A DNA stretch of 32,000 nt. Source: Acaryochloris marina MBIC11017. Its GTDB lineage: Bacteria; Cyanobacteriota; Cyanobacteriia; Thermosynechococcales; Thermosynechococcaceae. This document shows, in pieces, positions 1 through 32,000 of this stretch. How positions within the stretch are numbered: the stretch's first letter is position 1; each line of letters starts with the position of its first letter. The stretch spans positions 5,400,001 through 5,432,000 of the forward strand of contig NC_009925.1 of NCBI RefSeq assembly GCF_000018105.1, read 5' to 3'. The notes below the pieces were generated by a model. The model worked only from the letters and a program-made list of their open reading frames with translations, was not told where the DNA came from and searched no databases. Both the position numbers and the translations under genes were made by a program.

Positions 1-160
1 ATGATTGGGGCTCAGGTCGTTTTCTAGCCGTCAGTAGATTCGCACCAGAATGTGTAGCCCCGAGGGATTGAGGGCTACACATTTAAGACAGCACACCAAT
101 CATGCTGGCAAGTTTTCAGTCCAGCATGAAAGTGAATCAAATTAATTTAAGACATCAGAT

Positions 161-403
161 CTACTGACCGACATCCTGCCAGAGAGTCCCTTCATGGGGG
201 ACAACGCCTTCGTGAACGACTGCATTAGCATTTGCAGTATTTTCCTGAAGCGAAGAGCGCGTTAAGGTGTAACCCACAACAAAGGCAGAAAAGCCAACAG
301 CCAGAATCGAGAAAGCAGCAAGGGAAGCGCCAAGAATCCGGTCAGACGAGGAAGACTGGGTATGCGAATACATCTCTTTAAAGCCCAAGATTGAATATTT
401 CAA
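161..403 (-). CDS. hypothetical small protein with one predicted transmembrane segment
   Basis: 80-aa ORF containing a hydrophobic stretch (ILGASLAAFSILAVGFSAFVVGY). I recognise no motif. The start could be the internal Met (MYSHT). Confidence 0.3.
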   Translation of the reverse strand: MKYSILGFKEMYSHTQSSSSDRILGASLAAFSILAVGFSAFVVGYTLTRSSLQENTANANAVVHEGVVPHEGTLWQDVGQ

Positions 404-454
404 TCTTTATCTTCTCAGCTTATTCCGTATAAATCGATACCCTTTATAAAAGTT

Positions 455-667
455 TTACTCTTCTGGGACTTGGCTAATTTGAAAAGGCTGAATGAACTGA
501 TCTGTCAAGGACAAAGGCAAATCGGTATTATGTGATACAAAACCATGCCCAATTCCGGCAAAAAATCCGATCAAAGTTGCATAAATTAAAGGTGATCTGC
601 TGTTCATACGGGATGTCGAGAAGTGGAAGAAACAAATAGAAAGCCTATAAAGGCCAGCCATCACCAC
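455..667 (-). CDS. hypothetical small protein, possibly membrane-associated
   Basis: 70-aa ORF with the hydrophobic segment PLIYATLIGFFAGIGHGF. No recognisable motif, and the start is ambiguous. Confidence 0.25.
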   Translation of the reverse strand: MVMAGLYRLSICFFHFSTSRMNSRSPLIYATLIGFFAGIGHGFVSHNTDLPLSLTDQFIQPFQISQVPEE

Positions 668-899
668 TGCTAAATCTTGGGCTTTTGAAATGCATTGGAT
701 AGAAGCTCAAACTCACTGATCACAGCAGGTTTGTTCGTTATGTTACTTAAATTAGCAATTCTTAGTAGAGTAATTCTGTAACGGTTCTTACGGTTTGATA
801 GTTTCAATGGCAATACTATGCGAAAAATGCAATTTAATAATTCAAAAATTGCATTTTCTAGAAATTGAAATTATTTTCAAGTTAATTATTCTGATCCAT

Positions 900-1952
900 T
901 TAAGAATCTAGATTGACTGAAATTTTTAAGATTCCAGCACTACCATCTTTGCCATTTTTATCCTGAATTTTTTGCGTTTCTGTTCGCGACCTCGCCTGGG
1001 CCAGCAGCTTGTACGTCCCTGGTTGAGTTGGCTTCCAGAGATATCGCCAGAGGGTCCATTCATGGGGAGAGCTGGGCTGGTTGATTTCAGCTTCCGTCCA
1101 AGTCTGCCCATTATCCGTACTAATTCTGACCCATTCCATGGGCTGGGCCTGGTCAATCGCCACCCCCGCAACAGTCACTCCTCTCTGCCATCCTTCTTCT
1201 CCTGTGCGAGGTAGATCGACATGGTAGTTTTTATTCCAGACTTTCTCCTCTTGGACCTGCTGAGTGATGGCATGGGTGGCAATCTTGGCAGTATTCGACC
1301 AGCCCTGACGTTCCCAATATCCTTTTTTGGGGGTGGCAATCGCCTCAATTTCCGTTAGCCATTTGGGTTGCTTTTGGCCATACCGCCCCGGAATGATAAT
1401 CCGCACAGGAAAACCATGGGCTTTCGTTAGGGGTTCCCCATTCATCCGATGCACGAGCTGCACATCTGGTCTCATCAAATCGATAACGGGCAAAGTCGTC
1501 TCGTAGGAGTCAGCCGCATGAAGTAAAAATTCAACAGCCTTGTCCTGTACTCCCACTTGTTTAAGAAAGGGCGATAATGGCGTCCCTGTCCACAGGGCAT
1601 TGCCGATTTGCTTTCCTCCAGTACGATTGCCAATGCACTCCATCGTTAAATAAAACTCCGTTTGGGGAGCCGCTAGAATATCGTCAAATTTTAGGGGCAG
1701 CGGTTGCTCCACCAGACCTGTCAACTGCAGTTGCCATGTGTTGAGATCGACATCTGGGGGTGACGCATAGGATTGCACATAAAACTCACCGACTGGGGTT
1801 ATTCGATGATCCGGTAAGGGCCGCTCAAATTGTCGTAAATCAGCAGAGAACAAAAGGTGCAAGTGCTGATGGTTTACACATCCTGGTAGGAATGTTGCAC
1901 ATATCCCACCAGATGCTTGCAAAAGTCGCTTTAATGCCTGACGACGTTTCAT
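900..1952 (-). CDS. molybdopterin-dependent oxidoreductase, sulfite-oxidase family, Tat-exported
   Basis: N-terminal twin-arginine-like signal (MKRRQALKRLLQASGG). The TMECIGN motif carries the conserved Mo-ligand Cys. A C-terminal Ig-like dimerisation-type region is typical of SorA/SUOX-like proteins. Confidence 0.85.
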   Translation of the reverse strand: MKRRQALKRLLQASGGICATFLPGCVNHQHLHLLFSADLRQFERPLPDHRITPVGEFYVQSYASPPDVDLNTWQLQLTGLVEQPLPLKFDDILAAPQTEFYLTMECIGNRTGGKQIGNALWTGTPLSPFLKQVGVQDKAVEFLLHAADSYETTLPVIDLMRPDVQLVHRMNGEPLTKAHGFPVRIIIPGRYGQKQPKWLTEIEAIATPKKGYWERQGWSNTAKIATHAITQQVQEEKVWNKNYHVDLPRTGEEGWQRGVTVAGVAIDQAQPMEWVRISTDNGQTWTEAEINQPSSPHEWTLWRYLWKPTQPGTYKLLAQARSRTETQKIQDKNGKDGSAGILKISVNLDS

Positions 1953-2089
1953 AAACTGTTGCCCCCTTCAATCTCTGCTGTTTCTAAGCAATTGCCTGGC
2001 TCTAGCTTAAAGGAACAATCTAAGGACAACCTGAGAGAGTATAGATGGCACACCAAGGAATCAGGCTAGGGCTGGCAAAGGAAAAGGAA

Positions 2090-2530
2090 TTATTGCGCCA
2101 ATTCTATCGATTCCTCAAAGATTTGGACTTCATCAAAAGGACAGGATTGAGGGAGTTCCTGGAGATTAAGAGGTGTGTCCTGCTCGACCACAATTAGAGC
2201 TAAGGGATAAGCCCATTCAATTGCCTCAGGCAAATAAGGTTTCAAGCTAGGATTTTCCTTGACTAGCCGAACAATTCGATACCGTTGCTCTCGAATCGTA
2301 CCTGTCCAAGATCGAGAACGGGCCTCTGGCTGGTCATACCACTTCAGCAGATGACCCAACAGAACGCCCAATCGATTGCGAAGTTCTTGCCGTTCCTGCC
2401 GACCCAACGATTCAATTTCCTCAACTAGATTTTGAATATCTACTTGCTCCCACTGCTGCGCCTTAATCAGCTCGATTTGACGTTGCGTCCAAGCGTAAAA
2501 ATCTTGCTCATAAAGGGTAGTGGTTTGCAT
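2090..2530 (-). CDS. DUF29 family protein
   Basis: The N-terminus YEQDFYAWTQRQIELIKAQQWEQVDIQNLVEEIESLGRQERQEL is the characteristic DUF29 signature common in cyanobacteria. Confidence 0.85.
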   Translation of the reverse strand: MQTTTLYEQDFYAWTQRQIELIKAQQWEQVDIQNLVEEIESLGRQERQELRNRLGVLLGHLLKWYDQPEARSRSWTGTIREQRYRIVRLVKENPSLKPYLPEAIEWAYPLALIVVEQDTPLNLQELPQSCPFDEVQIFEESIELAQ

Positions 2531-2987
2531 GGGAGCTTTCGCACTGATTTCATCCTTATTCTGGCATGTTCAGATTTAGTCCGTTGCTGCGATCGCACAT
2601 TCCACTACAGGATAAGATGACAAACGATCAGTAGCTTGACAGGGTTCATTAATCCCTAAGCTCAAACGATTACAACCTATACATTCAAGCCCTATTCAAT
2701 AGATCTTATTGGAGAGGACGCACCGCCAGGCGTTACCACGTCGGTTAGCCCCTTCGACAAAATACGTTGGTACCTCTCGCTCAGCATCGATCAGAAGCTC
2801 TGTTGCATGCAAGACTTGTCTGTGGAGTAAGTCTTTTTGGGCAATTTATTAACAGATCATCTGCAAGTCGGCGTTCTAAATCGTTATTCACTGCTCTACC
2901 ACCGTGGGCAACGCAACCAACAAGTGATTCAGGTTGAGGTGCTGCTTGCTAATCAATATGAGCTGTTCTTTTATCGAGAAGATATCA

Positions 2988-3806
2988 ATGACAAGGTTCC
3001 GTTTTTCAGCTTTTGTACTCGTCATCCTCAGTGCCTCTTTAGGGGGCTGTTCATTTTTGAACCAAACATCAGCTGGGAATAATAGTCGTGCAAACCTGGA
3101 ATCATTTTGTGAGGAAGCAATCAACAACAGCGAAAGTACCAATCGTCCCCAACCTGAAGCACCGACTATTCTGGGGACAAGTCCTGAACAAGCTTGGGTC
3201 CGTCCAAGCTTCAAGGGTCCTGATGGGCGATTTGGTGCGGGAACGGCTTTCGTTGTGAGTCAAGATAATGCCGTTTTCTTACTAACGGCACACCATCTGT
3301 TTGGTCCGGCTGGAGGGTTAGACCGCGAATATAGATGGTCAGAAATGCCAAATCTCGTCTCTGGTGCGTCAGGAGAGAACCCTCTCGGCAAGGTTTCAGT
3401 CATCACAGGGAAAGCACTTCCAGTTAAGGGGGCTCGCGGTATGCAGGGAACTCAATTAAATGCGGACCTTGCTATCTTTCCAGTTCAATCGGAAAGCCAA
3501 GTGCACGCTATGCCCCTTGCCCAAACCCTCCCTCAAGTTGGTGATGATGTATGGCTAGTGGGTGAAGTCATCGGTAGCTCTGAATATCGGCACAAAGCTG
3601 TCGTGAATGAAGTTTCGAAGGAAGGCATATATTACCGTTTTGATAACAAGATTGAACTCCGGGCAACGAGTGGTGCCCCCATCGTGGATGCGAAGGGACA
3701 GGTAGTCGCGATGAATCTTGGCGGCGGAGAATATCAGGGGGCCATTATGGGGATTGGCAACCCAGCACCTGTTATGAACTGCCATTTACAGGCCGCTTGG
3801 CATTGA
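2988..3806 (+). CDS. trypsin-like serine protease, predicted lipoprotein
   Basis: The ORF-track start at 2934 is probably over-extended. The Met at 2988 gives a signal peptide plus lipobox (FVLVILSASLGGC). A His (LLTAHHLFG), Asp (DLAIF) and Ser (ATSGAPIV) triad pattern is present. Confidence 0.7.
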   Translation: MTRFRFSAFVLVILSASLGGCSFLNQTSAGNNSRANLESFCEEAINNSESTNRPQPEAPTILGTSPEQAWVRPSFKGPDGRFGAGTAFVVSQDNAVFLLTAHHLFGPAGGLDREYRWSEMPNLVSGASGENPLGKVSVITGKALPVKGARGMQGTQLNADLAIFPVQSESQVHAMPLAQTLPQVGDDVWLVGEVIGSSEYRHKAVVNEVSKEGIYYRFDNKIELRATSGAPIVDAKGQVVAMNLGGGEYQGAIMGIGNPAPVMNCHLQAAWH

Positions 3807-3931
3807 TAGATTGAACTATTGCCTAGGCAGAAACTGCCCTAAATTGAAGCTTGGCGGATACTTCACAACTGTGGGGATCTGCTACAGGGACACTTCACTG
3901 CATGCTCTCGGTAAATAAACGGTTTAAAGCA

Positions 3932-4537
3932 ATGTCTTCATTGATAGGACATAGTCTAGCGGGGTTAACGGTGGGGGTTACCCATAAGCAATTCTACTTC
4001 CTAACAACCTCCTGGACAAAGCTGCTGTGGATAATCTGGTTAGTGGTCGTTGCGATCGCACCTGACTTTGATTACATCGTCCCTTTCCTACATCCCAGTG
4101 CCCATGAAGGCTTGCGGATTACTCATTCCCTTTGTTATGCCCTGTTGTTACCCTCTCTCACCGTTATTGGTTTGAGGGTATTGGGATGCGATCGCAAATC
4201 TCTCCTCAAGGCTACGACACAATTGGCATTGGCAAGTGCATCCCATATGGGCTTAGACCTTTTGGTTGGCGTCACTAGTCTGCCCATCCTGTGGCCTTTC
4301 AGTAACCATGTATTCAAGCTCCCTTTCGGTCTACTTCCGAGTGCGGGTAAGCCCAGTCTGTCCAACTATTACTTCTACTACAACTTGGGCATTGAAATGG
4401 GCATTCTGATTCCCTTAAGTTGCAGTTTACTCATCAGCCAATATAAAAGACTTTCTCTGTGGAGATGGGGCATCATTGGTTTACTGCTGACCGTATCCAC
4501 CTATTTCATGCATTTGGCCTATGGGTTAAGTCGCTAG
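3932..4537 (+). CDS. membrane-bound metal-dependent hydrolase (YdjM/DUF457-like)
   Basis: The start MSSLIGHSLAGL, the APDFDYI and HEGLRITHSL motifs, and multiple TM segments support the call. The ORF-track start at 3851 is probably too long. Confidence 0.6.
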   Translation: MSSLIGHSLAGLTVGVTHKQFYFLTTSWTKLLWIIWLVVVAIAPDFDYIVPFLHPSAHEGLRITHSLCYALLLPSLTVIGLRVLGCDRKSLLKATTQLALASASHMGLDLLVGVTSLPILWPFSNHVFKLPFGLLPSAGKPSLSNYYFYYNLGIEMGILIPLSCSLLISQYKRLSLWRWGIIGLLLTVSTYFMHLAYGLSR

Positions 4538-4633
4538 CTGCCTTCTATAGGTATTGGCAGTTTCACTCCCCCAATCAGCCGATTCAATGCAAAGTCCCGA
4601 TTTGGATCAAAAATTTTCTGTCCCCTTTCTCTC

Positions 4634-5146
4634 ATGGAACTCCATCTTGTTGATCAGAATCCAGCTGTAGTCACAGCTTGGCAAACCGCTTTTGCCAATG
4701 TTGAGGGGGTATTTATTCACCCAGGAGATATCCTCTCGACCGCGGAGGATACGATTGTTTCCCCAGCCAATAGTTACGGATATATGGATGGCGGAATTGA
4801 TCATTTATATATCAAGTTCTTCGGATTAAAAATACAGACAACACTGCAAAAGGCTATCGATAAAAGATCAGAAGGATATTTACCCGTTGGTTGTGCTGAA
4901 ATCATCCAAACAGCTCATCCTCGCATACCGTATATGATTGCTGCACCCACCATGGTGACGCCAGAAGCAATCCCCTCTAAAAATTGTTTTTATGCAATGA
5001 TGGCCATCTTGAATTTGGTTTCACAATATCCACAGATTTCGAAACTCTTCTGTCCAGGGCTGGGAACAGGCATCGGCTGTGTTGAACCTCATCTTGCCGC
5101 CCAGGAGATGGCCATGGCTTACCGAAAGTGGCTACATCATTCTTAA
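4634..5146 (+). CDS. macro-domain (ADP-ribose binding/processing) protein
   Basis: IVSPANSYGYMDGGID followed by GLGTGIGC resembles the macro-domain phosphate-binding loops. The 170-aa size fits a single domain. Confidence 0.6.
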   Translation: MELHLVDQNPAVVTAWQTAFANVEGVFIHPGDILSTAEDTIVSPANSYGYMDGGIDHLYIKFFGLKIQTTLQKAIDKRSEGYLPVGCAEIIQTAHPRIPYMIAAPTMVTPEAIPSKNCFYAMMAILNLVSQYPQISKLFCPGLGTGIGCVEPHLAAQEMAMAYRKWLHHS

Positions 5147-5220
5147 GCTTGATAACCTTTAGTTCGATCGATAACGCGGCAAGGGATAAGATAATTGAGT
5201 GCTTCTTAAGCATTAAGAAT

Positions 5221-5919
5221 ATGACACAACTATTGCCTGTCAAAAAGATAATTTTCCTGACTCTTGGCCTTATCAGCATAAGTCAATCTACCGGACAAAA
5301 TCTCGCACCAGCAATAGCACAAAACGCTTCATTAATCCCTTCGGAGTTTACCCAAAAACAGTCTGATTTATTGCTTTATGGGGGGCCTCGAACCAGATCT
5401 CCATTAGTGCAATGGTATCTCGAAGAACTAGCCGTCTCCTATCAGTATATTTCTTTAGATATCCGGGGGCAGGAACAGCGGCAGCCTGAATTTTTAGCCA
5501 TCAATCCTATGGGAAAAGTTCCAGCAATGGTAGATGGAACTTTTAAATTATGGGAGTCCGGTGCCATTCTCCTGTATTTAACTGACAAATACGGAAAAGA
5601 GCCTCAATCTATCGAAGAAAGAGCCCTCTTAAACCAGTGGGTGATCTTCGCCAATGCCACCTTAGGACCCGGGCTATTTCGCGAAGATCGACGAGAACGG
5701 GAAATGCCAAGATTACTGGCACCTTTAAATGACATCTTTAAACAACAGCCCTTTATCCTTGGCTCTGAACTCAGTGTCGCAGATGTAGCGGTAGGTTCAT
5801 ACTTGTACTATGCCAAACTCGGGCTATCTCTAGATTTTAGCGACTATCCAGCAGTCGAGACCTATCTCAATCGCCTCTCAAAGCGACCGGCATTTATCAA
5901 GACCATGGGACAGCGATAA
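5221..5919 (+). CDS. glutathione S-transferase family protein with N-terminal hydrophobic extension
   Basis: A GST N-domain (LLLYGGPRTRSPLVQWYLEEL, NPMGKVPAMVDG, LWESGAILLYL) and C-domain are present. The Met at 5221 gives a signal/anchor-like segment (KKIIFLTLGLISISQS). The ORF-track start at 5128 overlaps the upstream gene. Confidence 0.8.
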   Translation: MTQLLPVKKIIFLTLGLISISQSTGQNLAPAIAQNASLIPSEFTQKQSDLLLYGGPRTRSPLVQWYLEELAVSYQYISLDIRGQEQRQPEFLAINPMGKVPAMVDGTFKLWESGAILLYLTDKYGKEPQSIEERALLNQWVIFANATLGPGLFREDRREREMPRLLAPLNDIFKQQPFILGSELSVADVAVGSYLYYAKLGLSLDFSDYPAVETYLNRLSKRPAFIKTMGQR

Positions 5920-5962
5920 AGTCGCACCAATCGACACTGGCCATGACTCCCTCAGTGGTGGC

Positions 5963-6676
5963 TCATCCGTTTACGAGTGATTGGAGAGTTGGATCCGTAA
6001 AGTCTTGGATACAGTATTCGGCTCCTGCCTGTGTCAATTCCGCTTCTGAGTGGGTGGTGAGGACGCCCCAGCATCGCATTCCCGCATTTCGCGCCGCTTG
6101 CGTACCTGCGATCGCATCTTCAAATACCAAGCATTGATCCGGTGAAACCCCCAATCGTTCTGCCACCAACAGATAACACTGTGGATCGGGTTTGCCCCGA
6201 TCCACATCCGTTTCAATCACCTGGGCTGCAAAGAAGTCCCCAAGCTGGTCTTGATTCATCAACAAATCCACATTTTCACGGCAGGCAGAGGTGCCCAAGC
6301 CTAGTTTCAGTCCGATGGCCTGAGCCTGTTGCAAAAAGGGAATCAACCCAGGCATCCACTGAATCTCATCCTGAATCAAAGAACGATAAACGGCTTCCTT
6401 CTCAGCCCCCCAACGCTGGATATCAGCAGCGGCCACGGGATGTCCTAGTAATTCCGGCAATAGATCTTCATTCCGTTTGCCTCCCATTTGCTCTAAACGG
6501 TCTCGGCTAGCCACGGCGAGTTCTGGAATCGTCGCACTATACTGCACCCAAGCATCCAGATGATAGGGCATCGTATCGCAAAGAACTCCATCCATATCGA
6601 AGATCAGAGCTTGTAGGGGTAATGCAAAATTTGCAACGGCTTGATTTTGAGGAGAGACAGACGCTTGTTCATTCAT
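5963..6676 (-). CDS. HAD-superfamily hydrolase, beta-phosphoglucomutase-like subfamily IA
   Basis: Motif I is LIFDMDGVLCDT, motif II GLGTSA, and motif III/IV K...VFEDAIAGTQAA. Confidence 0.85.
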   Translation of the reverse strand: MNEQASVSPQNQAVANFALPLQALIFDMDGVLCDTMPYHLDAWVQYSATIPELAVASRDRLEQMGGKRNEDLLPELLGHPVAAADIQRWGAEKEAVYRSLIQDEIQWMPGLIPFLQQAQAIGLKLGLGTSACRENVDLLMNQDQLGDFFAAQVIETDVDRGKPDPQCYLLVAERLGVSPDQCLVFEDAIAGTQAARNAGMRCWGVLTTHSEAELTQAGAEYCIQDFTDPTLQSLVNG

Positions 6677-6764
6677 CGAGCAAAGGATCCAAAACTGAAC
6701 ACACCGTAGAAAACATGCTAACTTTTATAAAGTTTATTTAAGCATTCTGCCTGCCCTTTGCCCT

Positions 6765-7232
6765 ATGACTTTGTCAAAACTCTTGTACTGGATCTATACC
6801 TTCATTCATCCAGTCCTGATGTGGACACTGTTTGGTATCTGTATCTATGCCATGACCTTAGGGCTGAAGGTTCGCACCACCCGCACCACCCCTGACAAAG
6901 ATCTGCGCAAATCTCTGATTAAACAGCGCTTCAATATCAAGCATCATCAAATTGGGGCAATCCTGTTATCAATTATGGTCCTCGGCTCCATTGGCGGTAT
7001 GGGGGTCACCTATATCAACAACGGCAAACTGTTTGTAGGAGCGCACCTATTGGCAGGGCTAGGGATGACAGGACTTGTAGCCATCTTGGCAAGTCTCACG
7101 CCTCTGATGCAGCGAGGCAGTCAAACCGCCCGTGATGTCCATTTATGGCTAAGTGTATTGATTTTGGGCCTCTTTGGTTGGGAAGCCATTACCGGTATGC
7201 AGATTGTGCAACGGATTATCGAACAGGGCTAG
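6765..7232 (+). CDS. DUF4079-like integral membrane protein
   Basis: Four predicted TM helices and conserved His residues (HHQIG, GAHLLAG) resemble the cyanobacterial/plant DUF4079 family. Confidence 0.55.
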   Translation: MTLSKLLYWIYTFIHPVLMWTLFGICIYAMTLGLKVRTTRTTPDKDLRKSLIKQRFNIKHHQIGAILLSIMVLGSIGGMGVTYINNGKLFVGAHLLAGLGMTGLVAILASLTPLMQRGSQTARDVHLWLSVLILGLFGWEAITGMQIVQRIIEQG

Positions 7233-7287
7233 AAACCCTCACCGCAACGTAATATTGTTAACATAAGTTCACCTATCCACCATAGAT

Positions 7288-7761
7288 ATGACCTCTACAG
7301 CAAGTTCTAATCGTTGGCTCACTCTTTTATTTCAGTCCACCTCGGACACAACCGTTTGGTTCCAAGTAGCCTTGACGATCTTGCGAGTCATCGTCAGCTT
7401 TTTCATGATTCACAACGGCGTTGATAAGTTAGCCGATGTGGATGGATTTGCCACCAACGTGGTTGCCAATGGAATGGGCCTACCTTTCCCCGTATTCCTC
7501 ACCTATTGCTCCGCCTATGCTGAAATCATCGGTTCTATTCTGCTGATTTTTGGTCTGCTCAGTCGGCCTGCAGCCTTATCGTTGTTCTTCACCATGGTGA
7601 TGGCAATTTACTTCCATATCAAAGTCGATGGCCTCCAAATTGGGTCCTTTGAAACTGCCACCCTCTATGCCTGTTCCTTTCTCTTTTTCCTGGTCAATGG
7701 CGGTGGTCAATATTCTCTCGATGCTTTGATTAGCAATCAGCTAGGCGGCTCTAAAGAGTAG
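7288..7761 (+). CDS. DoxX family membrane protein
   Basis: ILRVIVSFFMIHNGVDKL plus four TM helices, and the YAEIIGSILLIFGLLSRPAAL pattern, are typical of DoxX. Confidence 0.8.
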   Translation: MTSTASSNRWLTLLFQSTSDTTVWFQVALTILRVIVSFFMIHNGVDKLADVDGFATNVVANGMGLPFPVFLTYCSAYAEIIGSILLIFGLLSRPAALSLFFTMVMAIYFHIKVDGLQIGSFETATLYACSFLFFLVNGGGQYSLDALISNQLGGSKE

Positions 7762-7790
7762 TCCCAACTCTACCCAGTAAAGATTCAACA

Positions 7791-7822
7791 AGCCCTCAGT
7801 TATCGACTACTGGGGGCTTTTT
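7791..7822 (+). terminator. intrinsic terminator between convergent doxX-like gene and dnaB
   Basis: A 10-bp stem pairs AGCCCTCAGT (7791-7800) with ACTGGGGGCT (7809-7818), including one G-T wobble. The loop is 8 nt, and the stem's last T plus four further Ts form a TTTTT run. Confidence 0.7.
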
Positions 7823-7828
7823 ACTGCA

Positions 7829-9190
7829 TTAACCCATACCTTCGGGTTTAGCCAAATTGAAGAAGCGGGTCAGTTTCGGCTCAAACAACAGTTTGACTGT
7901 CCCTACCGGGCCATTCCGGTGCTTGGCAATATTCAGTTCGCAGATACCTCGCTCAGGGCTATCAGGATCATAGTAGTCATCCCGATAGAGCAGCATAATC
8001 AAATCCGCATCCTGCTCAATAGAACCTGATTCCCGCAGATCCGACATTAACGGTCGCTTATTAGTCCGAGACTCCACACCCCGGCTCAACTGAGAGAGAG
8101 CAACCACGGGCACATTCAGTTCCCGAGCCAGTCCTTTCAGTGCCCGAGTAATCTTAGAAATTTCTTGCACCCGGCCATCCGAGGCATCACCTCCACCCAT
8201 CAGCTGGAGATAATCTAAAAGAATCATACCTAAGCCTTCAGGATGTTCTGACTGCAGCCGCCGAGCATTCGATCTCAACTCGGTAATGCTGGGGTTAGGC
8301 GCATCATCAATATAAATTGAAAGCTGAGAGAGTTTACCTATGGCTCGGCTTAGGGGTTCCCACTGGGTCTGATTGATGCGTCCAGCCCGCAGGTAGTTAC
8401 TATCAATCCCCGCTTCTCCAGCCAACATCCGCTGGACGAGCTGCTCTTTGGACATCTCCAAGCTAAAGATGGCAACCCCCAGGTTATGGATTTCACAAAT
8501 TTGCCGAGCAATTTGTAGGGCTAACGCCGTTTTACCCATGGCAGGACGACCCGCCACAATAATTAAGTCCGACCGCTGGAAGCCTTGGGTCATGGCATCC
8601 AGGTCGTAGAAATTACAGGATAAACCGGGTAAAACCTGCCCTAAAGATCGCTGTTCTAAATCAGCGAAGGTACTCGCCAAAATATCTTCTGTGGCGACTA
8701 GGCCTTGCCGCACCCGATCTTGCGTGACGTTAAAAATTTGCTGTTCTGCTTCGTCCAAGACCGTTTCTAAGGTCTTGGAGGTGTCGTAGGCCAATTGCAT
8801 GACCTCCGTCGCCCCTTTGATCAGCTGTCGCCGCAGAAACTTGTCTTTAATCAGGGCGGCATATTGATCGATATTGATAGCGCTGACCGTACGGTCCACT
8901 AGCTGGGCTAGCTTACCTTGCCCACCGACTTTATCTAGGAGTTCATGATCCTGTAGCCAAGCAGTGACACACATCAAGTCAGTGGGACTGCCTTGCCCAT
9001 GCAGATTCAGTGCGGCGCGGTAAATTTCTTGATGAGCGCTGAGATAAAAGGTCTCAGGCCGAAGCAAATCTGCAACTCGGCCAATTGCTTCTGGGTCCAG
9101 CAGAATACCCCCCAGAATGGATTCCTCGGCTTCAACATTCTGAGGGGGTAAGCGATCGCTAGCGGGTTGGAAATCTAGCTCGTAAACCAT
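7829..9190 (-). CDS. dnaB: replicative DNA helicase DnaB (no intein)
   Basis: The N-terminus PPQNVEAEESILGGILLD, Walker A GRPAMGKT, LDYLQLM and ALSQLSR motifs are present. The 453-aa length fits an intein-free DnaB. Confidence 0.97.
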   Translation of the reverse strand: MVYELDFQPASDRLPPQNVEAEESILGGILLDPEAIGRVADLLRPETFYLSAHQEIYRAALNLHGQGSPTDLMCVTAWLQDHELLDKVGGQGKLAQLVDRTVSAINIDQYAALIKDKFLRRQLIKGATEVMQLAYDTSKTLETVLDEAEQQIFNVTQDRVRQGLVATEDILASTFADLEQRSLGQVLPGLSCNFYDLDAMTQGFQRSDLIIVAGRPAMGKTALALQIARQICEIHNLGVAIFSLEMSKEQLVQRMLAGEAGIDSNYLRAGRINQTQWEPLSRAIGKLSQLSIYIDDAPNPSITELRSNARRLQSEHPEGLGMILLDYLQLMGGGDASDGRVQEISKITRALKGLARELNVPVVALSQLSRGVESRTNKRPLMSDLRESGSIEQDADLIMLLYRDDYYDPDSPERGICELNIAKHRNGPVGTVKLLFEPKLTRFFNLAKPEGMG

Positions 9191-9260
9191 AGGTATGCCA
9201 ACAGGTAAATCCCTTTAGTTAGAAGATAATCTTACTCGGGAGGTGCCAGCACCCTAGCAT

Positions 9261-9719
9261 TTATTCAGGAACAACTTCCACTTTGACGGTAGCAATGACT
9301 TCTGGGTGGAGCTTAATATCCACGGAGTAGGTTCCCAGCTTGCGGATATCAGGGATATCAATGCCCCGTTTGTCGATTTCGAAACCGCTGATATTGGCGA
9401 TAAGTTCGGCAACATCAGGAGAGGTTACCCGACCGAACAGCATATCTTCTTCGCCGGCCTTTTGTTCAATGCGGAAGGTGCCAATGGTTTGAAGGGCGAC
9501 CTTTTGTTTTGCGGCCTCGTCCTTAATGCCTTCTAGACGCTTGAGTTCTTCGGCTTTGCGATGCTCAATCTGCTTGAGCACGCCAGGAGTAGCTCGGTAA
9601 GCGATTCCTTTCGGAATTAAATAGTTGCGGGCATATCCAGGCGCAACTTCAACTAGGTCTCCTGAATAACCCAGTTTTCTAACATCTTCATTCAAAACGA
9701 GCTGAACGCGTTTTCCCAT
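9261..9719 (-). CDS. rplI: 50S ribosomal protein L9
   Basis: VQLVLNEDVRKLGYSGDLVEVAPGYARNYLIPKG is the canonical L9 N-domain. The gene sits immediately upstream of dnaB, as in many bacteria. Confidence 0.97.
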   Translation of the reverse strand: MGKRVQLVLNEDVRKLGYSGDLVEVAPGYARNYLIPKGIAYRATPGVLKQIEHRKAEELKRLEGIKDEAAKQKVALQTIGTFRIEQKAGEEDMLFGRVTSPDVAELIANISGFEIDKRGIDIPDIRKLGTYSVDIKLHPEVIATVKVEVVPE

Positions 9720-9859
9720 GGCCCTAAGTGCGTCGATACATAAATTTCAGTGAAAGCACTTGATCATACCTAACTTAGAGGTGCTTTGGCAATGTCAATT
9801 TTCGAGTGCCTAAGAACCGCTGATAGGTAGGGGTCGATAACAGGTGATTTTAAAAATGG

Positions 9860-9890
9860 TTGCGTAGGTGCAATGTAGATGTGCTAGAAT
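9860..9890 (+). promoter_or_regulatory. possible sigma70-type promoter for the tRNA-Tyr/tRNA-Thr pair
   Basis: TTGCGT (9860-9865) is followed by a 19-nt spacer and an extended -10 TGCTAGAAT (9882-9890), about 20 nt before the tRNA. The spacer is longer than optimal. Confidence 0.3.
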
Positions 9891-9911
9891 CCAAAGCTGT
9901 TGACAAAGTAG

Positions 9912-9993
9912 GGGTCGGTGCCCGAGTGGTTAATGGGGGCGGACTGTAAATCCGCTGGCTACGCCTACGCTGGTTCAAATCCAGCCCGGCCCA
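9912..9993 (+). tRNA. tRNA-Tyr (anticodon GTA), class II with long variable arm; CCA not encoded
   Basis: The acceptor stem is GGGTCGG/CCGGCCC. The anticodon arm is GCGGA-CTGTAAA-TCCGC. The variable arm is GGC-TAC-GCC and the T-arm GCTGG-TTCAAAT-CCAGC, with discriminator A. Confidence 0.95.
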
Positions 9994-10006
9994 TTGTCTT
10001 CGATTT

Positions 10007-10078
10007 GCCCATGTGGCTCAGTGGTAGAGCACACCCTTGGTAAGGGTGAGGTCACCGGTTCAATCCCGGTCATGGGCT
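10007..10078 (+). tRNA. tRNA-Thr (anticodon GGT); CCA not encoded
   Basis: The acceptor stem is GCCCATG/CATGGGC and the D-arm GCTC-AGTGGTA-GAGC. The anticodon arm is CACCC-TTGGTAA-GGGTG and the T-arm ACCGG-TTCAATC-CCGGT. It lies 13 nt after tRNA-Tyr. Confidence 0.95.
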
Positions 10079-10462
10079 TTAACTAGAAAATCGGCAGCAT
10101 TTCTCTAGAACGTTTCAATCTCATGCGTTGAGGTGAGAATCATCACAATGCAGGACGCTGCTCTTATGAGAGATAATTTCCATCTCTTTAATTTTCTGAC
10201 ATCTATTGATAACAAAGCTAGCATGGCGATATTTAGAATCGTCTTGTTACCGAGTACACCCCACACCCTAATGACATAAATCCTTAGCAGAGAATACTCA
10301 AAGGCTGGTGAAGTCTACAACCTGGCTTGTATGAAGGTGATTAAGGCGGGCAGGTTAGCTCTGGCTACCAATGGCATCTCCTCAGTCATAAACAGTTCTG
10401 TCAATCTTTTCATACAGACCTAATCAATACATTTTTAATTTTGGCAATCGAGAGGTGATTTT

Positions 10463-11200
10463 ATGAAGCTTAATCAGCTTATTGCTGTCATGCAGTCCGT
10501 GAAAAAAAGAGCTGCAGACGAAAAGACAAAGATATACAAACAGATTCAAAAACCTGAGCTATTTCAAGGTTTGTCGCGGACCTACTCACCGAAGGATGAA
10601 GAAGGCCACGTCTATCCCCCCGAGTCTCAAAAGGTCACATATAAGGCGGGAGATGCGCTAGAAGCCTTTTCAAGGGCCTGCCAAGATTTATTTGACAGTG
10701 CTTTGACCCAAGATGAAGCCAATACCTCAGCAAGGGCCAACATCACCTTGGATGACGGTACAGTAATTGCGTCAGATGTCCCAGTCACATACTTGATGTT
10801 CTTAGACAAGCAGTTGACTGATATCAGGACATTTATCAGCCATATCCCGATCTTGCCCATTGATGAAGACTGGGAATATGACTCTAACCGAGGGTTTTAT
10901 GTCACTCGCCCTCGCGAAACCACTAAGACCAAGAAGGTACAAGAGTTTGTGATCGCTGCCGAGGCAACCGAACATCACCCAGCCCAGGTCAAAGAGGTCA
11001 CCAACGATGTAGTTGAAGGAACTTGGTCTTTGGTTAAGTTCTCTGGTGCTTTGCCACAGTCAGAACTAGATGAAATGCGACTTCGACTGGATGCACTTCA
11101 AAAAGCTGTTATCAAAGCTAGAGAGGAAGCCAATAGCATCGAAATAACTCGAAGAACTATATCGAATAACATTTTTGACTATTTATTTGGGCAGCGTTAG
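10463..11200 (+). CDS. uncharacterised 245-aa protein with no domain recognised by eye
   Basis: A strong SD (GAGAGGTGA) ends 4 nt before the ATG. It is the only long ORF on this strand in the AT-rich islet. The composition looks soluble, with a helical N-terminus, an EATEHHPAQV motif and a C-terminal coiled-coil-like segment (LRLDALQKAVIKAREEAN). Confidence 0.75.
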   Translation: MKLNQLIAVMQSVKKRAADEKTKIYKQIQKPELFQGLSRTYSPKDEEGHVYPPESQKVTYKAGDALEAFSRACQDLFDSALTQDEANTSARANITLDDGTVIASDVPVTYLMFLDKQLTDIRTFISHIPILPIDEDWEYDSNRGFYVTRPRETTKTKKVQEFVIAAEATEHHPAQVKEVTNDVVEGTWSLVKFSGALPQSELDEMRLRLDALQKAVIKAREEANSIEITRRTISNNIFDYLFGQR

Positions 11201-11228
11201 ATTGAACAAGAGCATAGATTTAGATTCA

Positions 11229-11316
11229 GTATCAAAAAAAGTGATTGGATGGTTCAAATCCTCCCTCTCGCATCCTTAAGCGAGAGTATGCTAATGGGTA
11301 AAGCAGCTTTTGATAC
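11229..11316 (+). ncRNA. circularly permuted tRNA-like RNA A (YrlA/Y-RNA-like architecture)
   Basis: Reading 5' to 3', the closing strand is GTATC-AAA-AAAAG (11229-11241), followed by a 5-nt linker TGATT. The T-arm is GGA(T)GG-TTCAAAT-CCTCC (11247-11264). The 7-bp acceptor-like helix pairs CTCTCGC (11265-11271) with GCGAGAG (11280-11286) and is capped by the loop ATCCTTAA. TA then occupies the U8-A9 positions. The D-arm is TGCT-AATGGGTAA-AGCA (11289-11305). The closing strand CTTTT-GATAC (11307-11316) pairs back to the 5' end, leaving a 3-A bulge. Confidence 0.6.
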
Positions 11317-11387
11317 ATTAAGGCTAAAAAATTAAACTCAGTTTATTGCTCTAGTCTTAATCTAAAATCCACTCTTGTGAATCAACC

Positions 11388-11496
11388 AAAGCTCAACAAC
11401 ACATGGGATATACGAGTTCAACTCTCGTCCCGCTCCCCAAATCTTGAGCGGGTAGTTTAATGGCAAAACACCCTTGTATTAAGCTGATTGAGCTTT
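11388..11496 (+). ncRNA. circularly permuted tRNA-like RNA B (YrlA/Y-RNA-like architecture)
   Basis: The outer helix pairs AAAGCTCAA (11388-11396) with TTGAGCTTT (11488-11496). The inner helix pairs AACACATGGG (11398-11407) with CCCTTGTATT (11471-11480) at 8 of 10 positions. The T-arm ACGAG-TTCAACT-CTCGT (11412-11428) is perfect. The 7-bp acceptor-like helix pairs CCCGCTC (11429-11435) with GAGCGGG (11446-11452), with loop CCCAAATCTT. TA follows, then the D-arm GTTT-AATGGCA-AAAC (11455-11469). Confidence 0.65.
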
Positions 11497-11540
11497 AATC
11501 AGACATAAACTAGTCACAAGTTAATGGCTCTAATGCATTG

Positions 11541-11576
11541 AACCCCGGCAGGCGGTATTTGCCGGGGTTTGTCTTT
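11541..11576 (+). terminator. strong intrinsic terminator closing the ORF245 plus tRNA-like RNA unit
   Basis: A GC-rich 9-bp stem pairs AACCCCGGC (11541-11549) with GCCGGGGTT (11561-11569) around an 11-nt loop. A T-rich run TTTGTCTTT spans 11568-11576, its first two Ts closing the stem. On the minus strand the tail is poor, so it is mainly plus-strand. Confidence 0.8.
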
Positions 11577-12059
11577 AGCCATACTCACATTCAGCGGTGG
11601 CATGATGACATGCCATCCCAATCTGGGTTAAGAGCATCTTCGAAACGCGTCCATGAATGCATAATCAAGGGTTAACGATAGTTTCGAACTTAGGTACAAG
11701 AAACTCCAAAGTATGCCCCCAATTTCAGTGGCAGCAGCCTAATCAGAACCCGGAAATTCTTAGGAATTGATTACATCGCAAGATACTTATTTTTTACTAA
11801 AATTTCTCTTTAAAATATCGACAACCAAACTTTTCAGTTTACACAGCTAAACATAAATAGCGCCACTCTGTACTGCTATTGTCAGTCAAAATTAGTTGAT
11901 ATAGATATTTTCACGAAGTGATAAATTAGCAAAAAAAGCTAGCCACACTTAGAACTAAGCAAACGAGTATTTATTTAGCTACACTCAAAGACAATTGCCA
12001 TAAAATAGATAATTTTATCTAACTCTGGAAATCCAAGCTAGAGTATTTCTATCTGCTGA

Positions 12060-12536
12060 TTACAACATAATCGTCGTCGCTTCATTCTCATCTAATAGAG
12101 ATGAGCAACCATATTGAGTAATCTGCGAAAAATCAGCCAAGGAATCCTCTTTAGTTATGATCTGACTAGATGAATAAAAAACCGCCTTGATCACCCCTCC
12201 AAACAAAATTCGATCGCCATTCACTAGAGTATGTCTTTGAACACGGCTGCCATTGACAAAGACACCATTAAAGCTCGATTTGCCATCAACCACACCATCA
12301 ATCAGTTCATATTGATAAGTTCCTTGGCTTAAATCAGATATCTTCTCCACAGTGGCATGGATACGGGAAATCATATCATTGGCTACAACAATATCACTGG
12401 ATGAATCTCGACCAATGGTGTACTTCCAGTTCATTAATGTGACTATTTTTTTAGGCTTTGTGTTAATAACAAGATAATGATGCTGCTTGAAGTGATGTGT
12501 TTGTTGATACATACTATTTCTGTATATGCATATCAA
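12060..12536 (-). CDS. stand-alone FHA-domain protein
   Basis: The FHA signature is YTIGRDSSSDIVVANDMISRIHATV ... SSFNGVFVNGSRV ... LVNGDRILFGG. The start is ambiguous: the Met at 12536, or the Met at 12512 (MYQQTHH). Confidence 0.8.
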   Translation of the reverse strand: MICIYRNSMYQQTHHFKQHHYLVINTKPKKIVTLMNWKYTIGRDSSSDIVVANDMISRIHATVEKISDLSQGTYQYELIDGVVDGKSSFNGVFVNGSRVQRHTLVNGDRILFGGVIKAVFYSSSQIITKEDSLADFSQITQYGCSSLLDENEATTIML

Positions 12537-12952
12537 ATACCTAAGATCTTTCTTGAGATACTTAATATAATTGTTGTTCTATTACAATAATTTCTAGAGA
12601 TATTGAACGTGATTTATATCACATTTCCCCGCAAAAACTCTTAAGCCACCAAATATAGTCAGACCTCGCTTAAAAATAATTAATTTTATATTCGTTGTTA
12701 GAACTTAAAAAATTACTTAGACTAAAATCGTCAATTCAATATCTATAGAAATTCACCCAATTCTGGCCAAATCATAGTCAGAATTGAGCATGGTAACACT
12801 TAAGATAAACTGGCTTAAAAAATAACCCTGCGTAGCTGCATTAACCTTGGCAGTTCATAAAGGAATCAATTTAACCCACAAATGCCAATCAAGAGACATG
12901 TCTGTCAATTATGGGCAGATTATCGTTGGGATTCTGACACCATACGTAAAAT

Positions 12953-13339
12953 TTAGCTTTGGTCACTGGCTGTTGGAGGATCAGGCACTTCAGGAGGCGG
13001 TACCTTTTGCAGATAAGGTTCAATGGGCACCACAGTTGTCATTTTGTTGAGAATGGCCTCGATTTCGCTCAGGTACTCACATTGAAAGCGATCTTGAGTA
13101 GATAAGACTCGCCGTAAAGCATCCACCACAATTTTCTCGCAGGCTTCAGCAGACAATCCCATTTCACTCTGATGCCCAACTATAAAGTGATGTAAGAAAT
13201 ATGCGTATCCTCCCGTCATTAATCCCTGTAGCAGCGTATTTTCTTGCCTAAGGGCTTCTAGTTCTTGTTCAAGATTTTCCATAGTACTTGGTGAGGGAAG
13301 GAGACAATTGACATCATGGTCCAATCCAAATTCTTTCAT
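12953..13339 (-). CDS. hypothetical protein
   Basis: 128-aa ORF with a coiled-coil-like segment (ENLEQELEALRQENTLLQ) and a Pro-rich C-terminus. I recognise no family. Confidence 0.5.
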   Translation of the reverse strand: MKEFGLDHDVNCLLPSPSTMENLEQELEALRQENTLLQGLMTGGYAYFLHHFIVGHQSEMGLSAEACEKIVVDALRRVLSTQDRFQCEYLSEIEAILNKMTTVVPIEPYLQKVPPPEVPDPPTASDQS

Positions 13340-13452
13340 GAAAGCTGCTATGGATACCAGTATCAGTCGGTGATTGAGGATCTCAGGCCAAAATTGTGTT
13401 GCTTGTGTCAGTTCTGATTACGATAGATAAGGCATGACGAATGGAATAAAAG

Positions 13453-14064
13453 ATGATCAAACGTTGGTTTGCGATCGCACTATTGTCTCTAATCACTTGG
13501 CTAGGCCCCGTCAGTATGGCGGCTCAGGCCCAAGACCTCGCCAAGGCCACCTTTGCGGGCGGTTGTTTCTGGTGTATGGAGAAGCCCTTTGATGTGATTG
13601 ATGGTGTCGTTTCCACCACATCAGGATATACTGGCGGCAAAAAATTGAATCCTACCTATAAAGAGGTATCGTCCGGAAAAACCGGTCATGCGGAATCCGT
13701 ACAGGTGGAATATGACCCTAGTAAAGTCAGCTATGAAACCCTACTAGAGGCATTTTGGACCAATGTTGATCCATTGGATGCTGGGGGACAATTTTGCGAT
13801 CGCGGTGACCAATACCGCACCAATGTCTTCTACCATTCAGACGAGCAAAAAGCCCTCGCCGAAAAATCTAAAGCTGAAATAGATAACTCTGGTAAATTTG
13901 CCACGCCCATCGTCACGGAAATTGTCGCCGCTGAGACCTTTTATCCTGCAGAAGACTATCACCAAAACTATTACCAAACCAACTCTAATTGGTATCGCTT
14001 TTACCGGTACAGCTGTGGCCGAGATCAGCGACTCGCTAAACTCTGGGGAGAAGAAAATAGCTAA
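13453..14064 (+). CDS. msrA: peptide-methionine (S)-S-oxide reductase MsrA with N-terminal signal peptide
   Basis: The catalytic motif GGCFWCME and the GHAESVQVEYDP and DYHQNYY motifs are present. The N-terminus MIKRWFAIALLSLITWLGPVSMAAQA looks like a Sec signal. Confidence 0.95.
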   Translation: MIKRWFAIALLSLITWLGPVSMAAQAQDLAKATFAGGCFWCMEKPFDVIDGVVSTTSGYTGGKKLNPTYKEVSSGKTGHAESVQVEYDPSKVSYETLLEAFWTNVDPLDAGGQFCDRGDQYRTNVFYHSDEQKALAEKSKAEIDNSGKFATPIVTEIVAAETFYPAEDYHQNYYQTNSNWYRFYRYSCGRDQRLAKLWGEENS

Positions 14065-14088
14065 TCCAAATTCCCCTATCGAAGCAAG

Positions 14089-14688
14089 CTAGACATCTGC
14101 AGTCAGTCCAAGAAATTCAGAGAATCGTGCATAGGTTGTATCGATACTCCTATCGATCTCACTCCGTCTTTCCACAAAGGTGAAGGAAGCTGTTTCACTC
14201 GACTTCTGGATAAAATTCACTTGAATATGCGAGTAAGTATTTTTACCAATCGGAAACCAACCAGATTTTTCTACCTGAATCACTTCACACCTAGCAATAT
14301 CCTGTAAGTTGCCTTCTACTTTTTGGCGACGGAGGTAGCTGTTCTGTTCAATGACATATTGATCTTGAGCTTTATCAAAATGGCATCGCAGAACCTTTCC
14401 CTGCAGAAGCCAAAGCCAGAATCCTAACACCGCCATCAGACATCGAACCGGGATAAACGCCTGATGATTGAAAAAGTCATATCCACTGGAATCAGCCCAG
14501 AACAAATTGGAGAAGAAAGGCAACAGCGAGAGCATTAGAATCCACAGTCCAATCCCACGCCCGGGGAAAGAAACATCTGCATCCAGAATCAGGACTTGAT
14601 CGTCTTTTTCAGTGACCCATAAGCCCACACGGGTGCTCACTTGACGCATAAATGCCGCTTGGATATTACCCATTTGGTCTGAGAACAT
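14089..14688 (-). CDS. hypothetical membrane protein
   Basis: 199-aa ORF with two to three hydrophobic segments (GLWILMLSLLPFF, CLMAVLGFWLWLL). No motif recognised. It lies 88 nt downstream of the invertase gene on the same strand. Confidence 0.5.
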   Translation of the reverse strand: MFSDQMGNIQAAFMRQVSTRVGLWVTEKDDQVLILDADVSFPGRGIGLWILMLSLLPFFSNLFWADSSGYDFFNHQAFIPVRCLMAVLGFWLWLLQGKVLRCHFDKAQDQYVIEQNSYLRRQKVEGNLQDIARCEVIQVEKSGWFPIGKNTYSHIQVNFIQKSSETASFTFVERRSEIDRSIDTTYARFSEFLGLTADV

Positions 14689-14776
14689 GAATAACTTTAA
14701 TTTTTATCCTCGCCATTCCAAGGATGCCCGATCGTCAGAACAGGACAGACATGAGACAAAATCGAGTTTAGCTCTA

Positions 14777-16159
14777 TCAGACTTCTGAGCTATCCTCTTC
14801 GTCAAAAATAAGCGGAGCAATCTGCTCTGGATTGTCTTGGAGCAACGTCGCCAACAGAAAACTAGCAATGGTCCAGGTTTGATATTTCCGCGAAGATTTA
14901 CCAACCAAACGTCCATTCTTACCGTCATAATATTCAGGCCATTCGTCTTCTTCAAAGCGGTAGGACGCAGTCATCCAAGCCTGTTCACCTAATTTTTGGC
15001 GTTTGGTTTTAATGGCAGCCGCCATCAACATCCACAGCAAAACGGGCCAGCTGCCACCATTGTGATAGGACCAGGGGGTATTTTTAGGATCCGAACCCGT
15101 CGTAATCCGCCACTCTAACCCTTCTACCGCCGGAAAACAGATTTTCATGGGCATCCGCCCGACTAAATCGTCCCACTGTAGCTCAATTAAATCCATAATT
15201 TGTTGACTCTGAGTCGAATCAGCCAGAGAAGTGATGATCGCCATTAAATTTCCCAAGGCAAAGAAGCGAAAATCCATTCGACTAGGGCCAAGGTTTCCAG
15301 CCAAATACCCTGCCCAGTCTGGCATCCATTCCGTTAGCCAGTAGGGGATGGAATCAGGATAAATATTGAACTTATTCATCACTGACTCCCCAAATTGATC
15401 TCCCTTATAGCGGTGAATTTCATTGAGTTTGTCTAGATCCAGCCAATAGTAGTGGCGCACCCGAAACCTCAGCGCCTTCAAGCGTTCATCAATTTTTCGA
15501 ATCCAGGCCGCTCCTTCTGAAGTGGGTGTCAACAACTCCCTTGCCGATCGCAATGCCCCGTAAAACAACGCTTGGATTTCCAACGGATGGCCATCAATCC
15601 CCATGCGGCGATCAATCATACAGGCCGCATCAGGCACCAACAAAGTGGGGGACATCTCAAACTGCGGACTGAGACAAAGCTTGAGAATCAGGTGCAACCC
15701 TTCCTGAAAATCAGATCCCTCCGCTAAAGCAGTATCTCCAGACGCTTTCCCATACGCCCGCAGGACAATAATCCACCACAAACACGAATCAATCGGTGTT
15801 ACTCGACCAATCGCATGGTCGCCAAAGTCAGCCGTGAGATATTGACGATCTGCGTCCGATTGCACCTTAAAGCTGGCAGGCATCAGTCCCAGAGGAACCT
15901 CAAAGCCATCCACACGCCGAACCTGCTTTTGTAACCCTAAGGTCTCCACCAAAAAGTTTTTAACAATATCATGTCGTTTCTGCAGCAAAAAGACGAAGGC
16001 GGAAGGGACAAAATCCCGCACAAAGCACTGATCGTAATTCAGGGCATCCGCTTCTGGATCCTGAGCAGCAATCGTGCCCACGGGGCGTTCCTGATAGTAG
16101 ATAATGGCAGACTCATGCAGCTTTTCTGCCAATTGGAGAATCGGTAATTCAGACATCAT
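14777..16159 (-). CDS. alkaline/neutral invertase (glycoside hydrolase family 100)
   Basis: [44 protein letters not shown] and [12 protein letters not shown] are typical GH100 invertase blocks. The likely start is MMSELP at 16159; the ORF-track start at 16192 adds 11 aa. Confidence 0.9.
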
Positions 16160-16242
16160 GCCCCTCTGTTCTTGATGGGAACATGGTTCCAAAGCGAATG
16201 CTCCCGTTGGATAGTACTCAGGATACCCATCGAGCCGGAAGG

Positions 16243-16272
16243 ATTATAATAGTCGAGTAAAGAGCAGCTAAA
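16243..16272 (-). promoter_or_regulatory. possible promoter of the invertase gene
   Basis: On the minus strand, TTTAGC (16267-16272) is followed by 18 nt and then a perfect TATAAT (16243-16248). The site overlaps the stop codon of the upstream kinase gene. Confidence 0.35.
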
Positions 16273-17494
16273 GACAGTTTTTCAGCGCTTGCTGCAGTTC
16301 TTTGGCACTTTGGAACCGATGATCCGGATGGGGATGGGTTACTTTTTCAATAATGGCTTTAATCTGAGTGGGAATGCTGAGGATATTGGCCAATTCAATC
16401 CGATAGCCATGGCCCAGATTTTTGTAGAACTGCAATGGACTTTGCCCAGTAATCAAAAACAAAAGCGTCGCACCAATGCCATAGAGATCCGATTGAATGG
16501 TAGGACGGCCTAAGCCCTGTTCTGGAGCACTGTAACCCTCAACGGCAATCCGGGTTCCAGGGACGAGGCTTGCTTCTTTAACCGCACCAAAATCAATAAT
16601 GAAAACTTGGCTATCTCGATTCCGAACCAAAATATTACCGGGTTTCAAATCTCGATGAATAATCGGTGGGTCATGATGATGAATATAGTCCAAAATGTCA
16701 CAGGCCTGAATCATCCATTGCAGCACTTGATGTGGTGGCAATGGGCCACGTTGGTTCACCCACCGATCTAAATCTTGGCCATGAATCAGCTCCATCACCA
16801 GGTATTGCTTTTCATTCTCGGTAAAAAAATCGTACAAGCGGGGAATACCAGCATGCTGCAAGGATCTCAACATCCGCGCTTCCCGTTTGAATAATTCCTG
16901 TGCTTTAGGAATTTTTTCCATATCGGCATTCATTTCCTTGAGCACCTGAAGCTGTGGTTTTCTACTCTTATCATCCAGGTGCCGCACCAAGAATGTAGTT
17001 CCCATGCCCCCCATACCAATGACCTTCAACACTTCGTAAGGACCAATTGTCTGGAGAACATTCAGAGATTGACCACAATGTACGCAAAAAAGGTTGCCAG
17101 GTAAATTCCCAAAATGGGAGCAGGAAGAACTCTGAGAGCGAGTGGTTGCGGATTGACGTTTGGCTTCAATCTCGTGGGGAAGTTGCTGCTGAAATCTCAA
17201 AATCGGGCCTGTCAATCCTAGCTGAATAATCGTGTCATTTTTAATTTCTGTCTGGTTCGTCAGCTTCCCGTTTACGAACGTTCCATTACTGCCCAGACTC
17301 TTGATTTGCCAGGTAAAGGAGGACTCTATGTGTTTGATCAGGTGCAGTTCAAGGTGATAACGAGACACCAGTATGTCTCTGAGAACAATGTGATTATCGG
17401 AAGAACGGCCAATATTAATTTGCTTAGACGTGGTGAAGAGCCATTGTCTGATAGGAGCCTTATTAGTGGGATCAAGAAGGGTTAATGTAACCAC
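16268..17494 (-). CDS. FHA domain / zinc-ribbon / Ser-Thr protein kinase fusion
   Basis: The N-terminal FHA domain reads INIGRSSDNHIVLRDILVSRYHLEL ... GSNGTFVNGKL. A Cys pair motif CSHFGN..CVHCGQ follows. The Hanks kinase motifs are GMGGMGTTF, VLKE, HRDLKPGNIL, DFG and SAPE. Confidence 0.9.
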   Translation of the reverse strand: MVTLTLLDPTNKAPIRQWLFTTSKQINIGRSSDNHIVLRDILVSRYHLELHLIKHIESSFTWQIKSLGSNGTFVNGKLTNQTEIKNDTIIQLGLTGPILRFQQQLPHEIEAKRQSATTRSQSSSCSHFGNLPGNLFCVHCGQSLNVLQTIGPYEVLKVIGMGGMGTTFLVRHLDDKSRKPQLQVLKEMNADMEKIPKAQELFKREARMLRSLQHAGIPRLYDFFTENEKQYLVMELIHGQDLDRWVNQRGPLPPHQVLQWMIQACDILDYIHHHDPPIIHRDLKPGNILVRNRDSQVFIIDFGAVKEASLVPGTRIAVEGYSAPEQGLGRPTIQSDLYGIGATLLFLITGQSPLQFYKNLGHGYRIELANILSIPTQIKAIIEKVTHPHPDHRFQSAKELQQALKNCL

Positions 17495-17535
17495 ATTGCA
17501 AAATTAATCAGTCAAGGATTATGAGTAGGGTCCCG

Positions 17536-19635
17536 TTAATAGGTCTGGGAAGATCGCTGAGGTTGGACTCTCATCAGGATGGCAATGACCGTTATATTGT
17601 CGTGACCATTATGTTCGTTAGCCAGCATTACTAGCTCATTGACCCCTTGTTGCAAGGTAACTTGAGAGTTAAGCATGGGCAATAAGTATTGGTCACAGTG
17701 GACTTCCAGTAGGTGATTATCGGTTAATCCATCGGAACAAATCAACAATAAAGTATCTTCGGATGCTGTTAAGAGCTGGATATCTGGCTCTAATGCCTCA
17801 TTCTCTCTAGGTCCTAAGGCTTGAGTGAGTTGATAGGCATCTGGCCGGGCATAGGCCACTGCAGGATCGGTGCCTCGTTGAATCTCTCGTTGCCCCACCT
17901 CATGGTCCACGGTGATTTGCTCTAATCCGGATTGATGGGTCAAGCGATATAAACGACTATCACCGACATGAGCAATTTGAATATGCGTATCTTGCACCAG
18001 CGCCATCACTAAGGTGGTGCCCATCCGATTATTCCCCGCCTTCTCCTCATTCAGCTGAAAAAGAGCATGGTTCGCTGCATAAATGGCGTCCTTCACAATC
18101 GCAGTATCAGGGAATTCAGTCTGCCAATGGGCTTGAAAATATTGCGTTAGGGTCTCCGTGGCCAAAGAACTCGCAATCTCTCCCCCCGCATGTCCACCCA
18201 TACCATCACAGAGGATATAGAGGCCTTGACCAGACACATGATTCTGATGGGGATTACAAATTTGTTGCAGTCGCTGATCAATCGCAAAATAATCTTCATT
18301 ATGATGTCGATCTCGACCATCATCGGTTTGGCCTGCCGCCGCCAAATGAACCAACTGATTGGGTAGGATCAGGGTTGGCGCAGCACCAGTTTCAGCCCCT
18401 GAAGACTGGTGAGCCTGGGTGTGAGTTATAGAGGGCTGGAGGCTAGGCAGGCGCTGACTTAATTCATTTAAGTATTCCAGCAGCTCTGCTTGGGTAACAT
18501 TTTCAGCCGATTGCAAATTATCCAACAAGGGCTGAAATTGCTCTAAAAGAGAAGCTCCTAATCCTTGCAATAAATCTAACCAGACATATCTTAAATCGTC
18601 CCAGGTCGGGGATTGGATGGAGGTACTCCCCTTTTCGGACTTGCCGGGCCAGAACTGACCGGGTTCAAATAGGAGTTGCTGAAGGCACAGGATTTGTCCC
18701 TGATCGACTTTCAAATTTTCTTTGTTGAGAACACTAGGCAAGCATTGCCAGGGTGCACAAACGACTGCAAAGTTCAGGGTTTGCTCTAACCAGTACAGAA
18801 TTTGAGTGGGACTCGCCTGCCCCTCGGCAATGACTTCCTTTAATGAGGGTAAGTCAGCGCGGTTCTCTAATAAGATGACCGCCTGTTGTTCTGACTGCCA
18901 AGCATCATGAACATGAGGAAGTAGGAGAGGAAACTGTTGCCTCAAGGCTAAGTAAGGCTCTAGAACGATTGGGAAAGGTAAAGGCTGCGCTTCCAAAAAA
19001 CCCTTAATCGTTTCTGGTTGCCCCATGTCAGCGGGATTGATGGTTCCCTCTAGTTGGTTCAGCATGATCGCAAGAGGAGAAACCTGCAGTGGCTGCGTAT
19101 CTAGAATCGTGAGTTCGAGATTGCCATTCTCTGCCAGTTTCGGGTCTTGAGGCACCATTGATGCCAATAGCTGATATCGAGGGTTCTGATCCAAAAAACT
19201 CTGGATAGCAGGAGACAGAGATGGAATCTTTGAGTCACTCGACTGCTGTAACACTGCTGTCGAGGAACCAGAGGAACTGAGTTCCACAGTATCTATTTCT
19301 CCATCAGACTGATCACCCACTAAGCGTTCAATTGAGTCTAATAGCTCTTCTGTTGAAGGCTCCTCATCCAAAAGGGCAACAGATTCTCCCATAGGAATCG
19401 TCTCGACTGCAGACAGCTCTGCCATGGTGGGGGATGGGTCGAGGTTAGGCAGTGGGGTAATTAGCGTCCACCAGATTGTGCCGGTTAAATGATCACATTG
19501 GGGACAGTGAGTCACCTCAAAATCTACTAAATGTCCACAATTTGCACAGTGTTTTTGAGTCAGGGAAGTGCCACATTGTTGACAGAAACGATGATCGTCA
19601 ATGTTGTGATAATTACACTGGGGACATTTAATCAT
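17536..19635 (-). CDS. double zinc-ribbon protein with C-terminal PP2C-family Ser/Thr phosphatase domain
   Basis: The N-terminus carries CPQC..CQQCG and CANCG..CPQC. The C-terminal PP2C motifs are HHNEDYF, LCDGMGGHAGGE, HVGDSRLY, CSDGLTD and GHDNITV. The gene ends 41 nt upstream of the kinase gene, so the two probably form an operon. Confidence 0.9.
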   Translation of the reverse strand: MIKCPQCNYHNIDDHRFCQQCGTSLTQKHCANCGHLVDFEVTHCPQCDHLTGTIWWTLITPLPNLDPSPTMAELSAVETIPMGESVALLDEEPSTEELLDSIERLVGDQSDGEIDTVELSSSGSSTAVLQQSSDSKIPSLSPAIQSFLDQNPRYQLLASMVPQDPKLAENGNLELTILDTQPLQVSPLAIMLNQLEGTINPADMGQPETIKGFLEAQPLPFPIVLEPYLALRQQFPLLLPHVHDAWQSEQQAVILLENRADLPSLKEVIAEGQASPTQILYWLEQTLNFAVVCAPWQCLPSVLNKENLKVDQGQILCLQQLLFEPGQFWPGKSEKGSTSIQSPTWDDLRYVWLDLLQGLGASLLEQFQPLLDNLQSAENVTQAELLEYLNELSQRLPSLQPSITHTQAHQSSGAETGAAPTLILPNQLVHLAAAGQTDDGRDRHHNEDYFAIDQRLQQICNPHQNHVSGQGLYILCDGMGGHAGGEIASSLATETLTQYFQAHWQTEFPDTAIVKDAIYAANHALFQLNEEKAGNNRMGTTLVMALVQDTHIQIAHVGDSRLYRLTHQSGLEQITVDHEVGQREIQRGTDPAVAYARPDAYQLTQALGPRENEALEPDIQLLTASEDTLLLICSDGLTDNHLLEVHCDQYLLPMLNSQVTLQQGVNELVMLANEHNGHDNITVIAILMRVQPQRSSQTY

Positions 19636-19864
19636 CCGTAAAAAATTAGTTTGCCTAGAATGGCGGACAGTAACTATGGCAATGGTAACTAGTAATTAGA
19701 GGCTTGCACTCCGCTAAATTACGGAAGTTATTGTTACATTTGCTGTGACAAAATATAGCCTGTTATTGAGTGATCCCACTATACAACTCACAATTATCTT
19801 CAACTGTAGATTGAAATTTGAAATGTTTTTGAGTGTGCCGACGAATCGGGTTTGGTCTCTTGGG

Positions 19865-20461
19865 CTAGAGACGAGATACATGGGTCAGGAATTGGAGTTG
19901 TTCGATTTCTGCGGGGGATAGGTGGCGCCATTGGCCTGGCTGAAGATCCTGGAGTTGCAAATGTGCGATCGCAACCCGTACCAAACGTAAGGTCGGGAAC
20001 CCCACAGCAGCCGTCATCCGACGAACCTGTCGGTTTCGGCCCTCATAGAGCGTCATTGTCATCCATGCCGTGGGGATATGCTTGCGAAAACGGACTGGTG
20101 GAGTCCGAGGGGGTAATAGGGGTGGCTCAGATAACAGTGAGGCTTGAGTCGGCCGCGTTCGATAGTTTCGGATCGTGACCCCCTGCTTAAGCTTTTGTAA
20201 CGCAATCTGATCGGGAATGTTCTCCACCTGAACCCAATAAGTCCGGGGATGTCCAAATTTAGGATTACATAACTGATGCTGAAGACCACCATGATTGGAC
20301 AGCAAGAGTAACCCTTCACTATCCCTATCCAATCGCCCAACCGGATAAATATCTGGGATCGGAATAAACTCTTTTAACGTTGGATGCGACGTTTCTTGTC
20401 GATCCGTAAACTGGCTAAGGACCCCGTAGGGCTTATAGAACAAGATATGTTGCCAAGCCAT
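19865..20461 (-). CDS. rRNA pseudouridine synthase, RsuA/RluE-like (no S4 domain)
   Basis: The catalytic motif is [15 protein letters not shown], with a RTYWVQV block. The 198-aa length without an N-terminal S4 domain resembles RluE. Confidence 0.88.
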
Positions 20462-20703
20462 TGCTGTCCGTTAGATTTCAATTTCACTGAATACATCTGA
20501 CATTCCCTATAGGTATAGAACATCAGCGCTCGTTTCCAAACACCTCAAGTTATGGCATGAGCCCAGACCATTTCTAGGCTCCTTCAGTAAAGCTTAGTGA
20601 CAGGTATAGTCTTGAGACCACCATTTATATCGTGCAAATACATCTCCTCACCCTAGAAATCACTTAGGATAGGCTGGTGATTAACGCGTCTCAAAGGCCA
20701 TAG

Positions 20704-21678
20704 ATGGATCTGCTTCGCTCTCTTCCCCTGGGGCTCTACCTGGAACAACCCCGAACTTGGTTACATCGGCTTGATCCTAGAGTAAAACTAGCTTGGCTGA
20801 TGATGTTTCTGCTCACCCCATTGCTGGCAGATTTACCCTGGCGGTTTGGCTTAGTCTTGGGACTGATTCTCCTAACCATTTCAGCAACCATTCCATTACG
20901 GGTCTGGCGCAAGCAAATTGGCTGGTTATTGTTGTTATGCCTATTAGTTTGCAGTATTACCACCCTAATGCCTGATGGCTTAGCAGTGTCCTATCAACCC
21001 AGACTCCCGGAGCAAGAACTCACATTTACACAAGCCCCCACTACTCCCCAAGAAGACTCCCAACCCTGGTATCAACCCCTGATCTTCTGGCAGGGTTCAG
21101 AAGACAATCTTTCTACCCCCCTCCCTCAGCCCACAACCTATCAATATGTCCTCTTTCATCGTGGCCCCGTCAGAATCACTCGTCGTTCCTTAGAATTGGG
21201 GTTACGGTTGGGGACTTGGCTATTCACCTTAATCTATGGAACAACTCTATATCTCTTGACAACGGCCCCGGAAGAAATAACCGTTGCCATTGAAGTTCTA
21301 TTGCAGCCCTTAAAGCGGTGGCGTATTCCTATCACTGAAGTCACCCTAACCTTAACCTTAGCGCTTCGCTTTATGCCCCTAGTCCTTGAAGAAATTCAAA
21401 ATTTGATTCGAGCCATTCGTACTCGCGCTATTAATTGGAAAAAACTAGGCGTTCGGGGGGCCTTCCAACTCTGGCTGATGTTAGCGGATCGCCTCATTGA
21501 AAATTTGTTTTTACGAGCAGAGCAAGTGGCTAGTGCCATGACCGTACGGGGGTTTACCAGCCCAAACAACCACCAAGTCAGATGGCATCAACTCCGAATT
21601 CGGCTAATGGATCAGTTGGCGTTAGTTTTAGTCGTCTTGGTTTGTGGCTTACGGATCTGGGTCGGAACGCTTCCCTAA
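20704..21678 (+). CDS. energy-coupling factor (ECF) transporter transmembrane component EcfT/CbiQ family
   Basis: LHRLDPRVKLAWLMMFLL opens the protein and multiple TM helices follow. The conserved C-terminal ARG-type motifs are RAIRTRA and MTVRGF. A Pro/Gln-rich loop insertion is present. Confidence 0.8.
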   Translation: MDLLRSLPLGLYLEQPRTWLHRLDPRVKLAWLMMFLLTPLLADLPWRFGLVLGLILLTISATIPLRVWRKQIGWLLLLCLLVCSITTLMPDGLAVSYQPRLPEQELTFTQAPTTPQEDSQPWYQPLIFWQGSEDNLSTPLPQPTTYQYVLFHRGPVRITRRSLELGLRLGTWLFTLIYGTTLYLLTTAPEEITVAIEVLLQPLKRWRIPITEVTLTLTLALRFMPLVLEEIQNLIRAIRTRAINWKKLGVRGAFQLWLMLADRLIENLFLRAEQVASAMTVRGFTSPNNHQVRWHQLRIRLMDQLALVLVVLVCGLRIWVGTLP

Positions 21679-21700
21679 ATCAATACCGTTAATATCCGAC

Positions 21701-23113
21701 ATGGACGAATTAAAGCCTTGGTATTGGCGATCGCAGCCACTACTCGAACGTAGCGGTACAGATATTTTTGCAGCCTTATTTGGAGGGCAAGGGATCGCAA
21801 CCCTGCTCGAAAGCCCTTATCCCCATCCCCTCGGTCAATACTCCATTTGCGCAGGCGGCCCTCGAAGTGAGGCTGGCGATTTACGCTTATGGACACCAGA
21901 ATTAGGGCGAATCTTACCGTTCTTGGAACACCAGCTACAACTTAAAAAGCCTTTAGCCCCAGATGGAATCCCTGATGACTTGCCCTTTCAAGGTGGGTGG
22001 TTAGGGTGGCTGGGGTATGACCTCGCTTGGGAAATCGAACGTTTACCCCACCTTAAACCTGATCCCCTGCCATTCCCTGTAGCCTTTTGGTACGAACCTG
22101 AAAACTTTGCGATTTTGGATCATCAACAGCAAATCCTCTGGCTTGCAGCCAGCGATCCCCACCATTTAGATCACCTAGAACACCAGCTAGTATCCTACAC
22201 TCCACATCCAATCATTCCATCATTTAAGGCAATAGACTTTCAGTTTCTGACAAATCAAGTTGAGTATGAAGCGATGGTACGACAGGCCTTAGCCCATATT
22301 CAGGCTGGAGACATTTTCCAGGCCAATCTCTCCACTCGTTTTTCGGTCAAGGCCGACGCCGATCCCTGGCAGCTCTACCAGCAACTGCAAACGATCAATC
22401 CCTCTCCCTTTGCCAGCTATTGGCAAACTCCATGGGGATCGGTCGTCAGTTGTTCACCAGAACGGCTTGTTCGACTTAAAGGAACACAAGCCGAGACTCG
22501 TCCAATTGCTGGGACTCGCGCCCGGGGAATCACCCTCGAAGAGGATCAACAATTAGCTCATGCCTTAAAGGAGAACTTAAAAGAAAGAGCTGAGCATACC
22601 ATGCTAGTGGATCTTGAACGTAATGACCTCGGTCGAGTCTGTAACTGGGGATCAGTTGCCGTAAATGAATTCCTAGCCCTTGAATACTACAGTCATGTCA
22701 TTCATCTAGTTAGCAATATTGTTGGTACCCTGCGACCCAATCGTTCTGCGGTTGAGTTGATTCGATCAGTCTTCCCAGGAGGTACCATTACTGGCTGCCC
22801 TAAGGTCCGGTGTATGGAAATTATTGAAACGCTAGAACCTTATCGACGGAGTTTATTCTATGGATCCTGTGGGTATTTAGACTATCGGGGGCAGCTAGAT
22901 CTGAACATTTTAATCCGAACCTTACTGATTACTCCCATACATCCTCCTAGCAGTGACCCCAAAAGTTCCATCCAGTCTTCTATGATTTGGGGACAAGTGG
23001 GGGCTGGGATTGTAGCCGATAGTGATCCTGAGCAAGAATGGTTTGAATCTTTACAAAAAGCTAAAGCTCAAGTGGAAGCCATTCAAGCCGTAAGTTCAGT
23101 CAATCTAGTTTGA
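21701..23113 (+). CDS. pabB: chorismate-binding enzyme, aminodeoxychorismate synthase component I (PabB) / anthranilate synthase component I family
   Basis: The chorismate-binding domain blocks are GDIFQANLS, SPERLV, RPIAGTR, KERAEHTMLVDLERNDLGRV, FPGGTITGCPKVR and GAGIVADSDPE. The start is taken at 21701 (MDELKPW) to avoid overlap with ecfT. PabB versus TrpE cannot be settled by eye. Confidence 0.8.
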   Translation: MDELKPWYWRSQPLLERSGTDIFAALFGGQGIATLLESPYPHPLGQYSICAGGPRSEAGDLRLWTPELGRILPFLEHQLQLKKPLAPDGIPDDLPFQGGWLGWLGYDLAWEIERLPHLKPDPLPFPVAFWYEPENFAILDHQQQILWLAASDPHHLDHLEHQLVSYTPHPIIPSFKAIDFQFLTNQVEYEAMVRQALAHIQAGDIFQANLSTRFSVKADADPWQLYQQLQTINPSPFASYWQTPWGSVVSCSPERLVRLKGTQAETRPIAGTRARGITLEEDQQLAHALKENLKERAEHTMLVDLERNDLGRVCNWGSVAVNEFLALEYYSHVIHLVSNIVGTLRPNRSAVELIRSVFPGGTITGCPKVRCMEIIETLEPYRRSLFYGSCGYLDYRGQLDLNILIRTLLITPIHPPSSDPKSSIQSSMIWGQVGAGIVADSDPEQEWFESLQKAKAQVEAIQAVSSVNLV

Positions 23114-23492
23114 TTATTTAGAAGTAATTTCTTAAAAATGTGTTGGGTAAGGAGTTTAGTTTAAGACTGAGTAAATCTACTCAAAAAGCAGTCGACATTT
23201 CGCAAAGGACGTCCAGTATAATAGACGACAATTTCAAATTTTCTAGACTTGGCGAAATTTACGAAGAAAGCACAATCATCTTTGGAAAGTTAGTGATCTT
23301 TTTTTACTTTGACAAAATAACTTCATCTATTCCAAGTCACTCCATTATCAAGACCTGAAAACTGACATTGCTTAAAACTGCCCTATCCTTTAGAAACAAA
23401 GCTATTTAGACAGGACCCACAGCATTGTTCTAGGGAGTAGTTATCGTTCTATAAAATCACTCCTACTGCTTTGGCCTCTCCCTTACACGCGA

Positions 23493-23762
23493 ATGATCAC
23501 TGAAACGTATCTTAATCATCCAACTTTTGGTCTACTCTACAGTCTTTGCGTGATTGATGCTAAGAGTGCGTTGTACACCACACTTTATGCCCAACGGTTA
23601 TTTTTTTTAGTCTCCACATCTGCAGAGCAGTTAGAGTTTTCTCCCATTACTCGACAAGAGGCCAAAGTCGCCGTAGAAAGTCGTCTCAGACTCCTTAGGC
23701 GATCGGGTACTCGCCAAGACTACGACCAACTTCAGCTTGTTCACCAACAAACTTTTCAATAA
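23493..23762 (+). CDS. pipX: PII-interacting protein PipX
   Basis: YLNHPTFGLLY ... LYAQRLFFLV ... RLRLLRR matches the cyanobacteria-specific PipX. The 89-aa size fits, and the gene directly precedes a YggS-family gene as in the known pipXY operon. Confidence 0.9.
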   Translation: MITETYLNHPTFGLLYSLCVIDAKSALYTTLYAQRLFFLVSTSAEQLEFSPITRQEAKVAVESRLRLLRRSGTRQDYDQLQLVHQQTFQ

Positions 23763-24448
23763 TGCCTTCTCCGCAGCCATTGACCCTCAAGGATCGAGTC
23801 ATCTCTATTCAACGATCCTTGCCGGGATCCGTTCGCCTGATTGCTGTATCTAAATATATGCCGGCTGCATTGATCCGAGAGGCCTATGATGCAGGTTTAC
23901 GCGACTTTGGCGAAAGCCGGGTACAGGAAGCGATTCAGAAACAAGCAGAGCTACAAGATCTCTCAGAACTCACTTGGCATCTCATTGGTCACCTTCAAAG
24001 CAATAAAGCCAAACTGGCGGTTCGTCACTTCGACTGGATTCACTCGGTAGATAGCTTAGCTTTAGCCCAACGCCTCAATCGGCTGGTTGAATCAGAGCAG
24101 CATTCACCTCAGTTATGTCTTCAAGTCAAACCTCTCCCAGATCCTGACAAATTTGGTTGGACGTTTGCTGGTCTTAAAGCCGATCTACCTGCGTTAAAAG
24201 CCTGTGCCCATCTTCACTGGCGGGGATTAATGACGATATTACCGATGGGGTTATCGAGCCATGAAATCTTAAATGCTTTTCATGAAACTCAACAGTTAGC
24301 TCAAGACATTACCCAGCAGTTCCCAGAGGATTTCACCTTACATGAGCTGTCCATGGGGATGTCTAATGATTATCAGTTGGCCGTTCAGGCTGGTGCCACA
24401 ATGGTTCGAGTAGGCCGGCGTCTTTTCGGGGATCGGCCTCTGCCCTAG
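23762..24448 (+). CDS. pipY: YggS-family pyridoxal-phosphate homeostasis protein (PipY)
   Basis: LIAVSKY contains the PLP-binding Lys. HLIGHLQSNK and LSMGMSNDY are also present. The ATG overlaps the pipX stop codon (TAATG). Confidence 0.9.
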   Translation: MPSPQPLTLKDRVISIQRSLPGSVRLIAVSKYMPAALIREAYDAGLRDFGESRVQEAIQKQAELQDLSELTWHLIGHLQSNKAKLAVRHFDWIHSVDSLALAQRLNRLVESEQHSPQLCLQVKPLPDPDKFGWTFAGLKADLPALKACAHLHWRGLMTILPMGLSSHEILNAFHETQQLAQDITQQFPEDFTLHELSMGMSNDYQLAVQAGATMVRVGRRLFGDRPLP

Positions 24449-24946
24449 GCCATACTTCTATGTGGTGAGACTGATGACTAAATTCTGAACACTACAAACA
24501 AGAGGGTCTTCACAAGTTTTTCCGGGGCGAATCACTATTCTATTCAAAGAGACCGTATCCATCTGAATGACAATGCGAATAGGAAGCCTCTGTAAAAGAT
24601 GACAATTTCATAGGTTATGTAAAGGAAATGATTTCTTAATTTAAACTTTAGTTTCAACACTCGAATTGCTGATTTGCAATTAGATCATTGATGTATAATT
24701 CAATCTAAATTTTCCATACCATGGGATTTGTCGCAAAGAGCTGATTTTTTCTAAAGATCAATCTTGGTAATTAAGGCGACAGTGGTATTGACAAATCAAA
24801 CAAATCCAAGTTTGATGAGAAGATCTAAATTTAATAAAGATCTTTACGAATAAAATTCCTTGATGACCTTAGATCGAACTATTGCTCGGTCTTCTTGAAA
24901 TCAGGTTCTTCATACCCTCAAAACCTTCATAGATGGAGCCCAACTC

Positions 24947-25543
24947 GTGAGCAGTTTATTTGGCAGATTAAAGGATTTCGTCGGCATCCCAGAGTCGGAT
25001 GACGATTATGATTACGTTGATGAATATGACGAAATTCAAAACGATGGGTATTCGGATCATTCTTATTCAGCAGAGTACTCCGAAGAGCCCGTTGAAGTGG
25101 GTGAAACGTTGAACAGTCAATCTGAGAAAGAACAGGGGTCTCAAGTGAATTCTAATACTAGCAATGTTGTAGGTATGCCCGGTGCCAGCCGCTTATGGGG
25201 ATCTACCACTGAGGTTTTAGTGATGGAGCCACGAGCATTCGAAGAAATGCCTCAAGTCATCCAAGCTTTACGTGAACGTAAGTCTGTGGTTCTCAATCTA
25301 ACGATGATGGAACCTATTCAGGCTCAGCGAGCCGTGGATTTTGTGGCAGGTGCAACTTATACCATTGACGGCCACCAAGAGCGTGTTGGAGATAGCATCT
25401 TCCTATTCACCCCTAATTGTGTTCAGGTCAGCACCCATCTGGGTGTCGTTCATGAAGCACCTACTACACCTCATTTTTCACGTCCAACAACCACTGCATC
25501 TTGGAAAAATGATATGCAGATGAACCAGGCTATTGCCCAGTAA
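24947..25543 (+). CDS. sepF: cell division protein SepF
   Basis: A GTG start gives [13 protein letters not shown], followed by an acidic linker. The conserved C-terminal domain reads [29 protein letters not shown] ... [10 protein letters not shown] ... IFLFTP. Confidence 0.9.
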
Positions 25544-25656
25544 ATAGCCAGAGATGGCCACTTTGGGTTTTTCGAAAAACTAAATACAGCAAGGAATCTC
25601 GACTAAGCTTTGGTAGACTGGTGCATTGTTTCTGCCATCAGTTTAGGGGTGTTTTA

Positions 25657-26472
25657 GTGAGTCAGTTTCGCGATCAGCTTGGCATCATTGGCGGTGGTGT
25701 TATGGCTGAAGCCATTTTGTCACGGCTGCTTTCCCAAAAAATCTGTTCACCAAAGCAGATTCAAGTAAGTGATATCTCCAAAGAGCGATTAGAGGTTCTA
25801 ATCGGTCGCTATCAGATTCAGGGATCTACCCTTAATGATGCGGTTGCCTCCAACGCTCGGGTCTTGCTGTTGGCCATCAAACCCCAAATATTTGCAAAGG
25901 TCGCTGTTCCCCTCGCATCATCCATACCCGCTGGATGTTTAATCCTTTCTATTTTGGCGGGGGTAACTTTAGGGACGTTAGAAGCAGCTTTTCCAGGATC
26001 CCCTGTGATTCGAGTTATGCCAAACACACCGGCTACAGTTGGGGCTGGAATAGCTGCGATCGCAGCGGGTAACCATGCACATCAGACTCACCTAGATCTC
26101 GCTCATCAGCTCTTTGGCGCCGTTGGGCAAACGGTTACCGTACCTGAATCATTGATGGATGCAGTCACCGGGTTGTCGGGATCAGGGCCAGCTTATGTCG
26201 CCTTGGTGCTGGAAGCCCTCACGGATGGCGGCGTTTCTGTCGGTTTGCCTCGCCCCATTGCCGCTCAATTAGCCTTACAAACCCTTTTGGGTACGGCCAA
26301 ATTAGTGGATGAAACGGGACTGCACCCAGCCCAACTCAAGGATCAGGTTACGAGTCCAGGTGGTACAACGATCGCTGGAGTTGCGGCTTTAGAGCAAGCG
26401 GGACTTCGATCAGCCCTGGTCAAAGCTGTTCAGGCCGCTTACCATCGTTCCTGTGAACTTGGTCAAGGCTAA
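25657..26472 (+). CDS. proC: pyrroline-5-carboxylate reductase
   Basis: The Rossmann motif IGIIGGGVMAEAI and the RVMPNTPA and TSPGGTT motifs are present. The GTG at 25657 is preceded by AGGGG. The ORF-track start at 25621 (also GTG) is an alternative. Confidence 0.9.
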   Translation: MSQFRDQLGIIGGGVMAEAILSRLLSQKICSPKQIQVSDISKERLEVLIGRYQIQGSTLNDAVASNARVLLLAIKPQIFAKVAVPLASSIPAGCLILSILAGVTLGTLEAAFPGSPVIRVMPNTPATVGAGIAAIAAGNHAHQTHLDLAHQLFGAVGQTVTVPESLMDAVTGLSGSGPAYVALVLEALTDGGVSVGLPRPIAAQLALQTLLGTAKLVDETGLHPAQLKDQVTSPGGTTIAGVAALEQAGLRSALVKAVQAAYHRSCELGQG

Positions 26473-26475
26473 AAC

Positions 26476-27951
26476 CTACCATGGGGACTGTAAGGCTGGC
26501 GTTGTTAACTCGAAAGCCAAAAAATCTGCTAGCCAATTTTTGATTTGATAGGTGGCTTGGCAATCATCCTCGTTGTACTCAACAATCGTATCGAGGAAAT
26601 CGCGATCGCCCGTAGACAACCATTCACTATACCAATAGATGGACTGGGCTCCATTCGCTTCGCTATTGCGCCATTGAAACCCTAACCATCGTGCGATCAA
26701 TTTCAAGGTATAGCTTTCTACGGGCAGCACAACCGTGTGGGTCACATGAGCATGTAAATCAATAAATCGCTCCAGCAAAGGCTGAATTATTGTATCGGGG
26801 CTACCATACAAGGCTGCTAAGCGTTCAACGGTTTGAACTTCGTAGGCGCAAAAATGGTAAATCGGCGCTTGGGGATAGGCCAGCACTAAATCTAAGAACT
26901 GCTGCCATGCTTGCTCTTCCTGGTGAGGTTGATCGGCTAAGAGGGGATAAAAGGTCTCAGTTTGGTTTTCTCGATCTACGACCAATACCCCATGCAGATA
27001 GGCCAAATTGAGACTGGGTTCAGCTTCGATATCAAAATAGAGTTCGATGGGAGCAGGGGAAATTTGGGCAGCGATTGCGCTGACCTCACTGGCAGCAAAC
27101 ACTACAGGAGCCTGGTTGGCAAACGCCTGGGCCTGACAAATCAGTTTATTGGCAACCTCTCGACCAAATCCTGTTACCTCAGCTAATTGGATGGGATTCG
27201 CGAATGCTAAATCTTTTACGCTCGCTAAATTGTGAGCTTGGAGGATGGGATATCGACTGGGGGTAACCCCTGGCAATAAGGATAAATGTTGTTCTTGTTG
27301 AGCAATTTGGTAGCAGTGGGATAGCCACCCACACAAGCTGCATCGATTACTAACAATAAAAACTTCGGGTTCTTGTTGCGTCTGGATTGTCTCGATGAGT
27401 TCAAGGAGTAATTGATCAAGCTTGGGCTGGTTAATCGTCAAATTAACTGAATAAAGCCCTCGTTCCCGCAAGTACAGATAGGACTCCTCTGGCCAAACCC
27501 CTTGTATGTTCGCCAACAGGTGAGCATGAAAGGTTGCCAAGATTTGATATTCCAACTTGGGACGCTTACTCAAGCGAATATCTGTTGGGACATACCGCCA
27601 ATCTCCAAAGTCTGAGGTTCCCTCGATTTTAGTGAGGAGATCGGGAATACTTTGCAAGGCAACGCCATTGCCTTGTTCTATCCAGAGGACGCCCCGCCGA
27701 ATATAGGGAGTGCCAGCCTGCATCAGGGCTAAGGTTGCTTGGGCCCCGGCTTTCCAGTCATATCTGGGATAGTCCGGTTGAACCCAGGAGTGGCGAGCGA
27801 AAAAGGTCTGTTGATGCTCAAGGCGATCTTGCCGAAGTTTGTTGAGAAAATCACTGGGCGCAGATTTTTGAGTTTTGTCTTCATAGACATCCAGATACGC
27901 TTGTCGATGACAACGCTGGTAACTCAATAATAATTGGGCGGTCAGCAGCAT
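26476..27951 (-). CDS. TM0106-family RecB-like putative nuclease
   Basis: The N-terminus SYQRCHRQAYLD, a PD-(D/E)XK-like core and the Cys cluster CSLCGWLSHC are present. The C-terminal RNase-H-like block (YFDIEA ... YNEDDC) is typical of this cyanobacterial/Thermotoga family. Confidence 0.75.
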   Translation of the reverse strand: MLLTAQLLLSYQRCHRQAYLDVYEDKTQKSAPSDFLNKLRQDRLEHQQTFFARHSWVQPDYPRYDWKAGAQATLALMQAGTPYIRRGVLWIEQGNGVALQSIPDLLTKIEGTSDFGDWRYVPTDIRLSKRPKLEYQILATFHAHLLANIQGVWPEESYLYLRERGLYSVNLTINQPKLDQLLLELIETIQTQQEPEVFIVSNRCSLCGWLSHCYQIAQQEQHLSLLPGVTPSRYPILQAHNLASVKDLAFANPIQLAEVTGFGREVANKLICQAQAFANQAPVVFAASEVSAIAAQISPAPIELYFDIEAEPSLNLAYLHGVLVVDRENQTETFYPLLADQPHQEEQAWQQFLDLVLAYPQAPIYHFCAYEVQTVERLAALYGSPDTIIQPLLERFIDLHAHVTHTVVLPVESYTLKLIARWLGFQWRNSEANGAQSIYWYSEWLSTGDRDFLDTIVEYNEDDCQATYQIKNWLADFLAFELTTPALQSPW

Positions 27952-28059
27952 GCAGACACAATAATGGATTTCCCTGAAGGAATCTTAACAAATACTTCTG
28001 GTTGACCGGTAAATTCCCTTGACTGATATCGAGCAGCACAATAGGCTGAGAGCGATGTA

Positions 28060-29418
28060 ATGGATACCGATGTTGTCGTGGCTCAGGTTATCTTTGAGGA
28101 TGTCTACAAAAGTTTCCCGGCTCGTAAAGGTGATCGCACAGCCAATCCCACGTCCGTTGACCCCAGTTTAAGTTCAACAACCTCCACTCAGCCTAAATCT
28201 AAGGACGATACCAAAAGCGATACCGTTACCATATTGCGCCACATCAATTTTTCCGTTGAAGATGGGGAGTTTATGGTGCTGGTGGGTCCCTCAGGATGTG
28301 GGAAAAGCACGCTCTTACGCCTGATTGCAGGATTAGAGGACTTAACCGGGGGCAGTATCAGGATTGGCGATCGCAAAATCAATCACCTCCCCCCAAAAGC
28401 ACGAGACATCGCCATGGTGTTTCAAAGTTACGCCCTTTATCCCCACATGAGCGTCTATAACAATTTGGCCTTTGGTCTGCGTCGTACCCAATCTCAGCGA
28501 GACCCTAAACGGCATTCTATTTCTGCATCCCTGCGAAGAAAACTGGAATCTGGCTTAGTATCCGCGACCCGAATATTACCCAAGCCCTTCAGATATCGCT
28601 CCAAGCGAGAAAAATTAATTGAACAGACCGTCCATCAAGTTGCCGAAATCTTACAAATTGAGACTTTACTGGACCGCCTGCCCAAGCAACTTTCCGGGGG
28701 GCAAAAGCAACGAGTGGCCTTGGGACGAGCCATGGCTCGTGATCCCCAAGTTTTTTTGATGGATGAACCCCTATCTAACCTAGACGCCAAGCTACGGACT
28801 CAAACTCGGGCTCAGATCGTCAAACTCCAGCGACAACTCGGAACAACAACAGTCTATGTTACCCATGACCAAACGGAAGCCATGACCATGGGGGATCGAA
28901 TTGCCGTTATGAATGCTGGCCAAATTCAGCAAATTGCTAGCCCTTTAGAACTCTATAACCAGCCGATTAACCGATTTGTAGCCCAGTTCATTGGTTCTCC
29001 CCCCATGAACTTTATCTCCGTCCAGGTTCGATCGTCTCGAAGCTTACAACATCCACAATTCACCCTCACCCTACCAGAAGTGTGGGAAATGGTCCTCCAG
29101 AATTATCAAGGCCAAACCCTAACCTTAGGGATCCGCCCAGAACATCTGGATCTAGCATCTCCCAATTCCAGCAATATTCCCACCCAAGTCGAACTGGTTG
29201 AAGCTTTAGGCCATGAAACCTATCTGTCTTTACAGTTGACCCAGAACAGTCAAATGGCCCATGCACCTGCCCCATTAATTGCCCGCATCAATCCTTATCA
29301 GCAAGTCAGCCTTGGCGAGCAGCTATGGTTCTCGGTTCAACTAGACAAGATTCACTTGTTTGATCAACAGACTGAAGCGGCAATCCGCCCCAGTCATTTA
29401 CCAGCCCCAACCCATTAG
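28060..29418 (+). CDS. ABC transporter ATP-binding protein, MalK/UgpC-like, with two inserted segments
   Basis: Walker A is GPSGCGKST, with Q-loop MVFQSYALYPH, signature LSGGQKQR, Walker B FLMDEPLS and H-loop VTHDQ. A C-terminal MalK-type regulatory/TOBE-like domain is present. Confidence 0.9.
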   Translation: MDTDVVVAQVIFEDVYKSFPARKGDRTANPTSVDPSLSSTTSTQPKSKDDTKSDTVTILRHINFSVEDGEFMVLVGPSGCGKSTLLRLIAGLEDLTGGSIRIGDRKINHLPPKARDIAMVFQSYALYPHMSVYNNLAFGLRRTQSQRDPKRHSISASLRRKLESGLVSATRILPKPFRYRSKREKLIEQTVHQVAEILQIETLLDRLPKQLSGGQKQRVALGRAMARDPQVFLMDEPLSNLDAKLRTQTRAQIVKLQRQLGTTTVYVTHDQTEAMTMGDRIAVMNAGQIQQIASPLELYNQPINRFVAQFIGSPPMNFISVQVRSSRSLQHPQFTLTLPEVWEMVLQNYQGQTLTLGIRPEHLDLASPNSSNIPTQVELVEALGHETYLSLQLTQNSQMAHAPAPLIARINPYQQVSLGEQLWFSVQLDKIHLFDQQTEAAIRPSHLPAPTH

Positions 29419-29678
29419 CTTTTTATCGTTTTCCATCTGTACTTTCTTTTACTCTGTGTTGTCGAATACGGAACTTGAGGCGGGGCTCAATTAAGTTACC
29501 TCCCAGCATCTTCGGGTTATGCCTTACTTTTGGGCGATGAGAAGCAAGGCGTTTGCTCGATAGGGCAACTAACGCACTTGGGAACAATAGTAAGGAGAAG
29601 TTTAGTCGAGGGGGAAACAGCGCATGTCAATAACCATTAACCAAGCTAGAATGTGTACTCACTCAGAAGGGTAATCCT

Positions 29679-30020
29679 GTGTTTGTCCGGTTAGCCAATC
29701 AACACCGTGAATTTGTTCGAGACTTAGTCATGAACCTCCAGGCCCTAGCGATTGTGCTAGAGCGTCGAGGATACGTGGCGTCTTGCTATACCTGCGGTGG
29801 CCAAATGAACAGTGCCTCCTTCATGGTGAGTTTAGGAGAAAATCATCTGATTCGGTTTTTAGTGTCCGACTATGGAATCACCTGGACCGAAATGCGAGAT
29901 GACCGTGAACTCATGAAGTTGGAAGGGGCTGAAGCCATTAGCCAATTGCAAGAATTAGCCAACTTAATCAAGTATGAGCAACCCGCCCAGAGCCCATCAT
30001 CTGTGCTGGCCGAGTCATAA
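29679..30020 (+). CDS. hypothetical protein
   Basis: 113-aa ORF from a GTG preceded by GAAGGG. An alternative ATG lies at 29730. I can name no motif. Confidence 0.45.
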   Translation: MFVRLANQHREFVRDLVMNLQALAIVLERRGYVASCYTCGGQMNSASFMVSLGENHLIRFLVSDYGITWTEMRDDRELMKLEGAEAISQLQELANLIKYEQPAQSPSSVLAES

Positions 30021-30227
30021 TCCTTAATTTATTTACCTCATTTGTCAAATTTGTCCCCATCTTGGACTTGTTCAGTCGATGATTTAGTCCAAATTCGTTG
30101 GTGAAATGTTACGCTGTATACCTAGTTAGCAGGGGGTAAATTGTGTAGCCATCTTGATCCTTCAAGACTGGCTCAATGGCAAACTGTCATGTTTCAATTA
30201 CCACCCATTGAGGTTGCACTGTAACGT

Positions 30228-31121
30228 ATGACCACTGCGAGTTCCGGCTGGCAACACCAGTTTATTCAAACCAATAAGATTCGGCTCCACTATGTCACCC
30301 AAGGTGAAGGCGATTTAGTTATTCTTCTCCATGGATTTCCTGAGTTTTGGTACTCTTGGCGGTATCAGCTTCCAGTTCTAGCCCGTCATTTCAAGGTTGT
30401 GGTCCCTGATCTACGGGGGTACAACGATTCAGACAAACCGTCGAGCGGCTATGATATCGACACCCTCAGCGAGGATATTGTTGGTTTAATCCAGAACTTA
30501 GGCTATCGCTGTGCTCATATCGTTGGTCATGACACAGGCGGAATGATTGCCTGGAACTTGGCTCAAAAATTTCCCCAATATTTACAGAACTTAGTTCTCT
30601 TAAATGCGCCTCATCCCCAACGATTGTTTCGAGAGTTTTCTAGCAATCTTGATCAGCTTCGCCGCAGCTGGTATCTGTTGGCTTTCCAGATCCCGGGGCT
30701 ACCGGAATGGCTCATTCAATCCAATCTGCGCCAATTTCTCCAGGACTGGTTCCAGAAACAAGCCATTCGCAAAGCGGCCTTCTCTTCTGAAACTTTAGGG
30801 ATTTATCAGGCTGCCCTAGAAAAACGTGGAGTCCTGTCTGCCGCGATTAACTATTATCGGCAGTTGCTGTCTCCCCAAGACTGGTTGTCCAATTCGGATC
30901 GCAAACTGTTGCCCATCCAAGTCCCTACTTTGGTGTTGTGGGGAGAAGATGACACAGTTTTAAGCCCCAACTTAGCACTGGGTTTTGAGCGGTTTGTACA
31001 GGCTCCATTTCGCCTCAAGTTTGTTCCTGAATGCGGCCATTGGATTCAGCAGGAAGTTCCCAAAATTGTGAATCGAGAGCTACTAGATTTTCTGCGTCAG
31101 AGTAAGCCTGCTTTTAGCTAG
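30228..31121 (+). CDS. alpha/beta hydrolase, epoxide-hydrolase/haloalkane-dehalogenase-like
   Basis: HGFPEFWYSWRYQ is the oxyanion/HGXP region. The nucleophile elbow VGHDTGG carries an Asp nucleophile. The C-terminal GEDD ... ECGHW supplies the catalytic His. Confidence 0.9.
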   Translation: MTTASSGWQHQFIQTNKIRLHYVTQGEGDLVILLHGFPEFWYSWRYQLPVLARHFKVVVPDLRGYNDSDKPSSGYDIDTLSEDIVGLIQNLGYRCAHIVGHDTGGMIAWNLAQKFPQYLQNLVLLNAPHPQRLFREFSSNLDQLRRSWYLLAFQIPGLPEWLIQSNLRQFLQDWFQKQAIRKAAFSSETLGIYQAALEKRGVLSAAINYYRQLLSPQDWLSNSDRKLLPIQVPTLVLWGEDDTVLSPNLALGFERFVQAPFRLKFVPECGHWIQQEVPKIVNRELLDFLRQSKPAFS

Positions 31122-31172
31122 GTTAAAAATCTTTCAGCTAATTGCCTGGAACCAAGGAGCTATTTCAAAACA

Positions 31173-31448
31173 ATGGATCGGCAAGAAGCCTTACTTGCGT
31201 TGACCCAAGCAGGTCTTAAAGCAAATTACGAACGTTCGAACGGCGATTTTCTAGGTGGGGAAAGTATCCAGGGTAATGGAGAGATACCCATTTACACTAA
31301 TAGCTTTATGATCTGGAAAAACTCTGAATCTTGGGTTGCTGCGCTTCCTGGTTTAGGAAACACGGATATTGAAATTGAATGCTCTACCCTGAAAGAAGCG
31401 GTTGAAGCTACATGCAATTTTTATGCTAAAGAACAAACAGATAATTAA
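31173..31448 (+). CDS. hypothetical protein
   Basis: 91-aa ORF with GGAG 12 nt upstream of the ATG. No recognisable motif. Confidence 0.4.
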   Translation: MDRQEALLALTQAGLKANYERSNGDFLGGESIQGNGEIPIYTNSFMIWKNSESWVAALPGLGNTDIEIECSTLKEAVEATCNFYAKEQTDN

Positions 31449-31565
31449 CTTAATCACTATTACATCGTCAAAACTCCACCCATAAGCGTTATCCAGGGCT
31501 GTTTACTCTATTTTCTTCCTAGCTAACTAGAGTTGCTGTCATTGTTGAGCTCTCTCTTATCTAAA

Positions 31566-32000
31566 CTATTGCCCTATCATTCCTTTTAGGGCACTTACGA
31601 TCACCTGTCCTGGCACCTGATCCGTGATGTCAATCTTACCGAGCTGAGTGGGCAAGATAAACCGGACTTTGCCGTCTTTGACTTTTTTATCCGTCAGCAG
31701 CACATCTGCCACAGCTTCAATGGCAAAGTCAGCCGGGAGTTCAGTGGGTAATCCGGTTTTCTGAATCAGTTGGTGCTGACGTTGCGCGTCTTCAACAGAC
31801 CACCAATCTAGTTGGACGGCGATATCGGCAGCAGCTACCATGCCTAAAGCAACGGCCTCGCCATGATTAAACAAACGGTACCCCGTTAGACTTTCAATCG
31901 CATGGCCAATGGTATGACCGTAGTTAAGGATAGCCCTAAGCCCAGCTTCTTTTTCGTCCTGAGTGACGACATCTGCTTTGGCTTGAGCGGAGCGGGTGAG
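31566..32000 (-). CDS. aroB: 3-dehydroquinate synthase, C-terminal part (gene continues beyond window end)
   Basis: The frame is open to the window edge. [12 protein letters not shown] and [11 protein letters not shown] are AroB metal/substrate-binding motifs. The ORF-track 'M' at 31874 is an internal TTG Leu codon. Confidence 0.9.

What the first reader, a model, noticed from the sequence alone, without database searches (positions are those of the whole stretch)
10463..11576. Candidate protein-RNA module: unknown ORF plus two Y-RNA-like tRNA mimics plus one terminator, with no Ro60/RtcB
RNA A starts 28 nt after the ORF245 stop. RNA B starts 71 nt after A. The only strong intrinsic terminator of the islet starts 44 nt after B. 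I find no convincing -35/-10 pair between these parts, so a single transcript that is later processed is the simplest reading. YrlA-type tRNA-mimicking Y RNAs are normally encoded beside rsr (Ro60 orthologue), and in enterobacteria within the rsr-yrlBA-rtcBA RNA-repair operon. Here neither TROVE/vWA nor RtcB-like sequences occur anywhere in the 32 kb. Instead the RNAs follow an unassigned 245-aa protein in an AT-rich islet beside tRNA genes. There are three possibilities, all inference. One is a new Y-RNA partner protein. Another is a tRNA decoy or sensor module acting in RNA-damage or phage conflict. The third is a substrate mimic that titrates tRNA-processing or modification enzymes.
Basis: partly seen in the sequence, partly recalled or inferred. 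Interest (0 to 1): 0.9.

Follow-up and report, generated by a model that had tools for sequence, protein, structure and literature searches.

The report
DUF7873 protein with two-headed tRNA-like RNA
An uncharacterised protein gene (DUF7873) is almost always found next to a roughly 370-base structured RNA carrying two tRNA look-alike domains, in bacteria of at least seven lineages and in many phages, and this conserved protein-RNA pair does not appear in the papers or Rfam families I could search.

Summary
ORF 10463-11200 is a full-length DUF7873 protein of Acaryochloris marina. It is followed by two circularly permuted tRNA-like domains (T-arm, 7-bp acceptor-like hairpin, D-arm) and a terminal hairpin. 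No Ro60, vWA or RtcB gene lies in the 32 kb.

The module is strongly conserved. tRNA-like units lie beside the DUF7873 gene in 174 of 177 loci examined, from Cyanobacteria, Actinomycetota, Chloroflexota, Deinococcota, Planctomycetota and Myxococcota/Deltaproteobacteria, and from phages with only about 29-33% protein identity. Base-pair covariation is very strong.

The two "RNAs" are most likely domains of one roughly 370-nt RNA with a conserved scaffold. That RNA has its own conserved -10 promoter at the ORF stop codon, and in marine Myxococcales it lies upstream of the gene with its own promoter and terminator.

Domain B resembles YrlA only weakly (31 bits; gathering score 69). rsr is a neighbour in 2 of about 175 loci. 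At least 73 of 75 DUF7873 phage records lack Ro60. In phages the pair often sits in tRNA gene arrays.

The protein has no detectable structural or sequence relatives. Best reading: a Ro60-independent, Y-RNA-like ribonucleoprotein acting in tRNA-related RNA metabolism. The function is inferred, not shown.

The parts
10463..11200 (+). DUF7873 protein gene (245 aa; Acaryochloris marina ABW30309.1 / WP_012165556.1)
   Evidence: Pfam PF25283, E 1.6e-96, full length. Exact sequence found in A. marina MBIC 11017. The family has 2630 representatives at the 50% identity level, nearly all about 245 aa and single-domain. AlphaFold2 model has pLDDT 91.5. No structural or sequence relative in PDB or BFVD.
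11175..11203 (+). Promoter-like site for the RNA: -35 TTGACT (11175-11180), 17-nt spacer, -10 TAGATT (11198-11203; its TAG is the ORF stop codon)
   Evidence: Consensus scan. On its own it is not above chance (6 sites found, 5.4 expected). However, a TAnnnT box 6-9 nt upstream of the first conserved helix recurs in cyanobacterial, Chloroflexota, Deinococcales, actinobacterial and phage loci. L082 has TTGCGC-17-TACAAT at the same place. Promoter function is inferred.
11209..11576 (+). Whole structured RNA (about 368 nt), from the predicted start to the end of the U-rich tract
   Evidence: Alignment of 17 homologues from 6 phyla: 50 predicted pairs, 44 of them with compensatory changes. Fold z-score is -4.15. 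The extent is inferred from the conserved promoter and the terminal hairpin.
11209..11352 (+). Domain A with its scaffold: outer helix AGAGCA (11209-11214) paired with TGCTCT (11347-11352), enclosing tRNA-like domain A
   Evidence: The outer helix (GGAGCG/CGCTCC in most lineages) is supported by covariation (columns 52-57 with 293-298). The scaffold is retained even in 12 Streptomyces loci where the tRNA-like core of A is replaced by a plain hairpin.
11229..11316 (+). tRNA-like domain A. Anticodon-stem substitute 11229-11237 with 11308-11316. T-arm 11247-11264 (one bulged T). Acceptor-like stem 11265-11271 with 11280-11286. Closing loop 11272-11279. D-arm 11289-11305.
   Evidence: Read directly from the sequence. 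The minimum-free-energy fold recovers all four helices. Model R1 scores 29.0 bits at 11228-11327.
11379..11387 (+). Conserved single-stranded AUCRA motif in the A-B linker (GAATCAACC)
   Evidence: ATC.A columns are invariant or nearly invariant in the 17-sequence alignment. Function unknown. It resembles the YrlA GNCGAA motif only loosely.
11392..11493 (+). tRNA-like domain B. Anticodon-stem substitute 11401-11407 with 11471-11477. T-arm 11412-11428. Acceptor-like stem 11429-11435 with 11446-11452. Closing loop 11436-11445, which begins C-CCA. D-arm 11455-11469.
   Evidence: R1 scores 85.3 bits. Rfam YrlA RF02553 scores 31.3 bits at 11390-11497, below the gathering score of 69. Covariation on 63 homologues. 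The flank stem pairs 5.8 of 7 positions with its own partner against 4.6 when partners are swapped.
11484..11502 (+). Small hairpin of the 3' domain (CTGATT / AATCAG)
   Evidence: Sequence. The minimum-free-energy fold draws this stretch differently, as part of a longer pairing, so the hairpin is my reading of the sequence. The region aligns with the conserved 3' domain of other cyanobacteria.
11543..11576 (+). Terminal hairpin CCCCGGCA / TGCCGGGG with a 9-nt loop, followed by TTTGTCTTT; the probable intrinsic terminator
   Evidence: Sequence. In 132 of 174 loci a 7-bp hairpin with a GGNUA loop lies at this position, against 8 of 174 control windows. The window's loop (GGCGGTATT) is a one-base variant of that motif.
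9912..10078 (+). Context only: tRNA-Tyr (9912-9993) and tRNA-Thr (10007-10078), 385 nt upstream on the same strand
   Evidence: ARAGORN and Rfam.

Best explanation
The locus is a two-gene protein-RNA module.

Gene 1 encodes DUF7873, a 245-aa protein of a fold with no recognisable relatives. Its most conserved motif (E-x-T-x-x-H-P-x-Q) sits at the tip of a long beta-hairpin in the model.

Gene 2 is a structured RNA of about 370 nt. It is transcribed from its own promoter, which overlaps the ORF stop codon, and it ends at a conserved hairpin that probably also terminates transcription.

The RNA has a conserved scaffold carrying two YrlA-type tRNA mimics. Each has a T-arm, a D-arm and a full 7-bp acceptor-like stem whose ends are joined by a loop.

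Inferred steps:
1. The tRNA machinery treats these domains as tRNA. RNase P cuts 5' of the acceptor stem, the 3' side is trimmed, and CCA is added where it is not encoded. This was shown for the 7-bp-stem YrlA of Mycobacterium smegmatis. It would remove the closing loops and leave a multi-piece RNA with two tRNA-like acceptor ends.
2. DUF7873 binds this RNA to form a ribonucleoprotein.
3. The particle works in tRNA-related RNA surveillance, repair or protection. It would be a functional parallel of the Ro60-Y RNA particle that does not need Ro60. Phages would carry it with their tRNA gene arrays to keep a usable tRNA pool during infection.

Shown: the gene-RNA linkage, the RNA structure, and the lack of any need for a neighbouring or same-phage-genome Ro60 gene. 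Inferred: processing, binding and function.
For: Linkage:
- tRNA-like units lie next to DUF7873 in the window and in 82 of 83 genome or assembly loci.
- They are present in 7 of 7 GenBank phage loci and 78 of 80 IMG/VR loci.
- They are present in L126, L296 and L292-L295.
- The linkage holds at 29-33% protein identity, in Vibrio, Klebsiella and Rhizobium phages.
- It survives a swap of gene order in L082/L083.

Structure:
- Domain B: 98.9% of cells paired, 15 of 16 pairs compensatory, covariation score 0.887 against 0.25 for shuffles and at most 0.19 for slid partners.
- Whole RNA: 44 of 50 pairs compensatory.

Own transcription unit: a conserved -10 box. L082 has TTGCGC-17-TACAAT before the RNA and a hairpin with a U-tract after it, about 175 nt before the gene.

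tRNA-type ends:
- The discriminator position is A in 94 of 116 A domains and U in 85 of 116 B domains.
- N-CCA follows the 3' acceptor strand in 44 of 116 A domains and 20 of 116 B domains, where chance would give about 1.6%.
- Closing loops range from 4 to 193 nt, as expected if they are excised.
- A genuine tRNA gene is embedded after B in L079 and L126.
- Chen et al. [quoted passage not shown]

Independence from Ro60:
- No Ro60 in the window, and a Ro-like hit in only 1 of 170 other DUF7873 loci scanned.
- Gordonia phages split into 11 Ro60-positive and 12 DUF7873-positive records with no overlap.
- In Nonomuraea, rsr has its own YrlA (Rfam 51 bits) while DUF7873 has its own A and B (R1 78 bits).

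Links to tRNA and RNA repair:
- 25 of 80 IMG/VR loci have 3 or more tRNA genes within 5 kb.
- Phendrix gp144 lies inside a tRNA array that shares gene order with the array in phage Boopy, where a Ro-like protein and a YrlA-like RNA sit instead.
- One cyanobacterial locus has an RNA ligase gene and an HD/kinase gene directly upstream.
- rsr lies 2-3 kb away in two independent loci.
Against: - Nothing shows that the protein binds the RNA.
- The family is mildly acidic (median pI 5.7, net charge about -4), which is not typical of RNA-binding proteins.
- There is no fold or sequence relative to lean on.
- tRNA-like domain A is dispensable in 12 Streptomyces loci, so a strictly two-headed mechanism cannot be universal.
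- CCA is absent after most acceptor strands.
- The RNA-repair neighbourhood is a single case among about 175 loci.
- In cellular genomes the neighbours are otherwise unrelated.
- Three loci (L005, L248, L252) have the gene without a detectable RNA.
- No expression data were available.
Confidence: 0.55

Rival explanations
1. Two separate small Y-like RNAs are cut out of the 3' end of the DUF7873 mRNA, so there is a single transcript and no promoter in between.
For: - Same strand, short gaps, and one terminal hairpin.
- The Streptomyces loci printed show no obvious -10 box. They have a strong hairpin between the stop codon and the RNA, so co-transcription followed by processing is possible there.
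Against: - A TAnnnT box is conserved 6-9 nt before the first helix in many phyla, including the window.
- In L082 the RNA is upstream of the gene with its own promoter and terminator.
- The linker, outer helix, 3' domain and terminal loop are conserved as one unit.
Confidence: 0.15
2. These are ordinary Ro60-dependent Y RNAs. Rsr is encoded elsewhere in the genome and is the true partner. DUF7873 is an accessory or an unrelated neighbour.
For: - B is the only Rfam-detectable similarity, and it is to YrlA.
- rsr lies 2.5 kb from DUF7873 in Nonomuraea, and a Ro-like gene lies 2 kb away in IMG/VR L266.
- I could not check whether the rest of the A. marina genome has rsr.
Against: - At least 73 of 75 DUF7873 phage records come from groups with no Ro60 hit, and Gordonia phages show zero overlap.
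- In Nonomuraea, rsr has its own YrlA beside it.
- The GNCGAAN0-1G Ro-binding motif is absent from the window RNA and is not enriched across loci (52 of 171 against 40 of 171 shuffles).
- The gene-RNA linkage is to DUF7873, not to rsr.
Confidence: 0.1
3. This is a conflict module of the toxin-antitoxin or decoy kind. DUF7873 would act on tRNA as a toxin or enzyme, and the tRNA-mimic RNA would neutralise it or soak up host tRNA-targeting enzymes, in the manner of a type III system or an anti-defence decoy.
For: - Tight pairing of a protein gene with a structured RNA.
- Presence in phages and in tRNA arrays.
- Invariant polar residues (E54, K116, H172, R220, E221, N224) could form an active site.
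Against: - No hit in PADLOC.
- A and B are not sequence repeats.
- The RNA gene lies downstream of the protein gene in nearly all loci; as I recall, in known type III systems the RNA repeats lie upstream of the toxin gene.
- In the loci examined there is one copy, set among unrelated and often housekeeping genes in large-genome bacteria.
- The domains lack an anticodon loop, so they cannot decoy anticodon nucleases.
Confidence: 0.1
4. It is an artefact or something trivial: degraded tRNA genes, integration-site remnants, or chance resemblance.
For: - Junctions of tandem tRNA genes give the same permuted pattern and score 28-55 bits with R1.
- The window has two real tRNA genes nearby.
Against: - Closed 7-bp acceptor hairpins with heavy compensatory change.
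- ARAGORN finds no tRNA at the window's A and B, at 11229-11497, nor at the units of the 20 loci scanned; see the pseudo-tRNA note for the exceptions in Streptomyces.
- Conservation across phyla with the same gene.
- No integrase-type family among the ORFs scanned in the window.
Confidence: 0.01

Closest known systems
Ro60 (Rsr) with YrlA-type Y RNA, as in the bacterial rsr-yrlBA(-rtcBA) loci and the Ro-like genes of mycobacteriophages
   Same: - An RNA gene sits next to its presumed protein partner.
- The RNA contains a permuted tRNA mimic (T-arm, acceptor-like hairpin, D-arm) with a stem replacing the anticodon arm.
- The 7-bp acceptor stem matches that of M. smegmatis YrlA, which RNase P cuts (PMC4201824).
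- Both occur in bacteria and in phages, and in phages both sit in or at tRNA arrays.
   Different: - The protein is unrelated: about 245 aa with no TROVE or vWA domain and no detectable fold relative.
- The RNA is 3-4 times longer, with two tRNA-like heads, an outer scaffold, a 3' domain and a conserved terminal loop.
- It scores well below the Rfam YrlA gathering score (31 bits against 69).
- The Ro-binding motif is not found.
- rsr is almost never nearby.
tmRNA with SmpB, including the two-piece tmRNA made from circularly permuted ssrA genes (from my own knowledge)
   Same: - A tRNA-like domain inside a larger RNA, working with a small dedicated protein.
- Permuted gene order, in which a loop joining the acceptor strands is removed by processing.
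- Both are found in phage tRNA arrays (tmRNA in L084 and L087).
   Different: - ARAGORN and Rfam find no tmRNA here.
- I did not look for a tag reading frame; nothing in the sequence suggested one.
- There are two tRNA-like domains.
- The protein is not SmpB-like.
Circularly permuted tRNA genes of some algae and archaea (from my own knowledge)
   Same: The 3' half (T-arm and 3' acceptor strand) is encoded before the 5' half (5' acceptor strand and D-arm), joined by a removable linker.
   Different: Those yield complete, functional tRNAs with an anticodon arm. Here the anticodon arm is replaced by helices that tie the domain into a larger RNA, and ARAGORN calls no tRNA in the window's RNA.
Type III toxin-antitoxin systems such as ToxIN (from my own knowledge)
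   Same: A protein gene tightly linked to a structured RNA gene, with separate control through a terminator or promoter. Both occur in bacteria and in mobile elements or phages.
   Different: - There are no tandem sequence repeats.
- The RNA is downstream rather than upstream in nearly all loci.
- No PADLOC hit.
- Chromosomal, housekeeping-like context in many phyla.
Large ornate RNAs found near tRNA genes in phages (GOLLD, ROOL; association recalled from my own knowledge)
   Same: A large structured RNA associated with phage tRNA regions.
   Different: No Rfam hit to these families at permissive thresholds. As far as I recall, those RNAs have no dedicated adjacent protein gene.

Membership tests
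Pfam DUF7873 (PF25283) | Full-length match above the curated cut-off | tested here: met
   323.2 bits against a cut-off of 27; residues 2-242 of 245.
YrlA / bacterial Y RNA (Rfam RF02553) | Reaches the Rfam gathering score (69 bits) | tested here: not met
   B scores 31.3 bits and A gives no hit. Caveat: YrlA-like RNAs linked to Ro60 in phage Boopy and in Nonomuraea also score only 52 and 51 bits.
YrlA / bacterial Y RNA | Permuted tRNA-like module: T-arm, acceptor-like stem-loop and D-arm, with the 5' and 3' flanks forming a stem | tested here: met
   Sequence. Covariation.
YrlA / bacterial Y RNA | Ro60-binding motif GNCGAAN0-1G in the 5' strand (Chen et al. 2014) | tested here: not met
   None in window 11201-11580. 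Across loci, 52 of 171 against 40 of 171 shuffles.
YrlA / bacterial Y RNA | Encoded next to rsr (a TROVE-domain protein) | tested here: not met
   None in the 32-kb window. Ro-like genes lie near DUF7873 only in L266 and L296.
YrlA / bacterial Y RNA | Bound by Ro60/Rsr in vivo | not testable with these tools
   Needs immunoprecipitation. I also could not check whether A. marina encodes rsr elsewhere in its genome.
tRNA | Cloverleaf with an anticodon arm, detected by ARAGORN or Rfam RF00005 | tested here: not met
   The only tRNAs in the window are tRNA-Tyr and tRNA-Thr at 9912-10078.
tmRNA (one-piece or permuted two-piece) | tRNA-like domain plus a tag reading frame, detected by ARAGORN or Rfam | tested here: not met
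   No tmRNA in the window. The same tools do find tmRNA in L084 and L087.
Intrinsic (Rho-independent) terminator | G+C-rich hairpin followed directly by a U-tract | tested here: inconclusive
   An 8-bp G+C-rich stem followed by TTTGTCTTT is present. The scan rejects it because the loop is 9 nt. The hairpin loop motif is conserved across the family, so it is more than a terminator.
Known anti-phage defence systems (PADLOC) | Match to a defence-system protein model | tested here: not met
   No family at E <= 0.1.

The most novel reading that the evidence does not exclude
DUF7873 and its RNA form a previously unrecognised class of ribonucleoprotein in bacteria and phages that is independent of Ro60. 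[quoted passage not shown] The particle then guards, repairs or regulates the tRNA pool, or is even aminoacylated or meets the ribosome. That would explain why phages carry it inside their tRNA gene arrays as an alternative to Ro60 with YrlA.
Probability: 0.3. Interest if true: 0.92.

Novelty: new variant of a known kind. Interest (0 to 1): 0.82.

Why it matters
Until now, as far as I know, bacterial tRNA-mimicking Y RNAs have been known only as partners of Ro60, and their tRNA-like domain still has no assigned function.

Here the same RNA design, doubled and built into a larger conserved RNA, is tied to a completely different and uncharacterised protein. That protein family has about 2,600 clusters at 50% identity and is spread over at least six bacterial phyla and many phages.

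This gives a second, independent system in which to ask what tRNA mimicry is for. It assigns a testable partner and context to a large DUF family. It also points to an unrecognised component of phage tRNA gene arrays.

There is a practical side too. The RNA is currently unannotated, or covered by spurious small 'hypothetical protein' or 'tRNA' calls, in phage and Streptomyces genomes.

Tried and rejected
1. RNA-first scan of metagenome contigs with GTTCRANTC-N{22,52}-TAGTTYARNGGNARAAC. It was too unspecific.
   - Most of the 80 fetched loci looked like junctions of tandem tRNA genes; this was confirmed by ARAGORN for 13 of the 17 best-scoring ones.
   - One was DUF7873-linked (L126, the only R1 score above 57 bits) and one was Ro60-linked (L139).
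2. Structure and homology searches for DUF7873 found nothing usable.
   - Foldseek against PDB: best hit Cas7 at E 0.016 and TM-score 0.13. Foldseek against BFVD: no match at E <= 0.001.
   - PDB profile search, NCBIfam, PHROGs and PADLOC: nothing.
   - Pfam scan of 58 family members: nothing beyond DUF7873.
3. Ro-binding motif GNCGAAN0-1G: not enriched.
4. RNA-repair neighbourhood (RNA ligase plus HD/kinase): seen only in L292 and in no other locus.
5. A second covariance model, for domain A with its scaffold, was not built. MAFFT misaligned the 5' scaffold between cyanobacteria and the other phyla. Domain A was counted from weaker R1 hits and a pattern search instead.
6. tRNA adjacency in cellular genomes: the apparent 21 of 80 loci is mostly ARAGORN pseudo-tRNA calls on the RNA itself, so I do not claim it.
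7. Literature:
   - No paper contains 'DUF7873'.
   - None of the papers returned by the YrlA and tRNA-like searches deals with this module, judging by titles, abstracts and the passages I read.
   - The supplement of Chen et al. 2014 and the 2020 Annual Review on bacterial Ro60 were not available.
8. Considered and rejected: mobile-element attachment remnant, cis-regulatory 3' UTR, and small-protein coding in the gap. The reasons are the compensatory changes, the RNA's own promoter, and the upstream arrangement in L082.
Full report
**What is in the window**

ORF 10463-11200 (+) encodes a 245-aa protein. It is a full-length member of Pfam DUF7873 (E 1.6e-96). Its exact sequence is that of Acaryochloris marina MBIC 11017 ABW30309.1.

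Two elements follow the ORF, each with the parts of a tRNA in circularly permuted order.

| Part | Element A | Element B |
|---|---|---|
| Extent | 11229-11316 | about 11392-11493 |
| T-arm | 11247-11264 | 11412-11428 |
| Acceptor-like stem (7 bp) | 11265-11271 with 11280-11286 | 11429-11435 with 11446-11452 |
| Closing loop | 8 nt | 10 nt, beginning C-CCA |
| D-arm | 11289-11305 | 11455-11469 |
| Stem replacing the anticodon stem | GTATCAAAA with TTTTGATAC | ACATGGG with CCCTTGT |

A hairpin at 11543-11567 followed by TTTGTCTTT closes the region.

ARAGORN and Rfam call only tRNA-Tyr and tRNA-Thr, at 9912-10078. Rfam YrlA matches B at 31.3 bits, against a gathering score of 69. The 380-nt region folds with z = -4.15.

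No Ro60 is present by tblastn. The 26 ORFs scanned against Pfam, which include every ORF of 200 aa or more, contain no TROVE, vWA_Ro60, RtcB, RtcA or RtcR domain. The neighbours are housekeeping genes such as dnaB, rplI, msrA, an invertase and trpE.

**The module is conserved**

DUF7873 is a large, tight family. A profile search finds 2630 representatives at the 50% identity level, nearly all about 245 aa.

I built a covariance model (R1) of domain B from 17 sequences. Its hits beside the DUF7873 gene were as follows.

| Set of loci | Loci with a tRNA-like unit beside the gene |
|---|---|
| Genome and assembly loci | 82 of 83 (exception: Spirulina L005) |
| GenBank phage loci | 7 of 7 |
| IMG/VR loci | 78 of 80 |
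| L126, L296, L292-L295 | all 6 |
| Total, including the window | 174 of 177 |

- In the genome and assembly loci the hit lies 200-350 nt downstream of the gene and scores 38-90 bits (58-90 in all but L079).
- These loci come from Cyanobacteria, Streptomyces and other Actinomycetota, Planctomycetota, Ktedonobacterales, Anaerolineales, Deinococcales and Myxococcota/Deltaproteobacteria.
- The linkage persists at 29-33% protein identity, in Vibrio, Klebsiella and Rhizobium phages.
- Outside the module, the model's only other hits at these thresholds in these loci are weak (35 bits or less): junctions of tandem tRNA genes, and short fragments of about 13 bits.

**RNA structure**

- On 63 B homologues, 98.9% of cells form standard pairs and 15 of 16 pairs show compensatory change. 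The covariation score is 0.887, against 0.25 for shuffles and at most 0.19 when partners are slid.
- The stem that replaces the anticodon stem pairs 5.8 of 7 positions with its own partner, against 4.6 when partners are swapped. None of 200 swaps reached the observed value.
- On the whole stop-to-terminator region (17 sequences, 6 phyla), RNAalifold finds 50 pairs, 44 of them with compensatory changes. These include an outer helix (GGAGCG with CGCTCC) that encloses domain A.
- The A-B linker contains an invariant AUCRA motif.
- The non-cyanobacterial RNAs share a 3' block (TTAAACG...GCGCAAnTGGG).
- The terminal hairpin carries a GGNUA loop in 132 of 174 loci, against 8 of 174 control windows.
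- In 12 Streptomyces loci the tRNA-like core of A is replaced by a plain hairpin, while the scaffold and B remain.

These features argue for one RNA of about 330-450 nt with two tRNA-like heads, rather than two separate small RNAs. This is an inference.

**Transcription**

A TAnnnT box lies 6-9 nt upstream of the first conserved helix (GAGYRCAAG) in 8 of the 9 cyanobacterial loci examined, in Anaerolineales, Deinococcales, Ktedonobacterales and Virgisporangium, and in phage Mimi.

In the window this box is TAGATT (11198-11203). Its TAG is the ORF's stop codon, and TTGACT lies 17 nt upstream.

In the marine Myxococcales locus L082 the RNA lies upstream of the gene. It is preceded by TTGCGC-17-TACAAT and followed by a hairpin with a U-tract, about 175 nt before the ATG.

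So the RNA is its own transcription unit that stays next to the gene in either order.

**tRNA-type ends**

- The position after the 3' acceptor strand is A in 94 of 116 A domains and U in 85 of 116 B domains.
- N-CCA follows in 44 of 116 A domains and 20 of 116 B domains, where chance would give about 1.6%.
- Closing loops range from 4 to 193 nt.
- Real tRNA genes are embedded after B in L079 and L126.
- Chen et al. 2014 showed that M. smegmatis YrlA, which has a 7-bp acceptor stem, is cut by RNase P and receives CCA in vivo. They attributed this to the 7-bp stem.

I therefore infer that these loops are excised. That would explain why they tolerate insertions.

**Relation to Ro60**

A Ro60 query was validated by hits annotated 'Ro-like RNA binding protein'. 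It finds 357 phage records, mostly Mycobacterium and Streptomyces phages.

DUF7873 is in 75 phage records: Vibrio 29, Gordonia 12, Rhizobium 12, Klebsiella 7, Serratia 6 and others. In Gordonia phages the 11 Ro60-positive and 12 DUF7873-positive records do not overlap.

In phage Boopy, a Ro-like gene heads a tRNA array that also holds a YrlA-like RNA. In Phendrix, a tRNA array with the same gene order holds DUF7873 gp144 and its RNA.

Ro-like genes lie within 5-6 kb of DUF7873 in only two loci.
- One is IMG/VR L266.
- The other is Nonomuraea gerenzanensis. There, rsr has its own YrlA (Rfam 51 bits) and DUF7873 has its own A and B (R1 78 bits), 2.5 kb apart on the same strand.

Two adjacencies are more than I would expect by chance, and they hint at a shared pathway. 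They also show that the two RNA classes are distinct.

**Context**

- 25 of 80 IMG/VR loci have 3 or more tRNA genes within 5 kb, and some have up to 38.
- Five of the seven GenBank phage loci abut tRNA genes.
- Neighbours in cellular genomes are not conserved.
- One cyanobacterial locus has an RNA ligase gene and an HD/kinase gene directly upstream. This is unique among the loci examined.

**The protein**

The AlphaFold2 model is confident (pLDDT 91.5). It has long N- and C-terminal helices and a long beta-hairpin, with the invariant T169 and H172 and the nearly invariant P173 and Q175 at its tip.

Foldseek against PDB and BFVD finds nothing significant, and neither do the sequence-profile searches. 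The family is mildly acidic. What the protein does is unknown.

**Conclusion**

The finding is a real and widely conserved protein-RNA gene pair that I could not find described in the searchable literature or in Rfam. Its RNA follows the YrlA design, but it is larger, two-headed and tied to a different protein.

The most likely mechanism is a Ro60-independent ribonucleoprotein whose tRNA-like heads are handled by the tRNA-processing machinery, and which serves tRNA-related RNA surveillance, repair or protection. Binding, processing and function all remain to be shown.

Noticed in passing
L137 (metagenome contig Ga0207648_10117434), minus strand, about 880-1700: At least four tandem repeats of about 200 nt. 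Each contains a permuted tRNA-like unit flanked by conserved sequence (GCGACTCGYRCGGGCGG ... GAGCTTACAAACC). ARAGORN finds no tRNA, and there is no DUF7873 or Ro60 on the 2.3-kb contig. This may be another undescribed family of YrlA-like RNAs.
   Followed up: partly
window 9949-10055; L001 3149-3251: The B model also matches the junction of two adjacent tRNA genes (the 3' half of tRNA-Tyr plus the 5' half of tRNA-Thr, 30.5 bits). A tandem tRNA pair read across its junction is a permuted tRNA, which is a plausible evolutionary origin for these domains.
   Followed up: no
L296 (Nonomuraea gerenzanensis NZ_LT559118.1, 9603000-9618000), minus strand: The gene order is tRNA, YrlA, a second tRNA-like RNA, rsr (TROVE plus vWA_Ro60), a glyoxalase-like gene, DUF5997, an unassigned ORF, DUF7873, domain A, domain B. 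The Ro60 system and the DUF7873 system lie 2.5 kb apart, each with its own RNAs.
   Followed up: yes
L292 3912-5814: RNA_ligase (PF09414) and HD plus AAA_33 kinase-type genes lie directly upstream of DUF7873 on the same strand in one cyanobacterial contig. This is an RNA-repair-like cassette. It is unique among about 175 loci.
   Followed up: yes
L021, L024, L026, L029, L032, L035, L053, L055, L056, L058, L061, L069, L070, L078, L080, about 30-120 nt after the gene: ARAGORN-93-nt 'tRNAs' with inconsistent anticodons (Ala-agc, Val-aac, Phe-gaa, Leu-gag, undetermined). They overlap the 5' scaffold and the T-arm of domain A in Streptomyces. They are probably artefacts that could end up in genome annotations.
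   Followed up: partly
L085 5720-6188 (Gordonia phage Ziko gp125 and gp126); L088 3778-4020 (Vibrio phage D505); L087 5184-5272 (Boopy 'tRNA-Leu'): Small 'hypothetical protein' CDS are annotated over the RNA in Ziko and D505. In Boopy an annotated tRNA overlaps a YrlA-like hit. These are probably mis-annotations.
   Followed up: partly
L011, L030, L036 and other Streptomyces loci, the first 60-100 nt after the stop codon: A strong G+C-rich hairpin (for example CCCCCGCG-TGCGAG-CGCGGGGG) lies between the DUF7873 stop codon and the start of the RNA scaffold. No obvious -10 box is visible there. It may be a terminator, an attenuator or a processing site.
   Followed up: no
L005 (Spirulina sp. SIO3F2); L248 and L252 (IMG/VR): These loci have a DUF7873 gene but no detectable tRNA-like RNA in the flanks held. 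They are the only three exceptions among 177 loci.
   Followed up: partly
L001 about 6970-7100; L003 about 6810-7000; L010 about 2900-2960; L014 about 2290-2390: Insertions of 60-190 nt sit inside the acceptor-closing loops of domain A or B. Some look like repeats or small mobile sequences.
   Followed up: no
window 12060-12536 (-), 16268-17494 (-), 17536-19635 (-): An FHA-domain protein, an FHA plus Ser/Thr kinase protein and a PP2C phosphatase form a signalling cluster downstream. The stretch 11.6-13.4 kb is AT-rich (GC 0.36-0.39). There is no evident link to the module.
   Followed up: no

What the first reader, a model, noticed from the sequence alone, without database searches (positions are those of the whole stretch)
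11229..11316. Permuted tRNA-like RNA A: T-arm, capped acceptor hairpin, then D-arm
tRNA core invariants are all present on the plus strand: the T-loop TTCAAAT, a D-loop with GGG, TA at the U8-A9 positions and a perfect 7-bp acceptor helix. Their order is circularly permuted relative to a tRNA gene. The acceptor ends are joined by an 8-nt loop. The position of the anticodon arm is taken by a helix formed between the element's 5' end (GTATC..AAAAG) and 3' end (CTTTTGATAC), with a 3-A bulge. A colinear tRNA gene or pseudogene on either strand cannot give this order. The T-stem carries one bulged T, so copy A is slightly less canonical than copy B. A further 8-bp pairing is possible between TTTAGATT (11219-11226) and AATCTAAA (11359-11366), but it is weakly supported.
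Basis: seen in the sequence. Interest (0 to 1): 0.8.

Follow-up and report, generated by a model that had tools for sequence, protein, structure and literature searches.

The report
tRNA-mimic RNA pair beside DUF7873
The element is a real, conserved non-coding RNA with a circularly permuted tRNA shape; it is the first of two such RNAs that almost always follow an uncharacterised protein gene (DUF7873) in bacteria of many phyla and in phages, a three-part cassette I found described nowhere.

Summary
Observation confirmed.

A covariance model built only from elements of other taxa finds it at 47.2 bits (E about 6e-14) and copy B at 40.3 bits.

Both RNAs lie directly downstream of, and on the strand of, a DUF7873 gene (10463-11200). 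The arrangement gene, RNA1, RNA2, terminator recurs in 83 of 84 loci examined. These cover Cyanobacteria, Actinomycetota, Chloroflexota, Myxococcota, Planctomycetota and Deinococcota. It also recurs in all six phage genomes examined; four of them have tRNA genes beside the gene.

Covariation is strong: 99.6% of cells paired, 14 of 15 pairs compensatory, and the 15:48 Levitt pair is consistent in 131 of 131 sequences.

The architecture is that of YrlA-type bacterial Y RNAs, but membership fails. The Rfam score is below threshold or absent, there is no Ro60/Rsr gene nearby, and the GNCGAA motif is missing. DUF7873 has no detectable sequence or fold relative.

Best reading: a Ro60-independent, Y-RNA-like ribonucleoprotein cassette whose tRNA-like heads engage tRNA enzymes. 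That function is inferred, not shown.

The parts
10463..11200 (+). DUF7873 protein gene (245 aa), the conserved protein partner of the cassette
   Evidence: Pfam PF25283, 323 bits. The two RNAs sit beside this gene family in 83 of 84 loci and in 6 of 6 phages examined.
11209..11352 (+). Basal scaffold plus apical tRNA-like domain.
   Evidence: P1 pairs AGAGCA 11209-14 with TGCTCT 11347-52. The homologous helix shows compensatory changes at 3 pairs and in outgroups: GGAGTAA/TTACTCC, GGGTGAA/TTCATCC.
   Evidence: MFE fold. R1 scores 47.2 bits, E 5.6e-14. ARAGORN calls a tRNA after in-silico permutation.
11247..11264 (+). T-arm GGA(T)GG / TTCAAAT / CCTCC, with a bulged T at 11250
   Evidence: The T-stem covaries across 137 distinct sequences.
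11265..11286 (+). 7-bp acceptor helix closed by the 8-nt loop ATCCTTAA
   Evidence: All 7 pairs show compensatory change in the family.
11287..11305 (+). U8-A9 equivalents (TA) and D-arm TGCT / AATGGGTAA / AGCA, with G18 G19 and A14 A15
   Evidence: Position 15 pairs consistently with position 48 (T 11246) in 131 of 131 family members.
11337..11354 (+). Conserved 3' scaffold motif CTCAGTTTATTGCTCTAG (family consensus CUCAGAYUMUYGCUCCAG). It contains the P1 3' strand.
   Evidence: Nearly invariant block in alignment A2 across phyla. It is kept even in loci that lost the tRNA-like domain.
11380..11497 (+). RNA2 (copy B). 5' motif AATCAACC 11380-87; closing stem 11388-96 with 11488-96; T-arm 11412-28; acceptor hairpin 11429-52 whose loop begins C-CCA; D-arm 11455-69.
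   Evidence: Fold z = -4.4. Rfam YrlA 31.3 bits, below the gathering score. R1 40.3 bits. Family alignment and consensus fold.
11541..11576 (+). Terminator-like G+C-rich hairpin AACCCCGGCA...TGCCGGGGTT followed by TGTCTTT, ending the cassette
   Evidence: Seen in the sequence and in the fold. The consensus scan did not list it. Similar hairpins follow RNA2 in relatives.
11175..11203 (+). Promoter-like site TTGACT-17-TAGATT, which would start transcription near 11210, the first base of P1 (weak)
   Evidence: Such matches occur at background frequency in the region (6 found, 4.7 expected), so this is only a lead.

Best explanation
Copy A is the apical tRNA-like domain of a roughly 145-nt structured non-coding RNA (RNA1, 11209-11352). 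RNA1, a second paralogous RNA (RNA2, about 11380-11497) and the upstream DUF7873 gene form one conserved cassette that ends in a terminator-like hairpin.

Shown:
- Each RNA has the design of a YrlA-type bacterial Y RNA. A basal stem made from its 5' and 3' regions carries conserved sequence blocks. An apical module presents T-arm, 7-bp acceptor hairpin and D-arm in circularly permuted order.
- The nucleotides that build the tRNA L-shape are all in place: U8, A14, R15:Y48, G18 G19 and the T-loop.
- The structure is under selection, and the cassette is widespread in bacteria and phages.
- There is no Ro60/Rsr gene nearby.

Inferred:
- DUF7873 binds the conserved basal scaffolds, the role Ro60 plays for Y RNAs.
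- The tRNA-like heads recruit enzymes that recognise tRNA shape: RNase P, the CCA-adding enzyme and modification enzymes.
- Because the acceptor helix is always 7 bp and its loop usually begins N-C (often N-CCA), RNase P probably opens the loop. That would leave a nicked two-piece RNA with a tRNA-like 3' end, as was shown for Mycobacterium smegmatis YrlA.
- The resulting particle probably acts in tRNA or RNA surveillance, or in phage-host conflict over tRNAs.
For: Structure and homology
- R1, built without the window, scores copy A at 47.2 bits and copy B at 40.3 bits.
- Over 84 sources there are 147 hits. All but three stray hits on true tRNA genes are on the gene strand.
- 99.6% of cells are paired, against 72.8% in shuffles and 44-56% when partners are slid. 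14 of 15 pairs have compensatory changes.
- The Levitt pair is A:U in 126 and G:C in 5 sequences, with no mismatched combination.
- P1 covaries.
- All substitutions in the close relative fall at unpaired positions.
- ARAGORN accepts the rejoined sequences as tRNAs.

Linkage to DUF7873
- The pair is present in 83 of 84 loci from at least 6 phyla.
- In Myxococcales it lies upstream of the gene, on the same strand.
- It is present in 6 of 6 phages examined. In Gordonia phage Phendrix, Arthrobacter phage Mimi, Vibrio phage D505 and a Rhizobium phage the gene sits inside or beside tRNA gene arrays.
- No other neighbouring gene is conserved.

Modularity like YrlA and YrlB
- 13 of 15 Streptomyces loci without a type-1 core keep the RNA1 scaffold but carry a short hairpin in place of the tRNA module.

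Processing precedent
- M. smegmatis YrlA has a 7-bp acceptor stem, is cleaved by RNase P and receives CCA (PMC4201824).
- Here all acceptor helices are 7 bp. The loop begins N-C in about 90% and N-CCA in 27 of 131 sequences, including window copy B and most phage copies.
Against: - No expression, processing or binding data exist for any member.
- DUF7873 has no recognisable RNA-binding domain or fold relative. The best Foldseek E-value against the PDB is 0.02; recurrent weak Cas7 matches have TM about 0.14. Binding therefore rests on linkage alone.
- Window copy A departs from the family consensus. Its T-stem is bulged and its acceptor loop begins A-T rather than N-C.
- N-CCA is not universal.
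- One locus (L010) has the gene but no detectable RNA.
- I could not check whether the host genome encodes Ro60 elsewhere.
Confidence: 0.6

Rival explanations
1. They are ordinary YrlA/Y RNAs that serve a Ro60 (Rsr) protein encoded elsewhere in the genome. On this reading DUF7873 is merely a linked gene.
For: The permuted tRNA-like architecture is the same. The Rfam YrlA model gives its only near-significant hits here: 31.3 bits for copy B, and 27.6 and 27.5 bits in Kitasatospora.
Against: - All scores are far below the gathering score of 69, and copy A gives no YrlA hit at E up to 10.
- No Rfam family reaches threshold on these RNAs in 18 loci.
- Described YrlA genes lie within 4 kb of rsr on the same strand (PMC4201824). 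There is no TROVE protein in the 32-kb window or in eight other annotated contexts.
- The GNCGAAN0-1G motif is absent.
- Linkage is to DUF7873 in 83 of 84 loci.
Confidence: 0.1
2. They are cis-acting 3'-UTR elements of the DUF7873 mRNA. tRNA-like processing or stability signals would be cut by RNase P to mature or protect the message, with no function of their own in trans.
For: They are always on the gene strand. In the window RNA1 begins 8 nt after the stop codon, and one terminator-like hairpin follows both RNAs. In phages the gene lies within tRNA arrays that are processed in this way.
Against: - In Myxococcales the pair lies upstream of the gene.
- Two distinct paralogous RNA types are each conserved across phyla, with conserved unpaired sequence blocks and a full set of tRNA tertiary-contact nucleotides. 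That is much more than a cleavage signal needs.
- The scaffold persists when the tRNA-like part is lost.
Confidence: 0.15
3. They are genuine circularly permuted tRNA genes, as in Cyanidioschyzon merolae, that mature into decoding tRNAs.
For: The order of parts is as in permuted tRNA genes. The acceptor stem is 7 bp and N-CCA follows it in many copies. ARAGORN accepts the rejoined sequence once an anticodon loop is supplied.
Against: - There is no anticodon loop. The anticodon-stem equivalent runs on into a long conserved scaffold.
- Spacer and variable-loop lengths at the junction vary between clades.
- The module is replaced by a plain hairpin in 13 loci.
- Bacteria are not known to have the splicing endonuclease that this maturation route requires (established knowledge; also noted in bioRxiv 10.1101/312249).
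Confidence: 0.03
4. They are decayed tRNA fragments or junctions of tandem tRNA genes left by rearrangement or by integration of a mobile element next to tRNA-Tyr and tRNA-Thr.
For: The cassette lies 385 nt downstream of two tRNA genes. A true tandem-tRNA junction in the window partly matches R1 (9953-10038, 16.6 bits).
Against: - Covariation and cross-phylum conservation show selection on the structure.
- The acceptor strands of one element pair perfectly with each other.
- No att-like direct repeats flank the region.
- Real tRNA genes lie within 3 kb in only 3 of 60 bacterial loci.
Confidence: 0.02

Closest known systems
YrlA (Y RNA-like A; Rfam RF02553), the tRNA-mimicking Y RNA bound by bacterial and phage Ro60/Rsr
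   Same: - The order is the same: stem formed by the 5' and 3' ends, variable region, T-arm, closed acceptor stem-loop, D-arm.
- tRNA tertiary-contact nucleotides are conserved, including compensatory 15:48 changes.
- It occurs in both bacteria and phages.
- It is accompanied by a second RNA (YrlB), and some versions lack the tRNA module.
- M. smegmatis YrlA has a 7-bp acceptor stem, is cut by RNase P and gains CCA (PMC4201824; 10.1101/312249).
   Different: - No Ro60/TROVE gene is nearby, and the GNCGAAN0-1G motif is absent.
- Rfam scores are 27-31 bits or nil, against a threshold of 69.
- The conserved scaffold sequences differ: RNA1 has GGAGYR...CUCAGAYUMUYGCUCCAG and RNA2 has AUCRAYC.
- The linked protein is DUF7873, a 245-aa protein unrelated in sequence or predicted fold to Ro60.
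- Every copy has a 7-bp acceptor helix, whereas most YrlA stems are shorter.
Circularly permuted tRNA genes of Cyanidioschyzon merolae and some other algae and archaea
   Same: The 3' half (T-arm, acceptor 3' strand, often CCA) precedes the 5' half (acceptor 5' strand, D-arm). The acceptor is closed by a loop, and the transcript ends pair as an anticodon-stem extension.
   Different: There is no anticodon loop and no bulge-helix-bulge motif. No splicing endonuclease is known in bacteria. Here the ends continue into a conserved scaffold, so no decoding tRNA can result.
Two-piece (permuted) tmRNA genes of cyanobacteria and alpha-proteobacteria
   Same: The gene order is permuted, with T-arm and acceptor 3' strand plus CCA upstream of the acceptor 5' strand. 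Maturation removes the intervening loop.
   Different: There is no tag reading frame and there are no pseudoknots. A full D-arm with G18 G19 is present. ARAGORN and the Rfam tmRNA models find nothing here.
tRNA-like 3'-end elements processed by RNase P (mascRNA of MALAT1; viral tRNA-like structures)
   Same: A tRNA-shaped module downstream of a longer transcript that is likely to be recognised by tRNA-processing enzymes.
   Different: Those elements are colinear, not permuted. They are eukaryotic or belong to RNA viruses, and they are not paired with a dedicated protein gene.

Membership tests
YrlA / bacterial Y RNA (RF02553) | Scores at or above the Rfam gathering score (69 bits) with the YrlA covariance model | tested here: not met
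   Copy A gives no hit at E up to 10 and copy B scores 31.3 bits. The Kitasatospora homologues score 27.6 and 27.5 bits. No hit reaches the gathering score in the window or in 18 cassette loci.
YrlA / bacterial Y RNA (RF02553) | Encoded within about 4 kb of a Ro60/Rsr (TROVE) gene, on the same strand (PMC4201824) | tested here: not met
   No TROVE domain among the ORFs of the 32-kb window. None among called genes within 6-10 kb in L001, L003, L004, L086, L087 and L088, or on the shorter contigs L095 and L096. I could not check whether rsr lies elsewhere in the genome.
YrlA / bacterial Y RNA (RF02553) | GNCGAAN0-1G motif near the 5' end (presumed Ro60 contact) | tested here: not met
   Absent from 11200-11246 and 11370-11411. 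The family's conserved 5' blocks are GGAGYR and AAGYU (RNA1) and AUCRAYC (RNA2).
YrlA / bacterial Y RNA (RF02553) | tRNA-like domain in the order V, T, acceptor stem-loop, D, enclosed by a stem formed from the RNA's 5' and 3' parts | tested here: met
YrlA / bacterial Y RNA (RF02553) | Nucleotides for tRNA tertiary interactions, including a compensating 15:48 Levitt pair | tested here: met
   U8, A14, G18 G19 and the T-loop TTCRANY are present. The 15:48 pair is A:U in 126 and G:C in 5 sequences, with 0 inconsistent of 131.
YrlA / bacterial Y RNA (RF02553) | Bound by Ro60/Rsr in vivo | not testable with these tools
   Needs immunoprecipitation.
tRNA (RF00005), colinear gene | Colinear cloverleaf detected by tRNA finders | tested here: not met
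   ARAGORN and Rfam find only tRNA-Tyr (9912-9993) and tRNA-Thr (10007-10078) in the window.
Circularly permuted tRNA gene | The rejoined halves give a complete tRNA, including a 7-nt anticodon loop | tested here: not met
   ARAGORN accepts the rejoined sequence only when an artificial anticodon loop is supplied. Direct rejoining gives an undetermined 'tRNA-???' with a 4-nt anticodon for copy A and nothing for copy B. The stem continues into the scaffold.
Circularly permuted tRNA gene | The arms have tRNA-compatible geometry: 7-bp acceptor, 2-nt 8-9 linker, D-arm, 5-bp stem, 4-5-nt variable loop, 5-bp T-stem with 7-nt loop | tested here: met
   Capped constructs of copy A (78 nt) and copy B (74 nt) are called as tRNAs. 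Junction spacers vary in other clades.
Permuted (two-piece) tmRNA | Tag-peptide reading frame and pseudoknots; detected by ARAGORN or the Rfam tmRNA models | tested here: not met
Known anti-phage defence systems (PADLOC) | The protein matches a defence-system model | tested here: not met
   No PADLOC hit for DUF7873 at E up to 0.1. NCBIfam gives none and PHROGs nothing significant.

The most novel reading that the evidence does not exclude
DUF7873 plus its two permuted tRNA-like RNAs is a previously unrecognised ribonucleoprotein system, a functional analogue of Ro60-Y RNA built on an unrelated protein. Bacteria and large phages share it. After RNase P opens the acceptor loops, it would display tRNA-like CCA ends. 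These could act as decoys, sensors or adaptors in the contest over tRNAs, for example against anticodon or acceptor-end nucleases, or in tRNA repair and quality control.
Probability: 0.3. Interest if true: 0.9.

Novelty: new variant of a known kind. Interest (0 to 1): 0.78.

Why it matters
Bacterial Y RNAs have been defined by their partnership with Ro60. Here the same unusual RNA design, a circularly permuted tRNA mimic on a conserved stem, is tied to a different and wholly uncharacterised protein.

The protein family is large: 2,654 clusters at 50% identity, at least 587 matching genomic stretches in the species-representative genome set, and 75 phage records. It also sits in phage tRNA gene arrays.

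If confirmed, three things follow:
- tRNA-mimic ribonucleoproteins would be a broader class than Ro60-Y RNA.
- DUF7873 would gain a testable function.
- Two RNA families absent from Rfam would be added. Gene callers currently mis-annotate these regions as odd tRNAs or small ORFs.

It also offers a simple three-part system for asking what a tRNA-shaped handle is for.

Tried and rejected
- **Rfam** at gathering and at permissive thresholds gave only sub-threshold YrlA hits and chance hits.
- **Canonical tRNA or tmRNA:** none found.
- **DUF7873 function:** PADLOC, NCBIfam and PHROGs gave nothing. A PDB sequence search gave nothing. Foldseek of a confident model (pLDDT 89.6) against PDB and BFVD gave nothing at E up to 0.001. 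The repeated weak Cas7 matches (E 0.02-0.1, TM about 0.14) are not treated as evidence. Permissive Pfam scans of 22 members gave only noise.
- **Conserved neighbour genes:** none. The RNA ligase plus HD/kinase pair next to the gene in L086 does not recur in any other locus. A naive ORF clustering was swamped by spurious high-GC ORFs.
- **Adjacency to tRNA genes** holds in phages but not in bacteria, where only 3 of 60 loci have one within 3 kb.
- **Integration-site hypothesis:** no att-like repeats.
- **Coding hypothesis:** no ORF longer than 34 aa within the RNA region.
- **Full RNA1 scaffold model:** attempted beyond P1, as a long irregular hairpin or pseudoknot (GCUGA/UCAGY in actinobacteria; 11219-26 with 11359-66 in the window). 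I could not align it in register across phyla and found no covariation, so it stays unresolved.
- **Literature:** searches for DUF7873, for YrlA papers since 2018, and for permuted or tRNA-like RNAs in phages or Streptomyces found no description of this cassette.

Full report
**1. The observation**

- closing-helix strands GTATC (11229-33) and AAAAG (11237-41), separated by AAA
- TGATT (11242-46)
- T-arm GGATGG-TTCAAAT-CCTCC (11247-64), which forms 5 pairs if T11250 bulges
- CTCTCGC-ATCCTTAA-GCGAGAG (11265-86)
- TA (11287-88)
- D-arm TGCT-AATGGGTAA-AGCA (11289-11305)
- G, then CTTTT GATAC (11307-16)

RNAfold recovers this structure as the minimum-free-energy fold: -24.1 kcal/mol, z = -3.0. Copy B (about 11388-11497) folds the same way with z = -4.4. 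ARAGORN and Rfam at gathering thresholds find only tRNA-Tyr (9912-9993) and tRNA-Thr (10007-10078) in the window. A permissive Rfam search matches copy B to YrlA at 31.3 bits (threshold 69) and gives nothing for copy A.

**2. Context**

The window is a cyanobacterial chromosome segment. It carries genes for L9, DnaB, alkaline invertase, FHA-kinase and PP2C proteins, SepF and others. No protein has a TROVE (Ro60) domain.

The gene directly upstream of copy A, on the same strand, is a 245-aa DUF7873 protein (10463-11200, 323 bits). Its stop codon lies 8 nt before the RNA. A G+C-rich terminator-like hairpin (11541-76) follows copy B.

**3. Relatives**

DUF7873 has 2,137 relatives in the 90%-clustered protein set. 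In the exhaustive search it has 2,654 clusters at 50% identity, almost all single-domain proteins of 240-260 aa.

A scan of one genome per species found at least 587 encoding stretches. The 80 best loci were fetched. A simple pattern scan (T-arm, 7-bp hairpin, 2 nt, D-arm) showed two permuted tRNA-like elements downstream of nearly every gene, on the gene strand.

I then built covariance model R1 from 21 proximal elements of other taxa, excluding the window.
- It finds window copy A at 47.2 bits (E 5.6e-14) and copy B at 40.3 bits.
- The junction of the two real tRNA genes scores only 16.6 bits, a useful negative control.
- Over 84 sources it gives 147 hits at E below 0.01, and 144 of these lie in the cassette. 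All 144 are on the gene strand and beside the gene.
- With filters off, one further locus is recovered and one (L010, a Spirulina MAG) truly lacks the RNAs. That makes 83 of 84.
- In Myxococcales the pair lies upstream of the gene.

**4. Structure is under selection**

On the 137 distinct aligned sequences, 99.6% of cells form standard pairs. The figure is 72.8% after shuffling and 44-56% when partners are slid. Fourteen of 15 pairs show changes on both sides, and the covariation score is 0.71 against 0.215. This alignment was fitted to the model, but an independent MAFFT/RNAalifold analysis gives the same three helices, with 12 of 15 pairs compensatory.

The tertiary Levitt pair is A15:U48 in 126 sequences and G15:C48 in 5, with no inconsistent case. 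Positions 8-9 are UA or UG.

The closing, anticodon-stem-like helix also covaries:
- GTATC/GATAC in the window against GTGTC/GACAC in Nostoc
- CGCGG/CCGCG, CAGGGG/CCCCTG and CCGTTT/AAACGG elsewhere

Its spacer and variable-loop lengths differ between clades.

In the closest relative (L095), all six substitutions in the element fall at unpaired positions, and the bulged T is kept.

With the proximal 5 bp of the closing helix capped, ARAGORN calls tRNAs for both copies.

**5.

Conserved blocks flank the tRNA-like domain across phyla:
- 5' GGAGYR then AAGYU
- 3' CUCAGAYUMUYGCUCCAG

The blocks GGAGYR and YRCUCC pair to form helix P1 (window 11209-14 with 11347-52). P1 has compensatory changes at three positions, and further ones in the outgroups: GGAGTAA/TTACTCC and GGGTGAA/TTCATCC.

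With linkers of 4 and 6 nt a pseudoknot is conceivable, and actinobacterial copies allow an analogous GCUGA/UCAGY pairing. I found no covariation for either, so this is unresolved.

In 13 of the 15 Streptomyces loci that lack a type-1 core, the RNA1 scaffold is intact but the tRNA-like domain is replaced by a short, variable hairpin. The scaffold is therefore the constant part and the tRNA head is a module. RNA2 keeps its tRNA head in every locus where RNA2 was found. It has its own long stem and conserved motifs, AUCRAYC at the 5' side and CUGAU and UUAAAC at the 3' side.

**6. Phages**

DUF7873 is encoded in 75 phage records, from hosts Vibrio, Gordonia, Rhizobium, Klebsiella, Serratia, Arthrobacter, Pseudanabaena, Ralstonia, Rhodococcus and Microcoleus. 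It is also in four actinobacterial plasmid or chromid records.

All six phages examined carry R1 hits just downstream of the gene: two each in Phendrix, Pam2, Mimi and the Klebsiella jumbo phage, and one each in the Rhizobium and Vibrio phages.

The gene's position relative to tRNA genes differs:
- In Gordonia phage Phendrix it sits in the middle of the tRNA array.
- In Arthrobacter phage Mimi it follows eight tRNA genes.
- In the Vibrio and Rhizobium phages tRNA genes adjoin it.
- In bacteria such adjacency is rare, 3 of 60 loci. The window, with tRNA-Tyr and tRNA-Thr 385 nt upstream on the same strand, is one of the exceptions.

Phage acceptor loops begin ACCA, UCCA or GCCA. Across the 131 distinct sequences aligned from the bacterial loci and the window, the loop begins N-C in about 90% and N-CCA in 27 of 131. 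Window copy B begins C-CCA and window copy A begins A-T.

**7. The protein**

The AlphaFold model is confident (pLDDT 89.6). Neither the PDB nor BFVD contains a significant structural match, and no sequence-based library gives a lead. No neighbouring gene is conserved in nine annotated contexts. One locus (L086) has an RNA ligase and an HD/kinase gene immediately upstream, but this does not recur.

**8. Comparison with what is known**

The published description of YrlA matches this architecture. It describes a stem of 5' and 3' ends, then V, T, closed acceptor stem and D arms. It also describes conserved tRNA tertiary contacts with 15:48 compensation, presence in phages, a companion RNA, and RNase P cleavage with CCA addition where the acceptor stem has 7 bp (PMC4201824; 10.1101/312249).

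The defining features of membership are not met:
- The Rfam score is below threshold or absent.
- No Ro60 gene is nearby.
- The GNCGAA motif is absent.
- The scaffold sequences are different.

The element therefore works like a YrlA-type Y RNA but is not a member of that family as defined. True permuted tRNA genes and two-piece tmRNA genes share the gene order. They are excluded by the missing anticodon loop, and by the missing tag frame and pseudoknots.

**9. Mechanism: shown and inferred**

Shown:
- The fold is conserved and under selection.
- There are two paralogous RNA types.
- Both are tightly linked to DUF7873 in position and orientation, in bacteria and in phages.
- The tRNA head of RNA1 is modular.
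- The geometry is tRNA-compatible.

Inferred:
- The three parts are co-transcribed.
- DUF7873 binds the conserved scaffolds.
- RNase P opens the acceptor loop and a CCA end is made.
- The cassette has a role in tRNA or RNA surveillance, or in phage-host conflict over tRNAs.

The rivals are a Ro60 partner encoded elsewhere, purely cis-acting 3'-UTR processing signals, real permuted tRNAs, and tRNA debris. I rank each of them lower, for the reasons given under each.

**10. Novelty**

I found no Rfam family at threshold and no paper that mentions DUF7873 or this cassette. The literature I could search is limited to open-access papers and preprints, so an earlier description cannot be excluded. 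I rate it a new variant of a known kind: a Y-RNA-like tRNA mimic with a new protein partner and two new RNA families.

Noticed in passing
L086:7912-9814 (upstream of DUF7873 at 10001-10735): In one cyanobacterial contig an RNA ligase (PF09414) gene and an HD plus AAA_33 kinase-like gene lie immediately upstream of DUF7873 on the same strand. The pairing is reminiscent of an RNA-repair module. tblastn found no counterpart in any other fetched locus.
   Followed up: partly
L096:2813-2892, 3789-3870, 3956-4036, 4255-4336: This cyanobacterial contig carries four permuted tRNA-like elements around its DUF7873 gene: one upstream and three downstream, followed by tRNA-Asp at 4457-4534. The number of RNAs per cassette is therefore not fixed at two.
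   Followed up: partly
L026, L030, L032, L036, L039, L042, L060, L062: about 3751-3851: ARAGORN calls odd 88-89-nt 'tRNA-Ala/Val/Phe' genes, with the anticodon at position 30 or 34, that overlap the 5' scaffold and T-arm of RNA1. These are probably false calls that annotation pipelines could propagate.
   Followed up: no
L091 (Vibrio phage D505): 3778-3912 and 3925-4020: Two tiny annotated 'hypothetical protein' ORFs (44 and 31 aa) lie between the DUF7873 gene and the next tRNA gene. The second overlaps the R1 hit at 3946-4046, so they are probably mis-annotated non-coding RNA.
   Followed up: no
L004:2154-2486 and L090:2063-2591: A tmRNA gene lies about 3 kb upstream of the cassette in the Myxococcales locus. 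Gordonia phage Phendrix carries a tmRNA in the same tRNA array as its DUF7873 gene.
   Followed up: no
window 9953-10038: The junction of tandem tRNA-Tyr and tRNA-Thr (T-arm of the first, D-arm of the second) gives a weak R1 match of 16.6 bits. This illustrates the published idea that permuted tRNA mimics could arise from dimeric tRNA genes.
   Followed up: no
L007:2580-2691: RNA1 of this Chamaesiphon MAG has an insertion of about 30 nt, with hairpin potential, inside its D-loop. The rest of the element is intact.
   Followed up: no
L010:3723-3790: The Spirulina MAG has a DUF7873 gene followed at once by a strong terminator. No permuted tRNA-like RNA is found anywhere in its 6.7-kb locus. It is the only exception among the 84 loci.
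   Followed up: partly
window 12060-19635 (- strand): Downstream of the cassette lies a signalling cluster on the opposite strand: an FHA protein, an FHA plus Ser/Thr-kinase protein and a zinc-ribbon plus PP2C phosphatase. It is not conserved next to DUF7873 in other loci.
   Followed up: no

What the first reader, a model, noticed from the sequence alone, without database searches (positions are those of the whole stretch)
11388..11496. Permuted tRNA-like RNA B with long bulged closing helix and a CCA in the capping loop
It has the same permuted topology as A, but with a perfect T-arm, a perfect 7-bp acceptor helix and a 4-bp D-stem. Its ends form an inner helix of about 10 bp (two mismatches) plus a 9-bp outer helix. 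These are separated by an asymmetric internal loop (1 nt versus 7 nt), giving an overall length of about 109 nt. This matches the known design of YrlA-type bacterial Y RNAs, in which a tRNA mimic sits on a bulged stem bound by Ro60/Rsr. The capping loop reads C-CCA-AATCTT directly after the acceptor 3' strand. RNase P-type cleavage before G11446 plus 3' trimming would therefore leave a two-piece molecule ending in discriminator plus CCA. That last point is speculative. A and B share architecture but little primary sequence, which argues for selection on structure rather than recent duplication.
Basis: partly seen in the sequence, partly recalled or inferred. Interest (0 to 1): 0.85.

Follow-up and report, generated by a model that had tools for sequence, protein, structure and literature searches.

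The report
tRNA-mimic RNA partnered with DUF7873 protein
The flagged stretch is a real, deeply conserved RNA that folds like a transfer RNA turned inside out. It always travels with a second such RNA and an uncharacterised protein (DUF7873) in many bacteria and phages, so it looks like an undescribed cousin of the Ro60/Y-RNA particles.

Summary
Window 11412-11469 encodes a perfect T arm, a 7-bp acceptor hairpin and a D arm in circularly permuted order, closed by stacked helices. Comparative data extend the element to 11374-11520.

In an alignment of 29 relatives from seven phyla, 89.8% of cells pair (40-46% in slid controls), and 30 of 32 pairs show compensatory changes. The Levitt 15:48 tertiary pair covaries without exception.

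The architecture is YrlA-like, but the usual YrlA criteria fail:
- No rsr/TROVE gene lies in the window or in 90 of 91 related loci.
- The Rsr-binding motif GNCGAAN0-1G is absent.
- The Rfam YrlA score is 31 bits against a cut-off of 69.

The RNA always sits next to a DUF7873 gene (window 10463-11200), together with a paralogous RNA A. This trio recurs in 78 of 80 bacterial species loci. DUF7873 occurs in 75 phage genomes, and all six phage loci examined carry the RNAs. In those loci the gene often lies inside or beside the tRNA gene array.

DUF7873 has a confident predicted structure with no recognisable relative. No paper mentions it.

The encoded CCA is not conserved. RNase P cleavage stays plausible but untested.

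Best reading: a new DUF7873-linked family of tRNA-mimic RNAs, probably forming a ribonucleoprotein.

The parts
10463..11200 (+). DUF7873 protein gene (245 aa), the invariant genetic partner of RNAs A and B
   Evidence: Pfam PF25283, E 1.6e-96. 2137 homologue clusters, about 48% identity between cyanobacteria and actinobacteria. AF2 pLDDT 90.5 with no fold match.
11209..11214 (+). Leader strand AGAGCA of the outer helix that encloses RNA A
   Evidence: Pairs with 11347-11352. 82.8% of cells pair versus 33-55% when slid; 4 of 6 pairs change on both sides.
11230..11316 (+). RNA A: paralogous permuted tRNA-like domain. T arm 11247-11264 (one bulged T), 7-bp acceptor hairpin 11265-11286, D arm 11289-11305, closing stem 11230-11242 with 11307-11316.
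   Evidence: Read from the sequence. The B model hits 11217-11346 at 28 bits. The T, acceptor and D helices of the A type covary in 20 relatives.
11347..11352 (+). Linker strand TGCTCT, part of the highly conserved ATTGCTCC block; pairs with the leader
11374..11380 (+). P0 helix of RNA B, 5' strand (CTTGTGA)
   Evidence: Complementary to 11514-11520. Covaries in 24 different strand sequences.
11381..11387 (+). Conserved junction motif ATCAACC (consensus ATCGACC)
   Evidence: ATC[AG]A[CT]C present in 41 of 64 distinct relatives, including phage copies.
11388..11396 (+). P1 (outer) helix, 5' strand AAAGCTCAA
   Evidence: 8 pairs, all with changes on both sides, 81.9% paired.
11401..11407 (+). 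P2 (inner, anticodon-stem-like) helix, 5' strand; preceded by internal-loop bases 11397-11400
   Evidence: 5-7 conserved pairs with covariation.
11408..11411 (+). Variable-loop equivalent ATAT. Its last base (U48) forms the Levitt pair with A15 (11460).
   Evidence: 15:48 is A:U in 29 and G:C in 8 distinct relatives, with no exception.
11412..11428 (+). T arm (5-bp stem, loop TTCAACT)
   Evidence: 99.3% paired. G53, T54, T55, C56, A58 and C61 are invariant.
11429..11452 (+). Acceptor hairpin: 3' strand 11429-11435, capping loop 11436-11445, 5' strand 11446-11452
   Evidence: 7 bp in every relative, 100% paired, all 7 pairs covary. Loop length 5-62 nt, begins U/G-C-U, CCA in only 4 of 82.
11453..11470 (+). 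U8-A9, D arm (GTTT / AATGGCA / AAAC) and base 26
   Evidence: U8, G10, A14, G18, G19 and C25 are invariant; D stem 97.4% paired with covariation.
11471..11477 (+). P2 helix, 3' strand
11478..11487 (+). 3' side of the internal loop, with conserved GCTGAT (consensus GACTGAT)
11488..11496 (+). P1 helix, 3' strand TTGAGCTTT
11497..11513 (+). 3' junction between P1 and P0. Consensus elsewhere is CTTAAACG...; the window is divergent here.
11514..11520 (+). P0 helix, 3' strand TCACAAG
11541..11576 (+). Terminator-like hairpin (AACCCCGGCA / 9-nt loop / TGCCGGGGTT) followed by TGTCTTT; likely end of the DUF7873-A-B transcript
   Evidence: Read from the sequence. The scan missed it because the loop exceeds 8 nt. 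Its function is inferred.
9912..10078 (+). tRNA-Tyr and tRNA-Thr genes 385 nt upstream on the same strand (context). In phages the module sits in or beside tRNA arrays.

Best explanation
RNA B is the second of two circularly permuted tRNA-like RNA domains that, together with the DUF7873 gene just upstream, form a self-contained three-part module found in bacteria and phages.

Shown:
- B folds into a tRNA L-shape core (T arm, D arm, a strictly 7-bp acceptor helix closed by a loop, and every universal tertiary nucleotide).
- Where the anticodon loop would be, the core sits on a long stem of at least three helices (P2, P1, P0), separated by sequence-conserved internal loops.
- The RNA is genetically tied to DUF7873, not to Ro60.

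Inferred:
- The module is transcribed as DUF7873-A-B.
- DUF7873 binds the conserved internal loops of the stems, as Ro60 binds the stem of Y RNAs. This gives a ribonucleoprotein whose exposed tRNA-shaped heads engage tRNA-recognising factors.
- Because the acceptor plus T arm is a minimal RNase P substrate and the capping loop is free to vary, B is probably nicked by RNase P before G11446 and trimmed. That would give a two-piece molecule, as in Mycobacterium smegmatis YrlA.
- Its position in phage tRNA arrays suggests a role in managing or mimicking the tRNA pool during infection or stress.
For: Structure:
- Covariation supports all five helices.
- P0 covaries.
- The Levitt pair covaries 37 of 37.
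- The tertiary nucleotides are invariant.

Linkage to DUF7873:
- A B-type RNA (74-137 bits) lies on the same strand next to DUF7873 in 82 of 84 sources. These span Cyanobacteria, Actinomycetota, Planctomycetota, Chloroflexota, Deinococcota, Myxococcota and Deltaproteobacteria.
- In Myxococcales the order is permuted but adjacency is kept.
- Flanking genes are not conserved.
- The trio, or at least a B-like RNA, recurs in phages whose protein is only 28-45% identical: Gordonia, Arthrobacter, Pseudanabaena, Klebsiella, Vibrio and Rhizobium phages.
- In those phages the gene often lies inside or beside the tRNA gene array.
- An RNA-first scan of viral contigs found permuted tRNA-like RNAs next to either Ro60-like proteins or DUF7873.

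Independence from Ro60:
- No TROVE gene in 90 of 91 loci.
- At least 61 of the 75 DUF7873 phage genomes lack TROVE.
- In Nonomuraea the two RNA kinds are distinguishable.

RNase P:
- The acceptor helix is 7 bp everywhere.
- The base at +1 is G in 44 of 54 distinct loops, and the base at -1 is a pyrimidine in 44 of 54.
- Loop length ranges from 5 to 62 nt.
- Precedent in PMC4201824.
Against: - There are no expression, end-mapping or binding data of any kind.
- DUF7873 is mildly acidic (pI about 5.6) and has no recognisable RNA-binding fold. Protein-RNA contact rests on gene adjacency alone.
- One locus (L005) has the gene without detectable RNAs, and L001 has a disrupted B.
- Some Streptomyces have replaced the tRNA-like core of A with a plain hairpin, so a tRNA-like head is not always required.
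- The first three loop bases (U/G-C-U) are conserved. A loop that is simply discarded would not need this.
- Ro60 lies 2.5 kb from DUF7873 in Nonomuraea. The two systems may cooperate rather than being alternatives.
Confidence: 0.6

Rival explanations
1. B is an ordinary YrlA-type Y RNA whose partner Rsr/Ro60 is encoded elsewhere in the genome. DUF7873 is a bystander or an accessory effector of the Ro60 particle.
For: - Same topology and tRNA-like core as YrlA. The Rfam YrlA model aligns full length (31.3 bits, E 7.7e-5).
- rsr-linked tRNA-like RNAs of Picosynechococcus PCC 7002 also score only 31 bits, and one shares a 20-nt D arm with B.
- One Streptomyces subgroup has GACGAACG.
- In Nonomuraea, rsr and DUF7873 lie 2.5 kb apart on one strand.
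Against: - No TROVE gene in 90 of 91 loci.
- At least 61 complete DUF7873 phage genomes lack TROVE.
- GNCGAAN0-1G is absent in 53 of 64 distinct relatives and in the window.
- The conserved stem motifs are different (ATCGACC, GACTGAT, CTTAAACG).
- In Nonomuraea, Rsr has its own distinct RNAs.
- Whole-genome presence of rsr could not be checked.
Confidence: 0.15
2. A and B are cis-acting parts of the DUF7873 transcript, or of tRNA-array transcripts. They would be tRNA-shaped processing and stabilising signals for RNase P and exonucleases, or an autoregulatory 3' UTR, with no function in trans.
For: - Always on the same strand and next to the gene, almost always 3' of it.
- A single terminator-like hairpin follows B.
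- The module is embedded among co-oriented tRNA genes in phages.
- Promoter-like hits before A and B are no more frequent than chance.
Against: - In Myxococcales the RNAs lie upstream of the gene.
- Two separately conserved paralogues with long stems and invariant internal-loop sequences are far more than a processing signal needs.
- The full set of tRNA tertiary contacts is preserved.
Confidence: 0.15
3. B is a circularly permuted gene for a functional tRNA (as in Cyanidioschyzon merolae) or a two-piece tmRNA. It would be matured by circularisation or cleavage.
For: Permuted order of the tRNA halves. Permuted tmRNA genes exist in cyanobacteria (general knowledge).
Against: - No anticodon loop can be rebuilt. 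The P2/P1 internal loop is 5+11 nt in Streptomyces and 4+10 nt in the window under the conserved register, and its size varies.
- ARAGORN, which detects permuted tmRNA, reports nothing here.
- There is no G3:U70 pair.
- A full D stem is present, unlike in tmRNA.
- There are no group I intron or tmRNA hits in Rfam.
Confidence: 0.02

Closest known systems
YrlA (Y RNA-like A; Rfam RF02553), the tRNA-mimicking Y RNA bound by bacterial Ro60/Rsr
   Same: - Circularly permuted tRNA-like domain: T arm, closed acceptor stem-loop and D arm.
- Levitt-pair covariation.
- The domain sits on a multi-helix bulged stem formed by the 5' and 3' ends.
- Often present in two or more copies beside its protein gene.
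- Found in bacteria and phages.
   Different: - The partner gene is DUF7873, not rsr.
- No GNCGAAN0-1G motif. The conserved stem motifs are different.
- T and D stems covary instead of being nearly invariant.
- The acceptor helix is strictly 7 bp. In YrlA it varies in length, and it is 6 bp in Salmonella.
- Rfam scores are 28-31 bits against a gathering score of 69.
- In Nonomuraea the two kinds co-exist and are separable by reciprocal model scores.
Mycobacterium smegmatis YrlA (RNase P-cleaved, CCA-tailed two-piece Y RNA; Chen et al. 2014)
   Same: A 7-bp acceptor helix that makes a minimal RNase P substrate. Cleavage there would leave two base-paired halves.
   Different: Processing of B is untested. 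The M. smegmatis RNA lies upstream of rsr and binds Rsr.
rsr-linked tRNA-like RNAs of Picosynechococcus PCC 7002 plasmid pAQ7 (seen here, locus L084)
   Same: Cyanobacterial tRNA-like units. The D arm of unit 1 (TAGTTTAATGGCAAAACACC) is identical to that of B.
   Different: Those units read best in the canonical, non-permuted order. They have 7-bp acceptor stems and a long insert in place of the anticodon loop, and the first carries an encoded GCCA. They lie next to rsr and carry a GGGTCGCTG motif.
Permuted tRNA genes (Cyanidioschyzon merolae) and two-piece tmRNA genes
   Same: The 3' half is encoded before the 5' half. The acceptor ends are joined by an intervening sequence that RNase P could remove.
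   Different: No anticodon loop, no BHB motif, no tag reading frame, no G3:U70. The product cannot decode.

Membership tests
YrlA / bacterial Y RNA | tRNA-like domain with T arm, D arm and a closed acceptor stem-loop in permuted order on a stem formed by the RNA ends | tested here: met
   Sequence. Covariation of all helices. P0 helix.
YrlA / bacterial Y RNA | Conserved tRNA tertiary nucleotides and a covarying Levitt 15:48 pair | tested here: met
   Invariant U8, A14, G18, G19, G53, T54, T55, C56, A58 and C61. 15:48 is A:U in 29 and G:C in 8 relatives, with no exception.
YrlA / bacterial Y RNA | GNCGAAN0-1G motif near the 5' end (presumed Rsr contact) | tested here: not met
   Absent in the window. 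Present in 11 of 64 distinct relatives, all but one from a single Streptomyces subgroup.
YrlA / bacterial Y RNA | Encoded within about 4 kb of rsr (TROVE) on the same strand | tested here: not met
   No TROVE among the window ORFs scanned with Pfam. tblastn with three TROVE queries found none in the window or in 90 related loci. The only exception is Nonomuraea.
YrlA / bacterial Y RNA | Nearly invariant T-stem and D-stem sequences | tested here: not met
   4 of 5 T-stem pairs and 3 of 4 D-stem pairs change on both sides.
YrlA / bacterial Y RNA | Reaches the Rfam RF02553 gathering score | tested here: inconclusive
   31.3 bits (window), 28.7 (Streptomyces) and 27.9 (Nonomuraea B) against 69. 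Genuine rsr-linked RNAs also fall short: 31 bits in PCC 7002 and 51 in Nonomuraea.
YrlA / bacterial Y RNA | Physically bound by Ro60/Rsr | not testable with these tools
   Needs immunoprecipitation. Whether rsr lies elsewhere in this genome could not be checked.
Canonical tRNA | Anticodon arm and free 5' and 3' acceptor ends | tested here: not met
   ARAGORN and the Rfam tRNA model call only tRNA-Tyr and tRNA-Thr at 9912-10078. The acceptor ends are joined by a loop, and the anticodon loop is replaced by a stem.
Two-piece (permuted) tmRNA | tRNA-Ala-like acceptor with G3:U70, no D stem, tag reading frame, pseudoknots | tested here: not met
   ARAGORN reports no tmRNA. The 3:70 pair is never G:U. 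A D stem is present.
Permuted tRNA gene (C. merolae type) | Ends meet in a BHB motif so that ligation restores a 7-nt anticodon loop | tested here: not met
   The P2/P1 internal loop is 14-16 nt and variable, followed by two further helices.
DUF7873-linked tRNA-like RNA (family proposed here) | Same-strand adjacency to a PF25283 gene, plus a full-length match to model R1 including the ATCGACC, GACTGAT and P0 features | tested here: met
   Window 11380-11514 scores 91.2 bits, but it was part of the seed. Independent phage copies score 60-89 bits.

The most novel reading that the evidence does not exclude
DUF7873 and its two permuted tRNA-like RNAs form a previously unrecognised, Ro60-independent ribonucleoprotein system. 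It is spread horizontally, and phages carry it inside their tRNA arrays. It acts on or imitates the tRNA pool in phage-host conflict or stress. It might be a decoy or sensor for tRNA-targeting nucleases, or a two-piece CCA-tailed RNA produced by RNase P.
Probability: 0.35. Interest if true: 0.9.

Novelty: new variant of a known kind. Interest (0 to 1): 0.8.

Why it matters
Until now, tRNA-mimicking Y-like RNAs in bacteria have been defined by their link to Ro60. Even there, what the tRNA-shaped head does is unknown.

This finding shows a second, widespread protein partner. It is a 245-aa protein with a confident predicted structure, no recognisable fold and no literature. It has co-evolved with two such RNAs across at least seven bacterial phyla and many unrelated phages.

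This gives an independent system for asking what tRNA mimicry is for. The genetic handles are clear: a small gene and two small RNAs in tractable hosts such as Streptomyces, Nostoc/Anabaena, Gordonia phages and Klebsiella or Vibrio phages.

The position inside phage tRNA arrays points to the active field of tRNA-centred phage-host conflict.

It also assigns a testable function (RNA partner) to Pfam family DUF7873, and it defines an RNA family that Rfam lacks.

Tried and rejected
- Rfam at gathering thresholds on the window and on 13 related loci found only tRNAs and an unrelated Streptomyces sRNA.
- DUF7873 gave nothing in NCBIfam, PADLOC, a PDB sequence search, Foldseek against PDB or Foldseek against BFVD. 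The best Foldseek hit was E about 0.013 with TM about 0.14. The only PHROG hit was weak (E 0.068).
- Literature searches for DUF7873, PF25283, YrlA outside rsr loci, and tRNA-like RNAs in Streptomyces, cyanobacteria or phages found nothing relevant.
- The Chen 2014 supplementary tables and the 2020 Annual Review article were not available.
- RNAalifold on the whole 330-nt region recovered only the tRNA-like cores, because the stems were misaligned. The stems had to be tested separately.
- The permuted-tRNA-gene and tmRNA readings were rejected (see rivals).
- The idea that the D arm of A and the T arm of B form one canonical tRNA-like unit, as in PCC 7002, was rejected. Their acceptor strands are not complementary, whereas each hairpin is perfect and covaries.
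- Aminoacylation by AlaRS was rejected because there is no G3:U70.
- The conserved-CCA idea was rejected (4 of 82).
- The promoter/terminator scan was uninformative. Promoter-like hits were no more frequent than chance, and the likely terminator was missed because its loop is 9 nt.
- My viral RNA-first pattern was not specific to the B type. It mostly returned tandem tRNA genes (92 of 121 matches).

Full report
**1. What is in the window**

Between 11412 and 11469 the + strand reads, in order:
- a 5-bp T stem with loop TTCAACT;
- the 7-nt strand CCCGCTC;
- a 10-nt loop;
- the complementary strand GAGCGGG;
- TA;
- a 4-bp D stem with loop AATGGCA.

This is a tRNA whose acceptor ends are joined and whose anticodon loop is opened. 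The opened ends are closed by an inner helix (11401-11407 with 11471-11477) and a 9-bp outer helix (11388-11396 with 11488-11496).

ARAGORN and Rfam call only the two ordinary tRNAs at 9912-10078. The isolated sequence folds with z = -4.33. In a motif scan of the window and 80 loci, it is the only perfect match in the 32-kb window.

**2. Genomic setting**

B lies 180 nt downstream of a second, similar element (RNA A, about 11217-11346). It lies 190 nt beyond the stop codon of a 245-aa ORF (10463-11200) that is a full-length DUF7873 (PF25283, E 1.6e-96).

None of the other 13 ORFs scanned with Pfam is a TROVE/Ro60 protein. A tblastn of the whole window with three TROVE queries found none. The surroundings are housekeeping cyanobacterial-type genes: DnaB, L9, MsrA, invertase and an FHA/kinase/PP2C cluster.

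**3. Conservation of the RNA**

DUF7873 has 2137 homologue clusters. A scan of one genome per species returned at least 573 loci. In the 80 loci kept, a motif scan found two permuted tRNA-like elements directly after the gene in nearly every locus. These loci cover Cyanobacteria, Streptomyces, Actinomadura, Planctomycetota, Ktedonobacterales, Deinococcales, Anaerolineales and Deltaproteobacteria.

An alignment of 29 diverse B copies gave the following for the five-helix structure:
- 89.8% of cells paired, against 40-46% for slid partners;
- 30 of 32 pairs with compensatory changes;
- 0 of 500 shuffles reaching the observed values;
- an acceptor helix that is 7 bp and 100% paired in every sequence.

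All universal tRNA tertiary positions are invariant. The Levitt 15:48 pair is A:U in 29 and G:C in 8 distinct sequences, with no exception.

A covariance model built from this alignment (R1) finds B at 74-137 bits in 82 of 84 sources. B is always on the strand of DUF7873 and adjacent to it. The model also finds A at 23-45 bits. In two Myxococcales contigs the RNAs precede the gene instead of following it.

**4. The element is larger than reported**

The 6-7 nt just 5' of a conserved ATCGACC motif pair with a hexamer about 18 nt beyond the outer helix. In the window these are 11374-11380 and 11514-11520, and the motif reads ATCAACC.
- 45 of 50 distinct sequences pair 6/6.
- 24 different strand sequences occur.
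- Only 19% of shuffles reach 6/6.

A further helix outside P0 is visible in many taxa.

The remainder corresponds to an internal loop with conserved sequence: ACGAAC/AACAAC on the 5' side and GACTGAT on the 3' side.

RNA A is likewise enclosed by a leader-linker helix (11209-11214 with 11347-11352). The whole stretch of about 330 nt from the stop codon to the end of B is conserved across phyla.

**5. Is it a YrlA Y RNA?**

The topology, the tRNA-like core and the multi-helix stem match YrlA (PMC4201824; bioRxiv 10.1101/312249). The Rfam YrlA model aligns end to end, but at 31.3 bits against a gathering score of 69. The Streptomyces copy scores 28.7 bits.

Other defining features fail:
- GNCGAAN0-1G is absent in the window and present in only 11 of 64 distinct relatives.
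- T and D stems covary rather than being invariant.
- No TROVE gene lies within 6-10 kb in any of 90 loci, tested with cyanobacterial, human and actinobacterial Ro60 queries.

As a positive control I examined an rsr locus on Picosynechococcus PCC 7002 plasmid pAQ7. It carries three tandem tRNA-like units upstream of rsr. These match R1 only in the core (24-30 bits), and they too score only 31 bits with Rfam YrlA. The Rfam cut-off is therefore not a fair test for cyanobacteria.

**6. The informative exception**

In Nonomuraea gerenzanensis, one strand carries, in order:
- two tRNA-like RNAs;
- Ro60 (TROVE plus vWA_Ro60);
- a DUF5997 ORF;
- DUF7873;
- A;
- B.

Reciprocal scoring separates the two RNA kinds:
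- Rfam YrlA gives 51 bits to the rsr-proximal RNA and 27.9 to B.
- R1 gives 99.9 bits to B (full length) and 35-42 bits (core only) to the rsr-linked RNAs.

So B belongs to a family distinct from YrlA. The close placement in an 11.85-Mb replicon is unlikely to be accidental, and it hints that the two systems are functionally related.

**7. Phages**

tblastn finds DUF7873 in 75 phage genomes:

| Host genus | Phage genomes |
|---|---|
| Vibrio | 29 |
| Gordonia | 12 |
| Rhizobium | 12 |
| Klebsiella | 7 |
| Serratia | 6 |
| Arthrobacter | 3 |
| Pseudanabaena | 2 |
| Ralstonia | 2 |
| Rhodococcus | 1 |
| Microcoleus | 1 |

In all six phage loci examined, the gene is followed by an unannotated gap of 350-1100 nt. 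That gap contains a B-like RNA, and usually an A-like one:

| Phage | R1 score of the B-like RNA (bits) |
|---|---|
| Arthrobacter phage Mimi | 89.3 |
| Gordonia phage Phendrix | 84.8 |
| Pseudanabaena phage Pam2 | 60.6 |
| Proteobacterial phages (three loci) | 33-42 |

In Phendrix the gene sits in the middle of the tRNA array. In Mimi, Vibrio D497 and Rhizobium RHph_Y1_11 it abuts tRNA genes.

TROVE occurs in 353 phage genomes of largely different host genera. At least 61 of the 75 DUF7873 phage genomes have no TROVE.

An RNA-first pattern scan of IMG/VR returned 29 permuted candidates. Where the neighbouring gene could be identified, it was either Ro60-like (TROVE, or DUF2828+DUF7788) or DUF7873.

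**8. The protein**

AlphaFold2 gives a confident model (pLDDT 90.5, pTM 0.74). It has long helices and a long beta-hairpin.
- Foldseek finds nothing at E <= 0.001 in PDB or BFVD.
- Profile searches of PDB sequences, NCBIfam and PADLOC are empty.
- The protein is mildly acidic (pI about 5.6).
- No paper mentions DUF7873 or PF25283.

**9. CCA and RNase P**

The window's C-CCA is present in only 4 of 82 copies.

The capping loop is 5-62 nt long and tolerates large insertions. Its first three bases are conserved as U/G-C-U. The base after it (+1) is G in 44 of 54 distinct loops, and the base before that is a pyrimidine in 44 of 54.

Together with the invariant 7-bp acceptor, this fits an RNase P substrate. 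In the YrlA literature, the 7-bp acceptor was the feature that made M. smegmatis YrlA cleavable. The fit is not proof, and the conserved UCU argues that the loop is not mere spacer.

**10. Conclusion**

The YrlA interpretation is right about design and wrong about family and partner.

The most likely explanation (confidence about 0.6) is a DUF7873-RNA particle analogous to Ro60-Y RNA. The conserved stem loops would be the protein site, and the tRNA-shaped heads would be the effector or mimic.

Shown: the structure, its conservation, the linkage to DUF7873, the independence from rsr, and the spread through phages.

Inferred: transcription as one unit, protein binding, RNase P processing, and any role in tRNA-centred conflict.

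Noticed in passing
window 11217-11346 (core 11230-11316); leader 11209-11214, linker 11347-11352: RNA A is a separately conserved paralogue of B, with a characteristic D arm (TAGCCCAA..GGCAGAGGC in most taxa). It is enclosed by a leader-linker helix. The linker block ATTGCTCC/CTCGCTCC is among the most conserved sequences of the whole region.
   Followed up: partly
L011 and L068 about 6810-6930, and other Streptomyces loci listed as 'no A': In several Streptomyces the tRNA-like core of A is replaced by a short hairpin (AGCGG...CCGCT), while the leader and linker motifs are kept. The stem and motifs of A, not its tRNA-like head, appear to be the indispensable part.
   Followed up: partly
L003 about 6830-7060; L010 2842-3031; L076 6930-7084; phage loci L088, L089, L090: The capping loops of A or B carry insertions. 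There is about 220 nt in the A loop of a Chamaesiphon, 62 nt in the B loop of a Cuspidothrix, 31 nt in an Anaerolineales, and roughly 30-nt loops in three phages. The loop is a permissive site, or it is removed.
   Followed up: no
L084 (Picosynechococcus PCC 7002 plasmid pAQ7) 5418-5820, upstream of rsr at 5875-7476: Three tandem tRNA-like units read best in canonical, non-permuted order. Their 7-bp acceptor stems are GAACGGA/TCCGTTC (followed by GCCA), GGGCAGG/CCTGTCC and GGAGACG/CGTCTCC. An insert of 50-70 nt carrying GGGTCGCTG replaces the anticodon loop. The D arm of unit 1 is identical over 20 nt to that of window RNA B.
   Followed up: partly
L211 (Nonomuraea gerenzanensis NZ_LT559118.1) 5522-11137, minus strand: This is the only locus where Ro60 and DUF7873 are neighbours. 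The order is two YrlA-like RNAs, Ro60, a DUF5997 ORF, a 177-aa ORF, DUF7873, A and B. DUF5997 and the 177-aa ORF are not found in the other DUF7873 loci.
   Followed up: partly
L121 845-2275 (minus strand), with R1 hits at 2939-3059 and 3250-3385: A viral contig encodes a DUF2828+DUF7788 protein next to two permuted tRNA-like RNAs. This may be a third, Ro60-like partner class.
   Followed up: no
L081/L082 9504-9764, with DUF7873 at 10001-10738: In a marine Myxococcales lineage, A and B lie upstream of DUF7873 instead of downstream. A tRNA-dihydrouridine synthase (Dus) gene lies about 8 kb away.
   Followed up: no
window 11541-11576: A strong GC-rich hairpin followed by TGTCTTT lies 20 nt after the end of B. 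It is a probable intrinsic terminator. The automatic scan missed it because its loop is 9 nt.
   Followed up: no
window 12060-12536 (-), 16268-17494 (-), 17536-19635 (-): An FHA-domain protein, an FHA plus Ser/Thr kinase, and a zinc-ribbon PP2C phosphatase cluster downstream. Ser/Thr kinase genes also occur near DUF7873 in Kitasatospora (L083) and Myxococcales (L081). This is probably coincidence.
   Followed up: no
L005 (Spirulina sp. SIO3F2) and L001 6933-6991: One locus has DUF7873 with no detectable A or B within the 9.8 kb held. In L001, B is truncated after the acceptor 5' strand, apparently by an insertion.
   Followed up: no
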